From an uncultured Anaerolineales bacterium (lineage in GTDB: Bacteria > Chloroflexota > Anaerolineae > UBA7937 > B3-Chlor): DNA of 64,000 nucleotides. The notes under the pieces were generated by a model. It was not told the origin of the DNA. It did not search any database and saw only the letters and a program-made list of their open reading frames with translations. Shown here piece after piece: positions 1-64,000 of the stretch. A program made the position numbers and the translations under genes. Each line of letters begins with the position of its first letter. Within the stretch, counting starts at the first letter, position 1. The stretch is from positions 77,568-141,567 of the forward strand of contig CAYSSR010000005.1 in the NCBI GenBank assembly GCA_964433755.1, in the 5' to 3' direction.

Positions 1-1
1 C

Positions 2-1057
2 GATGCCGACAACTTGGCATACGTCGTCGGGGAGCTGCAGACCTACTGTATCACTGAGGCCGCTCGAGACGCAGTCGGCGACGCATTTGAGGTATTCATC
101 GGACCAGCTCTGAGAGGAGCCGAAGGCCAGTTCTTCACTCCAAGAAACGTTGTCAGGATGATGGTGGAGATCCTCGATCCCGATCCTGGAGAGATGATCA
201 TTGATCCGGCGTGTGGAAGTGGAGGGTTCCTGATTGTGGCGCTGGAGCATGTGTGGCAGAAGTTGGAGCAGCAGGCAGAGACCAAGGGCTACGATGAGAT
301 CTGGCTAGACCGCAAGAAGCGAGAGGTTGCGTCCAGGTATTTCAGAGGTATTGAAAAAGACAGCTTCTTGGCCAAGGTGACCAAGGCCTATATGGCCATC
401 ATAGGCGATGGGCGCGGGGGCGTCTTCTGCGACAATAGCTTGGCGCCGCCCGGTGAGTGGCACTCCCAGACCCAGGACGCCATCGAGCTTGGGGGGTTTG
501 ACGTCGTCCTAACGAATCCGCCCTTTGGCACCAAGATTCCCATCAAGGGACGGCATGTGCTTTCACAATTCGACCTCGGCCACAGGTGGAAGAAGAACAA
601 GAGTACGGGGATCAAGGAGAGAACCTCCACGTTGTACGGTTCCCGTCCGCCCCAATTGCTGTTCCTCGAACGGTGCATCCAGTTGCTCAAGCCGGGGGGG
701 AGAATGGGAATCGTGCTGCCCGAGGCGATCTTCGGAATGCCGACGTACGACTATGTGGTGCTTCTTGTGAGGCAGCGAGCGAAGATACGGGGCGTTGTCT
801 CGATGCCGGAAGCCCTTTTCAAGACATCAGGAAAGGGAGGTACTCACACGAAGACGTGTGTTCTCTTCTTAGAGAATACGGCTACGACAGATGATTATGA
901 GATCTTCATGGCCGACGCGAGATGGTGTGGCCACGACTCTCGGGGGAACAAGACGATTCGTGTGGCTGCGGACGGGCAGGAGATTCTCCTCGACGATGTG
1001 CCTTTAGTCACTCAGAGATACAGACAACTGATGGGGCGGTCTGATGAATCGCCATGA
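2..1057 (+). CDS. hsdM: N6-adenine DNA methyltransferase, type I HsdM-like (5' end cut by window edge)
   Basis: The frame is open to the window start. It has AdoMet motif I DPACGSGGF followed by catalytic motif IV NPPFG (gamma-class order) and a QFFTPRNVV motif typical of HsdM-family enzymes. The stop overlaps the start of the next gene. Confidence 0.85.
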   Translation, partial: DADNLAYVVGELQTYCITEAARDAVGDAFEVFIGPALRGAEGQFFTPRNVVRMMVEILDPDPGEMIIDPACGSGGFLIVALEHVWQKLEQQAETKGYDEIWLDRKKREVASRYFRGIEKDSFLAKVTKAYMAIIGDGRGGVFCDNSLAPPGEWHSQTQDAIELGGFDVVLTNPPFGTKIPIKGRHVLSQFDLGHRWKKNKSTGIKERTSTLYGSRPPQLLFLERCIQLLKPGGRMGIVLPEAIFGMPTYDYVVLLVRQRAKIRGVVSMPEALFKTSGKGGTHTKTCVLFLENTATTDDYEIFMADARWCGHDSRGNKTIRVAADGQEILLDDVPLVTQRYRQLMGRSDESP

Positions 1058-2504
1058 TCACCTGGGATACAAGATCCGCGCGTCTCAGATAGTAGGCTCC
1101 ATTCTCGTTCCGAAGTACTACAATCCAGAGATCTCGGAGCGACTACGTGCTCTGTCCACCACCCACCGCCTAGTTCCCATGGCAAGTCTGTTTGAAGATG
1201 GGGTCCTTTCATGCACCACGGGCCATGAGATTGGCAAGATGGCTTACGGGACTGGCTCAATCCCCTTTGTGCGTACCTCGGACATCTCGAATTGGGAGAT
1301 CATTACCAACCCCAAACAAGGCGTGAGCCAAGAGATCTATGATAGCTACGCCGCGAAGCAGGGCGTGCGAGCAGGCGATATCTTGATGGTTAGGGACGGA
1401 ACCTACCTCATCGGCAACTGCTGCTGGGTCACCGAGGCCGACACTAGGATGGTGTACCAGTCGCATATCTTGAAGATCAGAGTCGAGAAGCCAGCACACA
1501 TATCCCCTGAGCTCCTACTCGCTGTGCTGTCGTCACCGGTTGTCCAAGAGCAGGTCAAGGCCAAGCAGTTCACAGCGGACATCATAGACACCCTTGGCAA
1601 TCGATACCTTGAGTTGGTGCTTCCTATCCCGAAGGGCGAAGGAGTGGCAACGAGAATCCGCCGGCAGGTATCGGAAGTCGTCAACGGCAGACTGACGTTG
1701 AGAGAGCGGATTAGGAGAATCCCTCTATGGGCGGAGGGCATCATTAGTTCGCCAGACGACGAGATACCTCCGTCATCCCAAGACGATGATCAGCGGACTG
1801 GTCCCCTTGCTTTTGTGTTGCCGACCAACCAGATCGTCAACGAGATCTTCATCCCACGATACTACAGCCCCCCCATCACGGAGCGATTGCGCCAGCTCAC
1901 GGAGACCCATCAACTGGTGACTATCGCCAGCCTCTCCGAGCAAGGTATCATCGCCCTGGAGACCGGTACCGAAGTTGGCAAGATGGCGTACGGTACCGGT
2001 TCTATACCGTTCATCCGAACATCTGACATAGCGAACTGGGAACTCAAGAGTGATCCCAAGCAGACGGTGAGTGAGGAGTTGTACGAGGATCTCAAGGATA
2101 GGCAGGACGTGCGTGCAGATGACCTCCTATTGGTGCGGGATGGCACCTACTTGGTCGGGACGTCCTGCATCCTCACCGAGTACGACACGCGGATTCTCTA
2201 CTGTGGTGGGCTATACAAGATCCGCATAAGGGACAAGAGCGCTCTGGACCCCTATCTTCTCTTGGCGCTACTCAATACTCCGGTGGTGAAGGGTCAGGTG
2301 CGAGCCAAGCAGTTCACACGCGACGTGATTGACACGCTGGGGAAACGCGTGTACGAGCTCGTGCTCCCCATTCCGAGGGATGCCGAGTTGCGCCAGCAGA
2401 TCGCCACTTCGACCAGGGAGGCGGTTGTCGGGCGAGCTCAGTTGAGAGGCCGAGCAACGCGCCTGGCGCGGGAGGTTGAGGGCCTGGGCAATCCGGCATG
2501 CTAG
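1044..2504 (+). CDS. hsdS: Restriction-modification specificity subunit (HsdS-like) with two similar target-recognition halves
   Basis: Translationally coupled to the methylase (14 nt overlap). Each half has the TRD-like pattern GSIPF(V/I)RTSDI ... RDGTYL(I/V)G ... LVLPIP. The two halves are clearly homologous by eye. Confidence 0.75.
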   Translation: MNRHDHLGYKIRASQIVGSILVPKYYNPEISERLRALSTTHRLVPMASLFEDGVLSCTTGHEIGKMAYGTGSIPFVRTSDISNWEIITNPKQGVSQEIYDSYAAKQGVRAGDILMVRDGTYLIGNCCWVTEADTRMVYQSHILKIRVEKPAHISPELLLAVLSSPVVQEQVKAKQFTADIIDTLGNRYLELVLPIPKGEGVATRIRRQVSEVVNGRLTLRERIRRIPLWAEGIISSPDDEIPPSSQDDDQRTGPLAFVLPTNQIVNEIFIPRYYSPPITERLRQLTETHQLVTIASLSEQGIIALETGTEVGKMAYGTGSIPFIRTSDIANWELKSDPKQTVSEELYEDLKDRQDVRADDLLLVRDGTYLVGTSCILTEYDTRILYCGGLYKIRIRDKSALDPYLLLALLNTPVVKGQVRAKQFTRDVIDTLGKRVYELVLPIPRDAELRQQIATSTREAVVGRAQLRGRATRLAREVEGLGNPAC

Positions 2505-2697
2505 GGTGTCGATCCGGTTCGAGACTACGTTGGTTGCCGCCAAGTGTCCCTAGCTGCCCAGTGGCTCCGCTAGCACTCGTGCCTTGCGATCCTGCGTCGT
2601 TCTGTTGGGCCGGTATTACCCCAGCAAACGTGTGCGTCGACCGGGGCTACGGCTCAAGCCGGTGGTTGGCGAGACCGCGGTGCTGGCGGGAGACGGG

Positions 2698-3423
2698 TTG
2701 GTTGGCTGCACTGTGAAGAACCAATACTTCGGTGACATCAACGACTACAGGAAGTATGGGCTACTGCGCGCCCTGACCAACCTCGGTGAGATCAAGACCG
2801 CCGTCTGCTGGATGCTCACACGCGACGATGGACGCGGCGACGGTGGGCGTGTCGGGTATCTGTTGCAGCCTGCGAAGTGGCGTGAACTGGACTCCCAACT
2901 CTTCGACTATCTAGGAGAGGTGGTCCTGCGCCGGGGCGTGCGGAACGTCGCCGAGATCGAGAACTCGGACATCCTGCCCTCGTGTGAGTTCCTCTCCGAC
3001 ATCGTCCCGGACGACGAGGAGGGCCGCGAAGCGTACTTCCAGCGCTTGACGGAGCTGGCTAGAGGCTGCGATCTGGCCTTCTTCGACCCGGACAACGGGA
3101 TCGAGGTCGAGTCCAAGCCTTATGGTCGCCGGGACTCTTCCAAGTACCTCTACTGGCACGAGATAGAGCGCTTCTGGAACGCCGGTCACTCCTTGCTCAT
3201 CTACCAGCACTTCCCCAGAGTTGAGCGCGCCTCCTTCATCGAGGGCAGGGCGCGCGAACTGATGCGGAGCACTGGGGCCCCGGAGGTGATCTCCTTCCGT
3301 ACCTCCCATGTGGTGTTCTTCCTGGTTCCTCAGCGGAACCGTGTGCACTGCTTCCGCCAGCGCAGTGAAGAGGTCGCCAGCCGCTGGGGCCACCAGATCC
3401 GGGTTGCTTACCACGCTCCGTGA
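2698..3423 (+). CDS. Hypothetical protein, third gene of the M/S cluster (candidate nuclease or effector; function unknown)
   Basis: Long ORF with protein-like composition, same strand, followed by a strong terminator hairpin. Contains motifs YFGDINDYRKYGLL and FFDPDNGIE that I cannot place in a named family. The start is uncertain (TTG 2584, TTG 2698 after GGGAGA, or GTG 2713). Confidence 0.6.
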   Translation: MVGCTVKNQYFGDINDYRKYGLLRALTNLGEIKTAVCWMLTRDDGRGDGGRVGYLLQPAKWRELDSQLFDYLGEVVLRRGVRNVAEIENSDILPSCEFLSDIVPDDEEGREAYFQRLTELARGCDLAFFDPDNGIEVESKPYGRRDSSKYLYWHEIERFWNAGHSLLIYQHFPRVERASFIEGRARELMRSTGAPEVISFRTSHVVFFLVPQRNRVHCFRQRSEEVASRWGHQIRVAYHAP

Positions 3424-3442
3424 CCCGCCAGTCGATGTCGTA

Positions 3443-3465
3443 GGGCCGGGTCTCAGACCCGGCCC
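3443..3465 (+). terminator. Hairpin terminator after the M/S/unknown cluster
   Basis: Perfect 10 bp GC-rich stem gggccgggtc / gacccggccc with a 3 nt loop, 20 nt after the stop codon. The downstream T-run is weak. Confidence 0.6.
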
Positions 3466-3485
3466 TGGATAGTTTCGCTGGTTGC

Positions 3486-3514
3486 TTGACCTTTTGTTCG
3501 CTTTGTTCTATACT
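3486..3514 (+). promoter_or_regulatory. Sigma70-like promoter upstream of argG
   Basis: TTGACC, 17 nt spacer, TATACT, about 150 nt upstream of the argG start. Confidence 0.6.
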
Positions 3515-3665
3515 ACGCACCAATACCCGGCCGGTCTGGGAGAATCCGGCCAGTTTTGTAGTGGACAGGTAATGAGGATGAGCCAGTATCCAGGAAGGCG
3601 ACGAGGGCGCGGCGCCGCGCCTGTCAAGAGCTTGACACCATCGCCAACACAAAAACACTTCAGAG

Positions 3666-4937
3666 GTGAAGAAGGTGGAGAACAAGAAGCTGGTACTGGC
3701 TTACAGCGGAGGTCTCGACACCTCCGTTCTACTCAAATGGCTCCTTAACGAAGGATACGACGTCATCTGCTTCGTGGGTGACGTCGGCCAGGTCGACGAC
3801 TTCGCCGCGGTCGAGAAGAAGGCCCTCGAGACCGGAGCGTCCAAGGTCTACGTCGAAGACCTGCGGAAGGAGCTCGTCACCGACTACATCTTCCCCGCGC
3901 TCGGTGGGAACGCCATCTACGAAGGTCGCTACCTGCTGGGAACCTCTCTGGCCAGACCTCTGCTGGCCAAGGCGCAGGTGGAGATAGCCGAGAAAGAGGG
4001 TGCGGCGTACGTCGCCCACGGATCCACGGGCAAGGGCAACGACCAGGTGAGGTTCGAGCTCGCCTACTATGCCCTTAACCCCGAGATCAAGGTCGTCTCT
4101 CCCTGGAAGGACCCCAAGTTCCTGGCCCAGTTCGAGGGCAGGAGCGATCTCTTGGAATACGCCAAGGAACACGGCATCCCCGTCAACGCCACTGCGGCCA
4201 AACCATACAGCGAAGACGACAATCTCATGCACATCAGCCATGAGGCGGGCGTGCTGGAGGATCCGATGTACCGTCCCGACGAGAACGTCTTCACCCGGAG
4301 CGTCTCTCCCATGGAGGCCCCGGACGAGGAGACGATCATCGAGATCCACTTCAAGGATGGCGTCCCGGTGAAGGTCGTGAACCAGGACGACGGGACGACG
4401 AAGACCGATCCGTTGGAGCTGTTCCTGTACCTCAACGAGCTGGGCAGCAAGAACGGTGTGGGTCGGGTGGACATGGTGGAGAACAGGTTCATCGGCATCA
4501 AGTCCAGGGGGGTGTACGAGACTCCCGGGGCAACGATCCTCTGGGCAGCCCACAGGGACCTGGAGGGCGTGGCCATGGACAAGGAAGTGATGCACCTCAG
4601 GGACATGCTCATTCCCAAGTTCTCGGAGTTGATCTACAACGGGTTCTGGTTCTCCCCGGAGATGGACTTCCTGATGAGCGCCTTCAACAAGAGCCAGGAG
4701 GTCATCGACGGTAGGATCGTGGTCTCCTTGTACAAGGGCAACGTGACCGTCGTCGGACGCGAGTCCCCGACCTCGCTTTACGACCAGGATCTATCCAGTA
4801 TGGAGGTGGAGGGCGGGTTCGACGCCACCGATTCGCTGGGGTTCATCCACATCAACGCCATCAGGCTCAAGGCCCATAACATCGTGCTGCGAAAGAGAAG
4901 GCCGTATGACTGGAGACAAAAGCGAACCGAGCGATAG
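3666..4937 (+). CDS. argG: Argininosuccinate synthase
   Basis: N-terminal ATP-pyrophosphatase signature [10 protein letters not shown], an [15 protein letters not shown] motif, and typical length. An alternative GTG start at 3675 has a better-spaced GAGG. Confidence 0.95.
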
Positions 4938-6117
4938 GCCCACAAAACTGTGGGAGAAAGGCTACCGCCTGGAGCGTGAGGTGGAGGAGTTCACGGTCGG
5001 GGAGGATTACCTCCTCGATCAACAACTGGTCAGGTACGACTGCCTGGCCTCCATCGCCCACGCTACGATGCTGGGTCGGATCGGCGTCCTCGAGGAACAA
5101 GAGGTCCAGAGCCTGGTCGACGAGCTGAACACGATCATTCGGCTCGACGAGGAAGGCGAGTTCGAGGTCTTGCGGGAGCACGAGGACTGCCACACCGCCA
5201 TCGAGAACCACCTCACGCGGGAGTTGGGAGAATCGGGCGAGAAGATCCACACCGGCAGGTCGAGAAACGATCAGGTGTTGGCTGCGCTCAGGCTGTACTA
5301 CAAGGAAGAGCTGGGGCGGTGTAAGGGCCAGATCTCTGAGCTGGTACACAGCATCCAGCAGTTCGTGGCCAGAGACGGAGAGGTAGGCCTTCCTGGTTAC
5401 ACGCATACCAGGAAGGCCATGCCTTCCTCGATCGGGCTATGGGCGGAATCCTTCGTCGATTCGATGCGGGACAATCTGCGGCAGATCGACGTTGCCCTGG
5501 AGTTGATCGACCAATCCCCCCTGGGCACAGGGGCTGGCTACGGCGTGCCGCTGGACCTGGATCGGGAGCATGTCTCGGAGCTGCTGGGGTTCGCCAGGGT
5601 ACAGGAGAACCCCGTCTATGCCCAGCACAGCAGAGGCAAGTTCGAGGCGACCATCCTCCACGTGCTGACGCAGGTGCTGCTGGACCTCAACAGGATAGCC
5701 AGCGATCTGATCGTGTTCAGTATGCCGGAACTGGGTTACTTCGAGCTGCCAGAGGAGCTGTGCACCGGGAGCTCCATCATGCCGCAGAAGAGGAACCCCG
5801 ATGTGCTGGAGTTGGTGAGAGCCTGCTACCACCTGGTTCTGTCGTACGAGTTCCAGGTCAAGGGCACCATCGGCAACCTGCTCTCTGGCTACAACCGCGA
5901 CCTGCAACTGACCAAAGGTCCCACCATGCGAGGGCTCCAGACCACACAGCAGTGCCTGTCTGTGATGGCGCTGGTGTTCGAGAAGCTAGGCGTCAACGAA
6001 GAGCGATGCAGGGCTGGTCTCACCGACGAGGTCTACGCCACAGAGAGAGTGTACGAGCTGGTCAAGAAGGGCGTGCCCTTCAGAGAGGCCTACAGGCGGG
6101 TCAGTGGCAAGTCGTAG
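4906..6117 (+). CDS. argH: Argininosuccinate lyase
   Basis: Fumarate-lyase family signature [12 protein letters not shown], a TGRSRNDQV motif, and a position immediately after argG (32 nt overlap if the ATG at 4906 is used). Confidence 0.9.
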
Positions 6118-6212
6118 GCCACTGCTGGTGGATTGGCGGCGAGACGCGGTTCGAGGGCAGCCTGAGCTAGAGCTTCGCGGCCAGCCTCGGCGCTGTTGGA
6201 GAGAGTAGGCTG

Positions 6213-6980
6213 ATGGGAGTGCTGGGCGTACTAACTTGCGAGGTGCTGGAGTTGGAGTTCGCGCACCTGCTGTGCGCCGACGGGGACATCGGCCGGCTCA
6301 CGGTGCTGGACGACGGACGATCAGCGCGCTTGCTGTCGGCGCTGGACGGTTCCAGAGACGGAGACGTAAGGCGCATCTCCGCCCTTGAAGAGTTCGCCCC
6401 TGACGGTGGAAGCCAGCCAGAGGTCCTGATCCGCGTGCTGGAGCTGGGGCTGCACGTCTGGCCGAAGAAGCTACGTGACGCCCTGGTGGAAGCAGCGCGG
6501 GAGATGGGCGAGCACGTCGATGCGCTGTTGCTGGGCTACGGACTCTGCGGCAACGCCCTTGAGTCGCCCAGGGAGCTTCTGTCGGATGTAGGTGTTCCGG
6601 TCTTCTCGCCTATGGACCAGGATCATCCGGTGGACGACTGCGTGGGACTGCTCATCGGCGGGCGTGAGCGCTACTACGCAGAGCAGTGCAAGGTGGCAGG
6701 GACGTTCTTCATCACGCCGGGGTGGGCCCACCATTGGCGCCGCATGTTCGAGCGCGAGATGGGCGGCATGAGCGTGGACCTGGCGAGACGGTTGTTCGAG
6801 CACTACGAGCGCACCCTGTTGATCTCCAATCCGGTGACCTCGGATCAGGAGATGCGGGAGAGTATCCGCGAGTTCGTCGACACGTTCGGCTTCCGGGTCG
6901 AGACCTGCGCCGGCACCATGGATATCCTCGAGCGGACCTGGGAGGAGGCCAAAGGCTCGCTGTCAGCCCAGGTCGGCTGA
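6213..6980 (+). CDS. Hypothetical protein, possibly DUF1638-like
   Basis: Protein-like ORF. The N-terminal pattern LTCEVLELE resembles DUF1638 proteins as I remember them. Unverified. Confidence 0.5.
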   Translation: MGVLGVLTCEVLELEFAHLLCADGDIGRLTVLDDGRSARLLSALDGSRDGDVRRISALEEFAPDGGSQPEVLIRVLELGLHVWPKKLRDALVEAAREMGEHVDALLLGYGLCGNALESPRELLSDVGVPVFSPMDQDHPVDDCVGLLIGGRERYYAEQCKVAGTFFITPGWAHHWRRMFEREMGGMSVDLARRLFEHYERTLLISNPVTSDQEMRESIREFVDTFGFRVETCAGTMDILERTWEEAKGSLSAQVG

Positions 6981-7254
6981 GCTGTCCCTCCTGCTCGTGG
7001 CAGCCCCCGATCGTCCACGATTGGATCTGGGCCACGCCTTCATTCTCCAGTAGTATCCCTCAGCCCCGCCGGACGTGCGCCTTGTCCTTGCACTCTTCGG
7101 CTTGCAGGAACCAGGTGCCGACACCGGTGGTTCGCGTGGTGTGATCTCGACAGAAGGCTTGTCGTTTGGCGTTCCGTGTCGTACAATAGCGGCGGAGCAG
7201 TGGTGACGGCGTCTGTCTGGTGGAGGAGCATGACAAAGCGCAGAGGAGGCTGAA

Positions 7255-7770
7255 ATGGAACGCAGACGTAGGTCGAGTCTGGCGGGTGGAATCCTGCTCA
7301 TCCTGATGGGGGCCTGGTTCGCGGCCCTGCAACTGGTGCCGGAGTTGGGAGACTGGATCAACATCGAGTTCACGTGGCCCCTGATGATCGTCGCCGTAGG
7401 TGTGATCCTGCTCGTCGTTGGTCTGATCATCGCCGTGCCTGGATTGGCTGTCGCGGCGTGTGTCGTCGGCGGTGTGGGGGCCATACTGTACTGGCAGGTG
7501 GTCACCGACGGTTGGGTCACTTGGGGCTTCGCCTGGGCGCTGATCCCTAGCTTCGTGGGTCTAGGCGTCCTCGTTTCGAACATCCTGGAGGGGCGCACGG
7601 CCAAGGGCATAAGTGAAGGGGGCTGGCTGATTTTCTTCGGCATAGTGCTGTTCTTCATCCTTGGCGCAGCCTTCGGGTCGCTGGGCTGGCTGAGTCCCTA
7701 CTGGCCGCTTCTCGTGGTGGCCATTGGGTTGCTGATGGTGATCCAGGGGCTGCTGCGGCTGCGCCGGTAG
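7255..7770 (+). CDS. Small integral membrane protein (about 5 TM segments)
   Basis: GAGGAGG RBS, strongly hydrophobic segments throughout, basic N- and C-termini. Confidence 0.65.
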   Translation: MERRRRSSLAGGILLILMGAWFAALQLVPELGDWINIEFTWPLMIVAVGVILLVVGLIIAVPGLAVAACVVGGVGAILYWQVVTDGWVTWGFAWALIPSFVGLGVLVSNILEGRTAKGISEGGWLIFFGIVLFFILGAAFGSLGWLSPYWPLLVVAIGLLMVIQGLLRLRR

Positions 7771-7810
7771 GCTGGAGTGCGGTGTCCGGCTGAGAGTGGA
7801 GGGAGGAATC

Positions 7811-8620
7811 ATGAGACGGATAGCACTGGTTGCCGGCGTGATCCTCATCGTGGTGGGCGCGGTGGGCGTCCTCGATGCCCTGGGAGTGGTCCGCGTCTCC
7901 ATCTGCGGCCTGTTCTGGGCCGGGCTCTGGATCGGGCTGGGTGTGTGGATCGTCTGGGGTGCGCTGGCGAAGGAGCCTGCGACTGAACTGGAGGAGGCTT
8001 CCATCCCACTGGAGGGCGCGACCAGCGCGCGCATCAGCATCAGCCACGGGGCGGGACGCTTGCAGATTGGCGGGGGTGCTGAGCCTGGCGCGCTGGTTCA
8101 GGGCACGTTCGCCGGAGGCTTGATTCATGATGTAAGCAGGCAGGGCGAGGTGCTGGACGTCAAGATGCGCGTGCGGGGCGAGGGGATGCTGATGGTTCTC
8201 CTTCCCTGGAAGTGGGCCAGGTTCCGCGGAGCGGCGTGGACCATGAAGATGACTGAGAACACCCCCCTCACGCTGAAGATCGAGGGAGGCGCGAGCGAGA
8301 ACTTGCTGGATCTGGCAGATCTTCAGGTGAAGGAGCTGGAGATCGAGACGGGGGCCAGCTCCACGAAGTTGACTCTGCCTGCGAGGGCGGGTCACACCCG
8401 GGCCAGCGTCGGCTGCGGAGCGGGAGCGGTGGAGGTGCGGGTGCCCTCCGGCGTGGCGGCTCGTGTACGGGTCCAGAGTACCCTGGCGGAGGTGAAGGTC
8501 GACCGGAGACGCTTCCCCATGTCGAGCAGAGGGGTCTACGAGTCGCCGGACTACGAAACGGCAGCCAACAAGGTGGATCTGGTCGTGGATGCCAACCTTG
8601 GCTCTGCGGATGTGCACTAG
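7811..8620 (+). CDS. Membrane-anchored protein with beta-rich C-terminal domain (LiaF/DUF2154-like, tentative)
   Basis: ATG at 7811 preceded by GGAGGGAGG. Two N-terminal TM helices are followed by a repetitive beta-strand-like domain ending in DLVVDANLGSADVH. Confidence 0.6.
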   Translation: MRRIALVAGVILIVVGAVGVLDALGVVRVSICGLFWAGLWIGLGVWIVWGALAKEPATELEEASIPLEGATSARISISHGAGRLQIGGGAEPGALVQGTFAGGLIHDVSRQGEVLDVKMRVRGEGMLMVLLPWKWARFRGAAWTMKMTENTPLTLKIEGGASENLLDLADLQVKELEIETGASSTKLTLPARAGHTRASVGCGAGAVEVRVPSGVAARVRVQSTLAEVKVDRRRFPMSSRGVYESPDYETAANKVDLVVDANLGSADVH

Positions 8621-8697
8621 GTTTGTCGATTCTCTGGGGTGTGAGGCTAGACACGGTTGTGTGGATGGACAGCAGTCGATTCGTTGGAGGAACCTAG

Positions 8698-9135
8698 ATG
8701 AGTGTGGTTGAGCGGGCTCTGTCGACTTTCGACGAGGGATACAATTGCTCGCAGTCGGTGTTCTCGGCGTGGGCGTCGGAACTGGGACTGGATCGGGAAT
8801 CAGCCTTGAGAGTGGCCACCGCCTTTGGAGGCGGCATGGGACACAGGGGAGACACTTGCGGCGCGGTCACCGGGGCTTTCATGGCTATAGGGTTGAAGCA
8901 CGGGAGGCTCAGGGCAGACGACGAGGAGACCCGGGACCTGGCCTACAGCCTGGTGAACCGGTTCGTGGAGGAGTTCGAGTTGCGTCACGGTTCGGTCGTG
9001 TGCAGGGAGTTGCTGGGGTTCGACCTGAGCACCCCTGACGGGGAGCGACTGGCTGAGGAACGATGGCCAGACGGTATGCCCTGTAGGGGATTGGTAAAGG
9101 ACGCCGCGGAGATCCTGGAGGAGCTACTAGCATAG
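8698..9135 (+). CDS. C_GCAxxG_C_C family protein
   Basis: Diagnostic pattern GYNCSQSV ... TCGAVTGA ... VCRELL, and the typical length of about 145 aa. Confidence 0.8.
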   Translation: MSVVERALSTFDEGYNCSQSVFSAWASELGLDRESALRVATAFGGGMGHRGDTCGAVTGAFMAIGLKHGRLRADDEETRDLAYSLVNRFVEEFELRHGSVVCRELLGFDLSTPDGERLAEERWPDGMPCRGLVKDAAEILEELLA

Positions 9136-9196
9136 GAAAGTCCACAAAGATCACCGCGCACAGGTTGGGTGATCGTGGCAGCAGGGCGGTTGAGGC

Positions 9197-9958
9197 GTGA
9201 CAGATCGAGAGCAGAGCGTTACCACAGATTTCGGGTACCAGCAGGTCCCCGTCGAAGAGAAGGCAGGGCTGGTGAGTGCCATCTTCGACTCCGTGGCCAG
9301 CCGATACGACGTGCTGAACGACGTGATGTCCTTCGGTGTTCACCGTCTGTGGCGGCGGTTCGCGGTCAGTCTGTGCGAGATACGGCCGGGACAGCGAGTG
9401 CTCGACGTGGCGGGGGGCACGGGCGAGTTCACCGCCCGGCTGGCGCAACTGGTCGGCTCCGATGGCCTGGTGGTGCTGGCTGAGATCAACGAGACAATGC
9501 TGCAACTCGGACGGCGGCGGTTCGACGGGCAGGCAGCCGGAGGGCGTGTGCGCTGTGCCCTGGCCGACGCCGAGAGTCTGCCCTTTGTCGCCGACTACTT
9601 CGACTGTGTTACGATCGCCTTCGGCCTGCGCAACGTTACGGACCGGGAGACGGTCCTGTCTGCCATGCACAGGGTCCTGAAGCCTGGGGGGCCAGCGGTG
9701 ATTCTGGAGTTCTCACATCCTACGGTATGGGGTTTCCTGCCGCTCTACGACTTCTACTCATTCCATATCATGCCCATCGTGGGCCGCATGGTGGTGGGGA
9801 ACGGCGCGAGCTACCGCTACCTGGCGGAGTCGATCCGCGTCCATCCCGACCAGGAGAGGCTCAAGGCCATGATGGAGGAAGCTGGCTTCGAGCGCTGCGA
9901 GTACTTCAACCTGAGCGGCGGCATAGTGGCCGTGCACCGCGGCTTCAAGCCGGTGTAG
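9197..9958 (+). CDS. ubiE: Demethylmenaquinone/ubiquinone C-methyltransferase (UbiE/MenG family)
   Basis: The family N-terminal block FDSVASRYDVLNDVMSFGVHRLWRR, the AdoMet motif VLDVAGGTG, and a C-terminal GGIVAVHRG. Confidence 0.9.
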   Translation: MTDREQSVTTDFGYQQVPVEEKAGLVSAIFDSVASRYDVLNDVMSFGVHRLWRRFAVSLCEIRPGQRVLDVAGGTGEFTARLAQLVGSDGLVVLAEINETMLQLGRRRFDGQAAGGRVRCALADAESLPFVADYFDCVTIAFGLRNVTDRETVLSAMHRVLKPGGPAVILEFSHPTVWGFLPLYDFYSFHIMPIVGRMVVGNGASYRYLAESIRVHPDQERLKAMMEEAGFERCEYFNLSGGIVAVHRGFKPV

Positions 9959-9978
9959 GCGGGGAGTTGGTCTAGTCC

Positions 9979-10617
9979 ATGGATCCCAGCTATCTCCTGC
10001 GAGGAGTGGTCTATCTCCTGCGAGGACTGGTCCTCGGATTCTGTATCGCGGCCCCGGTAGGGCCCATTGGGATACTCTGCATCCGCCGGACGCTGGCCGA
10101 GGGACGCGTGTCCGGGCTTCTGTCAGGTCTGGGGGCGGCGACGGCGGACGGTATCTATGGGTCGATCGCGGCGTTTGGCCTGACCTACGTGTCTAGCCTG
10201 CTTCAGGGCCACCAGTCGTGGATCAAGCTGGTGGGTGGGCTCTTCCTGTGCTATCTGGGGTTGAAGACCTATCTCTCCAAGGTGGCCGATAACCCGGCCT
10301 TGGCCCAGGGACAGGGGCTCCTAGGGGCCTACGCCTCTACCTTCTTCCTGACTCTCACCAACCCCATGACCATTGTGATGTTCACGGGCGTCTTCGCCGG
10401 GCTGGGGATTGGAAGCGCCACGGGGGATTATGGATCCGCGTCCCTTCTGGTCTTGGGAGTGTTCAGCGGATCAGCGACGTGGTGGCTGGTTCTAACCGTC
10501 GGCGTTAGCCTGCTGAGATCGAAGTTCACTCCGCGCGCTTTGGGTTGGGTCAACAACGTGGCCGGGATCGTGATTCTGGGTTTTGGGGTCATCATGCTCC
10601 TGAGCCTGAGGAGCTGA
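9979..10617 (+). CDS. LysE/RhtB family amino-acid exporter
   Basis: About 210 aa with 6 hydrophobic segments and the N-terminal PGP-type motif APVGPIGILCI typical of LysE-type translocators. Confidence 0.75.
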   Translation: MDPSYLLRGVVYLLRGLVLGFCIAAPVGPIGILCIRRTLAEGRVSGLLSGLGAATADGIYGSIAAFGLTYVSSLLQGHQSWIKLVGGLFLCYLGLKTYLSKVADNPALAQGQGLLGAYASTFFLTLTNPMTIVMFTGVFAGLGIGSATGDYGSASLLVLGVFSGSATWWLVLTVGVSLLRSKFTPRALGWVNNVAGIVILGFGVIMLLSLRS

Positions 10618-10706
10618 GAGCACAAGCGCGCCTGGGCCAGCGTGACCTCTACCGCCTTTCTGTGGACCCGCTGCGCGCCGGTCCCACTTTGGCAGGACTC
10701 CTCTAC

Positions 10707-11801
10707 ATGTGTCGTCGTGACGTCGTCAAACGAATACCGGGCTGGGCAGCGACTGCATTGGTGGTCCTGGTGACCGGTGCGTGGACGTTCTGGGGTGTGG
10801 TGGAGATGTACTACGAGGGCTGGTGGGGCCCTTGGAGCCTCAGGTTGCCGTATCTGGTGCCGGCGGTTTGTTGTCTGGCGCTCTCCCTGGTGGCCGTGAT
10901 CTGGCCCCGTGTGGGGGGCTGGCTGCTGGCAGGGATCGGGACCGGCTTCACAGCCTGGTGGTGGACCATGAGCGCCCGGCGCGGACTCCTCACTGCCAGG
11001 ATCGTGGCGGGCACGTTCCCGGTGAGTGGTCTTCTGGTGGTGACGGGCGTACTGTTCCTGTGGGAGGGCAGGCGCCGGCTACGGTTGAAAGCGGCGGGAT
11101 GGGAGCCTTCCGGTAACTGGGCTCGGCGTTATGGAGGCCAACTGGCGGCGGTTGGGTTTCCGCTGCTGGTGGCTGTGGCCGTCTCTGGTTACTGGCTGCC
11201 CACAGTCCTCACTCGTGTGGACGACGGCGAGCGAGGCGCCAGGCTAATCGAGGGCCATGGAGTGACGCTGGTGTGGGCGCCCGCCGGTCCGGGCTGGTCG
11301 CGCGGACTCGACGTGGCGGCGGGAGACAGCCAGCCGGCACCGGGACCGTCGGTATCGTGGAATGACCTGGCCTGGTACGGTGTACCACCTGTGGGCTTTG
11401 GGGACAAACCAGGCTACGAGGATAGGTATGCCACGGCCGAGGAGATGCAAGCCACGGGCATGTGTCGCTACCTCAGTGGGGACGGGCAATCCCTGGCGGT
11501 CGAGCCTCAGGACGTGTGGCGTATGCCAACCGCCCAGGAGATCGTAGGCTCCCTGGTTCGCGTTGGTGTCCAGGCCGGCTGCACGTGGGATGGTGTGTCG
11601 GGTGGTGCTCGCTGCGAAGTCACCCCCGACAAGGAGACCCCCCTGTGGGTCCCTGGCTGGTCCCCCATCTACTACTGGTCGGCCGATGAGTACGACGAGC
11701 TAGAAGCGTACTACGTCAGCTACAATGGCTCCATTGTCAGCTACCAGGACAAGTCGTGGGGCAATCCGAGGCACGGATACCGCTGCGTGCGGGAGCCGTG
11801 A
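10707..11801 (+). CDS. Membrane protein with C-terminal DUF1566-like (Lcl C-terminal) domain
   Basis: First ATG of the ORF. Several TM helices are followed by a soluble domain with WRMPTAQEIV and IYYWSADEY patterns typical of DUF1566. Confidence 0.6.
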   Translation: MCRRDVVKRIPGWAATALVVLVTGAWTFWGVVEMYYEGWWGPWSLRLPYLVPAVCCLALSLVAVIWPRVGGWLLAGIGTGFTAWWWTMSARRGLLTARIVAGTFPVSGLLVVTGVLFLWEGRRRLRLKAAGWEPSGNWARRYGGQLAAVGFPLLVAVAVSGYWLPTVLTRVDDGERGARLIEGHGVTLVWAPAGPGWSRGLDVAAGDSQPAPGPSVSWNDLAWYGVPPVGFGDKPGYEDRYATAEEMQATGMCRYLSGDGQSLAVEPQDVWRMPTAQEIVGSLVRVGVQAGCTWDGVSGGARCEVTPDKETPLWVPGWSPIYYWSADEYDELEAYYVSYNGSIVSYQDKSWGNPRHGYRCVREP

Positions 11802-11882
11802 GAGCCGTCTCGCGGTGAGAATCAGGCTGTCTTTCTTCGGTGCACTCCCGTACAAGGCGCAGATGTGTGACAGGAGACGGTT

Positions 11883-12413
11883 TTGCCAGCACCCGTGATC
11901 ATCGTGGAGTATGATCCCCGGTGGCCCGCTCTACACGAGGAAGAGAGGGATCTGATATTGTCGGCGGTCGGGGAATGGATCGTGGCCATCGAGCACGTGG
12001 GAAGTACGGCGGTGCCCGGCCTGGGGGGCAAACGGATCATCGACATCATGCCGGCCGTCCAGTCCCTGGCGGACGTGGAGCACTGCATCGCACCCCTCGA
12101 GAACATCGGCTACGAGTACGTGCCCGAGTACAACGAGACCCTGCCGGAGAGGCGCTACTTCCACAAGGGTCCGCCGGAGGCCCGTATCTTTCACCTGCAC
12201 GTAGCGGAGCAAACCAGTGAGTTCTGGGAGCGCCATTTGCTGTTTCGTGACTTCCTGCGGACACACCCCGAAGAGGCGCAAGAGTACTATCTGTTGAAGA
12301 AGGAACTCGCCGAGAGATACGGCCGTGATCGGGACGGGTACACGGACGCCAAGACAGCTTTCATCGAGGGGATAGTGGCCAGAGCTAGACGGGGTCTGGA
12401 GCGAGGATCGTAG
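11883..12413 (+). CDS. GrpB family protein
   Basis: TTG start after AGGAGA. Contains the GrpB block IEHVGSTAVPGLGGKRIIDIM and an ERHLLFRDFLR motif. Confidence 0.8.
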   Translation: MPAPVIIVEYDPRWPALHEEERDLILSAVGEWIVAIEHVGSTAVPGLGGKRIIDIMPAVQSLADVEHCIAPLENIGYEYVPEYNETLPERRYFHKGPPEARIFHLHVAEQTSEFWERHLLFRDFLRTHPEEAQEYYLLKKELAERYGRDRDGYTDAKTAFIEGIVARARRGLERGS

Positions 12414-12467
12414 CCACGATTCGGCCTCGGAATCGGTTGCGCAGTGGTAAAGGAGAGTTGGGGTCGT

Positions 12468-13058
12468 ATGCAGGGTCCTATGGTGCAGAAACTGACCAAG
12501 AGGGTCAAGGGCGAAATGATCGAGGTGCTGGCTCGCGCCTTCGAGCAGCACCCTATGGTTGCTGAGTTGGGAGACGGCGGTGGGGACGCCGCAACACTGG
12601 TCAAGGCGTTGGTGGGTTTCTACTGGGGCAGAGAGAGCCTGCTTCTCTCCGGTATCCGGACGGACGATGGTTTGGCGTCCGTCCTGTTCTGCGTCGATCC
12701 CCGAGAGGATCCCTCGCCGCTGGCGCTGGTACGGGTGGCGTGGGACGTGATCAGGGCAGCGGGTCGGGGGGCGGTCGGTCAACTCCTGGACGTGGAGGGA
12801 CGGAAACCCACGTATCGGGAGCGTTGTCTGGAGTTGGTGATGCTGGGGACGTTGCCGGAGCACCAGCGGAAGGGGCTCGGCCGAGCTCTCCTCCACACGC
12901 TGTACGACGAAGCCGCGAGAGAGGCATACCATGGGATCTTGCTGGTGACCGACAGGGATACGCCAGCCTTCGGACTGTACCGTAACGAGGGCTTCGAAGT
13001 GGAGAATGAGTTTCGCGCGGGGGGGCAGAATCTGTGCTGGATGCGCCGCCAAGTGTGA
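12468..13058 (+). CDS. GNAT family N-acetyltransferase
   Basis: Acetyl-CoA binding motif A (HQRKGLGRALL) and a C-terminal YRNEGFEV. The start is uncertain (GTG 12444, ATG 12468 or ATG 12480). Confidence 0.75.
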   Translation: MQGPMVQKLTKRVKGEMIEVLARAFEQHPMVAELGDGGGDAATLVKALVGFYWGRESLLLSGIRTDDGLASVLFCVDPREDPSPLALVRVAWDVIRAAGRGAVGQLLDVEGRKPTYRERCLELVMLGTLPEHQRKGLGRALLHTLYDEAAREAYHGILLVTDRDTPAFGLYRNEGFEVENEFRAGGQNLCWMRRQV

Positions 13059-13114
13059 TCTCGAGCCACGCCTATGTATGAGCAGGGATAGGATCGGGCG
13101 TGAGGTGGTGAACG

Positions 13115-14203
13115 TTGGGGCAGGAAACCGTGGACGTGGTGGAGGTTGACGACAGGGAGCGATGGAACGAGGCCGTCGCGCGCCTGCCCAAAGCGCACGT
13201 GCTTCAGTCGTACGAATGGGGCGAGTTCAAGAGCCGCCACGGGTGGAGGCCGTTTCGCCTGCTGTTTGTGAGGCAGGGTGTGGAGGTGGCGGCGGTCTCT
13301 GTCCTCTTGCGCAGACTACCCCGAGGGCCATGGGCGGTGATGTACGCGCCCAAGGGGCCGTGTCTGGACTACCAGAGCCCTGACCTGCTGGCAATGGTGC
13401 TGGAGACGCTTGAGGATCTGTGCAGGGAGCAGAGGGCCATCTTTCTCAAGATGGACCCCGACGTGCCGGCGGATAGCAGCGACGTGACGAAGGTGCTCCA
13501 AGGACGAGGTTGGCGGGCCTCAGCGGAGCAGATCCAGTTCCGCAACACGATGCTCGTCGATCTGCGACCGCCGGAGGACGAACTGCTGGGCGCCATGAAG
13601 TCGAAGTGGAGATACAACGTGCGCCTGGCCCAAAGGCGAGGAGTGGAGGTCGTCCAGGGCGGGACGGACGATCTGCCGCTCTTCTACGAGATGTACGCCA
13701 CCACCAGCGCGCGCGACGAGTTCATCATCCGACCCTTCTCCTACTACGCCGATGCCTGGGGGACCTTCATGAGCCAGGGACGCGCACAGTTGCTCCTGGC
13801 GCGATACGAGGGAGAGGTTCTTGGCGGCCTGATTCTCTTCCACTTCGGCGACCGGGCCTGGTACATGTACGGCGCATCCACGGACCGGCACCGCAACCTT
13901 ATGCCCAATCACCTCTTGCAGTGGGAGGCTATGAGGTGGGCCAAGGCTCACGGCTGTACTGCCTACGACATGTGGGGTGCGCCTGACGTAATGGAGGAGA
14001 GCGACCCCATGTGGGGAGTGTACCGGTTCAAGGAGGGTTTCGGAGGAGAGTTCACGTCCTACGTCGGAGCGTACGACTACCCGGCCTCGAGACTCACCTA
14101 CTGGCTGTACACTGCCGTGATGCCGAGATTCCTGGACCTGCTGCGGTGGCGGCACCAACGACGGCATGACGGTGTACTGGCAGATAGTCCCGGCTACGGC
14201 TGA
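13115..14203 (+). CDS. FemAB-family peptidyltransferase (peptidoglycan interpeptide bridge formation)
   Basis: Blocks LQSYEWGEFK, KWRYNVRLAQRRG and YMYGAS....R...PNHLLQWEAMRWAK are characteristic of FemX/FemAB-like enzymes. Confidence 0.8.
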   Translation: MGQETVDVVEVDDRERWNEAVARLPKAHVLQSYEWGEFKSRHGWRPFRLLFVRQGVEVAAVSVLLRRLPRGPWAVMYAPKGPCLDYQSPDLLAMVLETLEDLCREQRAIFLKMDPDVPADSSDVTKVLQGRGWRASAEQIQFRNTMLVDLRPPEDELLGAMKSKWRYNVRLAQRRGVEVVQGGTDDLPLFYEMYATTSARDEFIIRPFSYYADAWGTFMSQGRAQLLLARYEGEVLGGLILFHFGDRAWYMYGASTDRHRNLMPNHLLQWEAMRWAKAHGCTAYDMWGAPDVMEESDPMWGVYRFKEGFGGEFTSYVGAYDYPASRLTYWLYTAVMPRFLDLLRWRHQRRHDGVLADSPGYG

Positions 14204-14333
14204 CGGGCCCAGGGCGGTTCGGATCTGTGTTTTACACAGCCTTTACGTGGTGGCAACGGCGGGCTTACGGTACTTGCCGATACTTGTGGTTGAGGCCGGA
14301 AGACGGCCACAAGGTACCGGGAGGTGAGAGGGG

Positions 14334-15503
14334 ATGAAACGCGGAATCAAGCTGCTGGCGGTCCTGGTCCTGGTCGGGGTGCTGCTTACCACGGCCGGAA
14401 CAGCCTGGGCGCAGGAATCGACAGAGCGTGGTGCCCTGCGCGGCCAGGTGGTCGCCGTCGAGGGGGACACCTTGCTGGTGAACACACTGTCCGGCGAAGA
14501 GCGGACAGTGATCGTGGGGGAGGGCACCCGGCTGCGCATTCCCGGCGTCCAAGAGCCCACCCTCGAAAACGTCGAAGTGGGCGATGGCGTGGGTGCCTGG
14601 GGGGAGATCAACGAGGACGGCGATTTGCTGGCGACAGCCGTGGTGATCGTGCCTGCCGAGATGGCGCAGCGCAGATTCTTGGTGTGGGGACGCGTAACGG
14701 CGATGGAGGGACAGACCCTCACCGTGGAGACGAGGCAAGGCGAGAGGATCGTGGTCACTGACGATTCCACGCACTTCAGGATCGCGGGGGTGGAAGATCC
14801 TGGGCTGGATGATGTGTCGGTGGGCGATACCATCATGGCTCTGGGAAGGCCAGACGAGGAGGGAAATCTGCTGGCGCGCGGCGTGGCTATCGTCACTCCA
14901 GGGCAGGTGCGGCGGCATACCATCAGAGGCGTGATAGCGGACATAGAAGGCAACACCATCGGTCTGCTCACTGGCCAGGGTGAGGTGAGGGTGGAAACCG
15001 ACCGGGAGACCACCTTTCGTATTCCTGGTGTGGAGGAACCGGGCCTCGACGATCTGGACGCTCGCGACCTGATCCTGGTGGTGGGAGCCTGGGAGGTCGA
15101 GGGAGAGGACTTCACCGCGCGAGCGGTGAGGCTGATACCGAGGTGGCCCTCGCACCTGCGCTTCCTGCGCGGGGAGGTCACGGGTATCGAGGGTCGTACC
15201 ATCGTTCTGAGCGCCTTGCAGGGAGAGGTGGCGGTGCTCACAGACGGTGACACGAGGTTCCGCATCCCCGGCGTGGAGGAGCCTGGACTGGACGATCTGA
15301 GGATCGGGGACAAGGTTGGGATCCTGGTCGCTGGAGACGAGGACGGAGGACTGCTGGCCAAGGTGGTGCTGGTCAGGAGGCCCGACGAGTCCCTAGCCGA
15401 GGCTATCGCCGCACCGGTCGAGGCGGCAGTAGCCTATCTGGACTCCTTTGTGCAGCAGGCGCGTGGCGTCCTGGGGAGTGACGAGGTGAGCGTCGCCTCA
15501 TAG
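14334..15503 (+). CDS. Secreted protein with five tandem beta-domain repeats (DUF5666-like, tentative)
   Basis: Signal peptide MKRGIKLLAVLVLVGVLLTTAGTAWA, then five repeats of a unit of about 70 aa with the pattern G.V.A.EG.T...T..GE..V..D..T.FRIPGVE(E/D)PGLDD...GD. Confidence 0.8.
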   Translation: MKRGIKLLAVLVLVGVLLTTAGTAWAQESTERGALRGQVVAVEGDTLLVNTLSGEERTVIVGEGTRLRIPGVQEPTLENVEVGDGVGAWGEINEDGDLLATAVVIVPAEMAQRRFLVWGRVTAMEGQTLTVETRQGERIVVTDDSTHFRIAGVEDPGLDDVSVGDTIMALGRPDEEGNLLARGVAIVTPGQVRRHTIRGVIADIEGNTIGLLTGQGEVRVETDRETTFRIPGVEEPGLDDLDARDLILVVGAWEVEGEDFTARAVRLIPRWPSHLRFLRGEVTGIEGRTIVLSALQGEVAVLTDGDTRFRIPGVEEPGLDDLRIGDKVGILVAGDEDGGLLAKVVLVRRPDESLAEAIAAPVEAAVAYLDSFVQQARGVLGSDEVSVAS

Positions 15504-15529
15504 GCGGAGCACGATCCGTCAAAAGCCAA

Positions 15530-15556
15530 GGGGCATGGGATGCTTTCCCATGCCCC
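15530..15556. terminator. Bidirectional hairpin terminator between convergent genes
   Basis: Stem of 11 bp ggggcatggga / tcccatgcccc with a 5 nt loop. T-rich on the plus side, and TTGGCTTTTG follows on the minus side. Confidence 0.7.
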
Positions 15557-15598
15557 TCTGTGTTCATCAAGGATCTCAGTGCGCCGACTTGCTACCTG

Positions 15599-16504
15599 CT
15601 ACTCCTTGTTGCGCCTCGGGCGCCAGCGCAGTGTCGCATAGCCGCCGAGTCCGGCCAGGCCTGTCCCCAGCAGGGCCACGCTGCCAGGCTCGGGGACGAA
15701 CTCCTCGGGCGCGGCGAGGCACACCTCCGCGAGGAGGTCGGGCACGTCCAGCTCCCCGTCTTCGATCAAGAGTCCTGCGGGCCACGCCGCCCGAGCCGCT
15801 CCACTCCATTCGTCGAAGTAGAGTTCCTCGGACATGATGATGATACCGGCGTTGAAACAATCACCAGGCGCGACGTCCAGCGCGGAGGTTTGGAGATCGA
15901 ACCGCACCTCGAAGTCGGTGGAACCCCATCCCAAAGCCCTCCTGTAGCCCGGAGGATCCAGCTGCCCGGGCCAACACCACGCATCCTCTGAGGCCCCCAC
16001 GAAGGCGTCGTAGTCGTAGTCACGCCCCGGGTAGTACCCGCTTGCAGATACGTAGCCACCTTCGTCCGGATTCTGGCTGCAGAGGTTGGCAGCCCAGCGA
16101 TTGTCACCAATGATGGGTTCGTCCTCGAAGATGAAGTAGAGCGCGGTGGCCCAGTAGTCGGGATCCCCAGCGGGGTCGCCCATGTCCAGGGAGACGGCCA
16201 GATAGAGATACCGGCTGTCGTTCATGAAACGAGCCCAGCCGCTCACTTGCTCGGCGCTGACTTGCTCATCCAACGTCAGGCCGGCAACTCCGTGCCCCAG
16301 GGGTGCAAAGTCGGAGTCGTACATGAGGGGGTGAAGCTTGACTCTCGTGGCGTCCGCCCATTCGCCGGACGCCAGCTTGCCATTGAGGTTTGGTGGGGAA
16401 TTGGTCCACCCCGACTGGACAGGGCCCTGAGAGAGCACGGTGCTGGGGATGGATAGCAGCGCCAGTAGGGCAACGCACAGCAAGACCTTGCTTGCTCCTC
16501 TCAT
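15599..16504 (-). CDS. PEP-CTERM sorting-domain protein with CBM9/DOMON-like N-terminal domain (paralog A)
   Basis: ATG at 16504 preceded by AGGAGG. Signal peptide MRGASKVLLCVALLALLSIPSTVLS. The C-terminus VPEPGSVALLGTGLAGLGGYATLRWRPRR is a PEP-CTERM motif, TM segment and basic tail. Confidence 0.85.
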   Translation of the reverse strand: MRGASKVLLCVALLALLSIPSTVLSQGPVQSGWTNSPPNLNGKLASGEWADATRVKLHPLMYDSDFAPLGHGVAGLTLDEQVSAEQVSGWARFMNDSRYLYLAVSLDMGDPAGDPDYWATALYFIFEDEPIIGDNRWAANLCSQNPDEGGYVSASGYYPGRDYDYDAFVGASEDAWCWPGQLDPPGYRRALGWGSTDFEVRFDLQTSALDVAPGDCFNAGIIIMSEELYFDEWSGAARAAWPAGLLIEDGELDVPDLLAEVCLAAPEEFVPEPGSVALLGTGLAGLGGYATLRWRPRRNKE

Positions 16505-16567
16505 CGCTCTTCCTCCTTGACTCGATCGAGCCTGCGCCGCGTGAGTGCCGTCGTTCCGTATGCACAT

Positions 16568-16596
16568 AGTATAGCAGAGTCGGCTGTGTTTGTCAA
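16568..16596 (-). promoter_or_regulatory. Sigma70-like promoter of PEP-CTERM paralog A
   Basis: On the minus strand: TTGACA, 17 nt spacer, TATACT, about 60 nt upstream of the ATG. Confidence 0.65.
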
Positions 16597-16701
16597 GGAC
16601 CGCAGTGGTTGTATACAGGTATTGCGCTATGGCCTGGCCCACTCGTGCCGCAGCCGGTTCACTGCGGAGGGTCCTCGCCGGAGGGTACGTTGGGGTCCAC
16701 A

Positions 16702-16728
16702 GGGGCATGAGATGTCCTCCCATGCCCC
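16702..16728. repeat. Copy of the GGGGCATG...CATGCCCC hairpin element
   Basis: The sequence ggggcatgaga tgtcc tcccatgcccc is nearly identical to the arms of the hairpin at 15530-15556. It lies downstream of the small minus-strand ORF 16774-17085. Confidence 0.55.
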
Positions 16729-16773
16729 TCGATGGTCAGCATTACCGTTGATCAGTGGGTAGTGCGCTACTGC

Positions 16774-17085
16774 TTACGGCTCCTCACTCTCGCGCGCTGC
16801 CGATCCGTCGTCTCTCTGTGTATCACCACGTGTGGCCGCATCCCCATGTGTTCGCTTGCGGCGCACGGGGTAGAGTCGCTCCATCATCGCCTTGGTTAAG
16901 GCCACGAGCACTGCGTGTGGGATGGTCAGATGCCATCGTTGGTCATGGTCATCTTTCCACTCGACGCGCACCGCCCCGCTCTGATGGTCGAACTCCAGCC
17001 TCGCCTGCGTCGCTCGGCCATCCTCCGAGTGGGCGACCAGCCCTGGCTCAAGTGCTTCCGTCAGTGACTGCTGCCATTCGCTCAT
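16774..17085 (-). CDS. Hypothetical small protein (103 aa)
   Basis: ATG preceded by GAGG, balanced composition in the first 70 aa, hairpin downstream. No recognisable motif. Weak call. Confidence 0.35.
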   Translation of the reverse strand: MSEWQQSLTEALEPGLVAHSEDGRATQARLEFDHQSGAVRVEWKDDHDQRWHLTIPHAVLVALTKAMMERLYPVRRKRTHGDAATRGDTQRDDGSAARESEEP

Positions 17086-17546
17086 CCACCAACCTCTGCC
17101 GGGGACAATTCCTCTTCTCTTCTGCTTCCTTCTTCACCGTCTCGACCGTGGCTCTGAGGTGCAGATGCCATTCCGGGTCGGTGCTGACTTGCGTACCCAG
17201 GATCAGGTCGGCTAGCTACCTATCCGGGATTGCAGCGTGCCTCTCGTGGCATCAGCTCACTTGCCAGGATGCGACGAGAGTGAGAAGCATCTCGGGACAA
17301 GTCCGCTGCTGATGCCTCGGGAAGCGCCAAGAGGGCCACACAGCAACACGATATCCAGTCTTCTCGTCGGTCTTCATCAAGGACTCGTCCGAGACTGTAC
17401 GGAAACTGCTGTCATTCCTCCTGTGCGAAGCATACCATGGTCACTTGTTGCTGTCGAGGTACGCGGCATGTGCACAGACACGGTGCGCAGCGGCGTCCCC
17501 CCACTGCGTCTCGGTCGCGCCGGAGCGGGTCAGACTGCAAAGCAAA

Positions 17547-17574
17547 GAGGCACGGGATAGTCCTCCCATGCCCC
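17547..17574. repeat. Degenerate copy of the hairpin element (terminator of PEP-CTERM paralog B)
   Basis: The sequence gaggcacggga tagtcc tcccatgcccc has two mismatches relative to the copy at 15530. Its flanks align with the flanks of the 15530 copy. Confidence 0.5.
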
Positions 17575-17609
17575 TCTGTTCTCATCAGGCGTGTCAGTGC
17601 GCAGACGCG

Positions 17610-18530
17610 CTATTCCTTCGGTCTCGAACGCCACCGTAGTGTTACGTAGCCGCCCAGACCGGCCAGGCCGGTGCCGAGCAGAGCCAACGTTGCCGGTTCG
17701 GGCACGAACTCTTCCTCACCGGCGAGGCATACCTCCTCCAGCACGTCCGGCAGGTCACCCTCTGTCGCTTCCAAGTCCTCTGGCCAGTAGCCAATCCCCA
17801 TACCGGTGAACTCCTCAGAGATGTGCAACTCGATGTTCCGGACCGCAGCGCCGCCGGAGAAACACTCCCCAGGGGCTACGTTCAAGGGAGAAACGTTCAG
17901 GCTGAGGCGGGCCTCGAGGGTCATGGGATCGTAGCCCAGGCTGCGTGTGTATCCAGGGGGATCGAACTGCGGATCGCACTGGCCCTCTTCCGAAATGGGC
18001 ACGAAGTAGTCGGAATCAACCTGGGGTGCCGCTCCCAGCCCACCGGCATGAAGATTAGTGCTCTGGGACCCCACTGCACCCTCGTCCGGGTTCTTGGCGC
18101 ACACATTGGCGGCCCAGCGGCCATCCCCAATCTCTGGCTCATCCTCGAACAGGAACCCGATTACGGTATGCCAGTAGTCGGGGTCACCGGGGGGCGCCCC
18201 GACGTCGAGCGTAAGAGCGAAGTAGAGGTAACTGGCATCGTTCATCAGGTACAGCCAGCCTGTCGTTTGGTGAGGCGAGACCTCCTCCAGGGACAGGTCT
18301 TCGATGTCCAGTATGCCTTCCAGGCCTGGAAGGTTACTAGTGGGTGTCTTCCCTACAGTGAGAGCCAGCTTGGTCGCGTCCGACCATTCGTGTGGGTCCA
18401 GCTTGCCGTTGAGGGTAGGTGGGGAGTCGGTCCAGCCCGACTCAACGCTACCTTGCGAGAGGGCGGTTGCGGGGACTGCAAGAAGCGCCAGTAGGCCGAC
18501 ACACAACAGTACGTTGCTCAGTCTTCTCAT
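17610..18530 (-). CDS. PEP-CTERM sorting-domain protein with CBM9/DOMON-like N-terminal domain (paralog B)
   Basis: ATG at 18530 preceded by AGGAGG. Signal peptide MRRLSNVLLCVGLLALLAVPATALS. The C-terminus is VPEPATLALLGTGLAGLGGYVTLRWRSRPKE. Collinear with paralog A. Confidence 0.85.
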   Translation of the reverse strand: MRRLSNVLLCVGLLALLAVPATALSQGSVESGWTDSPPTLNGKLDPHEWSDATKLALTVGKTPTSNLPGLEGILDIEDLSLEEVSPHQTTGWLYLMNDASYLYFALTLDVGAPPGDPDYWHTVIGFLFEDEPEIGDGRWAANVCAKNPDEGAVGSQSTNLHAGGLGAAPQVDSDYFVPISEEGQCDPQFDPPGYTRSLGYDPMTLEARLSLNVSPLNVAPGECFSGGAAVRNIELHISEEFTGMGIGYWPEDLEATEGDLPDVLEEVCLAGEEEFVPEPATLALLGTGLAGLGGYVTLRWRSRPKE

Positions 18531-18581
18531 CGCCGTTCCTCCTTGACTCGTTCGAGACTCTGCCGTGAGCGTTGTTGATCC

Positions 18582-18610
18582 AGTATACCCAAGTCTGGTT
18601 GGCTTGTCAA
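18582..18610 (-). promoter_or_regulatory. Sigma70-like promoter of PEP-CTERM paralog B
   Basis: On the minus strand: TTGACA, 17 nt spacer, TATACT, at the same relative position as for paralog A. Confidence 0.65.
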
Positions 18611-18703
18611 GCCACAGTGTCCTGTGCCTGGCTGTCTCGTCCAAGCGCGGGGCGCTCACTACTGCGGGTCTTGCGTGCCGTGCATCCTGATGCTGGGGAT
18701 GCT

Positions 18704-18731
18704 TTGCCCGACCGAAGGGGCATGTTATAAT
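18704..18731 (+). promoter_or_regulatory. Sigma70-like promoter upstream of the GT39-TPR gene
   Basis: TTGCCC, 16 nt spacer ending in TGT (extended -10), TATAAT. Confidence 0.55.
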
Positions 18732-18850
18732 ACCACGGACCCGAACGGCGAACGGCTCCGTGTTCAGTGGTGGCTGCGGTGCTTCCCGGGTAGCCTTCCA
18801 GGGCAATAGATCTCCTCGGTCACGGGGAGTTGCTGCGGCTAGGAGGTCGA

Positions 18851-21454
18851 TTGAATCAGGCTGAGACGCGGGAGACTAGGTCACGCGGGCGCCGAAGCCA
18901 ACGGCAGCAACCTGCTCGGCACGGATGGCGCGAGACAGGCCACAGTGAGTGGCCACTTCGAGGGCTGCTCGTGTTGGTCCTGTTGCTCGGCTTCGGTCTG
19001 CGCCTATACGAGTTGGATGGCAAGGGCCTGTGGTACGACGAACTGGGCACCGCTCTCTTCACCTCACCTGACAAGTCGCCGCTCGAGGTGATCAGGGGGC
19101 CGCTGGAGGTTCCGGTCATCCCCGCTCCGCCGCTCTACTTTCTCAGCACCTACCTCTTGCGCCTGCTGAGCCAGAGCGATTTCGTCCTTCGTTTGCCCTC
19201 GGTGTTCTTCGGAGTGCTAGCCATCGCTGCCACGTACGTGGGGGGCAAGGGGCTGCTGGGTCGGCGGCAGGGGCTGGTGGCGGCATTCCTGCTGTGCACG
19301 TCCAGCTTCCACGTCCGGTATTCCCAGGAGGCCCGGTACTACGCGCTCCTGATGCTACTGGGGACGCTATCGTTGTATTTCTTCTACCGGGGCCTGCGTC
19401 ACAATGACCTCCGTTCATGGGCCGGCTATGTCATGAGTTCGACGCTGGCGGCCTATACCCACCTCTTTGCCTTCCTGTTCCTGGCGGTGCAGGGGGTGTA
19501 TGCGTTGCCTTTCTTCGTGTACGGTCGCCTCAACGCTAGAGGCGCTGCCGCGTCCCGGTCCTGGAGGAAGGAGCCTTTCCTCGCTTTCCTGGCCTCGGCT
19601 TTCTTGATGGCCTTACTCTACCTGCCCATGCTGCCCTTTACCCTCAGCGGGGTCCTTGGCCAGAAGGGTCTGGGAGGACGAGTGATCACAGCGGTGACCC
19701 CCACGAGTTTCGGCTATCTCGCCGGCATCGTGGACCTGTTCGGTGCCGGACCGGGGCTCGCTCTCCTCTGCTATCTGGCGGCTTTCTGTCTGGGTCTCTA
19801 CTTCCTCGTTAGGCAGGCGCGAGAGCAATTGGTGCTGGCTGCCTTATGGATGGTGTTGCCGTTCCTGGTGGTCTTTATGGTCCCGGCCGGTCATAGCTTT
19901 CGCCTGCGATACGTGATCTTCGTGCTGCCGGTCTTCCTCCTCGTGGTTTCAACGGGGTTGGTGGGCCTCGGAGGACTGGTCTCGGGCTGGATGGCGAGGT
20001 GGCGGACCGGAGTGGGGAAACAGGCGATGGTTCTGCCTGTCGCTGTGGCGATCTTCTGCTCCATCTTGGGCGTACTCAGTGTGGGGGCGCTGGCGAGGCT
20101 CTGGAGCGAGGGGAAGCAGCCGTGGGACAAGGCGTCCTCCTTCCTTCAGGCTGTGGTCGGGCCGTCAGAGGCGATTGTAGCCACGGGAGAGGATTTCGCC
20201 GACCGTCTCCTGTACTACGGCTACGACGCCAGCGACGTGGGGTATCTGGCTTCGTGTCCTTGTCCGGCAAGGGTGGTGCTGGAGGACTGGCACAGATTCG
20301 TGGATGTGGCGTCTGGCTACGATAGGGTCTGGCTGCTGGACCCGAATCCCAACTATCGTTATCTAGGGCCGGGCGGGACGCTGGCCCAGGAAGTGGAGAG
20401 CTACGTCTTCCTGCCGCCCATAGTGTTCAAAGGGCACGGCAGCAGCAACGCGGTAGAGAGAGATATGCTGGCTCCCTTCACCACGTCGGACATGAACGTC
20501 CTCCTGGCCCTGCCCGTGGAATCCGAACTCAGCGACGAGGAGATCATCGAGCTGGGCACAAGCGTCGCTCGCCAGGCCGACGAGATGTTTCCTCAGGAGA
20601 CGCGCCTTGACTTCACCCTGGGGGAGTTGTACAGGTTCTATGGCAACGAAGAGGAGGCGGTGGAACAGTACGAGGCCGCCATCGCCGATGACCCCGACTT
20701 CTACTCGGCCTACGAAGGTCTGGCCCTCATCCACCTCGCCCACGGGGAGCCTCAACAGGCTCTCGAGCTGTACGAGGCACTGATGGCCAGGGGGGTCATC
20801 AACGAGAGCGACTATCATTTCTTCGTGGGAAGCCTGCGTTACGTCGAAGGCGACGTGCAAGAGGCGGTGGACGAGTTTGCCCTGGCGGTTCGCATGGATG
20901 GCGACAACGCCGAGTTCCGGTTGCAGTTGGGCGACGGCTACCGGGCCTTGGGCCGGTACGACGACGCCATGGCGCAGTACCAGGAAGTCATTCGGCTGGA
21001 ACCTTCGTATGTGGGAGCCTACTCTCGACGAGCCGCCGTCTATCGCGCTGAGGGCCTCCTGGATGAGGCGGTCAACGAGTACCTGATGGCCCTCCGATTG
21101 CGGCCTGATTATGCCCTCTACCACGCCATGCTGGCCGATACCTACCGCCGCCAGGGAGCTCTCGACAAAGCGGTCTCGTCTGCAGCGGAAGCGGTACGGC
21201 TGGAGGAGGGAGAAGCGGCCTACCACGTGCTTCTGGGCGAGCTGTTTCTGGCGCTGGAGCGAGTACCTGAGGCGATAGATGAGTTCGAGACAGGTGTGGA
21301 CCTCGCTCCTGAGGTGGCACCCTACTACCTGGACCTGGGAGACGCCTACCGGCTGGCCGGGAGCGAGGAGGAGGCAGTAGCCGCCTACGAGCGCGCGCTG
21401 GAGCTGGATCCGGGCAACGAGACGGCCAGCGAGAATCTGGAAGAGCTACGCTGA
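18851..21454 (+). CDS. Membrane glycosyltransferase (GT39/ArnT-PMT-like) fused to C-terminal TPR repeats
   Basis: About 10 TM segments with the N-terminal loop motif LWYDEL typical of GT-C enzymes. The C-terminal 300 aa consist of repeated A..Y..A(L/I)..(D/R)P(D/E/S)(F/Y)..AY TPR units. A TTG start at 18851 follows AGGAGG. The ORF opens at 18830. Confidence 0.75.
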   Translation: MNQAETRETRSRGRRSQRQQPARHGWRETGHSEWPLRGLLVLVLLLGFGLRLYELDGKGLWYDELGTALFTSPDKSPLEVIRGPLEVPVIPAPPLYFLSTYLLRLLSQSDFVLRLPSVFFGVLAIAATYVGGKGLLGRRQGLVAAFLLCTSSFHVRYSQEARYYALLMLLGTLSLYFFYRGLRHNDLRSWAGYVMSSTLAAYTHLFAFLFLAVQGVYALPFFVYGRLNARGAAASRSWRKEPFLAFLASAFLMALLYLPMLPFTLSGVLGQKGLGGRVITAVTPTSFGYLAGIVDLFGAGPGLALLCYLAAFCLGLYFLVRQAREQLVLAALWMVLPFLVVFMVPAGHSFRLRYVIFVLPVFLLVVSTGLVGLGGLVSGWMARWRTGVGKQAMVLPVAVAIFCSILGVLSVGALARLWSEGKQPWDKASSFLQAVVGPSEAIVATGEDFADRLLYYGYDASDVGYLASCPCPARVVLEDWHRFVDVASGYDRVWLLDPNPNYRYLGPGGTLAQEVESYVFLPPIVFKGHGSSNAVERDMLAPFTTSDMNVLLALPVESELSDEEIIELGTSVARQADEMFPQETRLDFTLGELYRFYGNEEEAVEQYEAAIADDPDFYSAYEGLALIHLAHGEPQQALELYEALMARGVINESDYHFFVGSLRYVEGDVQEAVDEFALAVRMDGDNAEFRLQLGDGYRALGRYDDAMAQYQEVIRLEPSYVGAYSRRAAVYRAEGLLDEAVNEYLMALRLRPDYALYHAMLADTYRRQGALDKAVSSAAEAVRLEEGEAAYHVLLGELFLALERVPEAIDEFETGVDLAPEVAPYYLDLGDAYRLAGSEEEAVAAYERALELDPGNETASENLEELR

Positions 21455-21788
21455 CCTCTCGCGAGTTGGCTATTGCCCTTCGAGATTGTCGTAGCTGACC
21501 TGCAGGGTGCGCCCGGACCGGTGCAGGATTCCCCGACTTGCCTCCGTGGCACTGCCAGAGGCTGTCCTGAGCGGCGTAAGTTGCCTCTTCCGTGGGCTGC
21601 CGTCAGCGGCGGTATAAGACTAGCCGTAGTGGCAGAGGACAGACTAGCCAGAAACGCAAAGGGCCTCGAGGAGCAGAAAGCTCCCGAAGTAGAAGGCCCC
21701 CAGCAGGCCGGATCCCAGGGGTGTCGCCGCCGAGCCGAGGGCCAGAGCGCTCGGGCAGTGGGTCGTCGGAGAAGGAGCCAGGCGTGCT

Positions 21789-24107
21789 CTACGGCTCCTG
21801 GAAGACTGCCGGCACGTACGAGCGGTAGGTGGCAGAGGAAATGCTCCCATCTGAGAGCAGGCATCGATCGCTGGGAATACGATTGCCGCCGGCGTCGAAC
21901 GCAGCCAGACGCTGCATGTTCTCCGGCACATACATGCCCACGAGTACTTGATAGTGGCCTTTCTGCACGTCGCTGGGTAGACTGAGACAGTACTCGTCTG
22001 CCACGGTCTCGCCCTGTCGCCAGTAGGTGGTGGGGTAGAACCCAGCGCGGGGCTTACTGTCGCTCTGGGCCACCGTCTGGTCTCGATCATCGACCACGTG
22101 TACGAATACTGAGTAGTCCTCCGCGACTTCGTCGAGGGCCTGCCAGTACAGAGTCACGCAGCCGCATCCCGCCCTGAAGAGGCTGTCTTCGAGGTCGTAT
22201 CCCACCAAAGCCACGCTGTCGCCAAGCCGGTAGCTGAGTTCGTGCTGCGCTGCGTAGTCTGGCGTCTGTGCGGGGTCTGCCGGCAGGGCGCCGAAGACGG
22301 CCGCCTGTCCGGCCGCTGCCCCTTCCTCGTTGAAGACAGGCAGATGCTCCCCGTTGGGATAGGTGTAGAGGGCGACGTAGACACGGGCCAACGCCGGGGC
22401 GGGAAACTTGCGGCCCAAACGGACCTGGTAAGTGTCCTCGATGATTTCCCCCGCTTTCCATACTGACGTAGGGTAGTTGCCATGACCGGGGTATGAGGCG
22501 ATCTTGCCATAGGGCGTGCCATCGGGGCCGAGGAGGCTCAGGCCAACAGTGTAGTCCTGTTCCATCGCGGCCAGAGTGCGCCAGTACAAGGTGAGAGGGA
22601 CGAACTGGCCCACGGTCGCTCTCGACACTCCCAGGTCATAGCCCACCAGTTCGATCTTGTCTCCAAAGCGCAGGTTCAACTGGTCCTGGATGGGCAACGG
22701 CGCCTCCGCTGCGAGGATAGGAGGGCGGGCGTAGGCGGGCACAATGTAGCGAAACGGCGCTATGAAACCCAGGAAGAAGACGGTCAGGCTGGCCAGCAGG
22801 ATGGGCACACGGCCCAGTCTGCGAGGCGTGAGGTGGACCACACCAAGGGAGAGGAGTACGCTGACACCAGAGATGGCGGGGAGGACGTACCGCCCACGTA
22901 GAACTGGATCGGCGAAGGTGAGGGTACGATAGATAGCCACGGCACAGAAGAGCACGAGGCCCAGGAGCAGTATGAGAGCACCGCCTTTGACGGATCGGCT
23001 GGCCTTGCCCAGCAGGAAGAGGACCAGACCCACTAACCCTGCCACCGAAAGCACGCCCAGCACCTGGTAGACCCAAGTTGCCGCGTTCACGTTGCCCCAG
23101 CCGAAGATGCCCCAGAAGGACTGGTAGAAGTAGCTCAGTCCGTCCTGGAGCAAGGCCCAGTCCACCCAACTCAGACCTGCCGCAGGGTCGCGGAGATCCT
23201 CCAGGAACTGGGCCAGAACCCTGGTCGACCGGGTCGTCGCGCTGCCGAACAACACCACGCTGCGCACGAACCACCAACTCGAGACCAGGACCAGGCCGAG
23301 GAGGAGCAGCAATACCCCTCCCAGTGAGAAAACCAGGGACTTCCTGAGTCTGATACGCCTGGCCAGACCCACGCCAACAGAGACGATCACCAGAGGGATG
23401 AGGGCAAGGCCGTTGTACTTCGATAGCACAGCCAGGCCGGTGCAGACGCCCAGAGCCAGCAGCGTCCTCCATCCAGCGTCGCCCACGATCAGTCTGACCG
23501 AGAGTAGCAGGGTCAGACCAGTGAAGAGTGTGACCATGATATCGTTGTTGACAACCCCACTCATGAACAGGAAGCCAGGGGTGAAGGCGTTGATCGCCGT
23601 GGCGCCTAGAGCGATGTCGTGCCTGTCGGGAAACAACAGGCGTCCCAGCTTGTAGGTGACCAGCAGTGATAGGGTGCCCATGGCGACGGACACCAGCCTC
23701 GCCGCGTGGATGGCAAGGACGGTCCCGTGGTAGGGGAAGGCCTCGGCGTCGGAGTGGAGAAACCTGTTGGCTCCTCCTTCCATGATCCCTGTGGCGGCGA
23801 AGGGATTGGCGACGGGTGCCAGGTTGTCACTCGCGTCCACCCAGAACGTCAGGATGGCTGTCACGATGTAGTAAAGGGGTGGGTGGGTGAGCTCATCTAG
23901 CGCCGTCGTGGTATCTTCGGGTCCTGGGAGGGCCAGGTTCCTGACCAGGAATCGCACGTGCCGGTAGTGGCCGAGCTCGTCGGGACCCTCCCAGATGGGG
24001 GTAGCGACGCTGTAGACGGTGCTCAACACGAAGTGGGCCGCCAAGATGGAGGCCAGGAGCCACCGCCACTCGCTGCGCAGCCAGACCGCGAACCTGGAAG
24101 ATCTCAT
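21789..24107 (-). CDS. Membrane glycosyltransferase (GT39/ArnT-like) with duplicated C-terminal periplasmic domain
   Basis: The N-terminus has WEGPDELGHY and many TM helices of GT-C type. The C-terminal region contains two copies of a unit (LVGYDL ... LYW(R/Q) ... DY(T/S)V ...). First ATG at 24107. Confidence 0.75.
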   Translation of the reverse strand: MRSSRFAVWLRSEWRWLLASILAAHFVLSTVYSVATPIWEGPDELGHYRHVRFLVRNLALPGPEDTTTALDELTHPPLYYIVTAILTFWVDASDNLAPVANPFAATGIMEGGANRFLHSDAEAFPYHGTVLAIHAARLVSVAMGTLSLLVTYKLGRLLFPDRHDIALGATAINAFTPGFLFMSGVVNNDIMVTLFTGLTLLLSVRLIVGDAGWRTLLALGVCTGLAVLSKYNGLALIPLVIVSVGVGLARRIRLRKSLVFSLGGVLLLLLGLVLVSSWWFVRSVVLFGSATTRSTRVLAQFLEDLRDPAAGLSWVDWALLQDGLSYFYQSFWGIFGWGNVNAATWVYQVLGVLSVAGLVGLVLFLLGKASRSVKGGALILLLGLVLFCAVAIYRTLTFADPVLRGRYVLPAISGVSVLLSLGVVHLTPRRLGRVPILLASLTVFFLGFIAPFRYIVPAYARPPILAAEAPLPIQDQLNLRFGDKIELVGYDLGVSRATVGQFVPLTLYWRTLAAMEQDYTVGLSLLGPDGTPYGKIASYPGHGNYPTSVWKAGEIIEDTYQVRLGRKFPAPALARVYVALYTYPNGEHLPVFNEEGAAAGQAAVFGALPADPAQTPDYAAQHELSYRLGDSVALVGYDLEDSLFRAGCGCVTLYWQALDEVAEDYSVFVHVVDDRDQTVAQSDSKPRAGFYPTTYWRQGETVADEYCLSLPSDVQKGHYQVLVGMYVPENMQRLAAFDAGGNRIPSDRCLLSDGSISSATYRSYVPAVFQEP

Positions 24108-24618
24108 GCCGCAAACCAGATGAAGCCCGCATCGACCTGGTGGTCGGTTGGCTTCAGAGCGAATACTCTTGATCGTGGACGAAGCGACCGCAGATGACCC
24201 GGTGCCACAAAGTGCGGCCACAGGGAGCACACAGAACGCATATGACGGAAGTCTTCAAAGCACTCGACCACGAACGCTGCGACCACGCCGCCGGCCGGTC
24301 CCAGCGCCTCATACAGAATCACGTTGGGCTCAATGACCATGAGTTCCGCTCATCCAGAGAGTCGGCGGCGCCAGTCTCCGGTTCTGGTCCAAGGTATGAC
24401 TATACGACTTCTGCGGGCAAAAGACCACCTGGGTTCTGTGTCGGCTACGTGTGTCAGAGATCCATGTGGCATTGTTGAACTATGGTGGTCCCGTACGAGC
24501 GAAAGGGGTATAATGGACATGATCCTCCAGGGCGGATGGATGCTCGTGCGCAGGAAGCTGTTGAGCTGGGAGGCTCGGCGGCGTATGATGCTCACGAGAT
24601 GGTGGAGAGGGAGCGGAA

Positions 24619-25245
24619 ATGGACTCAACGAGCCGATGGGGCGCGATTCGGAGAGGAATCAGAAGCAGAGGACGCGAGATAGCGCTCATCGTTGTTCTCT
24701 TGCTGATCAACTATCTCATCTTCAGCCGTCTGATGCTCATGGTCTCGGGAGGCCGCCAGCCGACTCCCACACCTACGAGGACCGCCAAACCCACCTTCAC
24801 CCCCTTCAACGTGGTGGTCGCTACGCCCACTGTGCCGGCTGAACCTACGCCTACGACCGAACCGACGCCGGCGATCTCTCCAACTCCGAGCACACACGTC
24901 GTACAGGAGGGGGAGACTCTGAGCGAGATCGCGCGTACGTACGGCGTTACCGTGGACGCTATCGTCCAGGCGAACGACCTGGGGGACGCAGATGCCATCA
25001 TCAGAGAGGGGCAGGTGCTGGTGATCCCGGTGTCACCCGCGCCCGTTCCATCAGAGGAGGGCACAGAGGTGGCAGCGTCCACTCCATCCTCGACGGTGGG
25101 GCAGAGGGTACACGTCGTGCAGGAGGGGGAGACCTTGAGCGAGATCGCCCGGATGTATGGTGTAACGACGGACGCGCTCGCTCAGGCGAACGGGCTAGAC
25201 AATCCGAACGCGATCCGGGTGGGGCAGGCGCTGGTCATACCGTAG
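24619..25245 (+). CDS. Membrane-anchored protein with two LysM domains
   Basis: N-terminal TM anchor, Thr/Pro-rich linker, and two copies of HVVQEGETLSEIAR.YGVT.DA..QAN.L...N.I..GQ.LVIP. Confidence 0.85.
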   Translation: MDSTSRWGAIRRGIRSRGREIALIVVLLLINYLIFSRLMLMVSGGRQPTPTPTRTAKPTFTPFNVVVATPTVPAEPTPTTEPTPAISPTPSTHVVQEGETLSEIARTYGVTVDAIVQANDLGDADAIIREGQVLVIPVSPAPVPSEEGTEVAASTPSSTVGQRVHVVQEGETLSEIARMYGVTTDALAQANGLDNPNAIRVGQALVIP

Positions 25246-25287
25246 GTGGTCCGAAGCGGGGCTGGGGAAACGGGCAAGGAGGACGGA

Positions 25288-26049
25288 ATGAAGCTGAGAT
25301 ACCTGCTCATCCTGGGGATTCTGGTCTTCCTTAACGGTTTTGTCTTCACCGTGCTCCTGCTGATGGTATCGAGAGAACTCGCCGAGCCCGCGCCCACGGT
25401 GACGGCGGTGGTGACCACGGCGCCGACCCCTCAGCCGACTTTCACATCGACACCGGTGGGGCCAACTCCCACCTTCACCGCTGAGCCCACAGCGACCAAC
25501 ACCCCGGAGCCGACTGCCACAAACACCCTGGTCGTCGGGGCGCCCACTGCCACACATACCGTCGCTCTGGCAACTCCCACCGCCACCTCCCCACCGGCCA
25601 CCGCCACGGCGACTGGTGCCACTGCTACGTCCACTACAGCGCCGGCTACAGCAACGCCCACGACTCCAGCGCCCACTGCCACCGCCACGACTGCGGCGTC
25701 ATACGAGTTCATGTACACAGGGGGGATGGAGACCGAGGCCAACTGTGGGACGGTATACGTGAGGGGAAAGATCACAGGTGTGGGCGGCGAGCCGGTCGAC
25801 GGCGTAACGGTGCGCCTGAGGTGGGCTGGCAATGAGCAGTGCAAGATCAGCGGCGATGGGGAGAATCCGGGGGAATGGGGGTTCGCTCCTCTGTCTCAGG
25901 AGCATTACCATTCGCAGCTCACTTTCCTCGTCGACGTCGTGGTGAGCGAGGAGAACCCGGAGCTTCGATCGAACACGGTGGAGATCTCGTTCACCGACTG
26001 TAGCGTGGCCGGGCAGTTCACCAACATCGTCTTCGCGTACAACTGGTAG
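25288..26049 (+). CDS. Membrane-anchored protein: TM helix, Thr/Pro/Ala-rich linker, beta-rich C-terminal domain
   Basis: ATG at 25288 after AAGGAGGA. A TM helix is followed by about 120 aa of low-complexity TPTAT linker and a globular C-terminal domain of about 115 aa. Confidence 0.7.
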   Translation: MKLRYLLILGILVFLNGFVFTVLLLMVSRELAEPAPTVTAVVTTAPTPQPTFTSTPVGPTPTFTAEPTATNTPEPTATNTLVVGAPTATHTVALATPTATSPPATATATGATATSTTAPATATPTTPAPTATATTAASYEFMYTGGMETEANCGTVYVRGKITGVGGEPVDGVTVRLRWAGNEQCKISGDGENPGEWGFAPLSQEHYHSQLTFLVDVVVSEENPELRSNTVEISFTDCSVAGQFTNIVFAYNW

Positions 26050-26069
26050 CAGCAAGCTCGCGGCGCCCG

Positions 26070-26670
26070 CTACATCACGACGGGGATGGCTCTTCCGCAG
26101 GCGAGGCAAGCGGGGCTTTCTAGCCGGTTCTGGAGGACGGTTAGTCCCCGTCTCTCCACCAGCAGCTCACCACAGCCGGGGCAATAGGTGTTCTCCAGCC
26201 GATGCCCGACTACGTTGCCCAGGTACACGAACTCCAGCCCCTCTTGCTGGCCTATCTGCCATGCGCTTTCCAGCGTGCTCAGGGGTGTGGGCGGCACGTG
26301 GAAGCGATACGCCGGGTAGTAGCCGCTGACGTGCCAGGGAGTCTCCCGCCCCAACTCCTCGTGGATACGCCTGGCGATTCTCCGTAGGGTTTCCTCTCGA
26401 TGGTTCACACCGGGGATGACCAGGGTGGTGATCTCCGAGTGTACTCCGCGCTCCTTGGCATCGCGGCAATTGCGCCATACCTTCTCCACATCGATGCCAC
26501 GGCGGTGTCTTCGGACGGCCTCTGCGTCTCCCTTGATATCCACATTCATCCCTCGCGTCCAGCCCAGCGGCGGTTAGTGCGTCCAACGCCGGGGCGGTCA
26601 TGTAGCCGTTGGTGACGTAGGTGTTGTACAGACCCTGCTCCCGCGCCAGGCGGAACACCTCCAGTGACCA
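26070..26670 (-). pseudogene. Truncated, frameshifted copy of the C-terminal half of the radical SAM gene at 31941-32951
   Basis: The nucleotide sequence aligns from the stop codon inward for about 600 nt with 31941-32540 (roughly 90 percent identity by eye). A +4 nt indel near 26547 splits it into two frames (ORFs 26070-26549 and 26167-26658). It has no CxxxCxxC-containing N-terminal half. Confidence 0.8.
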
Positions 26671-27047
26671 CGAATCGGCTGCGTCGTACTCGCGGCCGCT
26701 GCTGGAGAGCCCAACCTGGCTGCCAGCCTGCGTGAATCAAGGGACCTCCTGGACTGTCCGTGACGGCAAGTCTCTGCTTGCTTCGAGCCAGGTCGATCCT
26801 CGTGGTCAACTCAACATCGTCGTCATGGAAACGACGGCGGTCCACGTGCAACGGCGTGCCCGAAGGCCGCCGGAGAACGTACCGGCGTGGCATCACATCT
26901 GGTGGTGGACGAGCGCTGCATTCCGCCTCCCTGGGGCTAGCGCTGGTTGGCACAGTCGATCAGACAGGCCGCCTCGCCAAGTCCTGCCATGCACTATATA
27001 CTATGTTTGCCTGACCTCTGGAGTAGCGGGCCAGAGGGAGATTGAGC

Positions 27048-27734
27048 ATGGCCAAGATCCTGATCGTTGACGACGAGCCGACGATTGTCAACACGGTGCG
27101 GGCCTACCTGGAGCCGGAAGGCTATACTGTGTACACTGCTGCGGACGGCCCGTCGGCGCTCAAGGCTGCACGGTCTTTTCGTCCCGACCTCGTCATCCTG
27201 GACATCATGCTACCTGGTCTCGATGGGCTCGAGGTGCTCCGGCGCTTGCGTCAGGAATCTGACGTCTACGTGTTGATGCTCACCGCCAAGACAGAGGAGA
27301 CAGACAAGCTCGTGGGTCTGAGCATGGGAGCGGACGATTATCTCACCAAGCCTTTCAGCCCCCGCGAACTCGTGGCTCGTGCGAAAGCCATCCTGCGGCG
27401 CGGTCGCGGCGCAGACGCCCACGAGGCAACCCTCCTGTTTCGCCGTTTGCGGATCGACCCTGACGCTCGGCGGGTTTGGAAGGACGACCAACTGGTTGAA
27501 TTGACCCCCACCGAGTTCGGCTTGTTGTTTGCCCTGGCCCGGCATCGGGGACGAGTGCTGAGTCGAGAGCAGCTCATCGAAGACGTGTGGGGCTACGACT
27601 ACTACGGGGACGAGCGTGTCGTGGATGTCCACATCGGACGTCTCCGCAAGAAGGTGGAGGACGATCCGGCCAACCCACTTCTGATTGCGACCGCACGGAG
27701 CGTCGGCTACCGCTTTGAGGACGATCCAGCATGA
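27048..27734 (+). CDS. OmpR-family response regulator
   Basis: Receiver domain (ILIVDDE ... DLVILDIMLPGLDG ... TKPF) and a winged-helix C-terminus (LTPTEFGLL ... VDVHIGRLRKK ... GYRF). Confidence 0.92.
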   Translation: MAKILIVDDEPTIVNTVRAYLEPEGYTVYTAADGPSALKAARSFRPDLVILDIMLPGLDGLEVLRRLRQESDVYVLMLTAKTEETDKLVGLSMGADDYLTKPFSPRELVARAKAILRRGRGADAHEATLLFRRLRIDPDARRVWKDDQLVELTPTEFGLLFALARHRGRVLSREQLIEDVWGYDYYGDERVVDVHIGRLRKKVEDDPANPLLIATARSVGYRFEDDPA

Positions 27735-28843
27735 GACTGTTGACTCTGCTCCGGCAGCACTTGGGATGGAAGCTTTTTCTGTCCTACCTCCTCGTCCTGA
27801 TCATTGGCGTCGTAGTGCTGGACATTACCGCCGAGCTACAGATGCCCAGGGTCCTGGCCCGGAACATCACCACGCTCCAAGCTATGGAGATCGACGACCC
27901 CGTGCTGGTAGCCGACCTGGACGCGCACGTGCAGCAGGCGGTGCACCATCAACTACTCATCGCGACGTTGGCCGGCGCCGTGGTGGCTGTCGCGGCCTGC
28001 ATCTTCACCACGCGGCGCATTCTTCTGCCCATCCAGGCTATGACCCACGCCAGCCAGCGCATCTCTGCTGGGGACTACCATGAGAGAATCGAAGCGCCCA
28101 GCCAAGATGAGCTTGGGGCGTGGGCCACATCCTTCAATCAGATGGCAGAGGCCCTGGAGCGCACGGAGCGGCGGCGCCTGGAGTTGATCGGCGACGTGGC
28201 GCACGAGCTGCGCACGCCTCTTAGCGGCATCAAGAGCAGCCTGGAGGGGCTGATCGACGGCATCCTGACCTGTGAGGCGGACACCTTTTTCAGTTTGCAG
28301 CGCGAGGTGAGCCGCATGGAGCGCCTGGTTCACGACCTGGACGATCTCTCGCGTGTCGTGGCCGGACAGATTCGTCTCGAACTCCAGCCTGTCGACCTCA
28401 AGGAGCTGATCGACACGGCTGCCGCTCGCCTGCAACCGCAGTATGAAGACAAGGGTGTAGCGCTGCACCTTGAGATCCCGCCCGGCTTGCCGCAGGTGAT
28501 GGTGGACGCTAATCGGATGACGCAGGTGTTGCTCAACCTGCTGGGCAATGCGGTCCAGTATACGCCTTCCGGTGGGCAGGTGGTGATCCGCGCCTGGGCT
28601 GGCCGTGGCGAACTGGCCGTCGCCGTTCAAGATAGCGGGATTGGCATCTCCCCGGAGCACCTGCCCCACATCTTCGAGCGTTTCTATCGTGTGGACAAGT
28701 CACGCTCCCGCGCCGGCGGAGGCAGCGGCATTGGACTGACCATCGCCCAACACCTGGTCGAAGCGCATGGTGGTCACCTGCGGGCGGCCAGTGCTGGGCC
28801 CGGCCAGGGCAGCACGTTCACCATTGCGCTGCCACGCTCGTAG
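27731..28843 (+). CDS. Sensor histidine kinase (TM-HAMP-HisKA-HATPase)
   Basis: ATGA overlap with the regulator. H-box VAHELRTPL, N-box LLGNAVQYT, G-boxes DSGIGI and GGSGIGL. Confidence 0.92.
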   Translation: MRLLTLLRQHLGWKLFLSYLLVLIIGVVVLDITAELQMPRVLARNITTLQAMEIDDPVLVADLDAHVQQAVHHQLLIATLAGAVVAVAACIFTTRRILLPIQAMTHASQRISAGDYHERIEAPSQDELGAWATSFNQMAEALERTERRRLELIGDVAHELRTPLSGIKSSLEGLIDGILTCEADTFFSLQREVSRMERLVHDLDDLSRVVAGQIRLELQPVDLKELIDTAAARLQPQYEDKGVALHLEIPPGLPQVMVDANRMTQVLLNLLGNAVQYTPSGGQVVIRAWAGRGELAVAVQDSGIGISPEHLPHIFERFYRVDKSRSRAGGGSGIGLTIAQHLVEAHGGHLRAASAGPGQGSTFTIALPRS

Positions 28844-28979
28844 TTCCCCGCGTCTCTCCAAACCGTCATACAATCTTCATACTACCGCCAGCAAGTTGTC
28901 ACACTAGCAGGCTAGACTCCACGTGTAGGGTAGCGCGCGCCGGTGATTCGGCGCGCAGATTTCGCCTGCGGAGGGAGGT

Positions 28980-29306
28980 ATGCCCGATCTCAGCTTGGCT
29001 GGACTCGGCGTTCCGCTGCTGCTGTTGGGCGGGGTCATTGTGATTGCGGTGGCCACCCTGCTGCTTCATCTGCTCTTTCCCCCGACCAGGCAGAGTGTCC
29101 GGAGAGCAAGGCAGCGGCTATGGCGCATACGCTGTCCCCTTTGTGACCAGAGCCTGCATCTGACGGAGATCGGCGGTGTAAGTGTGCTAATCTGCCGCTG
29201 TTGCCAGGGAGTGTGGCTGAGCCGCGACAAGCTGGAACAGATCCTCAGACTAGATCGGCAGTCCATCACTGCAGGCACATCGATGTTATGGAAGGTGCAA
29301 CGGTGA
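28980..29306 (+). CDS. Small membrane protein with zinc-ribbon (zf-TFIIB-like) domain
   Basis: GGAGGGAGG RBS, an N-terminal TM helix, then CPLC ... 17 aa ... CRCCQGVWL, the pattern of the TFIIB-type zinc ribbon found in small bacterial proteins. Confidence 0.6.
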   Translation: MPDLSLAGLGVPLLLLGGVIVIAVATLLLHLLFPPTRQSVRRARQRLWRIRCPLCDQSLHLTEIGGVSVLICRCCQGVWLSRDKLEQILRLDRQSITAGTSMLWKVQR

Positions 29307-31789
29307 ATCAGGAACTTGACTTGGCTCCCAAACGGGAGCCCTTTCGTGGCTTGACCGCGGCTCAAGTCGTGGAACAGCGGCGCGAGTATGGAGAGAACGT
29401 TCTTCCGTCCACCAAAGGACAGTCCGTTTGGTCCATCCTTTTCTGCCAGTTCAAGAGCCCTCTCGTGTACATCATCCTAATAGCAGCTGCCATCTCCTTC
29501 GTGGCCGGAGAGTACAGTGACTTTGGCATCATCATGGCCGTCGTTGTCACAGATGTCGTCCTGGGCTTTGTCCAGGAATATCAGGCGCACCGAACCTATA
29601 CGGCTCTAAAGGGTCTGCTGAAGCCAACGACAACTGTGATCCGTGATGGTGCCCGCGAGGAGATCGACATCCGCGAACTGGTCCCTGGCGATCTGGTTGT
29701 GCTCAGCGCCGGGGAGCACGTGCCGGGAGACGGCGAGATCGTCGAGAGCACGAAACTGGCCGCGGATGAAGCCATCCTGACGGGGGAGAGCGAGCCGGTC
29801 AACAAGGGCACAGCGTCCGATCAGAACCAGGTCTACATGGGCACAACCATAGTGACGGGACGCGGATTGGCGTGCATGACCCACACCGGGTCCGACACGT
29901 CACTGGGGCAGATTGCCTCCAGCTTGCAGGAACACCCGCAGGAAGAGACTCCTCTGCAGGTGCGGCTACGCACATTCAGCCGCACTCTGACGTACCTTGT
30001 CTCCGGCATCACCCTGGTCATCCTGGTCACCGGGCTGATCACGGGCCGCCCCTTCCTGGATATGCTGCGCGTATCCATCGTCCTGGCCATCGCTGCCGTG
30101 CCGGAGGGCTTGTTGATTGCCGTGACCGTAATCCTGGTCCTGGGGATGCGCAAAATCCTGAGGCGCAACGGACTGGTCAAGAAGCTGCTGGCCGTCGAGA
30201 CCCTGGGTTCCGTGACCGTGATTTGCACCGATAAGACCGGAACGCTGACCGAAGGCCGCATGCGGGTTACGCGAAGCAACTCTCTCGACCGCGAGCGTAC
30301 CCTGGAGACCATGGCCCTGTGCAACAACCTGGAAGGGCCGGTGGACATCGCCCTGTGGGAATACGCCAGGGCACAACTTGCCAGAGACCCGCAAGACCTG
30401 GCGGATGCTTCTGAACGCTTGGCGGAGGATCTCTTTACGAGTGAAACCAAGTTTATGATCACCGCGACCCGCTTCAACGGTGATGCCTACGACTACTTGA
30501 AAGGTGCGCCAGAGATAGTGCTCGGGATGTGCCAGACTGACCCATCCGAGCGCGACGACATTCTGTCGCAGGTGGATGAGTGGGCCAGCGAGGGATTACG
30601 GTTGCTTGGCCTTGCCTACCGCCCGCATGGACCGCTCGGAGATCGTGGTGGCTACACCTGGATCGGACTGATCGGCATGGAGGATCCCATCCGTGAAGGT
30701 GTCACAGAGGCCGTACGGGTCGCACAGCGAGCGGGGATCAAGGTCAAAATGATCACAGGCGATTATCGTCGCACGGCTGAGCGGATCGCCGCCAACGTCG
30801 GTCTCCTTGTAGATGAGGGTCAGATCGTGGAAGGGCACGAGCTGACCGCATTGGACGATGGGCAACTGATGGATCTGGTGGGCAAGACGGCTGTCTTCGC
30901 TCGGATTCGCCCGCAGGACAAGCTGCGTATCGTCCGTGCGTTGCAGGCACGTGGTGAGATCACAGCTATGATCGGCGATGGAGTGAACGATGCTCCTGCT
31001 CTACAGCGGGCAGACATCGGCGTTGTCGTCGGCAGCGCCACCGACGTCGCCAAGGAGACCGCCGACCTGATCCTACTCGACAACAACTTCCGAACGATAG
31101 TGGCAGCCGTGGAAGAGGGGCGAGTGATCTTTGAGAACATCCGTAAGGTGGTGGGGTACGTCCTTTCCAACTCCTTTGCCGAGGTCTTGGCGATCTTTGG
31201 GGCGATGTTGCTGGGTTGGCCCGCGCCGCTGCTGGTGGCGCAGATCCTGTGGATTCACCTGATCTGCGACGGTCCGGCCGACATCATGCTGGGCTTCGAG
31301 CCAAGAGAGTATGGCATCATGGACGAGAAACCCAAGTCGCTCCACGAACCGATCTTGACGCAACTGGGGCTGTCGCTCATCGGCGTGATCAGCGTCAGCA
31401 GCTCCATCGCGGCCCTGTTCCTGTTCGGTTACTTCCTCACGGCGCAGGGCGATCCAGCTCTGGGTAGGAGCTACGTGTTTGCCACCTTTGCGGTCAACTC
31501 CATGATCTACATCTTTGGCTACCGGAGCATGCGTCGATCCATCCTCCACAGTGGCAGCCCGATGCGGAACAAGCCTCTGGTTGTCGCGGTGGTAGCCGGC
31601 TTGCTCTTGGCCTTTGTGCCTTTCGTGGTGCCTACGCTCCGCAACTTGCTGGAGCTGGCACCTCTCACCTGGGGGCAGTGGGGAGTGGTGTTTGCCATTG
31701 CCTTCTTGCTGCTCGGCGTCGTCGAGATTGGCAAGTTCGTCACCAACCAGCGTCACCCCGCGACGAGCCCCGTGCTCGGGGAGTCATAG
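29288..31789 (+). CDS. P-type cation-transporting ATPase (P2-type, Ca2+/Mg2+-like)
   Basis: Phosphorylation motif CTDKTGTLT, TGES, PEGL in TM4, hinge GDGVNDAPAL. An alternative GTG start at 29303 overlaps the upstream stop. Confidence 0.92.
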   Translation: MEGATVNQELDLAPKREPFRGLTAAQVVEQRREYGENVLPSTKGQSVWSILFCQFKSPLVYIILIAAAISFVAGEYSDFGIIMAVVVTDVVLGFVQEYQAHRTYTALKGLLKPTTTVIRDGAREEIDIRELVPGDLVVLSAGEHVPGDGEIVESTKLAADEAILTGESEPVNKGTASDQNQVYMGTTIVTGRGLACMTHTGSDTSLGQIASSLQEHPQEETPLQVRLRTFSRTLTYLVSGITLVILVTGLITGRPFLDMLRVSIVLAIAAVPEGLLIAVTVILVLGMRKILRRNGLVKKLLAVETLGSVTVICTDKTGTLTEGRMRVTRSNSLDRERTLETMALCNNLEGPVDIALWEYARAQLARDPQDLADASERLAEDLFTSETKFMITATRFNGDAYDYLKGAPEIVLGMCQTDPSERDDILSQVDEWASEGLRLLGLAYRPHGPLGDRGGYTWIGLIGMEDPIREGVTEAVRVAQRAGIKVKMITGDYRRTAERIAANVGLLVDEGQIVEGHELTALDDGQLMDLVGKTAVFARIRPQDKLRIVRALQARGEITAMIGDGVNDAPALQRADIGVVVGSATDVAKETADLILLDNNFRTIVAAVEEGRVIFENIRKVVGYVLSNSFAEVLAIFGAMLLGWPAPLLVAQILWIHLICDGPADIMLGFEPREYGIMDEKPKSLHEPILTQLGLSLIGVISVSSSIAALFLFGYFLTAQGDPALGRSYVFATFAVNSMIYIFGYRSMRRSILHSGSPMRNKPLVVAVVAGLLLAFVPFVVPTLRNLLELAPLTWGQWGVVFAIAFLLLGVVEIGKFVTNQRHPATSPVLGES

Positions 31790-31940
31790 GAGGGCAGGTC
31801 TGTGTGAGCTCCGCAAGTATCAAGGTGCGGGTGCTGGCACGGGCACGGGCCTGGAAGGTAGGAGTGGCTGTGTCGATCACGAAACACCAGCAATCACGTG
31901 GCAGCGGACGGGCCGGGCATATTCCTTGTGGCACCGCCCA

Positions 31941-32951
31941 TCACATCATGATGGGGATGGCTCTTCCGCAGGCCGGGCACGCGGTGTCCCTTAGCCGGTT
32001 CTGGAGGACGGTTAGTCCCCGCCTCTCCACCAGCAGCTCACCACAGCCGGGGCAATAGGTGTTCTCCAGCCGATGCCCGGCCACGTTGCCCAGGTACACG
32101 AACTCCAGGCCCTCTTCCTGGCCTATCTGCCACGCGTTTTCCAGCGCGCTCAGGGGTGTGGGCGGAGCGTGGAAGCGATACGCCGGGTAGTAGCCGCTGA
32201 CGTGCCAGGGCGTCTCCCGCCCCAACTCCTCGTGGATGCGTCTGGCGATTCTCCGTAGGGTTTCCTCTCGATGGTTCACACCGGGGATGACCAAGGTGGT
32301 GATCTCCAGGTGTACTCCGCGCTCCTTGGCATAGCGGCAATTGCGCCATACCTTCTCCACATCAATGCCACGGCAATGTCTTCGCACGGCCTCTGCGTCT
32401 CCCTTGATATCCACATTCATGGCGTCCAGCCCAGCGGCGGTGAGTGCGTCCAACGCCGGGGTGGTCATGTAGCCGTTGGTGACGTAGGTGTTGTACAGAC
32501 CCTGCTCCCGCGCCAGGCGGAACACCTCCAGCGACCACTCGAGCGATAGTGTGGGCTCGTTGAGGCTGATCGATGTGCCCTGACAATTGCGCGCCAGGGC
32601 TATCTGCACGAACTCGTGAGGCGAGATGTGTTTGGAAGGGCGGGGACCTGATTTGGAGATGTCCCAGTTCTGGCACCAGGGACAGCCGAAGTTGCAGCCC
32701 CAGCTCCCAGCCGTCAGGGCCACGCTGCCAGGGTAGAAATGGTGCAGGGGCTTCTTCTCGATGGGGTTGGCCGACAGGGAGGAGACCTGTCCGTAGGTGA
32801 GGGTGACCAACACACCGTCTCTATTGGTACGCGTGCGGCACCAGCCGAAAGCCCCCTCGGAGAGCAGACAGCGCCGCTCGCAGGTCAAGCAGCGGACTTT
32901 GTCACCGACCTGTTCCTGCAAGAGCGCTTCGCGGACGGATGGATCGGTCAT
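31941..32951 (-). CDS. Radical SAM enzyme, AmmeMemoRadiSam-system type (PflA-like activase family)
   Basis: Cluster motif CNFGCPWCQNW, an N-terminal CLTCERRC ... C zinc-ribbon-like segment, a C-terminal CPGCG ... CPACG, and a length of 336 aa. Confidence 0.8.
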   Translation of the reverse strand: MTDPSVREALLQEQVGDKVRCLTCERRCLLSEGAFGWCRTRTNRDGVLVTLTYGQVSSLSANPIEKKPLHHFYPGSVALTAGSWGCNFGCPWCQNWDISKSGPRPSKHISPHEFVQIALARNCQGTSISLNEPTLSLEWSLEVFRLAREQGLYNTYVTNGYMTTPALDALTAAGLDAMNVDIKGDAEAVRRHCRGIDVEKVWRNCRYAKERGVHLEITTLVIPGVNHREETLRRIARRIHEELGRETPWHVSGYYPAYRFHAPPTPLSALENAWQIGQEEGLEFVYLGNVAGHRLENTYCPGCGELLVERRGLTVLQNRLRDTACPACGRAIPIMM

Positions 32952-33005
32952 GCGTCGCGACCCGTGTCTTTGGGCAGATGGACTGGGACCCCGTCAAGGC
33001 AGCCA

Positions 33006-33611
33006 TCAGGCCGCGAGAGAACCGACCCAGCTTCTGCGCTGCTGCGACCACGGAGAGCAGGCCACGTCCACGAGCCTGAAGCTGTTGACGTCCGGAAACG
33101 AAGCGGCGCACCAGAATGTGGCCCATGGGGACAGTGACTGCGACGGGTCAACGGAGACCTCCTCCGGCTCAGCGGTGCCTGTCGGACTCAATGGTGTCCC
33201 GGAGGTGACGGTGAGCGTAGCCGTGAGCACAGGCGTCGGTGTAACCGTAGCTGAGATGACAGTGGTCGTGGTCAGGCCGTCCGTGCCGGTGATGACGACG
33301 GTGACGTTGACGCTCTCCGGCGTCGGAGTCAAGGTAGGTATGGGCCGCTGGGTCGGAGTGGGAGGCAGCGTGGCCGTAGGGGTGGCAGTGTCTCTGGGTG
33401 TCGCCACCGTGGTCGGGATCGAGGTTGGAGTGGACGTGGACGTGGGCGGGGTCTCCATGGCCACTTGGGGGACCAGGCGGGAGCGAAGAAGGTAGCTGCT
33501 GATGCCCAGGCAGTACAGAAGTAGCGCCAGGAGGGTGAAAACAGCGAGCAGGCTATAGAGTCGCTTCTCTGGGACGGCAAGCTGTCTGTAATGGCGGAAG
33601 AGACTTCTCAT
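33006..33611 (-). CDS. Membrane-anchored Thr/Pro-rich protein
   Basis: ATG at 33611, a single TM helix (LYSLLAVFTLLALLLYCLGISSYLL), then low-complexity TPT repeats. Confidence 0.55.
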   Translation of the reverse strand: MRSLFRHYRQLAVPEKRLYSLLAVFTLLALLLYCLGISSYLLRSRLVPQVAMETPPTSTSTPTSIPTTVATPRDTATPTATLPPTPTQRPIPTLTPTPESVNVTVVITGTDGLTTTTVISATVTPTPVLTATLTVTSGTPLSPTGTAEPEEVSVDPSQSLSPWATFWCAASFPDVNSFRLVDVACSPWSQQRRSWVGSLAA

Positions 33612-33670
33612 GGGCAAGACCGTCTCTGATCAGGGCTGGCAATCGGCATCATCGTCCGCAACCTCCGCGT

Positions 33671-34141
33671 CTAGCCGTCCCTCTCTCCGCTGGGGGTACC
33701 GGTGCTCGTCGGGGTGGCGGACTGGGTGGCCGTGGGCGTGTGCGTGGCAGTCTGCGATGGTGTGCTGCTCGGCGTCGGTGAAGGCGTGTATGTGGGAGTG
33801 TCGGTGGCCGTGGCCGTCGGCGTGGAGGTGAGAGTTGCCGTAAAGGTAGCGGTCTCGGTTGGTGTCTCCGTGGGCGTGGCAGTGGCTGTGCTCGTCGGTG
33901 TCGCGGTGGCGGTGGACGTTGGTATCTCAGTCGCGGTAGCGGTCCACGTCGGCGTGTGAGTGGCGGTCTCGGTTGGCGTGGCGGTGGACGTCTCAGTAGG
34001 AGTCGGCGTGAATCGGGGGGGTGCCATAGCCAGAGCGACGAAGCCCAGAACGTAGCAAGGCACGCTCACGCAGATGACGGCGAAGAGGAGGCCGTAGGTT
34101 ACCTTCCTTCGCTGTGGGAGACTGCTGTACCACTCACTCAC
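33671..34141 (-). CDS. Membrane-anchored Thr/Pro-rich protein
   Basis: GTG start, a single TM helix ([23 protein letters not shown]), then TPTxTATxTPT low-complexity sequence to the C-terminus. Confidence 0.5.
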
Positions 34142-34402
34142 TCTAAGCTCAGACCTGTCTCTGGTTGTGCTGCCCGATGTGCTGATCTGGACGCCACGGG
34201 CGTTTCCAGCGTACCTACCAGCCCAGCCCCTTGTCTGCCGTGCTGGGTTGCCGGCCCGTCACGGCTAGGGCTCCCGCAATCCGTGTCAGATGGTGCTTCG
34301 GCAGCGTGGGCTGGTGTTGGCCGGACTGGTGCTAGCAGGGCCGGTGCCCGTGACGCGCGCCTCGCCAGCGCCGACGTATCGTAACACCTTTCTCACTGCC
34401 GG

Positions 34403-35170
34403 TCAACCGACGGAGATCAGATCTCGCACCCGGTGGTTCAGGCTGGCGAAACGCTCGTAGTAGTAGATCTCCGTGTCGCGTGGGCGCGGCAGGTCTACGT
34501 CGACAACGGCCTGAATGTGGCCGGGGCGGGGACTCATGACCAGTACCCTATCGGCCAGGAAGATGGCCTCCTGGATGGTGTGAGTCACCATGAGCACGGT
34601 CTTGGCGGTGGCATGCCAGATGCGGAGCAACTCCAGATTCATCTGATTGCGGGTAATGGCGTCGAGGGAGCCGAAGGGCTCGTCCATGAGCAGAATCGAC
34701 GGTTCGTAGACCAGGGCCCTGGCGATAGCAACCCGCTGTTGCATCCCGCCCGACAACTCATGAGGATGGAGGTTCTCGAATCCGAGCAAGCCCACCAGCC
34801 CCAGCAACTCCATGGCTCGCTTGCGATGGTCATTGCCGTTCCTGCCCTGTACCTCCAAGGGTAGGGTGACGTTCTGGAGAACGGTGCGCCACGGCATCAG
34901 GGTGGGGTTCTGGAAGACGAATCCGATCTCGCGGCGTGGCTCGGACAGGGTCCGGCCATCGATCCGGACCCTGCCCTTCTCAGCTTGTAACAGGCCGCCC
35001 AGGATGCGCAGAAGCGTCGTCTTCCCGCAGCCGGAAGGTCCAACCAGGCTGACGAACTCTCCCTCGAAGATCTCCAGAGAGACGTCGTGGAGCGCCTTGA
35101 CTTCCCCATCGCGACTGGGGAACGTCTTGCGTATTCCTTCGGCTGCAAGCACAGGTCGCGGCACGGTCAC
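34403..35170 (-). CDS. ABC transporter ATP-binding protein (NitT/TauT family)
   Basis: Walker A GPSGCGKTT, signature LSGGMQQRVAIARAL, Walker B LLMDEPF. GTG start abutting the upstream stop. Confidence 0.92.
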   Translation of the reverse strand: MTVPRPVLAAEGIRKTFPSRDGEVKALHDVSLEIFEGEFVSLVGPSGCGKTTLLRILGGLLQAEKGRVRIDGRTLSEPRREIGFVFQNPTLMPWRTVLQNVTLPLEVQGRNGNDHRKRAMELLGLVGLLGFENLHPHELSGGMQQRVAIARALVYEPSILLMDEPFGSLDAITRNQMNLELLRIWHATAKTVLMVTHTIQEAIFLADRVLVMSPRPGHIQAVVDVDLPRPRDTEIYYYERFASLNHRVRDLISVG

Positions 35171-36157
35171 CTACGGCTCCACGATGAAATCGTTGGTGTA
35201 CATCTTCTCGACGTCAGACTCCGTTTCCGTCAGACCTGCCTGGAACATGAAGTCCTCCGACATCTCCCAGGCCGATGGATCGCAAAGGCCTAGTGTCTCG
35301 CTGTCCCAGAACTTGATGGATTCTTCGAGGACGGCCATTTGAGTGTCCCTGTTCTCGCCGCCTGCCTCCGGCACGTACTCGAGGCAGATCTCGAAGGCTT
35401 CCTCGGGAGCATCTATCGTGTCGCGTAGTCCGCGCAGCGCCGCTCGCACGAGGCTGGCAACCAATTCCGGCCGCTCCGCAATGGTCTTCTCGTTGGTGAT
35501 GATGCCGTTGGAGACCAGATTCATGTAGTCGGCCACGTAGAGGATGTTCAAATCGTATCCAGCCTGGCGTAGTTGCACCGGCTCGTTGGCTCCGTAGACG
35601 ACGGCGGCATCTATACGACCCTCCGTAAGGCTGGCCACTTGAGTGTAGCCGATGAACTCGATCGGTATTTCTTCCTCGTCGATGCCTGTGGCGTACAGAA
35701 GGGCTAGCCAGCCGTTGTAGCTCGCTCCCGGCGCGGGGATGCCCACAGAGTGGCCGATGAGGTCGGCTGGCTCCTCCAAAGGCAGGTCCTCGAGGGAGAC
35801 GACGGCGACGGGGAACCTGTGGAAATAGGTCATCACGTACACCACTGGGAGACCCTGACTCCGCGCGAGGATCACCTGGTCGCCGCTACCTACGGCAAAC
35901 TGGAGGGCATCGGCACCGACCAGGTTGAGTAGGTCCGTCTCCATGCCGTAGTCGAACTCGATCTCCAGGTTCTCGTCGGCGAAGTAGCCCTTGTTGAGGG
36001 CCACATAGAAGGGCGTGAACTGGACGTTGGGGATGTACCCCATAGCCAGGGTGACCTTCTCGGGTGGAGATGTGGGTGTGGGAGCGGCGCCACCACTGCT
36101 ACAGCCGCTCAGGGCCAAGCCGTACAGCGCAAGCATGATCAAGACAAGCTTCTTCAA
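35171..36157 (-). CDS. ABC transporter substrate-binding lipoprotein (NMT1/THI5-SsuA-like)
   Basis: TTG start after GGAGAG, lipobox LALSGC, and the block TLAMGYIPNVQFTPFYVA typical of NMT1/SsuA/ThiY-type binding proteins. Confidence 0.85.
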   Translation of the reverse strand: MKKLVLIMLALYGLALSGCSSGGAAPTPTSPPEKVTLAMGYIPNVQFTPFYVALNKGYFADENLEIEFDYGMETDLLNLVGADALQFAVGSGDQVILARSQGLPVVYVMTYFHRFPVAVVSLEDLPLEEPADLIGHSVGIPAPGASYNGWLALLYATGIDEEEIPIEFIGYTQVASLTEGRIDAAVVYGANEPVQLRQAGYDLNILYVADYMNLVSNGIITNEKTIAERPELVASLVRAALRGLRDTIDAPEEAFEICLEYVPEAGGENRDTQMAVLEESIKFWDSETLGLCDPSAWEMSEDFMFQAGLTETESDVEKMYTNDFIVEP

Positions 36158-36179
36158 CTTCGAATACTCTCCTTTCTTC

Positions 36180-37013
36180 TTACTTGACCCGGCGCCACGA
36201 CAGGAGCCGGCTCTCGAGCAGAACCACACAACCGTACAGACTCAACGCGATGACCACGAGCGCAAACAGAGCTACGAACATCATGGGGGTGTCGAAGAGG
36301 CCCCTGGAGAGGTTGACTAGGAAGCCAAGACCCTCATCCGCCGCCACGAACTCGCCGACCACCGCGCCTATGACCGACAGGGTGACGCCTATCTTGAGGC
36401 CGCCCAGCAGCACGGGGAGGGCGGCAGGGATCTCCAACATGGTGATCATCTGCCGCCGCGTAGCTCCATACGAACGCATCAGATCGACCAGGTTCTCGTC
36501 CACCGAACGGAGGCCGACGATGGTGTTGATGAGCACAGGGAAGAAGACGGTCAGCGCGCAGACGATGACCTTGGAGAGAGTGCCAAAGCCAAACCATATC
36601 ACCAGCAGTGGGGCCAAAGCGACGATGGGTATAGACTGAGAGGCCACGATGTAGGGCGAGATCAGCCGCTCGATGGGCTTAGACTTGGCGAAGACGTACC
36701 CCAGCGAGGTGGCTACCGAGAGCCCGAGCGCCAGTCCGACAAGCACCTCTCTCACAGTTGCCCAGGCGTGATGGAGGAGCGTGCCGTCGGAGAGGGCTAC
36801 GAGAAACTTCCGGTACACGACCATGGGTGCAGGAAGGAGGAAGGTAGGGTACGAGCCCAAGGTGACCAGGAGTTGCCACAGGCCCAGGAAGATGAGGAGG
36901 GCCGGCGGCGCCAGCAGATACGCGTGGTACCTCTCAGGGACTCTGGCCAAGGTCCTCCTCACCGCTCGAGTGCCCCTGGCGAGCACCCCGGCCGTGGCTG
37001 GCGAATCGGCCAT
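36180..37013 (-). CDS. ABC transporter permease (NitT/TauT family)
   Basis: Six TM segments and an EAA-like loop (DLMRSYGATRRQMITMLEIPAALP). The start at ATG 37013 is uncertain. Confidence 0.85.
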   Translation of the reverse strand: MADSPATAGVLARGTRAVRRTLARVPERYHAYLLAPPALLIFLGLWQLLVTLGSYPTFLLPAPMVVYRKFLVALSDGTLLHHAWATVREVLVGLALGLSVATSLGYVFAKSKPIERLISPYIVASQSIPIVALAPLLVIWFGFGTLSKVIVCALTVFFPVLINTIVGLRSVDENLVDLMRSYGATRRQMITMLEIPAALPVLLGGLKIGVTLSVIGAVVGEFVAADEGLGFLVNLSRGLFDTPMMFVALFALVVIALSLYGCVVLLESRLLSWRRVK

Positions 37014-37049
37014 CTCTCGCGATGGTTCTATGGTGTCGGTTCTCACGTT

Positions 37050-37082
37050 AAACAAAAGCCCCGAAGGTTGTGCCTTCGGGAC
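37050..37082 (-). terminator. Intrinsic terminator at the 3' end of the structured leader RNA
   Basis: On the minus strand: a 10 bp stem gucccgaagg / ccuucggggc with loop cacaa, followed by UUUUGUUU. It lies 37 nt upstream of the permease ATG. Confidence 0.75.
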
Positions 37083-37299
37083 AGTCTCTCGCAGAAACAG
37101 GGAAAACTCCACGTTTCCCGGCCTGCTAACCTTCTCCCGTCCGGACTATACCGTCGGCCCTGGCTTCTCACCAGATCTGCTTTGCAGCTCGCGGGCTCGG
37201 CACCAGCCAATGGTGCCACACCGCCGATCGGGAATTGGCCTCCAAAGGAGACCTCACCCTGCCCCGAAGGTTTTGCTTATTCGCTATTCTAAGCTACCA
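37050..37299 (-). ncRNA. Unclassified structured RNA (candidate riboswitch or leader, or stand-alone sRNA) of about 250 nt
   Basis: Bounded by a consensus promoter and an intrinsic terminator, with no AUG inside. Several GC-rich hairpins are present (GGUCUCC-UUU-GGAGGCC, GGCACC-7nt-GGUGCC, GGGAAA-8nt-UUUCCC). The 5' segment CCUUCGGGG can pair with the 5' arm of the terminator, giving an antiterminator geometry. Confidence 0.55.
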
Positions 37300-38043
37300 A
37301 ATATGAGTATACGCAAGTTGGGCATTTTTGTCAAGTGCTGGCCCTACAGAGAACACCGGCCCGTCCTTGCACACCAACAGGCCGTTCCTCTCGCAAGAGC
37401 CGCACACGCCCATCCCGCATCTCATGTACGCCTCCTTGCTCAGTTGGCCCGGTATGCCATGCTGCTGGCAGAGGCGTTCCAGCCTATCCAGCATGCCCTC
37501 TGGTCCGCACCCGTAGAGTACGTCGAAGTCTTCTTGGGCCAGCAGTGTCTCTGCAACGTCGGTACAGACTCCACCATGTCCGGCGGAGCAGTCCTCCGTG
37601 ACCAGGATAGTCTCACACCCGGCCTGGGCCAGACGGTCTTCGAAGAACAGATCGCCCTTGGTCCCGGCGCCGATGACAGCTACCTTGCGCCGGGCCTCTG
37701 TGGCTCTGGCAGCGAGGAAGGCCAGGGGCGCGACCCCGTAGCCCCCTCCCGCCAGAAGCATCCGGTCGCCGACGAGGTCGAAGCCGCGACCCAGAGGACC
37801 ACGGAGCCACAGGTGGTCTCCGGCCTCGAGCTCGTGCAGCCGGCTGCTGAAGGGACCCACGCTGGCTACAGTCAGGGTGACGGGATCGTCGTCGACCAGA
37901 CTGAAAGGCTTCTCGTCGAACCCGGGCAGCCAGACCAAGACGAACTGTCCTGGCTCGGCCGGGAGCGTTCCCTCCAAGGTTAACAGCTTGACGGTTGGGG
38001 TGAGCTTGGCTGTGTAGACGAGTTTCAGTCGCTGTGGGAGCAT
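37294..38043 (-). CDS. pyrK: Dihydroorotate dehydrogenase electron-transfer subunit (PyrK-like, FAD/2Fe-2S)
   Basis: Ferredoxin-reductase-like fold motifs (GQFV ... PFS, GGGYGVAPL) and a C-terminal cluster motif MRCGMGVCGSC. ATG at 38043. Confidence 0.8.
   Translation of the reverse strand: MLPQRLKLVYTAKLTPTVKLLTLEGTLPAEPGQFVLVWLPGFDEKPFSLVDDDPVTLTVASVGPFSSRLHELEAGDHLWLRGPLGRGFDLVGDRMLLAGGGYGVAPLAFLAARATEARRKVAVIGAGTKGDLFFEDRLAQAGCETILVTEDCSAGHGGVCTDVAETLLAQEDFDVLYGCGPEGMLDRLERLCQQHGIPGQLSKEAYMRCGMGVCGSCERNGLLVCKDGPVFSVGPALDKNAQLAYTHIW
37306..37334 (-). promoter_or_regulatory. Consensus sigma70-like promoter inside the 3' end of pyrK, driving the structured RNA and ABC operon
   Basis: On the minus strand: TTGACA, 17 nt spacer, TATACT. 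The predicted TSS is near 37299, at the pyrK stop codon. Confidence 0.65.
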
Positions 38044-38485
38044 AGGCGGAGAACGAGACCTCCCATCGTGGTCTTTTCTCTCGCGGCAGATTATAGGCGA
38101 GGTGACTAGCGAAAGGAAGAGAAACAAGCTGGTAGCGACAGCCGGTGGATTTGCTGTCGCCGCTGGAGGCGTGCACTGCTGCGTCCAGGCCCAAGTTCCG
38201 CCGCGTTGCGTGGAGTGGCTAGCCAGACTGTGTCGTGGCTTCGACACCCGGCAAACCCTTGTTCTAGACGCTGAAAGCCCGTATAATCGACCTGAGTTCT
38301 GACCGAGTAACGACCTCGCCGTCGGCGTAGGCGATGGTGGAGGTTCGGGGCCACGGTGTCCGGAAGAGTACGTCTGGCGCCCGGATCTTGGATCAGCGTG
38401 CACGTTCGCTGGCCTCGAACACGTTGTTCTCCGTGGTTCTCCATCTTGAGCGGTTCCGGTTGGCTCCAGGCCACTGAGGATAGAG

Positions 38486-41101
38486 ATGACTCACCGTTGG
38501 GTTGTTCCCCTCGAAGCAGGTAGCAGCGAAGACCAGTCGCTGCTCGGCGGCAAAGGCGCTGGCCTGACGGGCATGTTGCGCCTCGGCATCCCCACGCTGC
38601 CCGGCTTCGTGATCACCAGAGAGGCATGGAGGGCGCATACCCCTGGATCGAGATCGTTGGCCCCTGATCTCTGGAAGGAGGTCAGGGAGGCCCTGGCCAT
38701 ACTCGAGGAACGGACTGGTAGTGTCCTTGGGTCTGTGACAGACCCTCTCGTGGTGTCGGTTCGGTCCAGCCCCACTGTCTCCATGCCGGGACAACTGAAG
38801 ACAGTTCTGAACGTGGGATTGACTGGCGATGTGGTAGACGATCTCGCCGAGATGTTTGGAGATCCCACCTTGGCCCGCGATGCCTTCGGCCTGCTGGTGC
38901 TGACGTACGGGGAGGCGGTTCACGACGCCACTCTTGGGGGGAGCGGGGAAGCACGACCCTCGCTCGAGGAGCTGCTGGCCGCGTTCGAGAAGCAGACGGG
39001 GGAAGAGTTCCCTCAGGACCCCTACGTGCAGTTGGAGCGGAGCATCGCGGGTGTGTTCGATTCCTGGTTTGCAGAACGCGCGAGGGAGTACCGTGCTGCT
39101 CGGGACATCGCCGACGATGAGGGCACAGCCGTCGTCGTTCAGCAGATGGCCTTTGGCAACCTGGGCCCGGGCTCGGGGAGCGGCGTGGTGTTCACGCGGA
39201 ACCCGGCGACTGGAGAGAAAGAGCTGTACGGCGAGTACCTGCCGGGCAGTCAGGGCGAACGGCTGGTGGGAGGGCACGTAACACCGGGGCGTATCTCCGT
39301 TCTGGCTGCTGAACTCCCTGCCGTCTACACCGAGCTGGAGGGCGTCTGCTCCCGACTGGAGCATCAGTACCGGGACGTGCAAGACGTGGAGTTCACCATT
39401 GAGAGGGGCACGTTGTGGATACTCCAGACCCGCACGGCCGCGCGAACGCCGCTGGCCGCGGTGAGAGCAGCGGTGGAGATGGTCGACGAGGGGCTGATCT
39501 CGCGGCGCGAGGCGTTGCTGCGCGTGGATGCGCGCTCCATCGGACAGGTCTTCGTGCCTGTGTTTGCCCACCCGTCGCCTGAGGGCCTGCTGGCCAAGGG
39601 TATCCAATCGAGCCCGGGCGCGGCCACCGGACAGGTGGTCTTCACCGCCGAAGAGGCCAAACGGTTGGCGGGCATGGGTTCGCCCGTGATTCTGGTCAAG
39701 GAAGAGACGACTGCTGACGACGCGGCGGTGATGTCTGTGGTTGAGGGTATCCTGACGCAGCGAGGAGGCGCCACGTCTCACGCTGCGGTGGTGGCGCGCG
39801 GTCTGGGCAAGCCCTGCGTGGTGGGCTGCCAGCAGATGTCCATCGACGCGTCGGGTGAAGCTGTGGTTCTCGGGGAGAAGCGCATCGCGCAGGGACACGA
39901 CGTGTCCATCGACGGGACGACAGGGAAGGTCTACAGCGGCCGGAGGGAGGTGGTGAGTCCCCGGTTCGGCGAGATAGGAGGACTGGATACCCTCCTGAGT
40001 TGGGCCGACGAGATGGCCCAGGTGCGCGTGCATGCGGATGTGTCCACGGCGGACGAGATCGAGACGGCCCTGGACTTGGGTATCGAGAACATCGGTCTGT
40101 GCCGGACGGAGGGGATGTACTACGACTCCGTCTACTTGCCCCACGTCAGGGTGGCCATGCTGGGCGATTCGCCGGCGGCCCGACAGGCGGCCTTGGAAGA
40201 GCTATGCAGTCTGCACCGGGAGGGGTTCCGAGCCCTTCTCCAGTCCTGCCAGGGCCGGCGTCTGTCGGTGCGCCTGCTCAGCGCACCGCTGGACCACTTC
40301 CTGCCAGACAGGGATAGGCTCCTGACCGAACTCGCGGAGCTGAGGGCGACTCAGAACTGGAGTGAGGAGATCGGTCAGAGGGAGAAGTTGCTGGCCGCGA
40401 TCGATTCGATGCGGCAGTCCCATCCGCAGTTCGGACTGCGTGGTATCCGCCTTTTCGCTGCTTTCCCGGAGCTCCTGGAAGCACAGATGGAGGCTCTGCT
40501 CCACGCTGCCGCGGACGTCCGAGTTGAGGGGTCGTCCGTCGACCTGGACATCCTGATACCCTTCGTATCCCAGGCGGGTGAGGTCACTCGGGCCCTGGAG
40601 GTTCTGGAAGACGTTGGGCACCGGGCGGCGGAAACGGGGAAGGCGTCCATCCCTTACCGGGTGGGCGCGGTGGTCGAAACACCAAGGGCTGCTATCGTGG
40701 CGCATGATCTGGCTTCCCTGGTCGACTTCTTGTGTTTCGATACCGACAGTCTGACTGATGCTGTGATGTGTCTGTCTCGGGAAGACGGCGGAAGGCTGCT
40801 GTCTGAGTACGCGGCGGAGCGTCTCTTGGGCCGCGACCCTTTGACGACCCTCGACGTGGAAGGGGTTGGCTCATTGGTGCGGATGGCTGTGGAGCGAGCG
40901 CGCACCGGCCATCCCGGCATCGAGCTTGGTGCGTATGGGAGCCACTGTCTGGACCCGGCTACGATGTCGCTGTTCGACGAGTGTGGGGTGGACTTCGTGG
41001 CTTGCCATCTTTCCCAACTGCTTGGCGCACGGCTGATGGCAGGCCAGCAAGCTGCCGAGCGGCAGGATGCGCAGGGACCTGCCGTTCTGGGACGAGCGTG
41101 A
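38486..41101 (+). CDS. ppdK: Pyruvate, phosphate dikinase
   Basis: N-terminal GGKGAGL, the phosphohistidine motif GGATSHAAVVARGLGKPCV, a C-terminal PEP-utilizer TIM barrel with a GLCRTE motif, and a length of about 870 aa. Confidence 0.93.
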   Translation: MTHRWVVPLEAGSSEDQSLLGGKGAGLTGMLRLGIPTLPGFVITREAWRAHTPGSRSLAPDLWKEVREALAILEERTGSVLGSVTDPLVVSVRSSPTVSMPGQLKTVLNVGLTGDVVDDLAEMFGDPTLARDAFGLLVLTYGEAVHDATLGGSGEARPSLEELLAAFEKQTGEEFPQDPYVQLERSIAGVFDSWFAERAREYRAARDIADDEGTAVVVQQMAFGNLGPGSGSGVVFTRNPATGEKELYGEYLPGSQGERLVGGHVTPGRISVLAAELPAVYTELEGVCSRLEHQYRDVQDVEFTIERGTLWILQTRTAARTPLAAVRAAVEMVDEGLISRREALLRVDARSIGQVFVPVFAHPSPEGLLAKGIQSSPGAATGQVVFTAEEAKRLAGMGSPVILVKEETTADDAAVMSVVEGILTQRGGATSHAAVVARGLGKPCVVGCQQMSIDASGEAVVLGEKRIAQGHDVSIDGTTGKVYSGRREVVSPRFGEIGGLDTLLSWADEMAQVRVHADVSTADEIETALDLGIENIGLCRTEGMYYDSVYLPHVRVAMLGDSPAARQAALEELCSLHREGFRALLQSCQGRRLSVRLLSAPLDHFLPDRDRLLTELAELRATQNWSEEIGQREKLLAAIDSMRQSHPQFGLRGIRLFAAFPELLEAQMEALLHAAADVRVEGSSVDLDILIPFVSQAGEVTRALEVLEDVGHRAAETGKASIPYRVGAVVETPRAAIVAHDLASLVDFLCFDTDSLTDAVMCLSREDGGRLLSEYAAERLLGRDPLTTLDVEGVGSLVRMAVERARTGHPGIELGAYGSHCLDPATMSLFDECGVDFVACHLSQLLGARLMAGQQAAERQDAQGPAVLGRA

Positions 41102-41688
41102 TGCGCAAGGGGTTGATCTTCCTGGTGGTCGCGCCATCGGGCGCAGGCAAGAGCACGATCATAGACCGTGTGATCTCCACGCTCTCCAACCTGGAGAGGA
41201 TCGTCACCTACACCACTCGTGAGCGGCGTCCGGGCGAGGTGGAGGGCCTGGAGTATCACTTTGTGACCACCGAGGAGTTTGAGCGCCTGAAGGCAGATGG
41301 CGATCTAGCAGAGTGGCAGGCCTTCTACGGTCACCAGTATGGCTCTTCGCGGAAGCGGCTGGAGCACGCCATCGCGCGGGGACTGGATCTCATCGCCGCA
41401 TACGACGTGCTGGGCGCGCTGCATCTGATGGAGCGGTATCCTGACAACACCGTGACCATCTTCGTGCTGCCGCCCTCCGTGGAGGAGCTGCGTCGTCGAC
41501 TCGTCGAGAGGTATGGCGAGGAGACGGAGGAGGGCAAGATCCGGTTGGAGCGCTTGAGGATGGAGATGAGCCACGCCTATGCCTTCAAGTACGTGGTCAG
41601 GAACGTACGTGTGGAGGAGGCGGCAAGCGACGTCGCTGGTATCGTACGTGCGGAACGATGCCTGACGGCCCGTCTAGCTCCGATCTGA
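41101..41688 (+). CDS. gmk: Guanylate kinase
   Basis: The start overlaps the ppdK stop (TGATG). P-loop APSGAGKST and a TTRERRPGEVEG.EYHFV motif. Confidence 0.9.
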   Translation: MRKGLIFLVVAPSGAGKSTIIDRVISTLSNLERIVTYTTRERRPGEVEGLEYHFVTTEEFERLKADGDLAEWQAFYGHQYGSSRKRLEHAIARGLDLIAAYDVLGALHLMERYPDNTVTIFVLPPSVEELRRRLVERYGEETEEGKIRLERLRMEMSHAYAFKYVVRNVRVEEAASDVAGIVRAERCLTARLAPI

Positions 41689-41807
41689 ACGGTGCTCGGG
41701 CAACAGGGGAGTATGTGCGGGGTCTGGGAGACGATTGGTGTGGTCCCAGGGGGATACACGATGGGTGCACGGACCGATGATGCGGGCAGAGAGAAGAGGG
41801 GTCAGTA

Positions 41808-42974
41808 GTGGCTGACGGTGTGTATGAGTTCGGCGTGCACATGGCCGAGGTTGCGCGACAGGTGGGGTCGGGCCCGGCGCCGGCCAAGGTGCAGAGATAC
41901 GTCCGCATGCACGAGGCCGGTCTGCCCCTGGATATCACCGTGAGATGGTACCCTGCCACCTCAGTGGAGGCTATGGAGGCCCGGGTACGAGAACTCACCG
42001 GGCAGGGCCGCCAGGTGTGGATCTCTCAGGGCCTGCCGCCGAGCGACTCTGTGGAGGATCTGTTGGCCAGTGTGGAGCGGAAGACCGAGCTGCTCCAGGG
42101 TATCAACAGTCTGGAGGACTTCCGTCGCTCCGCGCTGCCTCGCGTACGAGGGTGGACGCAGGGGTCCTGGGCCAAGTTGTATTACGACACGCCGGTACGG
42201 GCTTTGACCGGAGGCGCCATCGGCTTTGACACCAATCGACACGACGCCGTGACGCGGTCCGACTCCCGCATGGTGCGTTTCGAGGCGGCGTCGGGCATAT
42301 CGAACGTCCGAGATCTCCACCGTCAGATGTCTGCGCGAACGGTGGTGGTGGCATACTGTGAGGCAGACGTGTACGAGGGCGTCGAGTCCGCGCTCGACTC
42401 CATCGATTGCTCCGTGCAAGGAGTGGTAGTAGATAGCGACGTGGCCGCCTACGTCCAGCGCATGGGCCCGGCTGAACCTCGCGTGGTGGTCATCGACTGC
42501 ACGGAATCGTTGTCGGACGGATTGGCGGTGCTGGACGGCCTCAAGAGCTCCGAAAGCACGGCGATCCTGCCGGTGATACTGATCGTGGGGGATGGCGATG
42601 TGCACCGGTCCGATCTTCTCGGGCGGGTCGGTGCGATCATCAGCTACCCCCTGTCGCCGCCGGAGTTGAGGACGAGCGTGTTGAAGACCGGGTTTCGGCT
42701 GGTGGGCGACGCCTTTGCCCTTAGACTCAGCTACGAGGATGGGGCTTCGCGGCGCGAGGTGGAGCGGCTCGTGAGGACGGTGATGGGCTTCGATGGGATC
42801 TACCGCCGCATGATGGCCCGCGTGGCCAATCTGGAAGCGCGACCCACCATCGCGTTCGAATTCAAGCTGGTTCCTCTGGCTCCGTACGAGTTTTTCTTCA
42901 TCGACTACGAGTGGTCGGGCCCCAAGCACGAGTTGCACCGGTTCGACTGGGTCAACTCCTTGCACGTGGGCTGA
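41808..42974 (+). CDS. Hypothetical protein with a degenerate receiver (REC)-like domain
   Basis: Protein-like composition. Residues around VVVIDC ... DGLAVLDGLK ... LPVILIVGDGD ... GAIISYPLSPPEL follow the beta3-to-alpha5 pattern of CheY-like receivers, but the N-terminal acidic pocket is altered (VVVAYCEAD). Confidence 0.55.
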   Translation: MADGVYEFGVHMAEVARQVGSGPAPAKVQRYVRMHEAGLPLDITVRWYPATSVEAMEARVRELTGQGRQVWISQGLPPSDSVEDLLASVERKTELLQGINSLEDFRRSALPRVRGWTQGSWAKLYYDTPVRALTGGAIGFDTNRHDAVTRSDSRMVRFEAASGISNVRDLHRQMSARTVVVAYCEADVYEGVESALDSIDCSVQGVVVDSDVAAYVQRMGPAEPRVVVIDCTESLSDGLAVLDGLKSSESTAILPVILIVGDGDVHRSDLLGRVGAIISYPLSPPELRTSVLKTGFRLVGDAFALRLSYEDGASRREVERLVRTVMGFDGIYRRMMARVANLEARPTIAFEFKLVPLAPYEFFFIDYEWSGPKHELHRFDWVNSLHVG

Positions 42975-43333
42975 GATAGCGGCCCTGCGGGGCGCTCGTC
43001 TCCGGCCTGCTCACTGGTCGGCCTGGCCCCGCCCCCCAGCAGGTTCGAGATGCCCCCGAGGACAGCCGCAGTCAACCCGGCATTGGATCTGGGTGCAAGC
43101 GGCCCTGGGATGGTGAACACGGTACGTCAACGGAAAGAGGCCGCATCGTCTTCTCCAGGCAACGGGTTGGCGTGGTAGTGGCGGGATCCCAGGAGTTGTA
43201 GGGGCATTTGCACTCCCGTGAAGAGTCAGTGAGAATGATAGTGGAGAATGATCGTTCGCTTCACCGTCGACCGGACTGGCTGTCATGGGGCCAGGGTCTG
43301 AGATGTGAGGCGTGCGCTCCTTCCAGTGAGTAG

Positions 43334-44614
43334 GTGATGTCCAAGATGAGTGATGGTTCTGGCAAGACCTCCGAGACCTCCATGCTGTCCGACCCTCTGG
43401 AGGAGGGAGGAAAGACTCTGCCGCCTGACATCCTCAACACGATGAGGAGCCGCTACCCCCAGGTGGAGGTGCCGGGCAGCGTGCTCTCCTTTCTGAAAGA
43501 GCAACAAGCCAATGGGCACCGCATACGCCGGGGAGACACGGGGGAGCTGCTCCGAGATTTCCTGGTGCGCATAGGAGTGCACAAGGACATCGTATCGAGA
43601 TTCCTGGATGACGACTCGAGGCTGGTGTCGAGGCTGAGCTACCCGCTGTTGCTGCGGAAGCCCCTGGAGGAGCTGCGCTCTACGCTGGAGGAGCATTTCG
43701 ACGTGCTGTTCGTTCTGCAACAGGCAGTCCTCGACAGCGAGCTCCTCACCGGCTTCAACCGTCACGATCGGGAGCACTTGAAGACCGTGAGTTCCAGGAT
43801 GCTGGGCTTGTTGCGAGCCAGCAAGGTGGATCTTGAGCCGGATTCCGTCAGAGAGAAGGAAGCCACCATCGCCGGGTATCTGCACGACTGCGGCAATATC
43901 GTCGCGCGCAAGTACCACGGAGCCTATGGGGTTTATCTTCTGACTCGTTTCTTCTCCGAGGTGGGCTGGGATCAGGAGACGCTCTCCAGCTTCCTACGGG
44001 TTCTGGAGGCCGTGCTCTTCCACGAAGTGGAGATAGGACTGCGCCTCCCGTCCCTCTCGTCTCTCCAGCCGGTGACCCTCAGCTTGATCATCGCCGACAA
44101 GACCGACGTGGGCGCCCGGCGGGTGAGCACGAAGTCCAACCTGCCGGAGGCTATTCGCGATGCTCATACGCTGGTCAATCTCTTGACGGTGGATTCACAC
44201 ACCGGCTGCCAAGACAGCGATTTCATGTGGGAGCTGCACTTCAGCCCGCGGGCAGAGACCAACGACGTGGCTCGGTTCTCTCATCTGCTCAAGGAGAGGG
44301 AGCGGGTGTGGGTGCCCCAAGCCTGGCAGCGACTGTACCGCGAATACAACGTGGAGTACCTCTTCGTCTTCCACGCGACGTTCATGCAGCTCTATCTGTC
44401 GCGCTTGCTCTACACCATCCGGGCGGTCTTCGCGCTATTCCCTGACGTGGAAGGGTTCCGCTTGGTCATAGACGACAGGGAGCGGGGGATCAGCCTGAGC
44501 AGGCTCTTCGGTCGGGAGGATTACGAAGAGAAGATCGGCTTGATCGGGAAGAACCTGTTCAAGCAGAACTGGGAAGAGACGTACCTCTATCGTGCCCTCG
44601 TCAGCACCTCGTAG
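43334..44614 (+). CDS. HD-domain-like protein (putative metal-dependent phosphohydrolase)
   Basis: Spaced H ... HD ... H ... D pattern (DREHLKTV, GYLHDCGN, LFHEVE, IIADKTD). No closer family recognised. Confidence 0.55.
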   Translation: MMSKMSDGSGKTSETSMLSDPLEEGGKTLPPDILNTMRSRYPQVEVPGSVLSFLKEQQANGHRIRRGDTGELLRDFLVRIGVHKDIVSRFLDDDSRLVSRLSYPLLLRKPLEELRSTLEEHFDVLFVLQQAVLDSELLTGFNRHDREHLKTVSSRMLGLLRASKVDLEPDSVREKEATIAGYLHDCGNIVARKYHGAYGVYLLTRFFSEVGWDQETLSSFLRVLEAVLFHEVEIGLRLPSLSSLQPVTLSLIIADKTDVGARRVSTKSNLPEAIRDAHTLVNLLTVDSHTGCQDSDFMWELHFSPRAETNDVARFSHLLKERERVWVPQAWQRLYREYNVEYLFVFHATFMQLYLSRLLYTIRAVFALFPDVEGFRLVIDDRERGISLSRLFGREDYEEKIGLIGKNLFKQNWEETYLYRALVSTS

Positions 44615-44671
44615 ACAGGCTGGACGACGATTCTCTGTCGAGGTGTGTGCGAAAAGGGACTGTGCTACTGG

Positions 44672-45613
44672 TCACCGGCCTTGACGATGCGCGATGCCCC
44701 GTAGCTGGTCGAGGGTAGAGTAGCCCTCCTGGACCATGAAGGCCATCATCTCGTCCAGGATGGCGCCAAATACCTCCACGCCGTGGTAGCGCACGGCCGA
44801 CCCAACTCCAACGGCCGTGGCTCCAGCCATGACCATCTCCAGGGCATCTCGGCCGTCACAGACCCCACCTATCCCGATGATGGGTATCTCCACAGCCGCG
44901 TACACGTCGTAGACACAGCGTACGGCAACCGGCCGTATGGCAGGCCCGGATACTCCTCCGACCTTGTTGGCCAGGATCGGCTGCCCCGAGTGTACGTCGA
45001 TGATCATGCCCGGACCAAGAGTGTTGATGGCCGCGATAGCGTCAGCACCCGCTCGCTCCACCGCCCTGGCGATGGCCTCTATGTCGGTGACGTTGGGGCT
45101 GAGCTTGACGATGAGGGGGATGGAGGTCACTTCTTTGACGGCTGCGGTCACCAGCGCCGCGTCGCCGGCATCGCAGGCAAAGGGCCGGCCCATCTCCGCG
45201 GCCACGTTGGGACAGGAGATGTTCAGCTCGATGAAGTCCGGCTTCGCCTGACTGACGATGCTCGCCACCTCGGCGAAGCCCGCGACCGTGTCTGCGAAGA
45301 TGCTGGCTGCGAGGGGGACGTGTTGGGGCTCGAGCATCTCCCTGGCGCTGGCGATGATCTCCAGTTCCTGTTCGACTCCCGAGTTCGCCAGTCCGACGGC
45401 GTTGATCAGCCCGTGACCCCAGTCCAGCACCGTCGGGTTTGGGTGTCCCTCTCTGGGGGCGGGGCCGCAGGACTTGGTGGTCACCATGCCAGCCCCGCAA
45501 TCGGCGACACGCTTCAGAAGCTGGGGGCCGGTGCCGAGGATGCCAGCGGCCAGGACGAGAGGGTTCCTCAGCCGTATTCCGCACAGCTCCACAGACAGGT
45601 CCGGATCAGGCAT
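44672..45613 (-). CDS. pyrD: Dihydroorotate dehydrogenase, catalytic subunit (class 1B type)
   Basis: N-terminal LRNPLVLAAG, NISCPN with the catalytic Cys, and GGV.GPAIRPVA and IGIGGV FMN-binding motifs. Confidence 0.92.
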   Translation of the reverse strand: MPDPDLSVELCGIRLRNPLVLAAGILGTGPQLLKRVADCGAGMVTTKSCGPAPREGHPNPTVLDWGHGLINAVGLANSGVEQELEIIASAREMLEPQHVPLAASIFADTVAGFAEVASIVSQAKPDFIELNISCPNVAAEMGRPFACDAGDAALVTAAVKEVTSIPLIVKLSPNVTDIEAIARAVERAGADAIAAINTLGPGMIIDVHSGQPILANKVGGVSGPAIRPVAVRCVYDVYAAVEIPIIGIGGVCDGRDALEMVMAGATAVGVGSAVRYHGVEVFGAILDEMMAFMVQEGYSTLDQLRGIAHRQGR

Positions 45614-47018
45614 CGGCCTTGCCTCCGGCCAGGAAGCTGAGGACTTCTTCTCGCTGCGCAGGGGCTATCCGCCCGTGCTCGACGAGGATGCCTAGCATCT
45701 CCGTCAGGCGAAGGACCGAGTGGAGGGTGTATCCCATCTCGGCCAGCTCTTCCGCTCCTCCTTGCTCCCGGTCCACGAGTACGACCACGTCTTTCACCTC
45801 CAGCCCAGCCTCCTCCAGGGGAGCGATGGCCCTCAGCTTGCTGCCGCCGGTGGTGATCAGATCGTCCAGGACGACCACGCGCTCGCCTTGCTCGAAGTGG
45901 CCCTCGATGCCTTTCCCCGTGCCGTGCTCCTTGATCTCCTTGCGAGGGTAGACGAGAGGCAGCTCCATCTCCAGTGACACCGCCGTGCCGATGGGCAGGG
46001 CGGCGTAAGGAATGGCGGCCAGCCGGTCGAAGGTGAGGTCCTTTAGGATGCTGGCGTAAGCTCGTGCCACCTTGCGCAGGAGCTGGGGGTTGGAGACCAG
46101 CAGGCGCAGATCCAGGTAGACAGGAGAACGCTGGCCGGAGACGAGGGTGAACTCCCCAAAGCGTAGACAGGCGAGATCGTGGAGGGCGAGAGTCAGTTCC
46201 TTCGTGAGGGGCGGCAGACTCGCCGGGCGCGCGAGGGGAAGGTTCTTCCGCGACTGGTTGATGCGATCGCGGAGTTGTAGGGCGGCGGCGCGTGGATCGG
46301 GTGCGTAGATGATGCTGCGCGAAGCGTTGATGACCAGACCATGCCCCTCGGAGTCCAAGCCGGCCTGGAGCGCTGCCTCCAGATCGCCCCCCTGAGCCCC
46401 GACTCCGGGTACCAGGATCCAGGCCTCGGGGGCCGCGTCTCTTATCTCGCGGAGAACCTCGGGGTAGGTGGCGCCGACGACGAGGGCCATGCCCCACTCC
46501 AGGGCCCTCTCAGCCACCACCTCGTACAGAGGTCGTCCGTCGCAGATCAGGGTCTGAAAGTCCGTAGCTCCAGGGTTGGAGGTGTGACAGAGCAGGAATA
46601 GCCCCTTGTCCTCGTACTCGGTGAAGGGCAAGAGAGCGTCGTGTCCCAGGTACGGGTTCACTGTGATGGCGTCTGCGCCCCACACGTTGAAGGCGGCCCG
46701 GGCGTAGGCACGAGCAGTGGACCCGATGTCGCCTCTTTTCGCATCGAGGATGACGGGTATCCCGGCCGGGACGTACTCTATCGTTCTTCTCAAGGCCTCG
46801 AGACCCGCCACGCCCTCTGCCTCGTAGAAGGCGGTATTGGGTTTGTAGGCGCAGACCAGATCCTGGGTAGCGTCGATGATGGCGCGGTTGAAGGAGAGGA
46901 TGGGACTCTCTTCGTCTTTCAGAGATGGGGAAAAGCGAGCGGGGTCGGGGTCCAGTCCCACGCAGAGAAGGCTGTCGTTTCCCTTCACCGCCGAGGTGAG
47001 CTTGTCGAAGAAGCCCAT
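45606..47018 (-). CDS. pyrFE: Bifunctional OMP decarboxylase (N-terminal, type 2) / orotate phosphoribosyltransferase (C-terminal)
   Basis: N-terminal LCVGLDPDP and DAKRGDIGST (PyrF type 2). C-terminal LVSGQRSPVYLDLR and the PRPP loop VVVLDDLITTGGS (PyrE). ATG at 47018 after AAGGAG. An 8 nt overlap with pyrD. Confidence 0.88.
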   Translation of the reverse strand: MGFFDKLTSAVKGNDSLLCVGLDPDPARFSPSLKDEESPILSFNRAIIDATQDLVCAYKPNTAFYEAEGVAGLEALRRTIEYVPAGIPVILDAKRGDIGSTARAYARAAFNVWGADAITVNPYLGHDALLPFTEYEDKGLFLLCHTSNPGATDFQTLICDGRPLYEVVAERALEWGMALVVGATYPEVLREIRDAAPEAWILVPGVGAQGGDLEAALQAGLDSEGHGLVINASRSIIYAPDPRAAALQLRDRINQSRKNLPLARPASLPPLTKELTLALHDLACLRFGEFTLVSGQRSPVYLDLRLLVSNPQLLRKVARAYASILKDLTFDRLAAIPYAALPIGTAVSLEMELPLVYPRKEIKEHGTGKGIEGHFEQGERVVVLDDLITTGGSKLRAIAPLEEAGLEVKDVVVLVDREQGGAEELAEMGYTLHSVLRLTEMLGILVEHGRIAPAQREEVLSFLAGGKADA

Positions 47019-47070
47019 GTTCCCGTGCTGCTCCTTTCGAATCCTTTGCCCACTGAGTCGCCGCAAGGGT

Positions 47071-48072
47071 CTACGCCTTGCCCAGGACGGCGGCCAGCAA
47101 CGCCATGCGGATGTACATGCCGTTCTCCATCTGCCGGAAGTAGGCTGCCCTCGGATCGGAGTCCACGTGGTAGCTTATCTCTCCCACACGAGGCAGGGGG
47201 TGCATAACCACCATCTCCTCCTTGGCCTGTTCCATCAACTCCGGCGTGATCGTGTAGAGATCCTTGACTTCCTCATATTGCGCCAGATCGGCGAAGCGCT
47301 CCTTTTGTACTCTCGTCACGTAGAGCACGTCTACGTCGGAGATGACGTCGGCCACGTCGTACGTCTCTGCGGCGGGCAACTCGTGATCCCTGATGTCGTT
47401 CATGACGTCCAGGGGCAGTCGCAGGATCTCGGGGGAGACGAAGTTGAACCGCACGTCGTACAGGCAGAGCAACCTGGCTAGCGAATGGACGGTGCGGCCG
47501 TTTCTCAAGTCACCGACCATCCCCACGTTGAGTCCGTCGATGTAGCCCAACTCTTCCTTGATCGTGAAGATGTCGAGCAGAGCCTGCGTGGGGTGCTCGC
47601 CGACCCCGTCTCCACCGTTGATGATAGGCTTGCGGGCGTAGTCGGCCGCGATCTTGGCGGAGCCCATCTCGGGGTGTCGGATGACGATGACGTCAGCGTA
47701 GGACTCCAGAGTCCGAATGGTGTCCGGCAGCGATTCGCCTTTGGATACGCTGGAGAACTGTACACCCTGAGTGATGGGGATGACCGTTCCGCCCAATCGA
47801 GACATGGCGGCGATGAAGGACGAACTGGTACGCGTGCTGGGCTCGAAGAACAGGCAGGCCAGCACAGACCCCTTCAGGAGGTCCGTCGACCCCCGGCTCT
47901 TGACGACGGCCCGCATCTCCTCGGCGACCGCGAAGATGTGCTCTAGATTCTCGCGGCTGAACTGGGAGACGGAGATGATATCTTGTCCGGTGAAGCCCTG
48001 TTCGAGCTTGGGGACTGCGTACGCTTTCTTCCTGGCGTTGTTCAGAGTGGTGTTCTTGTTGTTAGTGGTCAT
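47071..48072 (-). CDS. pyrB: Aspartate carbamoyltransferase catalytic subunit
   Basis: Motifs [16 protein letters not shown] and HPLPR. AAAGGAG RBS. Confidence 0.93.
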
Positions 48073-48204
48073 ACTCGCTCCTTTCTCATGACAAACTTCT
48101 CAGTAGTCAACGTGCGGCGAAGATCACGCGAGATGGAACCATGACTGCGAAGCCTGCGCGGGGGGAGCGCTGAGCGGCGCCAACCCCGGCAACGTGGAGC
48201 GGTA

Positions 48205-48235
48205 CACAAAAACAGGACTCCCATCGGGAGTCCTG
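48205..48235 (-). terminator. Intrinsic terminator / candidate attenuator in the pyrB leader
   Basis: On the minus strand: a perfect 10 bp stem caggacuccc / gggaguccug followed by UUUUUGUGU. It lies about 65-95 nt downstream of the predicted TSS and about 130 nt upstream of the pyrB ATG. Confidence 0.7.
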
Positions 48236-48306
48236 TCGCTGAGCATCACCATGCTTCCACCATGTTGGTCTCTGTGCCGGGCCATTTCTCGTATTCCTAA
48301 CCTTCT

Positions 48307-48336
48307 ATTATACTACACATATCACAGGCCTGGCAA
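48307..48336 (-). promoter_or_regulatory. Sigma70-like promoter of the pyr operon
   Basis: On the minus strand: TTGCCA, 18 nt spacer, TATAAT. Confidence 0.6.
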
Positions 48337-48436
48337 ATGCTCACGGCGGCCGCGCCAGGATATCGTCAGCGCACAGTCACGAGTAGTGATCATCCCGCAA
48401 TCAGGTGGTCACCCATCAGGAGAAGCCCTGTGCCGG

Positions 48437-49210
48437 CTAGAGCGTGTAGAACTCTATGAGACGCTTCTCCGCCTCTCCTTCTATGTGGGCCACGACCTCC
48501 ACGAACGGCGCGATGCTGGAGTTTCGCAACTTGCGTCCCAGGAGCTCGTCCACCTGGAAGATGCCCGCGGAGTTGCTCATGGTGATCTCCACCCGCACCG
48601 GTTTCTCAGCTCCAGGCAAGAGGCGAACCCTGTCGACAGCCGCAGCCGACACCGAGTGTATGTTGGTGACGCCAGCCTCGAAGGGGATCCGCGATCGGCC
48701 CCTCGTCATGTCCAGCGAGTCGGCCACCTTGACGATGCCGGCTTCGATGGTGAGACAGCTCCGGTCCCAGTGGTGGGCGCTGACCGCGTGGAGGATCTCC
48801 GAGACCATGATCGTGCGCTGCGGGACACCGTACAGACCATCCAGCAGTTCCTTGGCCTTACCGTTGGCCAGACTGACCGAGTAGAGTTCGTGATCGTCAC
48901 GGTGGACGGTGATGCCCAGGTCGTGAAGGCAAGATGCCAACACCACGACGATCTCTGCGTCGTCGTTGGTGAGACCATAGTGCGTCACCACGCTCATCTC
49001 GATGCCGGCTTTGGCCAGCATTCTGAGCAGCTTCAGAGCCATGTTGGCCACGATCTTGATGTGCACCGGCCCGTGATCGGGGTAGCCCAGGCGGTCTACG
49101 GAGTTGATGTTGACGCAGCGCCATAACTGAAGCAGTTCCTCGTCCGCGTTGATTCGGTCCACGACCTGGTGTAGAAGCTGGTTCTTGCCTGTAGGTATCT
49201 GGAAGGCCAC
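48437..49210 (-). CDS. HD-domain metal-dependent phosphohydrolase
   Basis: GTG start after AAGGAGGAGG. HD pattern GPVHIKIV ... CLHDLG ... HRDDHE ... SAHH ... VADSLD. Confidence 0.75.
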   Translation of the reverse strand: MAFQIPTGKNQLLHQVVDRINADEELLQLWRCVNINSVDRLGYPDHGPVHIKIVANMALKLLRMLAKAGIEMSVVTHYGLTNDDAEIVVVLASCLHDLGITVHRDDHELYSVSLANGKAKELLDGLYGVPQRTIMVSEILHAVSAHHWDRSCLTIEAGIVKVADSLDMTRGRSRIPFEAGVTNIHSVSAAAVDRVRLLPGAEKPVRVEITMSNSAGIFQVDELLGRKLRNSSIAPFVEVVAHIEGEAEKRLIEFYTL

Positions 49211-49349
49211 GGCGCACCTCCTCCTTGCTGAGTGTGTCGAAAGCGGTCGGTAGCAGAGCGGCGCATCCCCTCAGAGGGGGGTCCTCGGCCAGAGGTCCTG
49301 TGTGGTAACGGCGGCCTTGCACCGCGGTGGCGATATCGGTATGCTTGGC

Positions 49350-49379
49350 ATTATACCAGCTGCCGAAGCATACGGCCAA
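49350..49379 (-). promoter_or_regulatory. Sigma70-like promoter of the HD phosphohydrolase gene
   Basis: On the minus strand: TTGGCC, 18 nt spacer ending in TGG (extended -10), TATAAT. Confidence 0.5.
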
Positions 49380-49627
49380 GGAACGGTGACGTGAGCGGAA
49401 AGGCGCACTCCGAGGGTTCACGGATCTCGGCCTCGCTGCGTATCCTGAGTTCAAGCGTGGACCAGTCTGGGTCGTGCTGGGGTTTCCAGCGCTTTCACCG
49501 GTGTGAGCGACTGCCTGCTTGCACGGTATCGCTCCAGGCAATCCGCGTGCCCGTCAGTGGTGTGCGCGATGGGGCATGGCAGGAATCGATAACGTGATCC
49601 TAGGGGTGAGCGCATCACTGTGCAGAC

Positions 49628-49655
49628 TTGACATCTGGAGCCAGCGTGGTATAAT
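49628..49655 (+). promoter_or_regulatory. Sigma70-like promoter of the multi-cNMP-domain gene
   Basis: TTGACA, 16 nt spacer ending in TGG (extended -10), TATAAT, 65 nt upstream of the ATG. Confidence 0.65.
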
Positions 49656-49720
49656 AGCGGTTGTTTATCTCTGGACAACTCTCCGGCCCGCCCAGGGTAC
49701 GGAAGTGAAAGGGAGACACT

Positions 49721-52369
49721 ATGGAGAAATGGCATCTCGAATCGCCTGTCTTTTCCGCCCTCACGGATGAAGAGAGGCGCAGCATAGCCACCGAGATGCA
49801 GCCCCAGAGCTTTCAGGAAGGACAGAGCATTTTCCTGGAGGGCACACCCAGCGAGGCGATGTACGTCGTCGATCGTGGCTGGGTCCGCATACTGTCCGAG
49901 CAGGGCGGTAGGAAGGTCGTTCTCGCCAACCTGGGCCCAGGCAGTGTGCTGGGAGACGCGGACTTCTTCGTGGACGGACCCTATTCCTCCAGCGCCGAGG
50001 CCGCCTCTGAGGTCAAGCTGTGGGCCCTTAGCAAGGCCGACCTGAAACAACTGATTACCAGGGAGCCAGCGATCGGCGTCAAGCTGAGCCTGGCTCTTGG
50101 TGCCAAGGTGGTCCAGGTAACGGAGTACCTGGCCGAGAGTCGTCTGCCTGGTATCCCGTTCTTCACCCAGTTGTCGAGGGAGAGCCTCCTGGGGTTGGCG
50201 AACAAGCTAGAGATCAAGAGATGCCAGCGAGGCGATACTGTCTGCTGGCTGGGTGCACCAGGTGAGACGATGTACATCGTCGAGTCTGGCGAGGTGGAGG
50301 TGATCCTCGGACCGGAGAGCGACGAGGTCCCCAGGCCGCTTGCGGAGGGTGACTTGTTGGGGGAGATGGCCCTTCTGGCGAGAAAGCCGTACGCCGCGAC
50401 CTACAGGGTGTCCAGCGATACTGTGCTCTGGTCTCTCTCTCGTGCAGACTTCGACGATCTGGTGAGTGAGTTTCCCCCCATCCGCCAAGCGTTGTCCCGT
50501 GCGCTGAGCCAGCATCTGAGCCCAGAGGACCGGGCGATGGCGGAACAGCGGTTGGAGACTATCCCTCTCTTTGCCGACTTGCCTCCCGACGTGCTGTCGA
50601 AGGTTGGTCAGCGGTTGGTGCTTCAACACTATCCACAGGGTGAACTGGTCTTCTCCGCAGGGGATCCAGGGGACAGCCTGTACGTGATCGAGTCTGGCGA
50701 GGTGAAGCTGGCCTCTGAGACGACGACTGGTGACTCCACCGTGGCTTGGCTGGAGGCGAGCGAGTGGTTCGGTGAGATGGCCTTGCTGACCGGCAAGACG
50801 CGCTCGGTGAAGGCGCAGGCTATGACCGACACCAATCTCTGGGTGCTCTACAAGAACGACTACGACGACTTGATGGTGGAGCATCCAGCGATCAGCGTAG
50901 CTTTGGGTAAGGTGCTGAGCGAACGTCTGTCAGAGGGCTTCAGGGAGACTCGTCCCAGGGCCACGCCCACCAGGATGCGCGAGATGCCGTTCCTGGCGGA
51001 GCTGACCGATGTGGAGTTGGAGGACGTCAGCCGGCGTTTGCAGTCAGTAGAGAGGGTATCTGGAGAGGTCCTGTTCTCCATGGGAGATCCCGGGGACAGG
51101 ATGTACTTGATCGAGTCCGGTCGGGTGGAGGTACGTACCACATCCGCGGAGGGGCAGACGACTCTGGCCGAGCTCGGGGCCGGCGAACTGGTGGGTGAGA
51201 TGGCGCTGCTGAGCGGAAAACCGCGCACAGCGACGGCCCGCGCGGCCAGCGATCTCCAGTTGTGGGCCCTGGACAAGGACGATTTCGACGAGCTCACCCA
51301 CAAGTACCCTCGCTTCGTACTGGCTATCAGCCGGGCCCTCAGTGACCGGTTGGAGAGCACCTCGGTGGCGCAGGCGGCCCCTGCCAAGACCGAGAAGGTC
51401 GTGCGGCCCAAGCCCGTCGTCAAACCCAGGAAGAAGGAGCAGCCCAGACCGCGCCGGGAGCTGGGCTTGGTAAACAATGTGCGGGGTTCCGTGGTGTGGC
51501 TGATCAGCCGTAGCACGGGAGTCAAGCTGCGTCTGGCCGTCGTGGGGTTCCTGGCCTTGTGGCTCTGTGGGATCACCCTCCCGGCAACGGTGTTATCGTC
51601 GGTGCCATTGGAGAAGGATGACTTGCTGGCAGTGTTCGAGTCTCCAACTCCGACACAAGAGCTGATGATGGAGGAATCTCCACAGCGTGCGCTGGAGAGC
51701 CCCGTGCCCACCGATACTCCCACGCCCACGGAGGTTCCTGTGGATGCACCTCCAGAGCCGGGAGGCGCTGAAGCGGCGGTGATTCTGGCGGTTGTGCCTA
51801 CTGAAACGCCCACACCTGAGCCTCCTACTCCGACGCCGACCACGGTGCCGCCGACACCACGGCCAGCAGCGCCGACGGCGACACCTACTCCAGAGACTGC
51901 GGCCAACGTGATGGGAAGCGGGAGAGTGACCACTCCGACGGTGAAGGTCTACGACATGGACGGTATCCCGCGAGACCTGGACTGGGCCAATAGCAAGTAC
52001 GGAGGCTGGATAGACTACGGCCAGCCGAGTGGAGGAGCGTGTTTCCGCATCGTCGAACTGAGGGAGAGGTCAGGCCCATCCAACATTGACGTCTGGGTTC
52101 TGGACGAGAACGGGAACCCCTTGCCCAACATGATGCTGCGTTTCGACTGGCCCGGTGACGAGGTTCGCCAGGCCACCGATATCGAGGGCAAGGTCGGATT
52201 CGCTCTTGGCATGGGTTCCTACATCTACGATCCGCACGTCGGTGGTCCACATACCATACGTCTGGAGTGCCAGTACCCGTCAGACGTGGCCATGAACTGG
52301 GGACATCTGGCGGGAACGCCGCATGATCACCTGGATATCGTTTTCCAACTGGTACGCAGCGGACGCTAG
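49721..52369 (+). CDS. Protein with four cyclic-nucleotide-binding domains, one TM helix, Thr/Pro-rich linker and extracytoplasmic beta-rich domain
   Basis: Four repeats of the CAP_ED pattern ((I/L)..(E/Q)G......Y(V/I)(V/I)(E/D)(S/R)G.V.(V/I/L) ... GE(M)ALL ... R.A(T/S)) occupy aa 1-540. Then a basic stretch, TM helix LRLAVVGFLALWLCGITLPATVL, a PTPTP linker and a C-terminal domain of about 150 aa. Confidence 0.8.
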   Translation: MEKWHLESPVFSALTDEERRSIATEMQPQSFQEGQSIFLEGTPSEAMYVVDRGWVRILSEQGGRKVVLANLGPGSVLGDADFFVDGPYSSSAEAASEVKLWALSKADLKQLITREPAIGVKLSLALGAKVVQVTEYLAESRLPGIPFFTQLSRESLLGLANKLEIKRCQRGDTVCWLGAPGETMYIVESGEVEVILGPESDEVPRPLAEGDLLGEMALLARKPYAATYRVSSDTVLWSLSRADFDDLVSEFPPIRQALSRALSQHLSPEDRAMAEQRLETIPLFADLPPDVLSKVGQRLVLQHYPQGELVFSAGDPGDSLYVIESGEVKLASETTTGDSTVAWLEASEWFGEMALLTGKTRSVKAQAMTDTNLWVLYKNDYDDLMVEHPAISVALGKVLSERLSEGFRETRPRATPTRMREMPFLAELTDVELEDVSRRLQSVERVSGEVLFSMGDPGDRMYLIESGRVEVRTTSAEGQTTLAELGAGELVGEMALLSGKPRTATARAASDLQLWALDKDDFDELTHKYPRFVLAISRALSDRLESTSVAQAAPAKTEKVVRPKPVVKPRKKEQPRPRRELGLVNNVRGSVVWLISRSTGVKLRLAVVGFLALWLCGITLPATVLSSVPLEKDDLLAVFESPTPTQELMMEESPQRALESPVPTDTPTPTEVPVDAPPEPGGAEAAVILAVVPTETPTPEPPTPTPTTVPPTPRPAAPTATPTPETAANVMGSGRVTTPTVKVYDMDGIPRDLDWANSKYGGWIDYGQPSGGACFRIVELRERSGPSNIDVWVLDENGNPLPNMMLRFDWPGDEVRQATDIEGKVGFALGMGSYIYDPHVGGPHTIRLECQYPSDVAMNWGHLAGTPHDHLDIVFQLVRSGR

Positions 52370-52394
52370 TACCAGCAGATGGCAAGCGTGCAAA

Positions 52395-52420
52395 CAAGGG
52401 AGGGCTATAGCCCTCCCTTG
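52395..52420 (+). terminator. Intrinsic terminator after the cNMP-domain gene
   Basis: Stem of 11 bp caagggagggc / gccctcccttg with loop tata, followed by TAGTTGTTT. Confidence 0.7.
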
Positions 52421-52472
52421 TAGTTGTTTACAGAATCAGCACTAAGATAGTGGAGTTGAGAAAGGAGCAGTA

Positions 52473-53579
52473 ATGGCTGAGAAGGTGACCCTTAGTGTCA
52501 TCAAGGCTGACGTTGGCGGGTACGTAGGTCACTCTAGCATGCACCCCGCTCTGATAGAGGAGGCGGAGGAGAAGCTAGAGGGGGCCAAGCGCGACGGGAC
52601 GCTGATCGACTTCCGCGTCTCCCGTGTCGGCGACGACCTGGAGTTGATCATGACCCACCGCAAGGGCGTAGACGACTCGGGGATCCACAAGCTGGCTTGG
52701 AACACCCTGGAGGCGGCAACCAACGTGGCCAAGAGCCTGAAGCTGTACGGAGCAGGGCAGGACCTGCTCAGCGATGCCTTCTCGGGCAACGTCAAAGGAA
52801 TGGGACCAGGCGTGGCGGAGATGGAGTTCCTGGAGAGGGAGTCGGAGCCGGTCTTGATCTTCATGGCCGACAAGACCTCCGCCGGCGCTTGGAACATGCC
52901 CCTGGTCAAGATGTTCGCCGATCCTTTCACTACCATCGGCTTGGTGATCTCTCCGGCGATGCACGATGGGTTCAGGTTCGAGGTCCATGACGTGCTGGAG
53001 AGCAAGAGGATCTATTTCGACTGCCCCGATGAACTGTATGACATGCTGGTCTTCGTCGGAGCGCCAGCGCGCTTCATGATCAAGGCCGTGTATCACCAGG
53101 GCACGGGTGACGTTGGCGCCGTGTCGTCGACGCAGCGTTTGAGCTTGCTTGCCGGGCGGTACGTGGGTAAGGACGACCCGGTTCTCATAGTACGGTCTCA
53201 GGGAACCTTCCCGGCCATCGGCGAGATCCTGGATCCCTTCGCGTTCCCGCATCTGGTGGAAGGGTGGATGCGTGGCTCTCACCATGGGCCGTTGATGCCG
53301 GTTTCCGAACCAGAGAGCAACCCCAGTCGCTTCGATGGTCCCCCACGGGTGGTCTGCCTGGGTTTCCAGCTCTGCAACGGATCCCTCGTCGGTCCACGCG
53401 ACATGTTCGACGATCCCAGCTTCGACGAAGCACGCCGCATGGCTAATACCGCCGGCGAATACCTGCGGCGCCACGGTCCCTTCGAGCCGCACCGTCTACC
53501 TCTCGACGAGATGGAATACACCACCATGCCTCAGGTGGTGAAGAGGCTCGAAGGTCGTTTCGAGGCCCTGCCGAGCTAG
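52473..53579 (+). CDS. fbp: Fructose-1,6-bisphosphate aldolase/phosphatase (class V FBPase)
   Basis: The N-terminal block LSVIKADVGGYVGHSSMHP and the remainder are collinear with the archaeal-type bifunctional FBP aldolase/phosphatase as I recall it. Length about 368 aa. Confidence 0.88.
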   Translation: MAEKVTLSVIKADVGGYVGHSSMHPALIEEAEEKLEGAKRDGTLIDFRVSRVGDDLELIMTHRKGVDDSGIHKLAWNTLEAATNVAKSLKLYGAGQDLLSDAFSGNVKGMGPGVAEMEFLERESEPVLIFMADKTSAGAWNMPLVKMFADPFTTIGLVISPAMHDGFRFEVHDVLESKRIYFDCPDELYDMLVFVGAPARFMIKAVYHQGTGDVGAVSSTQRLSLLAGRYVGKDDPVLIVRSQGTFPAIGEILDPFAFPHLVEGWMRGSHHGPLMPVSEPESNPSRFDGPPRVVCLGFQLCNGSLVGPRDMFDDPSFDEARRMANTAGEYLRRHGPFEPHRLPLDEMEYTTMPQVVKRLEGRFEALPS

Positions 53580-53833
53580 GGCTGACAGCGCTCACCAGCT
53601 AGCCTGGCCGGTGTGTCGTCTCTCCGTCGATTGGGTAGAGGAGGGCATCGGCCAGGATCGGTCTCCAACAGACTGTACTGGCAGGCTAAGTGACGAAGGC
53701 TGGCTCGCGCAAGCTGGCAGGCGAGGTCGAGACCTGAACAGCTCGTGTCCCCGGCCAGTTGTCGAGCATCCGAACCCAGGCAAAGCGGCTTCCTCAGCAC
53801 TGCTGCATGGTCCGCCCCGGGCGCCCGTGTGGG

Positions 53834-54178
53834 CTAGAGAGCAGAGTGGATCTCGTCGAGCCGGGTTTTGGCCTCTGGGACCAACGCCAAGAACCGCTCT
53901 AGTTTCTCGCAGGCATACTCTTGGCAGAAGGCACAGTTATCTACACCGCGAACTACTCCGCAAGCCCGGATGTCGCATTCGAAGCAGTGCTGGAAATGCC
54001 TGGAGACCCCCGGTAGACAACCGTCGCAGTGGATGTCCTCTGACTTGATGTCTGCGTCGAACTGCTTGGACCAGCTTTCGGCTACCTTCTGGCGTTCCTC
54101 TTCGCTATCGTGCTGCGTAGCCAGATAGGCAGGGCATTCGCTGCATGTGAGACCGCAAAAGGCGATGATCCTTTCCAT
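53834..54178 (-). CDS. DUF3795-like Cys-rich protein
   Basis: ATG at 54178. The pattern FCGLTCSECPAY ... HCDGC ... CFECDIRAC ... CAFCQEYAC matches DUF3795 proteins. Confidence 0.7.
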   Translation of the reverse strand: MERIIAFCGLTCSECPAYLATQHDSEEERQKVAESWSKQFDADIKSEDIHCDGCLPGVSRHFQHCFECDIRACGVVRGVDNCAFCQEYACEKLERFLALVPEAKTRLDEIHSAL

Positions 54179-54574
54179 GCTTGACAGCTCCTTCGTTGGT
54201 GTGGCGGCCGCTGCTGGCTGGCCTTGTGCTCCGAGCGGAATAGGGCTGGCGCCAGTATATCCTATCAGGGTTGATGTGTCAAGTGTTGTGGCTGGAGAGC
54301 GTGGAAAGCAAAGAGGCACAAGATGTGCCTGCTAGGCGGTTTCCGGTGGGTTCGCCGCTGGCCCGGCCCTTCGATACGACCTTCGGTCTACTCAGGGTGC
54401 GGCCACCGGCGAATGGGATGCCATGATTCCACACCCTGATGGCGAGTGGCCTGTGTGGTCGTCGCGAGAGGCCAGCCTTCACCCGAGGCAGAGAAGCGTG
54501 CCCTGGCAGCATGCCGGAGCCGCTGGCCCGGCACCTCCGTCTCGGTCAAGAAGCCGTCCGGCCCAGCCACGCTT

Positions 54575-54603
54575 TTGCGTGCTGAGAACGAATTCAGTAT
54601 AAT
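54575..54603 (+). promoter_or_regulatory. Sigma70-like promoter upstream of clpC
   Basis: TTGCGT, 17 nt spacer, TATAAT, 54 nt upstream of the ATG. Confidence 0.55.
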
Positions 54604-54656
54604 AGTTGTGTGGGGTGCCGAGGAACTCTACGACACCGGATGGATAGGAGGGCCTG

Positions 54657-57116
<2,460 letters not shown>

Positions 57117-57158
57117 CGAGCCTTCGTAGACGTCCCCAGAAAGGGTGGTTTCCACTTC

Positions 57159-58523
57159 ATGGCCAAGGGCCGCGCCAAGGCGATCTACGTCTGTCAGCAA
57201 TGCGGGGCCCAGTCGTTGAAGTGGGTGGGTCGCTGCCCAGACTGTGGCGAATGGAATAGCATGGTAGAGACGGTGGAGAGTAGGGATACTTCTCCACCGT
57301 CGTCTGTTAGGCCCCGAGGGAAACCCCAGCGTCTCGCCGACGTGCCGTCAGAGGGCTTCCAGAGGATCCCGGTACCCATGCCTGAGTTCAGCCGGGTGCT
57401 GGGCGGCGGCATCGTGCCCGGCTCCGTGGTGCTCATCGCAGGGGACCCGGGCATTGGGAAGTCCACGTTGCTGCTCCAGGTGGCAGCCTCGGTGAGCGGC
57501 AGCGTGGGGAAGGTCCTCTACGTCTCTGGTGAGGAGTCGGCTCCCCAGATCAAGAACCGCTCGCAACGGCTGGGCGTCTCGGCGGAGCAGGTGTACCTGC
57601 TGACGGAAACGGACGTGGATCTGATCGTAGATCACATCCACGAGCTCCAGCCGGAACTGGTAGTCGTCGATTCGATCCAGACTATCTCTGCCCCGGAATT
57701 GAGCTCGGCGGCGGGGAATATCAGCCAGGTGCGGGAGTCGGCCGCGCGTCTCACCGAGGTGGCCAAGGGGGAGGGCGTGCCGGTGTTCTTGGTGGGGCAC
57801 GTGACCAAGGAAGGCTCCATCGCGGGACCGAGGGTCCTAGAGCACATGGTGGATGCCGTTCTGTACCTGGAGGGCGAACGTTTTCACGCCTATCGCTTGC
57901 TGCGCAGCGTGAAGAACCGCTTTGGCTCGACGGACGAGATCGGCGTATTCGAGATGAGCGGCGAGGGGATGCTGGAGGTGAGCAACCCCTCAGAGGCCTT
58001 TCTGTCGGAACGGTCGGACGGGACGGGCTCGGCCATCGCTGTAACCCTCGAGGGCACCCGCCCTCTGCTGGTGGAGATCCAGGCGCTCACCAGCACCACC
58101 AGTTTCGGCCTACCCCGTCGCACGGCCAATGGCGTAGACTTCAACCGGTTGTTGCTGCTGGCGGCGGTGCTCAGCAAGCGTGTGGGGCTGCGGCTGCACG
58201 ACCAGGATATCTTCGTCAACGTGGTAGGTGGATTGAGGATCAACGAGCCGGCGGCGGACCTCAGCGTTGCGCTAGCCATCGCCTCCAGCTATCGCGACGT
58301 GCCGGTGGCTCAAGATCTCGCCGTGATGGGAGAGATAGGCTTGTCGGGCGAGCTGCGCTCCATCAGCCAGCCCATCAAGAGGCTCAACGAGGCGGCCAGG
58401 CTGGGCTTCACACGCTGCCTTCTGCCCCGGTCAGTCCGGCTGTCGAAGGACCGGCCGCCGGGGTTGGAGGTGGTACGAGCCGGCTCTCTCAGGGAGGCGC
58501 TGGACGTGGGCCTGGGCAAGTGA
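57159..58523 (+). CDS. radA: DNA repair protein RadA
   Basis: Zinc finger CQQCG ... CPDCGEWN, Walker A GDPGIGKST, a KNRFG motif, and a Lon-like C-terminal domain. Confidence 0.93.
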   Translation: MAKGRAKAIYVCQQCGAQSLKWVGRCPDCGEWNSMVETVESRDTSPPSSVRPRGKPQRLADVPSEGFQRIPVPMPEFSRVLGGGIVPGSVVLIAGDPGIGKSTLLLQVAASVSGSVGKVLYVSGEESAPQIKNRSQRLGVSAEQVYLLTETDVDLIVDHIHELQPELVVVDSIQTISAPELSSAAGNISQVRESAARLTEVAKGEGVPVFLVGHVTKEGSIAGPRVLEHMVDAVLYLEGERFHAYRLLRSVKNRFGSTDEIGVFEMSGEGMLEVSNPSEAFLSERSDGTGSAIAVTLEGTRPLLVEIQALTSTTSFGLPRRTANGVDFNRLLLLAAVLSKRVGLRLHDQDIFVNVVGGLRINEPAADLSVALAIASSYRDVPVAQDLAVMGEIGLSGELRSISQPIKRLNEAARLGFTRCLLPRSVRLSKDRPPGLEVVRAGSLREALDVGLGK

Positions 58524-59567
58524 TCACGACGCGTGTTTGAGGACCTTCAGAGCCCTCAGCGTGACCCACTTGCTGGGTTCTCTTTTCTCCTCGATGTCCA
58601 CCCAGGTCTTGCCGTTGTAGGTGTACTCCATCTTCCAGCGACCCTGCTGGTCCTGTTTGTTCGATACCAGATCCATGGCTGCTGCGAGCCTGGGATCGGA
58701 CCCGTATCCGAAGCTGGTGAGGACCTCCAGGTTCTGGAGGACGTCGGTGACGTAGAAGAGAGGGAAGCCGAACTGGAACCAGCTACGGGAGGGCTTGGTG
58801 GCGTAGCCCATGGGATAGTCGGCCACGGCAGGGTCCTTGCTGAGGAGGAACTCCAGGCCAGTGTCGATGGCTCTTTGGATCAAGGGCGTGCGCGCGTTCT
58901 GGGGCAGCTTGGAGAAACCCAGCATGACCTTGACCGCGCCCCAGGCGCAGGGCTTGCTGTCGTTGCCGCTACAGCAGAAGCCCGGGGCGCAGGTGGCGGA
59001 CTTGATGTAGTGCACCGGCGCGTCCTTCGCCTCCTGGGGAGCGATACCCTCGCCGGTGACAGCGCGAGCCATCCACTCCATGGCTCCATCCAGCCGTTCG
59101 TCTCCCAGCCAGCCCAGGTCCAGCAGGGCGGCGCTGAGGTTCCCCATCAGGCAGAGGATCGCCCCTCCCTGGGTGGCAGATGCGGAGAAGGACCCGTTCT
59201 TGTCGATGGCGTGCTCCAGCAGGTACTCGCAGGCTCTCTGTATGCGCTCATCGCTGCGGTCCGCACCTGACTGCGCCAGCATGGATAGCGACCAGACGAT
59301 GCTGCGGTACTTGGGGCGATAGCCTGGGCCAGGCTCTTCCCAGTAGCCCTCTGGCCTCTGCGCCTCTAGGATGGCCGGGACCGGACCGGTGGACATGACG
59401 GCCTGGCGGGCCTCAGCGAGCTCTGCTTGGTCGGGCTGGGTGCCCAGCAGTTCCTTCAGAGCAAAGTACCGGACGCCAGGGTTCGCGGCGTCCTCTTCGA
59501 GGAGCCAGGTCCTGGGGTCTTCGTTGAGCCTTGCGAGCCACTCTTCTGTCACGCTGCACCTCCACAC
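58524..59567 (-). CDS. Alpha-alpha toroid (prenyltransferase/terpene-cyclase-like repeat) protein, paralog 1
   Basis: QW-type motif KQDQQGRWKMEY near the C-terminus, with repeating helical-hairpin periodicity. About 70 percent identical by eye to the next gene. Confidence 0.6.
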   Translation of the reverse strand: MWRCSVTEEWLARLNEDPRTWLLEEDAANPGVRYFALKELLGTQPDQAELAEARQAVMSTGPVPAILEAQRPEGYWEEPGPGYRPKYRSIVWSLSMLAQSGADRSDERIQRACEYLLEHAIDKNGSFSASATQGGAILCLMGNLSAALLDLGWLGDERLDGAMEWMARAVTGEGIAPQEAKDAPVHYIKSATCAPGFCCSGNDSKPCAWGAVKVMLGFSKLPQNARTPLIQRAIDTGLEFLLSKDPAVADYPMGYATKPSRSWFQFGFPLFYVTDVLQNLEVLTSFGYGSDPRLAAAMDLVSNKQDQQGRWKMEYTYNGKTWVDIEEKREPSKWVTLRALKVLKHAS

Positions 59568-59685
59568 GTGGTGATCGTGCGATGCCTCGAATGCCGAAGG
59601 AGTCTACGGCAACTACAGGTGGATGTCAAGCCATTGCGGCGATACGACTGATTGATCTAGCCCTGAGGTGATCTCGCGTCAAGGG

Positions 59686-60750
59686 CTACGCGCACCGCTG
59701 GAGCACCCGCAGGGCGCGTAGGGTGACCCACTTGCTGGGTTTGCCCTTTTCCTCAATGTCGACCAGGGTCTTTCCGTTGTAGGAGTACACCATCTTCCAG
59801 CGGCCTCTCTCGTCCTGCTTGTCTAGCACCAGGTCCAGGGCTGCCGAGAGCCTCGGGTCGGACCCGTAGCCGAAGCTGGTCAGAACCTCCAGGTTGTGCA
59901 GGACGTCTGTGACCCAGAAGAGGGGGAAGCCGAACCTGAACCAGTTGCCGCTGGGCTTGGCGCCAGAACCCATGGGGTAGTCGGCCACAGCAGGGTCCTT
60001 GCTGAACAGGAACTCCAGCCCGGCCTCGATGGCTCTATCGATGAGAGGTGTGTGGACCTCCTCCGCCAGCTTGGCGAAGGCGTGCATCACGTTGACGGCG
60101 CCCCAGGCGCAGGGCTTCTTGGCGTTGTAGCCGCAGCAGAAGCGCGGGCCGCAGGTTCCGGACTTGAGGTAGCGCAACGGAGCGCTCTTCTCCTCGGTGG
60201 GGGCCACGCCCTCTCCTGTGACCATTCTGGCCACCCATTCCAGTGCTTTCTCCACGCGATCGTCGCCCGACCATCCCAGGTCCAGCAGGGCGGCCAGCAG
60301 GTGGCCGTTGAGACAAAGGATAGCCTGCGATGGGATGGCGGACATGGAGAAGGCGCCGTTCTTGTCGACGTTGTGCTCCAGGACGTACTCACATCCCCTG
60401 TGCACCCTCTCGTCGGCGCCGTCCGCGCCCAACTGGCCGAGCATGGTCACCGCCCACACGGAAGTCCGGTACTGGGGGAAGTAGCCGGGCCCTGGCTTCT
60501 CCCAGTAGCCCTCGGGGTGCTGGGCGTCCAGGATGATCGGGACCGGCCCGGTGGACATGACCGCGCGTCGGGCCTCCGTGACCTGGGGGGCGTCGCGCGG
60601 TCTGTGGAGAAGGTCCGTCAGGGCGAAGTAGCGCACTCCAGGGTTGGCCGGGTCGTTCTCCAGGAGCCAGGGCAGAGGGTTGTCGTTCAGCGAGTTGAGC
60701 CAATCCTGTGTCATAGGCTGTGCTCCTGTGCCAGTAGTCATGCCCTGCAT
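59686..60750 (-). CDS. Alpha-alpha toroid (prenyltransferase/terpene-cyclase-like repeat) protein, paralog 2
   Basis: Collinear with 58524-59567, including NPGVRYFAL, PEGYWE, CAWGAV and KQDERGRWKM. The start is uncertain (several Met in the first 13 aa). Confidence 0.6.
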   Translation of the reverse strand: MQGMTTGTGAQPMTQDWLNSLNDNPLPWLLENDPANPGVRYFALTDLLHRPRDAPQVTEARRAVMSTGPVPIILDAQHPEGYWEKPGPGYFPQYRTSVWAVTMLGQLGADGADERVHRGCEYVLEHNVDKNGAFSMSAIPSQAILCLNGHLLAALLDLGWSGDDRVEKALEWVARMVTGEGVAPTEEKSAPLRYLKSGTCGPRFCCGYNAKKPCAWGAVNVMHAFAKLAEEVHTPLIDRAIEAGLEFLFSKDPAVADYPMGSGAKPSGNWFRFGFPLFWVTDVLHNLEVLTSFGYGSDPRLSAALDLVLDKQDERGRWKMVYSYNGKTLVDIEEKGKPSKWVTLRALRVLQRCA

Positions 60751-60849
60751 AGGTCGCCAATGATTGTATCAGCATCGGTCTGGAACGTCGACCGGCTGTG
60801 GGGTGGTGCAGACGTGTGCAAGGCTTCTGCGCTATCACTCCCACCCAAG

Positions 60850-60975
60850 TCCTCCCCGCTCAAGGAGGAGGAATCTTGGTCGGCCGGGCCGGTCTCCCCT
60901 CCCTGGATGGGAGGGGTTTGGGGGAGGGGGGAGAGGTACCACCCCCACCTCATTCCTCCCCCATCAAGGGGGAGG
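60850..60975. repeat. Cluster of poly-G/poly-C hairpins and a G-tract run in the divergent intergenic region
   Basis: Three hairpins are present: tcctcc-8nt-ggagga, cccctccc-5nt-gggagggg, and cctccccc-5nt-gggggagg. The run GGGAGGGGTTTGGGGGAGGGGGG sits at 60909-60931. Two related units (CCTCCCC..CAAGG.GGAGG.AT) occur at about 60851 and 60955. Confidence 0.6.
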
Positions 60976-61020
60976 GATTTCCGCTGGTCGGTTCAGGGTC
61001 CACCGTCTCGGTGGGATGGG

Positions 61021-61049
61021 TTGTACAATGGGTGTAAGTGCAGTACAAT
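61021..61049 (+). promoter_or_regulatory. Sigma70-like promoter upstream of the CHAT-STAND gene
   Basis: TTGTAC, 17 nt spacer, TACAAT, about 80 nt upstream of the ATG at 61132. Confidence 0.5.
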
Positions 61050-61131
61050 AGTTGTGGCATCACCTTGGTCAGTCACACGCTGATGCGCAGCGGATCTGTG
61101 CTCCAAGGAGGCGCTTGCTCGGAGGAGGCAG

Positions 61132-64000
61132 ATGAACCTCTTGCACATCGTGGATCTGGGCGACGGCCAGATCGAGGTTGGCTGGCGGCGGGGCAATGAG
61201 ATCCCGCGCCATCACTCGCCGCTGCCTTTCGATGACCCTCTGAGCCCGGACGACCGGAGGGAGCTGCGCTGGTACCTCGAAGAGTACCTTCAGTTCCCCT
61301 ATGGCGCCGAGGAGTCTCACGCCCGCCGGGTCGAGGACAAGATGGCTGAGTGGGGAGAGGCCCTGTTCTCGCAAGTCTTCCCCAAGGTGGAGAAGGATCC
61401 TGACCCGCGGAGCTTCTACCAGGAGGCGGTGCGGGAAGGGCAGGAGCAGTGCGAGCTATGCGTCAGCTCAGAGGACACGGAGTTCCTGAACATCCCCTGG
61501 GAGCTGGTTCGAGATCCGACCCCGGGCCGAGGTTATCTCGCTCCTTCGCTGGCGGGACTGTACCGGCAGCGTAGCGGGCAGGCCGTTCAGGCCCCCTTGG
61601 AGATCCGGCAGGATGAGCCCTTTCGCATCTTGCTGATCATCGCCCGACCCATGGGGGAGAAGGACATCCCTCTGGGCACCGTGTCTCGCCCCATGCTGGA
61701 GGCGTTGCGCCCTCTGAGGCCCAGGGTCTCGCTCGAGGTGCTGCGGCCGCCCACCTTCCAGGCCCTGGTCAAGCGACTGGAGGACAACCCTGGGTTCTAC
61801 CATCTCGTGCACTTCGATGGGCACGGGGTATTCGCACCATCTGGCGGCGGCACCATCATGGCCTATGGGGCCAAGCCTGGCCGGGGACACCTCGTCTTCG
61901 AGAAGGACGATGGCAGGGAAGACATTGTGAATAGTGAGGATCTGGGACAAGCCCTGGCTACCTGCAAGGTGCCTCTCTTCGTGCTGAACGCCTGTCAGTC
62001 GGCCGAGGAGGGAATGGCCGACGCCTACTCTTCGGTGGCCTCGCAGTTGGTGGCCATCGGAGCCAAGGGTGTGGTGGCGATGTCCTACTCCGTGTATGCC
62101 GATGCAGCAGCTTCATTCATGGAGCGGTTCTACGAGAAGCTGGTGGGCGGGGCGTCGCTATCGGCAGCGGTCGCTGCCGGCCGCAAGCAGCTCTTCGCCG
62201 AGCCTGACCGTGTCTCGGTGGTGGGCAACCTGGAGCTTCGTGACTGGATGGTGCCCACCCTCTACCAGCAGGAGCAGGGGTACGTTCCCATCCCCCAGGT
62301 GGAGATGGTCACGGTAGCCGCGGAGGGGACGGAGGAAGCGGTCCAGCGACAGAAGGCGGAGGAGGTTTGTCCCGAGGGGCGCTTCGGATTCATCGGCAGG
62401 GATTACGACATGCTGCGCATAGAGCGGGCGCTGCGGGACGATCAAAGCCCTTGGGTGCTCCTCTCGGGGATGGGCGGCATCGGCAAGACGGAGCTGGCCT
62501 TTGGCTTCGCCCGATGGCACGCGGAGACCGGCGGCTGCCCGGGTGGCGTATTCGCAGCCTCTTTCAAGGAGAAGGCCGACTTCGGCCAGGTCATCGGGAG
62601 CATCGTGGGGTACGGGACTGATTTCTCGCGTCTCTCCGACGAGGAGCAGTGGAACTATCTCGTGGGATACCTGCGTGAGAAGCCTTGTCTGCTGGTGTGG
62701 GACAACTTCGAGACGGTGGCAGGATACCCTGAGGGCGCCGAGCCTCTGGCCACGGAGAAGGAGCGAAAGACCCTCTCGAGGTTTGTCAGGGCGCTCAGGG
62801 GCGGCAAGAGCCTGATGCTGATCACCACCCGGAAGCTCAAGGAAGACTCACTGGACATCGCCCCTGAACTGGTCGAACTGGGCGGTCTCACCCAACGCGA
62901 CGCGGGCCTGCTAGCCAGGAAGATTCTGAGCAGCGTGGGCCGCAAGCCCGAGGAGTTCCGCCAGGATCCGCAGTATTCGGAGCTGATCAAGCTACTCAGA
63001 GGGCACCCTCGCTCGCTGGAGGTGGTGCTGCCGCATCTGCGGAACAGATCCCCCCAGGAGCTGATAGACGCCATTCAGCACCGCGTGGACGACCTCGGTG
63101 AGAGCCTGGAGGATGCCTCTTTGAGCTACGCCTTTCACCAACTCTCGGAGAAGGCGCGGGAGCACCTGCCCGTTCTTGGGCTGTTCGTGTCGCGGGTCCA
63201 CACTAGCGGTCTTGCCGGATTGATGGCGTTGGGACTGCTGGCCGAGGACGCAAGAGAGCCGAGCGGGGAGACCGCGGACCAGATGTTGGACTCCGGAGCG
63301 TGGGCACAGCTCCTAGACGAAGCCGGAGCGTGTGGGCTCCTCCGATCCTCGGGACTTGGTGCGTACGAACTGCATCCTACGATCTCCCCGTTTCTGCGCC
63401 GGCAACTTGTGTCAGTCGTGGGTGAGGAAGGCAGGAAACGCCTCGATACCCTGTTCGTGCGCTTCTATGCCGCCGCTGCGAGAATGTGCGCAGAGAGGCT
63501 GGAAAGCGGCGACCGTGACGCACTCCTCAGGGCGCGCGATGAAGAGGCCAACTTCCTACGGGCGCTACGACTAGCTGAGATGAATGAGGGCTGGAGTGAT
63601 GTGGAGCAGTTGATGCGAATGCTTGGCCCGTACCACGACATGCTTGGACGCATCGATGAGTGGATACGGCTCCGCACACGCGTACTAGCGGCCCTGGGGT
63701 CGGAAGTGCCTGACAAGTCTGACCTCAGGCGAGCTTACCTGTGGATGTTCCTCATGGGGGATGTAGCCTTCTTTGCTCTGGAGAAGAACGATTTCTCCGC
63801 TGCCGAATCCGCCCAACGTCCCGTTCTGCAATTTGCCTCTTCATTGGATCACGTCGACGACCCGGAACTCCAAGAGAATGTTGCAGAAGCCTATCATCGT
63901 TGGGGAAACGTGCTCCACGCGCGTGGCGAACTCGACGAGGCGGCCGAGTGGTATCGAAAGGCGGCGGAGATCCAAGAACGCCTCGGTTTCGAGGGCAGCG
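61132..64000 (+). CDS. CHAT-domain protease fused to STAND (NB-ARC-like) P-loop NTPase and TPR repeats, 3' end beyond window (bacterial NLR-like protein)
   Basis: Not in the supplied ORF track. I translated it by hand: ATG 61132 after GGAGGAGG, with 956 sense codons and no stop to the window end. Caspase-like dyad HLVHFDGHG (His codon 61822) and LFVLNACQS (Cys codon 61993). Walker A GMGGIGKT (62467-62490). Walker B LLVWDNFE (Asp codon 62701). TPR-like AEAYHRWGNVLHARGELDEAAEWYRKAAEI at the end. Confidence 0.85.
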   Translation, partial: MNLLHIVDLGDGQIEVGWRRGNEIPRHHSPLPFDDPLSPDDRRELRWYLEEYLQFPYGAEESHARRVEDKMAEWGEALFSQVFPKVEKDPDPRSFYQEAVREGQEQCELCVSSEDTEFLNIPWELVRDPTPGRGYLAPSLAGLYRQRSGQAVQAPLEIRQDEPFRILLIIARPMGEKDIPLGTVSRPMLEALRPLRPRVSLEVLRPPTFQALVKRLEDNPGFYHLVHFDGHGVFAPSGGGTIMAYGAKPGRGHLVFEKDDGREDIVNSEDLGQALATCKVPLFVLNACQSAEEGMADAYSSVASQLVAIGAKGVVAMSYSVYADAAASFMERFYEKLVGGASLSAAVAAGRKQLFAEPDRVSVVGNLELRDWMVPTLYQQEQGYVPIPQVEMVTVAAEGTEEAVQRQKAEEVCPEGRFGFIGRDYDMLRIERALRDDQSPWVLLSGMGGIGKTELAFGFARWHAETGGCPGGVFAASFKEKADFGQVIGSIVGYGTDFSRLSDEEQWNYLVGYLREKPCLLVWDNFETVAGYPEGAEPLATEKERKTLSRFVRALRGGKSLMLITTRKLKEDSLDIAPELVELGGLTQRDAGLLARKILSSVGRKPEEFRQDPQYSELIKLLRGHPRSLEVVLPHLRNRSPQELIDAIQHRVDDLGESLEDASLSYAFHQLSEKAREHLPVLGLFVSRVHTSGLAGLMALGLLAEDAREPSGETADQMLDSGAWAQLLDEAGACGLLRSSGLGAYELHPTISPFLRRQLVSVVGEEGRKRLDTLFVRFYAAAARMCAERLESGDRDALLRARDEEANFLRALRLAEMNEGWSDVEQLMRMLGPYHDMLGRIDEWIRLRTRVLAALGSEVPDKSDLRRAYLWMFLMGDVAFFALEKNDFSAAESAQRPVLQFASSLDHVDDPELQENVAEAYHRWGNVLHARGELDEAAEWYRKAAEIQERLGFEGS

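Follow-up and report, generated by a model that had tools for sequence, protein, structure and literature searches.

The DNA between pyrK and the genes of an ABC transporter at this locus raises the question of what RNA is made from it and what that RNA does. A sequence-only reading of the window (the whole 64,000-nucleotide stretch of DNA that was analysed) had described a structured RNA of about 250 nt and had left it unclassified, as a divergent member of a known riboswitch class or a new one. The results presented here make it very probable that the locus, in a Chloroflexota genome of Anaerolineae type, carries a canonical FMN riboswitch in the leader of a ribX-ribY-ribZ operon, with OFF control exerted by premature termination. 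Aptamer family membership, protein families, part-by-part conservation across relatives and the two alternative folds were computed directly. An FMN riboswitch in front of a RibXYZ importer is a known element in a known Chloroflexi context; it is real, and it is not new. Alternative explanations are considered with the evidence that bears on each, from the least to the most probable.

Family membership of the leader RNA

The whole 64-kb window was compared with Rfam 15 at gathering thresholds, and exactly one match was obtained, to RF00050. The match spans model positions 1-138 of 138 and scores 92.9 bits, above the gathering score of 66.2, with an E-value of 3e-22 to 5e-20 for 37275..37125 on the minus strand. 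The aptamer and its closing helix are placed as follows.

37125..37275 (-): FMN riboswitch aptamer (RFN element, RF00050), helices P1 to P6, covariance-model match
37266..37272 (-): P1 helix, 5' strand AACCUUC, from the Rfam structure line and fold
37128..37134 (-): P1 helix, 3' strand GAAGGUU, from the Rfam structure line and fold

When 36950-37400 was scanned against Rfam permissively, at E<=10, the FMN riboswitch came out at an E-value of 3e-22 together with three matches at chance level, to the His leader, PyrR204 (a Pyrobaculum snoRNA) and U6atac. No match to RF00059, RF00174, RF00169 or RF00442 was found in that interval at E<=10, and cobalamin, SRP and guanidine-I/ykkC models gave none at the gathering threshold across the whole 64-kb window. 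The sequence-only reading was right that the element is not a TPP switch; its partial resemblances to the cobalamin core, the SRP Alu domain and guanidine-I correspond to no match even at E<=10, and the FMN class had not been considered. It had also named a confident Rfam match to a known family as the outcome on which its claim of novelty would fall; the RNA is a full-length, high-scoring member of RF00050, and that claim therefore fails. A new riboswitch class, a divergent TPP, cobalamin or guanidine-I member, or an SRP-like RNA, for which those visual resemblances would speak, as would the ThiY-like binding-protein fold (closest solved structure 3IX1), has next to no probability against an FMN model matched end to end at 3e-22 with the other families absent at E<=10, and is refuted by the Rfam scans of the window and of 36950-37400.

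All upper-case consensus junction positions of the RF00050 alignment are kept in the window, namely CUUCGGGGCAGGGUGA, CGGCGGU, AGCCCGCGAG, GGUGA, GCCGACGGUA, GUCCGGA and GGGAGAAGG. The G-rich positions that contact the ribityl and phosphate groups are retained. The list of ligand contacts (G10-G12, G32, A48, G62, G84/A85 and A99 in 3F2Q numbering) was taken from PMC6298564, and the mapping of this crystal numbering onto the junction blocks of the window is our own inference. Relative to the RF00050 model, P2 of the window aptamer carries a 21-nt insert. An RNAalifold consensus of 14 homologous aptamers recovered the six-helix P1-P6 architecture, and compensatory double changes were seen in 17 of its 44 pairs, mainly in P2, P3, P4 and P5; covariation of this kind among related leaders was what the sequence-only reading had proposed to look for. 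From its sequence and model match the window RNA is thus assigned to RF00050 as a canonical FMN riboswitch, and its ligand, on the strength of the family and the literature, would be FMN.

Members of RF00050 do not all share one specificity. Subtype 1 and 2 variants from Clostridium and Atopobium, lumped into RF00050 and typically associated with transporters, replace conserved ribityl- and phosphate-contact G's by A's and mostly precede efflux pumps (PMC6298564). The existence of such RNAs near transporters would allow the window RNA to be an FMN-like variant that recognizes riboflavin, lumichrome or another flavin, but the window keeps CUUCGGGGCAGGGUGA, CGGCGGU, AGCCCGCGAG, GCCGACGGUA and GUCCGGA exactly. 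It also precedes an importer from a family validated for riboflavin uptake, and its geometry is that of an OFF switch, whereas the described variants are ON switches. Altered specificity is accordingly judged highly improbable, and the canonical FMN riboswitch is retained.

The downstream transporter operon

Three co-oriented genes follow the leader.

36180..37013 (-): ribX, ABC permease, 277 aa (PF00528 BPD_transp_1, 112.9 bits)
35171..36157 (-): ribY, NMT1/THI5-type substrate-binding lipoprotein, 328 aa (PF09084 NMT1, 162.6 bits)
34403..35170 (-): ribZ, ABC ATP-binding subunit, 255 aa (PF00005 ABC_tran, 125 bits)

The permease stop lies at 36180 and the start of the binding protein at 36157. 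The ribY start is likely the TTG at 36157, which has AAGGAGA ahead of it; translation from there gives MKKLVLIMLALYGLALSGC, in which a lipoprotein signal with the lipobox LSGC is seen. The open reading frame that begins at the GTG at 36229 is probably too long; RibY homologues measure 328-330 aa and cover 93% of it.

Neither the permease nor the binding protein reaches the cutoff of any NCBIfam equivalog, and the nearest models are those of sulfonate and taurine systems (for the permease SaoP, SsuC and TauC, all below cutoff). The best relative of the binding protein among solved structures is 3IX1, a thiamine-pyrimidine (FAMP) binding protein, at an E-value of 5.5e-27. The substrate call therefore leans mainly on the riboswitch. 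The window RibY is 54% identical to a protein named by JGI as a putative riboflavin transport system substrate-binding protein, and 53% identical to the binding protein of a Chloroflexia-class metagenome-assembled genome (locus L073), which has the same operon and riboswitch. No named Chloroflexus entry was among the best 120 matches listed when the L073 binding protein was used as the query, and none was among the matches listed for the window binding protein. Orthology to the RibY of Chloroflexus aurantiacus is suggested indirectly, by family, operon structure, riboswitch, phylum and the 54% identity to the JGI-named protein.

The RibXY transporter was predicted from the conservation of FMN riboswitches in Chloroflexi, and the C. 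aurantiacus ribXY operon rescues an Escherichia coli ribB auxotroph at low riboflavin (PMC4418817). Rodionova et al. 2014, as cited in PMC4418817, is the source given there for flavin binding by RibY and for a linked ATPase gene, ribZ, in some Chloroflexi. RibXY pairs a permease of COG0600 with a binding protein of COG0715, in the sulfonate/nitrate/taurine family of ABC systems, and homologues in other phyla follow ykkC, Met T-box or TPP elements (PMC4418817), which fits the earlier impression of ThiY-like proteins. In that study RibY proteins were recognized by at least 38% identity and at least 80% coverage relative to the prototype from C. aurantiacus J-10-fl, and an upstream FMN riboswitch served as the operational criterion that separates RibXY from paralogues with other substrates (PMC4418817). 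At the present locus a PF00528 permease gene and a PF09084 binding-protein gene are adjacent and co-oriented, and the RF00050 element lies in the 5' leader of these ribXYZ-type genes with terminator and antiterminator alternatives. Riboflavin is thus the probable substrate, as judged from the family and the literature, and a RibXYZ riboflavin importer describes the system better than the generic NitT/TauT or ThiY-like transporter of the sequence-only reading.

Occurrence among Chloroflexota relatives

The binding protein has thousands of relatives, of which the named ones come from Anaerolineae. A scan of species-representative genomes with this protein gave 80 loci, all from Chloroflexota and all metagenome-assembled. 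Sixteen loci that span binding-protein identities from 86% down to 51% were sampled, and a full-length RF00050 element was found upstream, on the transporter strand, in 15 of them, at 71.7-104.3 bits. All 80 loci were then searched for the aptamer with two motifs written as regular expressions, and 64 had enough upstream sequence to be informative. In 60 of these the motifs were present, at most 700 nt ahead of the permease. The other four (L049, L076, L077 and L079) were missed by the motifs, and RF00050 was found in all four with the covariance model; the motif count is therefore an underestimate. In one locus (L043) the motifs were present and the Rfam gathering score was not reached. By motifs or covariance model, an FMN aptamer precedes the transporter in every informative relative (64/64, 60 by motifs and 4 by covariance model), as it does in the window. 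The conservation upstream of related operons on which the sequence-only reading had made its RNA depend is thereby seen, for an FMN riboswitch. In the relatives ribX lies directly downstream of the aptamer, and ribZ follows ribY in most.

These counts bear on whether the transporter might carry another substrate, for instance a thiamine pyrimidine or a sulfonate, and be tied to the FMN riboswitch only indirectly. The family is versatile, with homologues behind ykkC, Met T-box and TPP elements elsewhere (PMC4418817), a thiamine pyrimidine is the ligand of the closest solved structure, and the NCBIfam matches below threshold are to sulfonate and taurine systems. Against this, every informative locus of the clade has the FMN aptamer upstream, and in Chloroflexus the FMN-linked RibXY takes up riboflavin, with flavin binding by its RibY (PMC4418817). 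A different substrate is therefore considered very unlikely, and uptake of riboflavin remains the preferred assignment.

Promoter, leader and upstream gene

The region upstream of the aptamer contains the following features.

37294..38052 (-): pyrK, dihydroorotate dehydrogenase electron-transfer subunit (NF000796, 230.5 bits against a cutoff of 224)
37306..37334 (-): sigma-70-type promoter, TTGACA at 37334-37329, 17-nt spacer, TATACT at 37311-37306

The promoter matches 11 of 12 consensus positions, and a consensus scan found this one site where 0.1 was expected in shuffled sequences. Its bases stand 12-40 nt upstream of the stop codon's final base (stop codon 37296-37294), within the 3' end of pyrK, so that the last 40 nt of the gene hold the promoter, as had been recognized from the sequence at the outset. 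Transcription of the ribXYZ leader would start at about 37299. The leader from there to the permease start (37299..37014) is 286 nt long and has zero ATG, which bears out the description of an AUG-free leader.

Promoters were analysed, together with the expression platforms, in 61 leaders (60 relatives and the window). In 56 of the 61 the aptamer core is preceded, at a distance of 8-37 nt, by a promoter with at least 9 of 12 consensus positions, and most of these promoters match 12 of 12 (TTGACA-16/17-TATAAT). The upstream neighbour pyrK stands outside the switch. Its adjacency is confined to the closest relatives (loci L001-L013 and L052), and the riboswitch therefore goes with the transporter.

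Terminator, antiterminator and alternative folds

From the P1 5' strand to the permease the following elements of the expression platform were recognized.

37260..37270 (-): antiterminator 5' strand CCUUCGGGGCA, overlapping the P1 5' strand and conserved J1/2 nucleotides
37100..37119 (-): spacer hairpin GGGAAACGUGGAGUUUUCCC between aptamer and terminator, a weak terminator-like hairpin
37050..37083 (-): intrinsic terminator, made up of 5' arm, loop CACAA, 3' arm and U-tract
37083-37073 (-): terminator 5' arm (U)GUCCCGAAGG, which doubles as the antiterminator 3' strand
37067-37058 (-): terminator 3' arm CCUUCGGGGC
37057-37050 (-): terminator U-tract UUUUGUUU

The terminator stem-loop (37082..37058) has 10 bp, seven of them G-C pairs, and a 5-nt loop, and is followed by TTTTGTTT, which ends at 37050. 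The 10-bp stem and U-tract stand as they were first described; the distance from where the U-tract stops (37050) to the permease ATG (37013) is 36 nt and not 37. Two copies of the 10-nt string CCUUCGGGGC are present, one at the 5' end of the aptamer (37270-37261) and one as the terminator 3' arm (37067-37058), and the terminator 5' arm is therefore complementary to both. With the flanking base included, CCUUCGGGGCA (37270-37260) can pair with UGUCCCGAAGG (37083-37073) over 11 bp, which confirms the complementarity noticed earlier between the 5' segment and the terminator 5' arm.

Folds were predicted for the transcript at three lengths. With the transcript made as far as the aptamer end (stage 1), six helices are present and P1 (AACCUUC/GAAGGUU) is formed. 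Once the terminator 5' arm has been made (stage 2), the minimum lies at -98.4 kcal/mol and the 11-bp CCUUCGGGGCA/UGUCCCGAAGG helix replaces P1. At full length (stage 3) the two states are nearly equal, P1 with the terminator at -103.1 and the antiterminator at -102.1 kcal/mol. The spacer hairpin is present in all predicted folds and may provide a delay or a pause. The stagewise folds are thermodynamic, and kinetic control of the decision is inferred from the family and the literature. From these folds the helix that had been called a long-range P1 is seen to be the antiterminator; the real P1 is formed by AACCUUC (37272-37266) and GAAGGUU (37134-37128). The general proposal, that the riboswitch works at the level of transcription, from a promoter of its own, and through a terminator and a long-range fold that exclude each other, is upheld. 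Antiterminators in which the P1 3' strand would pair with one or the other arm of the terminator were also considered and were rejected, these duplexes being weak (-5 to -16 kcal/mol), much weaker than that between the aptamer 5' segment and the terminator 5' arm.

A terminator of the same design is shared by 41 of the 61 leaders: the invariant CUUCGGGG recurs as its 3' arm, the reverse complement of that string makes up its 5' arm, and a U-tract follows. At loci with this design the duplex between the aptamer 5' segment and the terminator 5' arm has a predicted energy of -14 to -37 kcal/mol. The switch to the antiterminator at the intermediate stage was predicted in all 41 such leaders; in the full-length minimum-energy fold the terminator is present in 34 and the antiterminator is kept in the other seven (7/41). 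Dozens of related loci show the promoter, the aptamer and the terminator design again, and the features of the window are beyond chance.

The remaining 20 of the 61 leaders lack this terminator design, and in some the distance from aptamer to gene is very short (33 nt in L023); their platforms differ, and some are probably translational. With such other platforms in the clade, and with the involvement of Rho and RNase reported for the Corynebacterium FMN riboswitch (PMC4288175), it could be argued that the window RNA is also an FMN riboswitch with mainly translational or Rho-dependent control. The window, however, has a textbook terminator (10 bp, 7 G-C pairs, U-tract), and the aptamer 5' segment is an exact complement of that terminator's 5' arm. 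From the U-tract to the start codon there are 36 nt, and the switching helices do not include the ribosome-binding region. Control other than by the intrinsic terminator has therefore a slim chance at this locus, and termination is the preferred mode.

Rib leaders of Bacillus subtilis and Lactococcus lactis have been modelled with a long-range antiterminator in which the 3' arm of P1 acts as the anti-antiterminator (PMC8966005). By analogy, the P1 3' strand in the window would be the anti-antiterminator once FMN locks P1. Judged against those rib-leader models, the expression platform of the window is of the classical type too.

Proposed mechanism and implications

The following sequence of events is proposed. 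The strong, near-consensus promoter in the end of pyrK would fire, and the RNA would start at about 37299. The FMN aptamer (37275-37125) would be made first and would fold with its P1 helix, AACCUUC/GAAGGUU. Bound FMN would keep P1 and the J1/2 nucleotides locked, and the arms GUCCCGAAGG and CCUUCGGGGC could then pair; polymerase would stop at 37057-37050, and the importer would not be made. When FMN is scarce, the terminator 5' arm would invade P1 and pair with CCUUCGGGGCA to give the 11-bp antiterminator. The terminator 3' arm would be left single, and read-through into ribXYZ would yield a high-affinity riboflavin ABC importer.

Two further roles may be envisaged for the same transcript. 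The terminator of the riboswitch may also serve the upstream flavoprotein gene pyrK as its sole intrinsic terminator, and an abundant FMN-terminated product of about 250 nt, driven by the near-consensus promoter, may in addition act in trans as a small RNA; these roles are considered very unlikely. If the terminator is shared with pyrK, the FMN level would set whether the pyrK transcript ends at 37050 or extends into ribXYZ.

The locus annotation should read FMN riboswitch (RF00050), followed by ribX, ribY and ribZ. The assignment implies that this Anaerolineae-type organism would scavenge riboflavin when its FMN pool is low. It also brings a modest update to the literature, in that the aptamer lies upstream in 64 of 64 informative Chloroflexota relatives and in the window, with a linked ribZ and a near-perfect promoter in most, and with the self-complementary terminator design in 41 of 61 leaders.

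Comparison with known systems

The ThiXYZ/ThiY importer of HMP/FAMP pyrimidines, which is under a TPP riboswitch, shares with the window the NMT1/THI5 fold, the three-gene ABC layout and control by a riboswitch, but the riboswitch of the window is that for FMN and not for TPP. The RibXY(Z) system of Chloroflexi (in C. aurantiacus Caur_0816-0817; Sun et al. 2013, Rodionova et al. 2014, Gutierrez-Preciado et al. 2015) has, like the window, which belongs to the same phylum, a COG0600-type permease and a COG0715/NMT1 binding protein co-transcribed behind an FMN riboswitch, with a linked ribZ. The window locus differs in that it comes from the Anaerolineae branch rather than from Chloroflexia, and ribZ is linked in most loci of the present set, whereas the 2015 paper described this for a few species (PMC4418817).

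The B. subtilis ribD and L. lactis rib leaders have, as the window does, the full aptamer consensus, six helices and a platform built on an intrinsic terminator. In these leaders too, the antiterminator is formed by the aptamer 5' segment and the terminator 5' arm, with the P1 3' strand as anti-antiterminator. Unlike them, the window RNA would control a transporter operon and not a rib biosynthesis operon, its P2 and P3 carry lineage-specific extensions, and its host is a high-GC member of the Chloroflexota. These differences from the rib leaders fall within the known range of the family.

Promoters and upstream transcription

Near-consensus promoters were found directly upstream of the FMN riboswitch aptamers that precede the ribX-ribY-ribZ operons (permease, binding protein and ATPase), with at least 9 of 12 positions matching in 56 of the 61 leaders examined (60 relatives and the window). 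The majority of these riboswitch promoters are perfect 12/12 matches to TTGACA-16/17-TATAAT; the window promoter lies at 37334-37306. Because they are so close to consensus, these promoters suggest strong constitutive initiation, with the riboswitch exerting essentially all control. In the window (38052-37050, minus strand), the upstream gene pyrK lacks an intrinsic terminator of its own, and the first one downstream of pyrK is that of the riboswitch, at 37082-37050. Any pyrK transcript that reads through would thus include the aptamer, and would be subject either to FMN-dependent termination or to extension into ribXYZ.

Binding-protein start and neighboring genes

The longest open reading frame for the binding protein RibY begins at GTG 36229 on the minus strand of the window. 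TTG 36157 is the more probable start, judging by the lengths of homologues and by a Shine-Dalgarno sequence (AAGGAGA). Initiation at this TTG yields a lipoprotein signal peptide with an LSGC lipobox, and the gene is then given as having a 24-nt overlap with the permease stop at 36180. Other genes were annotated around the operon.

Genes of the window outside the rib operon
29201-31789, plus strand: P-type cation ATPase, further downstream of the operon
31941-32951, minus strand: radical SAM protein, further downstream of the operon
33006-33617, minus strand: open reading frame downstream of ribZ
33671-34141, minus strand: open reading frame downstream of ribZ
38486-41101, plus strand: pyruvate phosphate dikinase-type gene (PPDK_N, PEP-utilizers, PEP-utilizers_C), divergent from pyrK

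None of the three named genes is tied to flavin metabolism. Neither of the two open reading frames has a Pfam match. Their products carry a hydrophobic segment at the N terminus and, after it, long low-complexity tails rich in Thr, Pro and Ala (TPTxTATxTPT repeats). The stretch containing these frames has a strongly positive GC skew.

Variation among related loci

In six relatives, the operon under FMN-riboswitch control also encodes, between ribX and ribY, a polytopic membrane protein roughly 430 amino acids long (L048, 2662-3969, plus strand; L055, 2577-3872, plus strand; further copies in L044, L049, L063 and L070). The copies share 46-70% identity and have only sub-threshold Pfam matches (GT87, 19.2 bits; PIG-U, 21.5 bits); the protein is not present in the window. 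At L030, the binding-protein homologue (63% identity) has neither an adjacent permease or ATPase match nor an FMN aptamer; it could be an orphan, or else a paralogue whose function has diverged. A molybdenum cofactor (Moco) riboswitch at L059 (2410-2554, minus strand) lies a few hundred nucleotides upstream of the FMN riboswitch on the opposite strand, giving two divergent riboswitch-controlled units. A fragment of a group II intron domain occupies 2550-2675 (minus strand) of L015, immediately upstream of the FMN riboswitch there.

The terminator design CCCCGAAG...CUUCGGGG is missing from 20 related leaders among the 61 (L017, L023, L025, L029, L040, L047, L053, L054, L057, L059-L062, L064, L066, L069, L071-L073 and L080). 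Some of these retain GCCCC within the 5' arm of other terminators; in others the aptamer lies very close to the gene (33 nt away in L023), an arrangement suggestive of translational control. Expression platforms thus change within the clade, with the aptamer remaining fixed.

Follow-up and report, generated by a model that had tools for sequence, protein, structure and literature searches.

The window analysed here, a 64,000-nt stretch of a contig from an uncultured Anaerolineales bacterium, ends inside a gene whose product joins a CHAT protease, an NB-ARC-type STAND NTPase and TPR repeats in one chain. We lean towards reading this protein as a ligand-gated protease that would be activated by oligomerisation and used in defence or cell death, a single-chain NLR-like switch. 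Its WH-HD2-TPR half, the presumptive sensor, does not share the evolutionary history of the protease-NBD-HD1 half, and its own reaches back much further.

Gene, reading frame and expression signals

Reading frame 1 of the plus strand is open from the ATG at 61132 to base 64000, where the window ends: 956 codons with zero stops (CDS 61132..64000, codons 1–956 of 1210), as the first-pass annotation had claimed. Its guess as to why the program-made list lacked this ORF was also right, since ORFs continuing past the end of the window are left out of that list. The full C-terminus, which the annotation had advised obtaining, comes from a full-length twin on a 288-kb NCBI contig (P0001, 1210 aa) that is 100% identical over the window part, and the stop therefore lies 254 codons past the window. 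More than 2280 homologues were detected at E ≤ 0.001; hence this is a real gene and no chance ORF.

The ribosome-binding site reported 3 nt before the ATG is present as the Shine-Dalgarno sequence GGAGGAGG (61121..61128, + strand, by direct reading), and the syntenic locus L002 has GGAGAAGG in the same place. The start codon is further supported by the N-terminus, MNxLxIxDLGxGxIQVSW, which is conserved among homologues. A promoter of its own had likewise been proposed for the gene. Our scan of 60600–61300 returned two sites versus 0.2 expected by chance, and the predicted sigma-70-like promoter, TGTACA-16-TACAAT (61022..61049, + strand), is conserved in L002, where both hexamers and their spacing are kept and the flanks have diverged. 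The same site can be read as TTGTAC-N17-TACAAT.

The gene immediately upstream in the window is divergently oriented, and the ORFs in the intergenic region between are non-coding, because their indels relative to L002 are not multiples of three. Downstream of the L002 orthologue, genes lie on the opposite strand; its flanking genes are small minus-strand ORFs without a Pfam match. From its sequence context, the CHAT-STAND-TPR gene is predicted to be monocistronic, with its own conserved promoter.

Domain architecture and the history of the sensor half

All motifs quoted in the first-pass annotation were found: HFDGHG at aa 227–232, NACQS at 286–290, GMGGIGKT at 446–453 and LLVWDNFE at 520–527. 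The CHAT domain it had called, with an intact His-Cys dyad, holds. Pfam CHAT (PF12770, caspase-hemoglobinase fold) matches aa 104–358 at 84–85 bits against a cut-off of 24, and the catalytic lobe (aa 161–390; 61612..62301, + strand) carries both His231 (codon 61822–61824) and Cys288 (codon 61993–61995). The dyad is also conserved among homologues, with His231 kept in 40/41 and Cys288 in 39/41; the exceptions are P0033 (C to S) and P0066 (H to Q, C to Y). FDG at aa 228–230 and Ala287 are invariant in this set of 41.

The N-terminal ~140 aa, set apart earlier as a region without a recognisable motif, do not stand as a separate unit. In the AF2 model of the first 400 aa (mb608733d3e23; pTM 0.82, pLDDT 85–95 across aa 1–150), aa 1–160 (61132..61611, + strand), a β-hairpin plus helices, make up the non-catalytic N-lobe of a CHAT/separase-like module. 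Foldseek ranks Csx29, SAVED-CHAT, DdvA and separase highest, each at probability 1.00; caspases and MALT1 follow lower down the same list. For Csx29 (395 columns), DdvA and separase, the alignment covers the entire 400-aa model, and aa 1–390 align as a whole with the CHAT modules of these three proteins. Modelling thus describes aa 1–390 as a single two-lobed CHAT protease module.

Beyond the protease, at aa ~419–880, is an AP-ATPase/NB-ARC-type STAND module with the domain order NBD-HD1-WH-HD2, all encoded on the plus strand. The nucleotide-binding domain (NBD, aa 419–585; 62386..62886), delimited by conservation and by profile and fold matches, contains Walker A GMGGIGKT (62467–62490), Walker B LLVWDNFE (62689–62712) and a TTR sensor-1 (aa 565–567). 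Conservation and modelling assign the two domains after it. The helical domain HD1 (aa 586–655; 62887..63096) holds a GHP (GxP) motif at aa 624–626, and the winged-helix domain (WH, aa 656–750; 63097..63381) ends in an MHD-like 'LHP' with His748, preceded by a β-hairpin at aa 737–747. The HD2 or long-helix arm (aa 751–880; 63382..63771) joins WH to the TPRs in the AF2 model, where its long helices have pLDDT 84–95. Key residues are nearly invariant: K452, D524, E527, H625 and P626 in 41/41 homologues, R567 in 40/41 and His748 in 39/41. The motif positions agree with the secondary structure of the AF2 model (m8e3863a8d818; pLDDT 80), in which the HD1 stretch is helical.

Both profile and fold support the earlier call of an NB-ARC-like P-loop STAND NTPase, although this single sequence scores below the Pfam cut-offs for NB-ARC (PF00931; 16–18 bits versus 23.5) and NACHT (15.6–17 bits versus 26.7). 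Among family members, 14/15 match NB-ARC at E ≤ 0.1, the best at 3.6e-8. The hmmscan check that had been proposed was therefore positive for CHAT and, on P0001, for the TPRs, and fell short for the two NTPase families. A profile search against the PDB ranked PH0952 (6mfv, 1.3e-8) ahead of Roq1 (1.8e-4) and Apaf-1 (5.5e-4), and the GHP motif lines up with that of PH0952. Foldseek of the AF2 model returned Apaf-1 (E 1.2e-8), 6mfv, CED-4 and resistosomes, all at probability 1.00; TM-scores for the STAND module were low (0.25–0.37), as expected given that the domains are arranged differently. With NB-ARC-type relatives leading by both profile and fold, we rejected a NACHT-type NTPase. Structure prediction, another of the recommended checks, thus relates the NBD to Apaf-1, CED-4 and plant NLRs and the protease to Csx29 and SAVED-CHAT.

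The TPR sensor begins at aa 881 (aa 881–956 in the window; 63772..64000, + strand), and its predicted continuation off the window is confirmed on P0001. There, TPR profiles (TPR_12, TPR_10 and TPR_MalT, all above cut-offs) define five to six KLC-type units of 40–42 aa, spaced 40/42/40/40 and reaching aa ~1175, with a conserved tail after them. The array of this protein consists of five degenerate units versus eight near-identical 40-aa units (~74% mutual identity) in the L002 orthologue; highly regular 40-aa arrays, with 74–76% internal identity, are found in that orthologue and in Nostoc homologues.

Comparison of the window protein with the L002 orthologue divides the chain in two. Over aa 1–660, identity is 87–89%, with dN 0.068 and dS 0.72, and the flanking ClpC, RadA and FBPase genes give dS of 0.62–0.87. 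Over aa 661–956, identity is 48–54% (54% for aa 641–880), with dN 0.43 and dS ~1.9, a value that is close to saturation and inflated by alignment error at ~50% identity. The drop is sharp, falling at aa 660–680, the HD1/WH boundary, and it recurs against P0004 and P0005. This break in identity and dS indicates that closely related genomes have exchanged the sensor half. GC3 decreases from 0.81 to 0.67 into the WH-HD2 part (Fisher p = 7e-6), and the lower GC3 is likewise present in the L002 orthologue; composition by itself is therefore no proof of foreign origin.

Comparison with known systems

The first-pass annotation had likened the protein to Avs and bNACHT systems. That placement was not borne out: PADLOC-DB 2.0.0, a library without models for Avs7–21 (PMC13581612), gave no Avs/AVAST and no bNACHT match to either the partial or the full protein, and the NTPase is NB-ARC-type. 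What the recommended PADLOC check did return were weak CHAT-level matches, to SAVED_CHAT (30 bits) and BovA (19–20 bits).

KrAvs12 of Ktedonobacter racemifer, in which a phage protein switches on a caspase-like protease joined to an Avs/STAND sensor (PMC12642450), has the same layout in one chain as our protein: a Cys protease at the N-terminus, then a STAND NTPase and a sensor of helical repeats. Both hosts belong to the Chloroflexota, and in both, by analogy, ligand-triggered oligomerisation would turn on the fused protease. KrAvs12 needs an upstream EACC1 pro-toxin, whereas the upstream gene here is divergent and the intergenic region non-coding. Comparison by description also suggests that the KrAvs12 module lacks the ~140-aa N-lobe, since its catalytic Cys is C152 versus C288 here. 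Membership in the EACC1-caspase two-gene system (Kaur 2020; KrAvs12) was rejected, as P0001 has no match to NCBIfam NF047832 ('caspase, EACC1-associated type') and adjoins no EACC1 gene; the distant homologue P0106 reaches 21 bits on that model against a cut-off of 140.

By fold, the NTPase comes closest to Apaf-1 (E 1e-8), which shares the NB-ARC-type NBD-HD1-WH-HD2 order and the Walker A/B, TTR, GxP and MHD-like motifs. By analogy, the output in both would be a caspase-fold protease activated by induced proximity. Our protein differs in three respects: its protease is part of the same chain, where Apaf-1 recruits one through CARD; that protease belongs to the CHAT/separase type and is no caspase proper; and a TPR array takes the place of the WD40 propeller as sensor. 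PH0952 of Pyrococcus horikoshii (PDB 6mfv) is the closest solved NTPase relative by sequence profile (E 1.3e-8), with an alignment that runs through the P-loop, Walker B, TTR and GHP motifs; it shares the NB-ARC plus TPR arrangement but has no protease effector.

For aa 1–400, the best structural matches are the Csx29 TPR-CHAT protein (8d9f, E 1e-8, TMq 0.52) and SAVED-CHAT (8tl0, E 2e-8), both defence proteases activated allosterically or by assembly. Their activators differ, being a crRNA-guided gRAMP complex for Csx29, a cyclic-nucleotide-bound SAVED filament for SAVED-CHAT and, presumably, the STAND NTPase here. We rejected membership in Craspase (type III-E) or SAVED-CHAT: there is no SAVED domain and no gRAMP/Cas7-11 among the neighbours, the SAVED_CHAT match covers the CHAT part only, and annotation of the neighbourhoods in the window and L002 brought up no CRISPR-Cas genes. 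Borvo (BovA), for which defence has been validated, is similar in consisting of a single CHAT gene with no linked effector gene. Membership in Borvo was rejected as well, given that the BovA match is confined to aa 197–337 and to profile positions 481–599 of 720; we found no evidence of an NB-ARC module in BovA. We likewise rejected HetF, the CHAT protease of cyanobacterial cell division, since the match to NCBIfam NF045509 stays within the CHAT core and reaches 32–33 bits where 1200 are required.

A CHAT-NOD-TPR 'all-in-one' architecture is known from computational surveys of the class in filamentous and multicellular lineages, including Chloroflexi (Dyrka et al. 2020, bioRxiv 10.1101/2020.01.06.895854; PMC10197012). 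Surveyed fungal and bacterial CHAT-NLRs share the architecture of our protein, and some have highly regular TPR repeats. The fungal ones are usually clustered with a gasdermin gene; none is linked here. Clustering of neighbours across 86 loci revealed no shared partner gene in the clade with ≥48% identity. As no neighbour of any kind recurs, no gasdermin-type partner is linked, and we rejected a gasdermin-protease system. In the literature, this architecture class is described computationally, and we found no experimentally characterised member of this CHAT-STAND-TPR family.

Function, alternatives and significance

For the mechanism, we extrapolate from the workings of Apaf-1, plant NLRs, Avs proteins and SAVED-CHAT. 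At rest, the protein would be an ADP-bound closed monomer with its WH-HD2-TPR arm folded on the NBD. A ligand, most probably a foreign protein from a phage or other invader, would bind the variable WH-HD2-TPR half and free the lock; nucleotide exchange and NBD-HD1-driven oligomerisation would then gather the N-terminal CHAT domains into an active state. With no dedicated substrate gene linked in the clade, the protease would probably act in trans on proteins of the host (or invader), and in a filamentous, Anaerolineae-type host this cleavage would stop the growth of the infected cell or kill it. This immune or cell-death reading is strengthened by the hypervariable, exchanged sensor half and by defence or toxin-antitoxin (TA) genes within 8 kb in four of nine annotated homologue contexts, a small sample (GmrSD with type I R-M, TIR, AbiE and PIN/TA). 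Precedents for it are KrAvs12, Borvo and a partner-less caspase-like protease that protects E. coli. The reading is weakened by the housekeeping synteny and by near-absence from viral contigs, of which 2.9 million yielded only three distant relatives.

The neighbourhood itself invites a different view. Across the window and L002, the neighbours are FBPase, ClpC, RadA, LexA and genes without an assigned function. Stable synteny among FBPase, ClpC and RadA at dS ~0.7 is unlike the usual presence/absence pattern of defence islands. An unlikely alternative is a housekeeping or developmental signalling protease, in which STAND-TPR would sense an endogenous signal (a metabolite, stress signal or cell-cycle protein) and CHAT would cut one regulator, much as HetF does, with filament development, division or stress responses of Anaerolineae as targets. 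STAND-TPR proteins include non-immune regulators such as MalT and AfsR, and CHAT proteases include the developmental HetF of filamentous cyanobacteria; our protein has weak NCBIfam similarity to HetF in its CHAT part and to AfsR in its TPR part. Besides the synteny, the conserved promoter and the lack of a matching PADLOC defence model fit this alternative, as do the remaining five of the nine contexts, which hold housekeeping genes alone. The annotation had named exclusively housekeeping contexts, combined with a lack of any toxicity or defence phenotype, as a reason to abandon the immune reading, and the nine contexts are split in this respect. A conserved endogenous ligand, however, predicts a conserved sensor, and no other part of this protein has diverged as much as the sensor half, which has a separate history and a TPR number and regularity that vary even between syntenic orthologues. 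Moreover, the HetF match is 32 bits against a cut-off of 1200, and homologues are patchily spread over distant bacterial and archaeal phyla (Anaerolineae, Poribacteria, Zixibacteria, Desulfomonile, Nostoc, Theionarchaea and Hodarchaeota).

Variability of the sensor would also suit a receptor for kin or allorecognition, a role that we consider improbable. Here the TPR half would read polymorphic proteins of non-kin conspecifics and the protease would kill or isolate the cell, keeping filaments or consortia clonal. The model is the fungal NB-ARC/TPR heterokaryon-incompatibility NLRs, which have regular TPR arrays like those of the L002 orthologue and the Nostoc homologues, and such a role has been suggested for NLR-like systems of bacteria (PMC10907252; bioRxiv 10.1101/2020.01.06.895854). 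Coalescence of the sensor half, deeper than the genome background (dS 1.9 versus 0.7), could reflect balancing selection among old alleles, and the host is probably filamentous, as an Anaerolineae member. Yet antiviral receptors predict identical evolutionary signatures, the comparison involves two alleles only, no linked polymorphic partner gene was found, and no mechanism of cytoplasmic exchange between Anaerolineae cells is known.

EACC1, Pepco, MBL and gasdermin are targets activated by other defence proteases. Most doubtful is the corresponding role here, in which the protein would activate a latent toxin by cutting one dedicated pro-toxin (a pore-former, nuclease or hydrolase) encoded downstream or elsewhere in the genome: protease-activated effectors are the rule among defence proteases (PMC12642450), a metallophosphoesterase gene lies 50 nt upstream of one homologue, and 19/32 eligible loci of the 32–47%-identity (cyanobacterial-type) sister clade encode, 0–2 kb downstream on the same strand, a small conserved protein of ~140 aa that has a hydrophobic hairpin at its C-terminus. 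Against such a role, tblastn (E ≤ 1) detected no homologue of that small protein in the 64-kb window or in any close-clade locus, nothing follows the gene on the same strand in L002, and the upstream intergenic ORFs are non-coding.

Returning to the defence or cell-death protease, one reading goes further, and we think it unlikely. The protein would be the founding example of a large family of 'effector-independent' CHAT-NLRs, with a vertically inherited protease-NBD-HD1 chassis and a WH-HD2-TPR cassette swapped at HD1/WH. Filamentous Chloroflexota and many archaea would thereby possess a repertoire of receptors that recombine, and in the sister clade the ~140-aa membrane protein would represent a new effector, one that forms pores once a protease has activated it.

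The architecture class is already published and current models are uncontradicted, so that the finding is useful rather than surprising. Protease-NLR fusions represent the simplest apoptosome or inflammasome logic, in which a single chain unites sensor, switch and caspase-fold executioner, and few prokaryotic examples have been tested so far. One partner-less caspase-like protease protects E. coli and requires its catalytic Cys (PMC12642450). As no substrate is linked in the clade, our protein bears on the question raised in that study, namely by what means caspase-like defence proteases without a partner kill or protect. The family is very large, with its more than 2280 detectable relatives spread over bacteria and archaea, including Asgard-related MAGs. 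Finally, the clean breakpoint between chassis and sensor suggests that HD1/WH is a natural site of sensor swapping, one that could be exploited for trigger mapping or receptor engineering.

Domain organization of the full-length protein

The CHAT-STAND-TPR gene (61132-64000, plus strand) is open in frame 1 from its ATG, with 956 codons free of stops up to the last base of the window, as the first-pass annotation had described. It is missing from the six-frame track because the ORF lister leaves out ORFs that run off an end, which had been presumed, and the ribosome-binding site reported before the ATG was located as GGAGGAGG at 61121-61128, at a spacing of 3 nt. A direct repeat in the same region, TGCTCcaAGGAGGC / TGCTCggAGGAGGC (61099-61129, 17 nt apart), duplicates the Shine-Dalgarno region. 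All four motifs quoted earlier are present in the translation: HFDGHG (aa 227-232), NACQS (286-290), GMGGIGKT (446-453) and LLVWDNFE (520-527). A protein of 1210 aa from an NCBI contig in the public protein collection (P0001) shows 100% identity across all 956 residues, and the gene therefore ends 254 codons beyond the window. Homologues at E ≤ 0.001 number more than 2280. When genome contigs were searched, the sole match was a distant Phormidium CHAT protein (locus L001, 29% identity).

The earlier architectural reading is correct overall, with corrections to the N-terminal lobe, the type of NTPase and the known literature. The CHAT/caspase-like domain is recognized by Pfam (84 bits versus a cut-off of 24). 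We scored motif conservation in an alignment of 41 homologues (38-80% identity), in which the catalytic dyad is retained almost throughout (His231 in 40/41, Cys288 in 39/41) and FDG 228-230 and Ala287 do not vary. For aa 1-400, an AlphaFold2 model built with 14 homologues (pLDDT 77.5, pTM 0.82) had Csx29 of Craspase as its top fold match (E 1e-8, 395 aligned columns, TMq 0.52), followed by SAVED-CHAT, the anti-sigma factor DdvA and separase, all four at probability 1.00; caspases proper and MALT1 lay lower in the ranking. By sequence, the CHAT profile was marginal against the PDB (8tl0, E 0.009), so its kinship rests on Pfam and the fold search. The N-terminal ∼140 aa had been set apart as an unrecognized region. 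Because the fold alignments cover nearly the whole model, this stretch is best read as the predicted non-catalytic lobe of a two-lobed CHAT/separase-type module rather than as a domain of its own.

For the NTPase, the lone sequence falls below the Pfam cut-offs (AAA_16, 22-27 bits; NB-ARC, 16-18; NACHT, 16-17), and single-sequence phmmer of P0001 against the PDB returned TPR proteins only. Profiles from sub-alignments were needed to establish the kinship of both the NTPase and the CHAT domain. A profile built on 15 homologues over aa 405-880 matched PH0952, an archaeal STAND-TPR sensor, best (6mfv, E 1.3e-8), in an alignment running from the P-loop through the GHP motif, with plant Roq1 (1.8e-4) and Apaf-1 (5.5e-4) next. 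Scanned individually, 14 of the 15 members matched NB-ARC and 10 matched NACHT. The AlphaFold2 model of the module (pLDDT 80) matched Apaf-1 (1.2e-8), 6mfv, the wheat and tomato resistosomes and CED-4, each with probability 1.00. K452, D524 and E527 are present in 41/41 homologues, as is the 'GHP' pair H625-P626; the 'TTR' R567 is present in 40/41 and His748 in 39/41. In the model, His748 directly follows the winged-helix hairpin, the site of the MHD histidine in NB-ARC proteins. Judged from the alignment, the module retains the AP-ATPase clade's motif set. From the profile, member scans, fold and motif set, we therefore assign the module as NBD (aa ∼419-585), HD1 (586-655), WH (656-750) and HD2 (751-880). 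The proposal of an NB-ARC-like P-loop STAND NTPase thus stands on these four grounds, though not on the lone-sequence Pfam score.

TPR-like repeats had been expected to continue past the window. In P0001, TPR_12, TPR_10 and TPR_MalT all score over their cut-offs, from aa ∼881 to 1175. Beyond the repeats lies a tail (aa 1160-1200) with the pattern MGE-x-x-F-x-x-A-W-K-x-x-F-x-G-x-E-P-P-L, conserved family-wide; at least 90% of its members retain F1177 and W1181. This tail could be an autoinhibitory or docking peptide.

Divergence of the protease-switch and sensor halves

On L002, a JGI contig, the gene order of the window is followed by an orthologue, P0003 (10001-14095), 76% identical to the window's protein. 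These two genes, the sole close pair comparable at the DNA level, were compared segment by segment. Over aa 1-660, identity is 87% for the N-lobe, 88% for CHAT and 89% for NBD-HD1, with dN 0.068 and dS 0.72. Identity drops to 54% in WH-HD2 (aa 641-880) and 48% in the TPR region (aa 881-1175), and for aa 661-956 dN is 0.43 and dS about 1.9, a value near 2 and hence saturated. (The dN/dS segments are aa 1-660 and 661-956; the identity values use slightly different boundaries.) The neighbours (FBPase, ClpC, RadA and two unknowns) show 80-93% identity, dN of 0.04-0.13 and dS of 0.62-0.87. Windows of 40 residues show ∼90% identity giving way to 30-40% between residues 660 and 680, at the HD1/WH boundary, and the same step is seen against two other homologues, P0004 and P0005.

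Protease and switch, with omega of about 0.09, are under strong purifying selection. The synonymous divergence indicates that the C-terminal half has a deeper history than the genome around it, beyond faster evolution at the protein level, as expected if recombination swaps sensor halves or if old alleles are retained. GC3 also falls, from 0.81 to 0.67 (Fisher p = 7e-6). We considered this as a sign of a foreign origin of the sensor half, but downgraded it to weak support, since a comparable dip is present in the orthologue's WH-HD2 part. The best-supported reading is that the ligand-binding half is variable and exchangeable.

The repeat arrays themselves differ. The window's protein has five clear units of 40-42 aa with 15-47% mutual identity. 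P0003 has eight units of exactly 40 aa each (∼74% mutual identity), and the array of a Nostoc homologue, P0106, resembles it, with mutual unit identity of 74-76% in the pair and up to 92%. Such regular repeats are a pattern known from fungal and bacterial NLRs, whereas the window's array is degenerate. The regular arrays suggest recent repeat expansion or homogenization in some alleles.

Genomic neighbourhood and candidate partners

The window's FBPase falls into one cluster (≥90% identity) with a protein of an Anaerolineae MAG, and the host is therefore probably a filamentous Chloroflexota bacterium. Upstream on the plus strand lie genes for a protein of 882 aa whose only recognized domains are four for cNMP binding (49721-52369; Pfam cNMP_binding, 292 bits), a class V FBP aldolase/phosphatase (52473-53579), a ClpC-like ATPase (54657-57116) and RadA (57159-58523); the first of these is conserved in L002. 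Two adjoining minus-strand genes, divergent from the CHAT-STAND-TPR gene, encode proteins of 347 aa (58524-59567) and 354 aa (59686-60750), with L002 counterparts that are 85% and 80% identical, respectively. Neither has a match in Pfam, NCBIfam or PADLOC; one of the two gives only sub-threshold matches to the Pfam squalene-hopene-cyclase repeat. Although P0001 supplied the full C-terminus, the downstream genes could be read only by proxy, from L002. There, P0003 is followed by three small ORFs, LexA and a CpXC-domain gene, all on the opposite strand, and the gene therefore stands alone.

The divergent intergenic region (380 nt) aligns block-wise to L002, with conservation confined to the hairpin and promoter blocks. 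Its indels of 13, 9, 5 and 17 nt mark the ORFs listed there as non-coding, which rules out the plus-strand ORFs 60764-61051 and 60798-61037 as an EACC1-like small gene. The promoter scan bears out the gene's own predicted promoter, a sigma-70-like TGTACA-16-TACAAT (61022-61049, plus strand), in a block kept in L002; a promoter-like site with an extended -10 lies in the divergent orientation (60791-60763, minus strand). A direct repeat, GTACAATgGgTGT / GTACAATaGtTGT (61023-61055, 20 nt apart), overlaps the gene's -35 and -10 hexamers and could be an operator. Between the two promoters lies a C-rich/G-rich hairpin cluster (60840-60980) comprising TCCTCC-N8-GGAGGA, CCCCTCCC-N5-GGGAGGGG and ATTCCTCCCCC-N5-GGGGGAGGGAT, which jointly can fold into one long, imperfect hairpin whose arms measure 34 nt; L002 conserves the first two blocks. 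The 64 kb contain the pattern CCTCCC-N3-10-GGGAGG just twice, both times in the cluster (0.18 expected). An Rfam scan of 60700-61200 found no known RNA family; microRNA-like hairpins scored no higher than 27 bits, short of cut-offs of 58-105. The cluster may bind a regulator, act as a structured RNA or DNA element, or be a G-quadruplex-prone tract.

To look for partners, we took every ORF up to 3.5 kb from the gene in 86 loci (80 metagenomic loci plus six contexts, L002-L007) and clustered the set. In the window's clade (≥48% identity), the only recurring neighbour was an upstream membrane protein of ∼330 aa (7 loci), judged local synteny because it is confined to closely related contigs. In a sister clade of cyanobacterial type (32-47% identity), 19 of 32 eligible loci encode a ∼140-aa protein 0-2 kb downstream and in the same orientation (among L042-L078; e.g. 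L046 6622-7044 and L044 11266-11688). The N-terminal part of this protein is soluble and helical and bears a CGDDG(F/L)R motif, and at the C-terminus there is a hydrophobic helical hairpin. Pfam, NCBIfam and PADLOC gave no match for it, and tblastn (E ≤ 1) found no homologue in the window or the close clade. By analogy with EACC1 or Pepco, it is a candidate protease-activated membrane effector.

Possible non-recurrent partners are a 495-aa metallophosphoesterase (L006 8464-9951), whose gene ends 50 nt 5′ of the homologue on the same strand, and an upstream 241-aa protein with a weak phage-tail-tube match (L004 8891-9616; E 2.6e-4). Two homologues, P0075 and P0082, combine the same chassis with a class III nucleotidyl-cyclase domain, pointing to modular swapping around the CHAT-NTPase core. 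In P0075 the domain appears to be an N-terminal extension of ∼200 aa, judged by eye from sequence; P0082 has a precomputed PF00211 match and no TPR matches.

Known systems and the predicted protease switch

N-terminal CHAT domains have been described in 'all-in-one' NB-ARC/TPR NLR-like proteins of filamentous Actinobacteria, Cyanobacteria and Chloroflexi, as well as of aggregate-forming Archaea (bioRxiv 10.1101/2020.01.06.895854), and in fungal NLR-like proteins, where CHAT is expanded as 'Caspase HetF Associated with TPRs' (PMC10197012). Conflict systems include caspase-STAND-repeat fusions (PMC7159879), and 198 of 589 prokaryotic STAND clades are defence-associated (PMC13581612). Experimentally, the caspase-like protease KrAvs12, which is fused to a STAND sensor, cuts an upstream EACC1 pro-toxin in the presence of a phage tail connector, and a caspase-like protease without a linked effector guards E. 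coli in a Cys-dependent manner, by an unknown mechanism (PMC12642450). Borvo is a validated single-gene CHAT system. In the literature we found no experiment on this CHAT-STAND-TPR family. The first-pass annotation had pointed to Avs/bNACHT-type systems; PADLOC gave P0001 no Avs or bNACHT match, and the relatives of its NTPase are AP-ATPase/NB-ARC proteins. The NCBIfam model for EACC1-associated caspases did not match, and the HetF model, with its cut-off of 1200, reached 32 bits. The gene is a new member of an already described architecture and matches none of the named models.

The best-supported reading of the product is a predicted ligand-gated, nucleotide-dependent, oligomerizing protease switch of the NLR kind. 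By analogy with Apaf-1, Avs proteins and SAVED-CHAT, the ADP-locked state would be released once the WH-HD2-TPR half binds its ligand, NBD-HD1 would then oligomerize, and the clustered CHAT domains would become active. Targets would probably be host or invader proteins in trans, since the clade has no linked substrate gene.

As to its purpose, we lean slightly towards defence or abortive infection; the gene may instead have a developmental or regulatory role, or one in kin recognition. Homologues confined to housekeeping contexts would have spoken against defence. Among nine contexts with Pfam annotation, four have defence or toxin-antitoxin genes within 8 kb (GmrSD with type I R-M and primase; TIR_2; AbiEi/AbiEii; PIN/UPF0175/DUF2283) and five are housekeeping. 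A scan of viral contigs found just three relatives, at 28-31% identity, and the family is therefore not typically phage-borne. The main new result is the mosaic of chassis and sensor, which merits follow-up, as does the undescribed small membrane partner of the sister clade.
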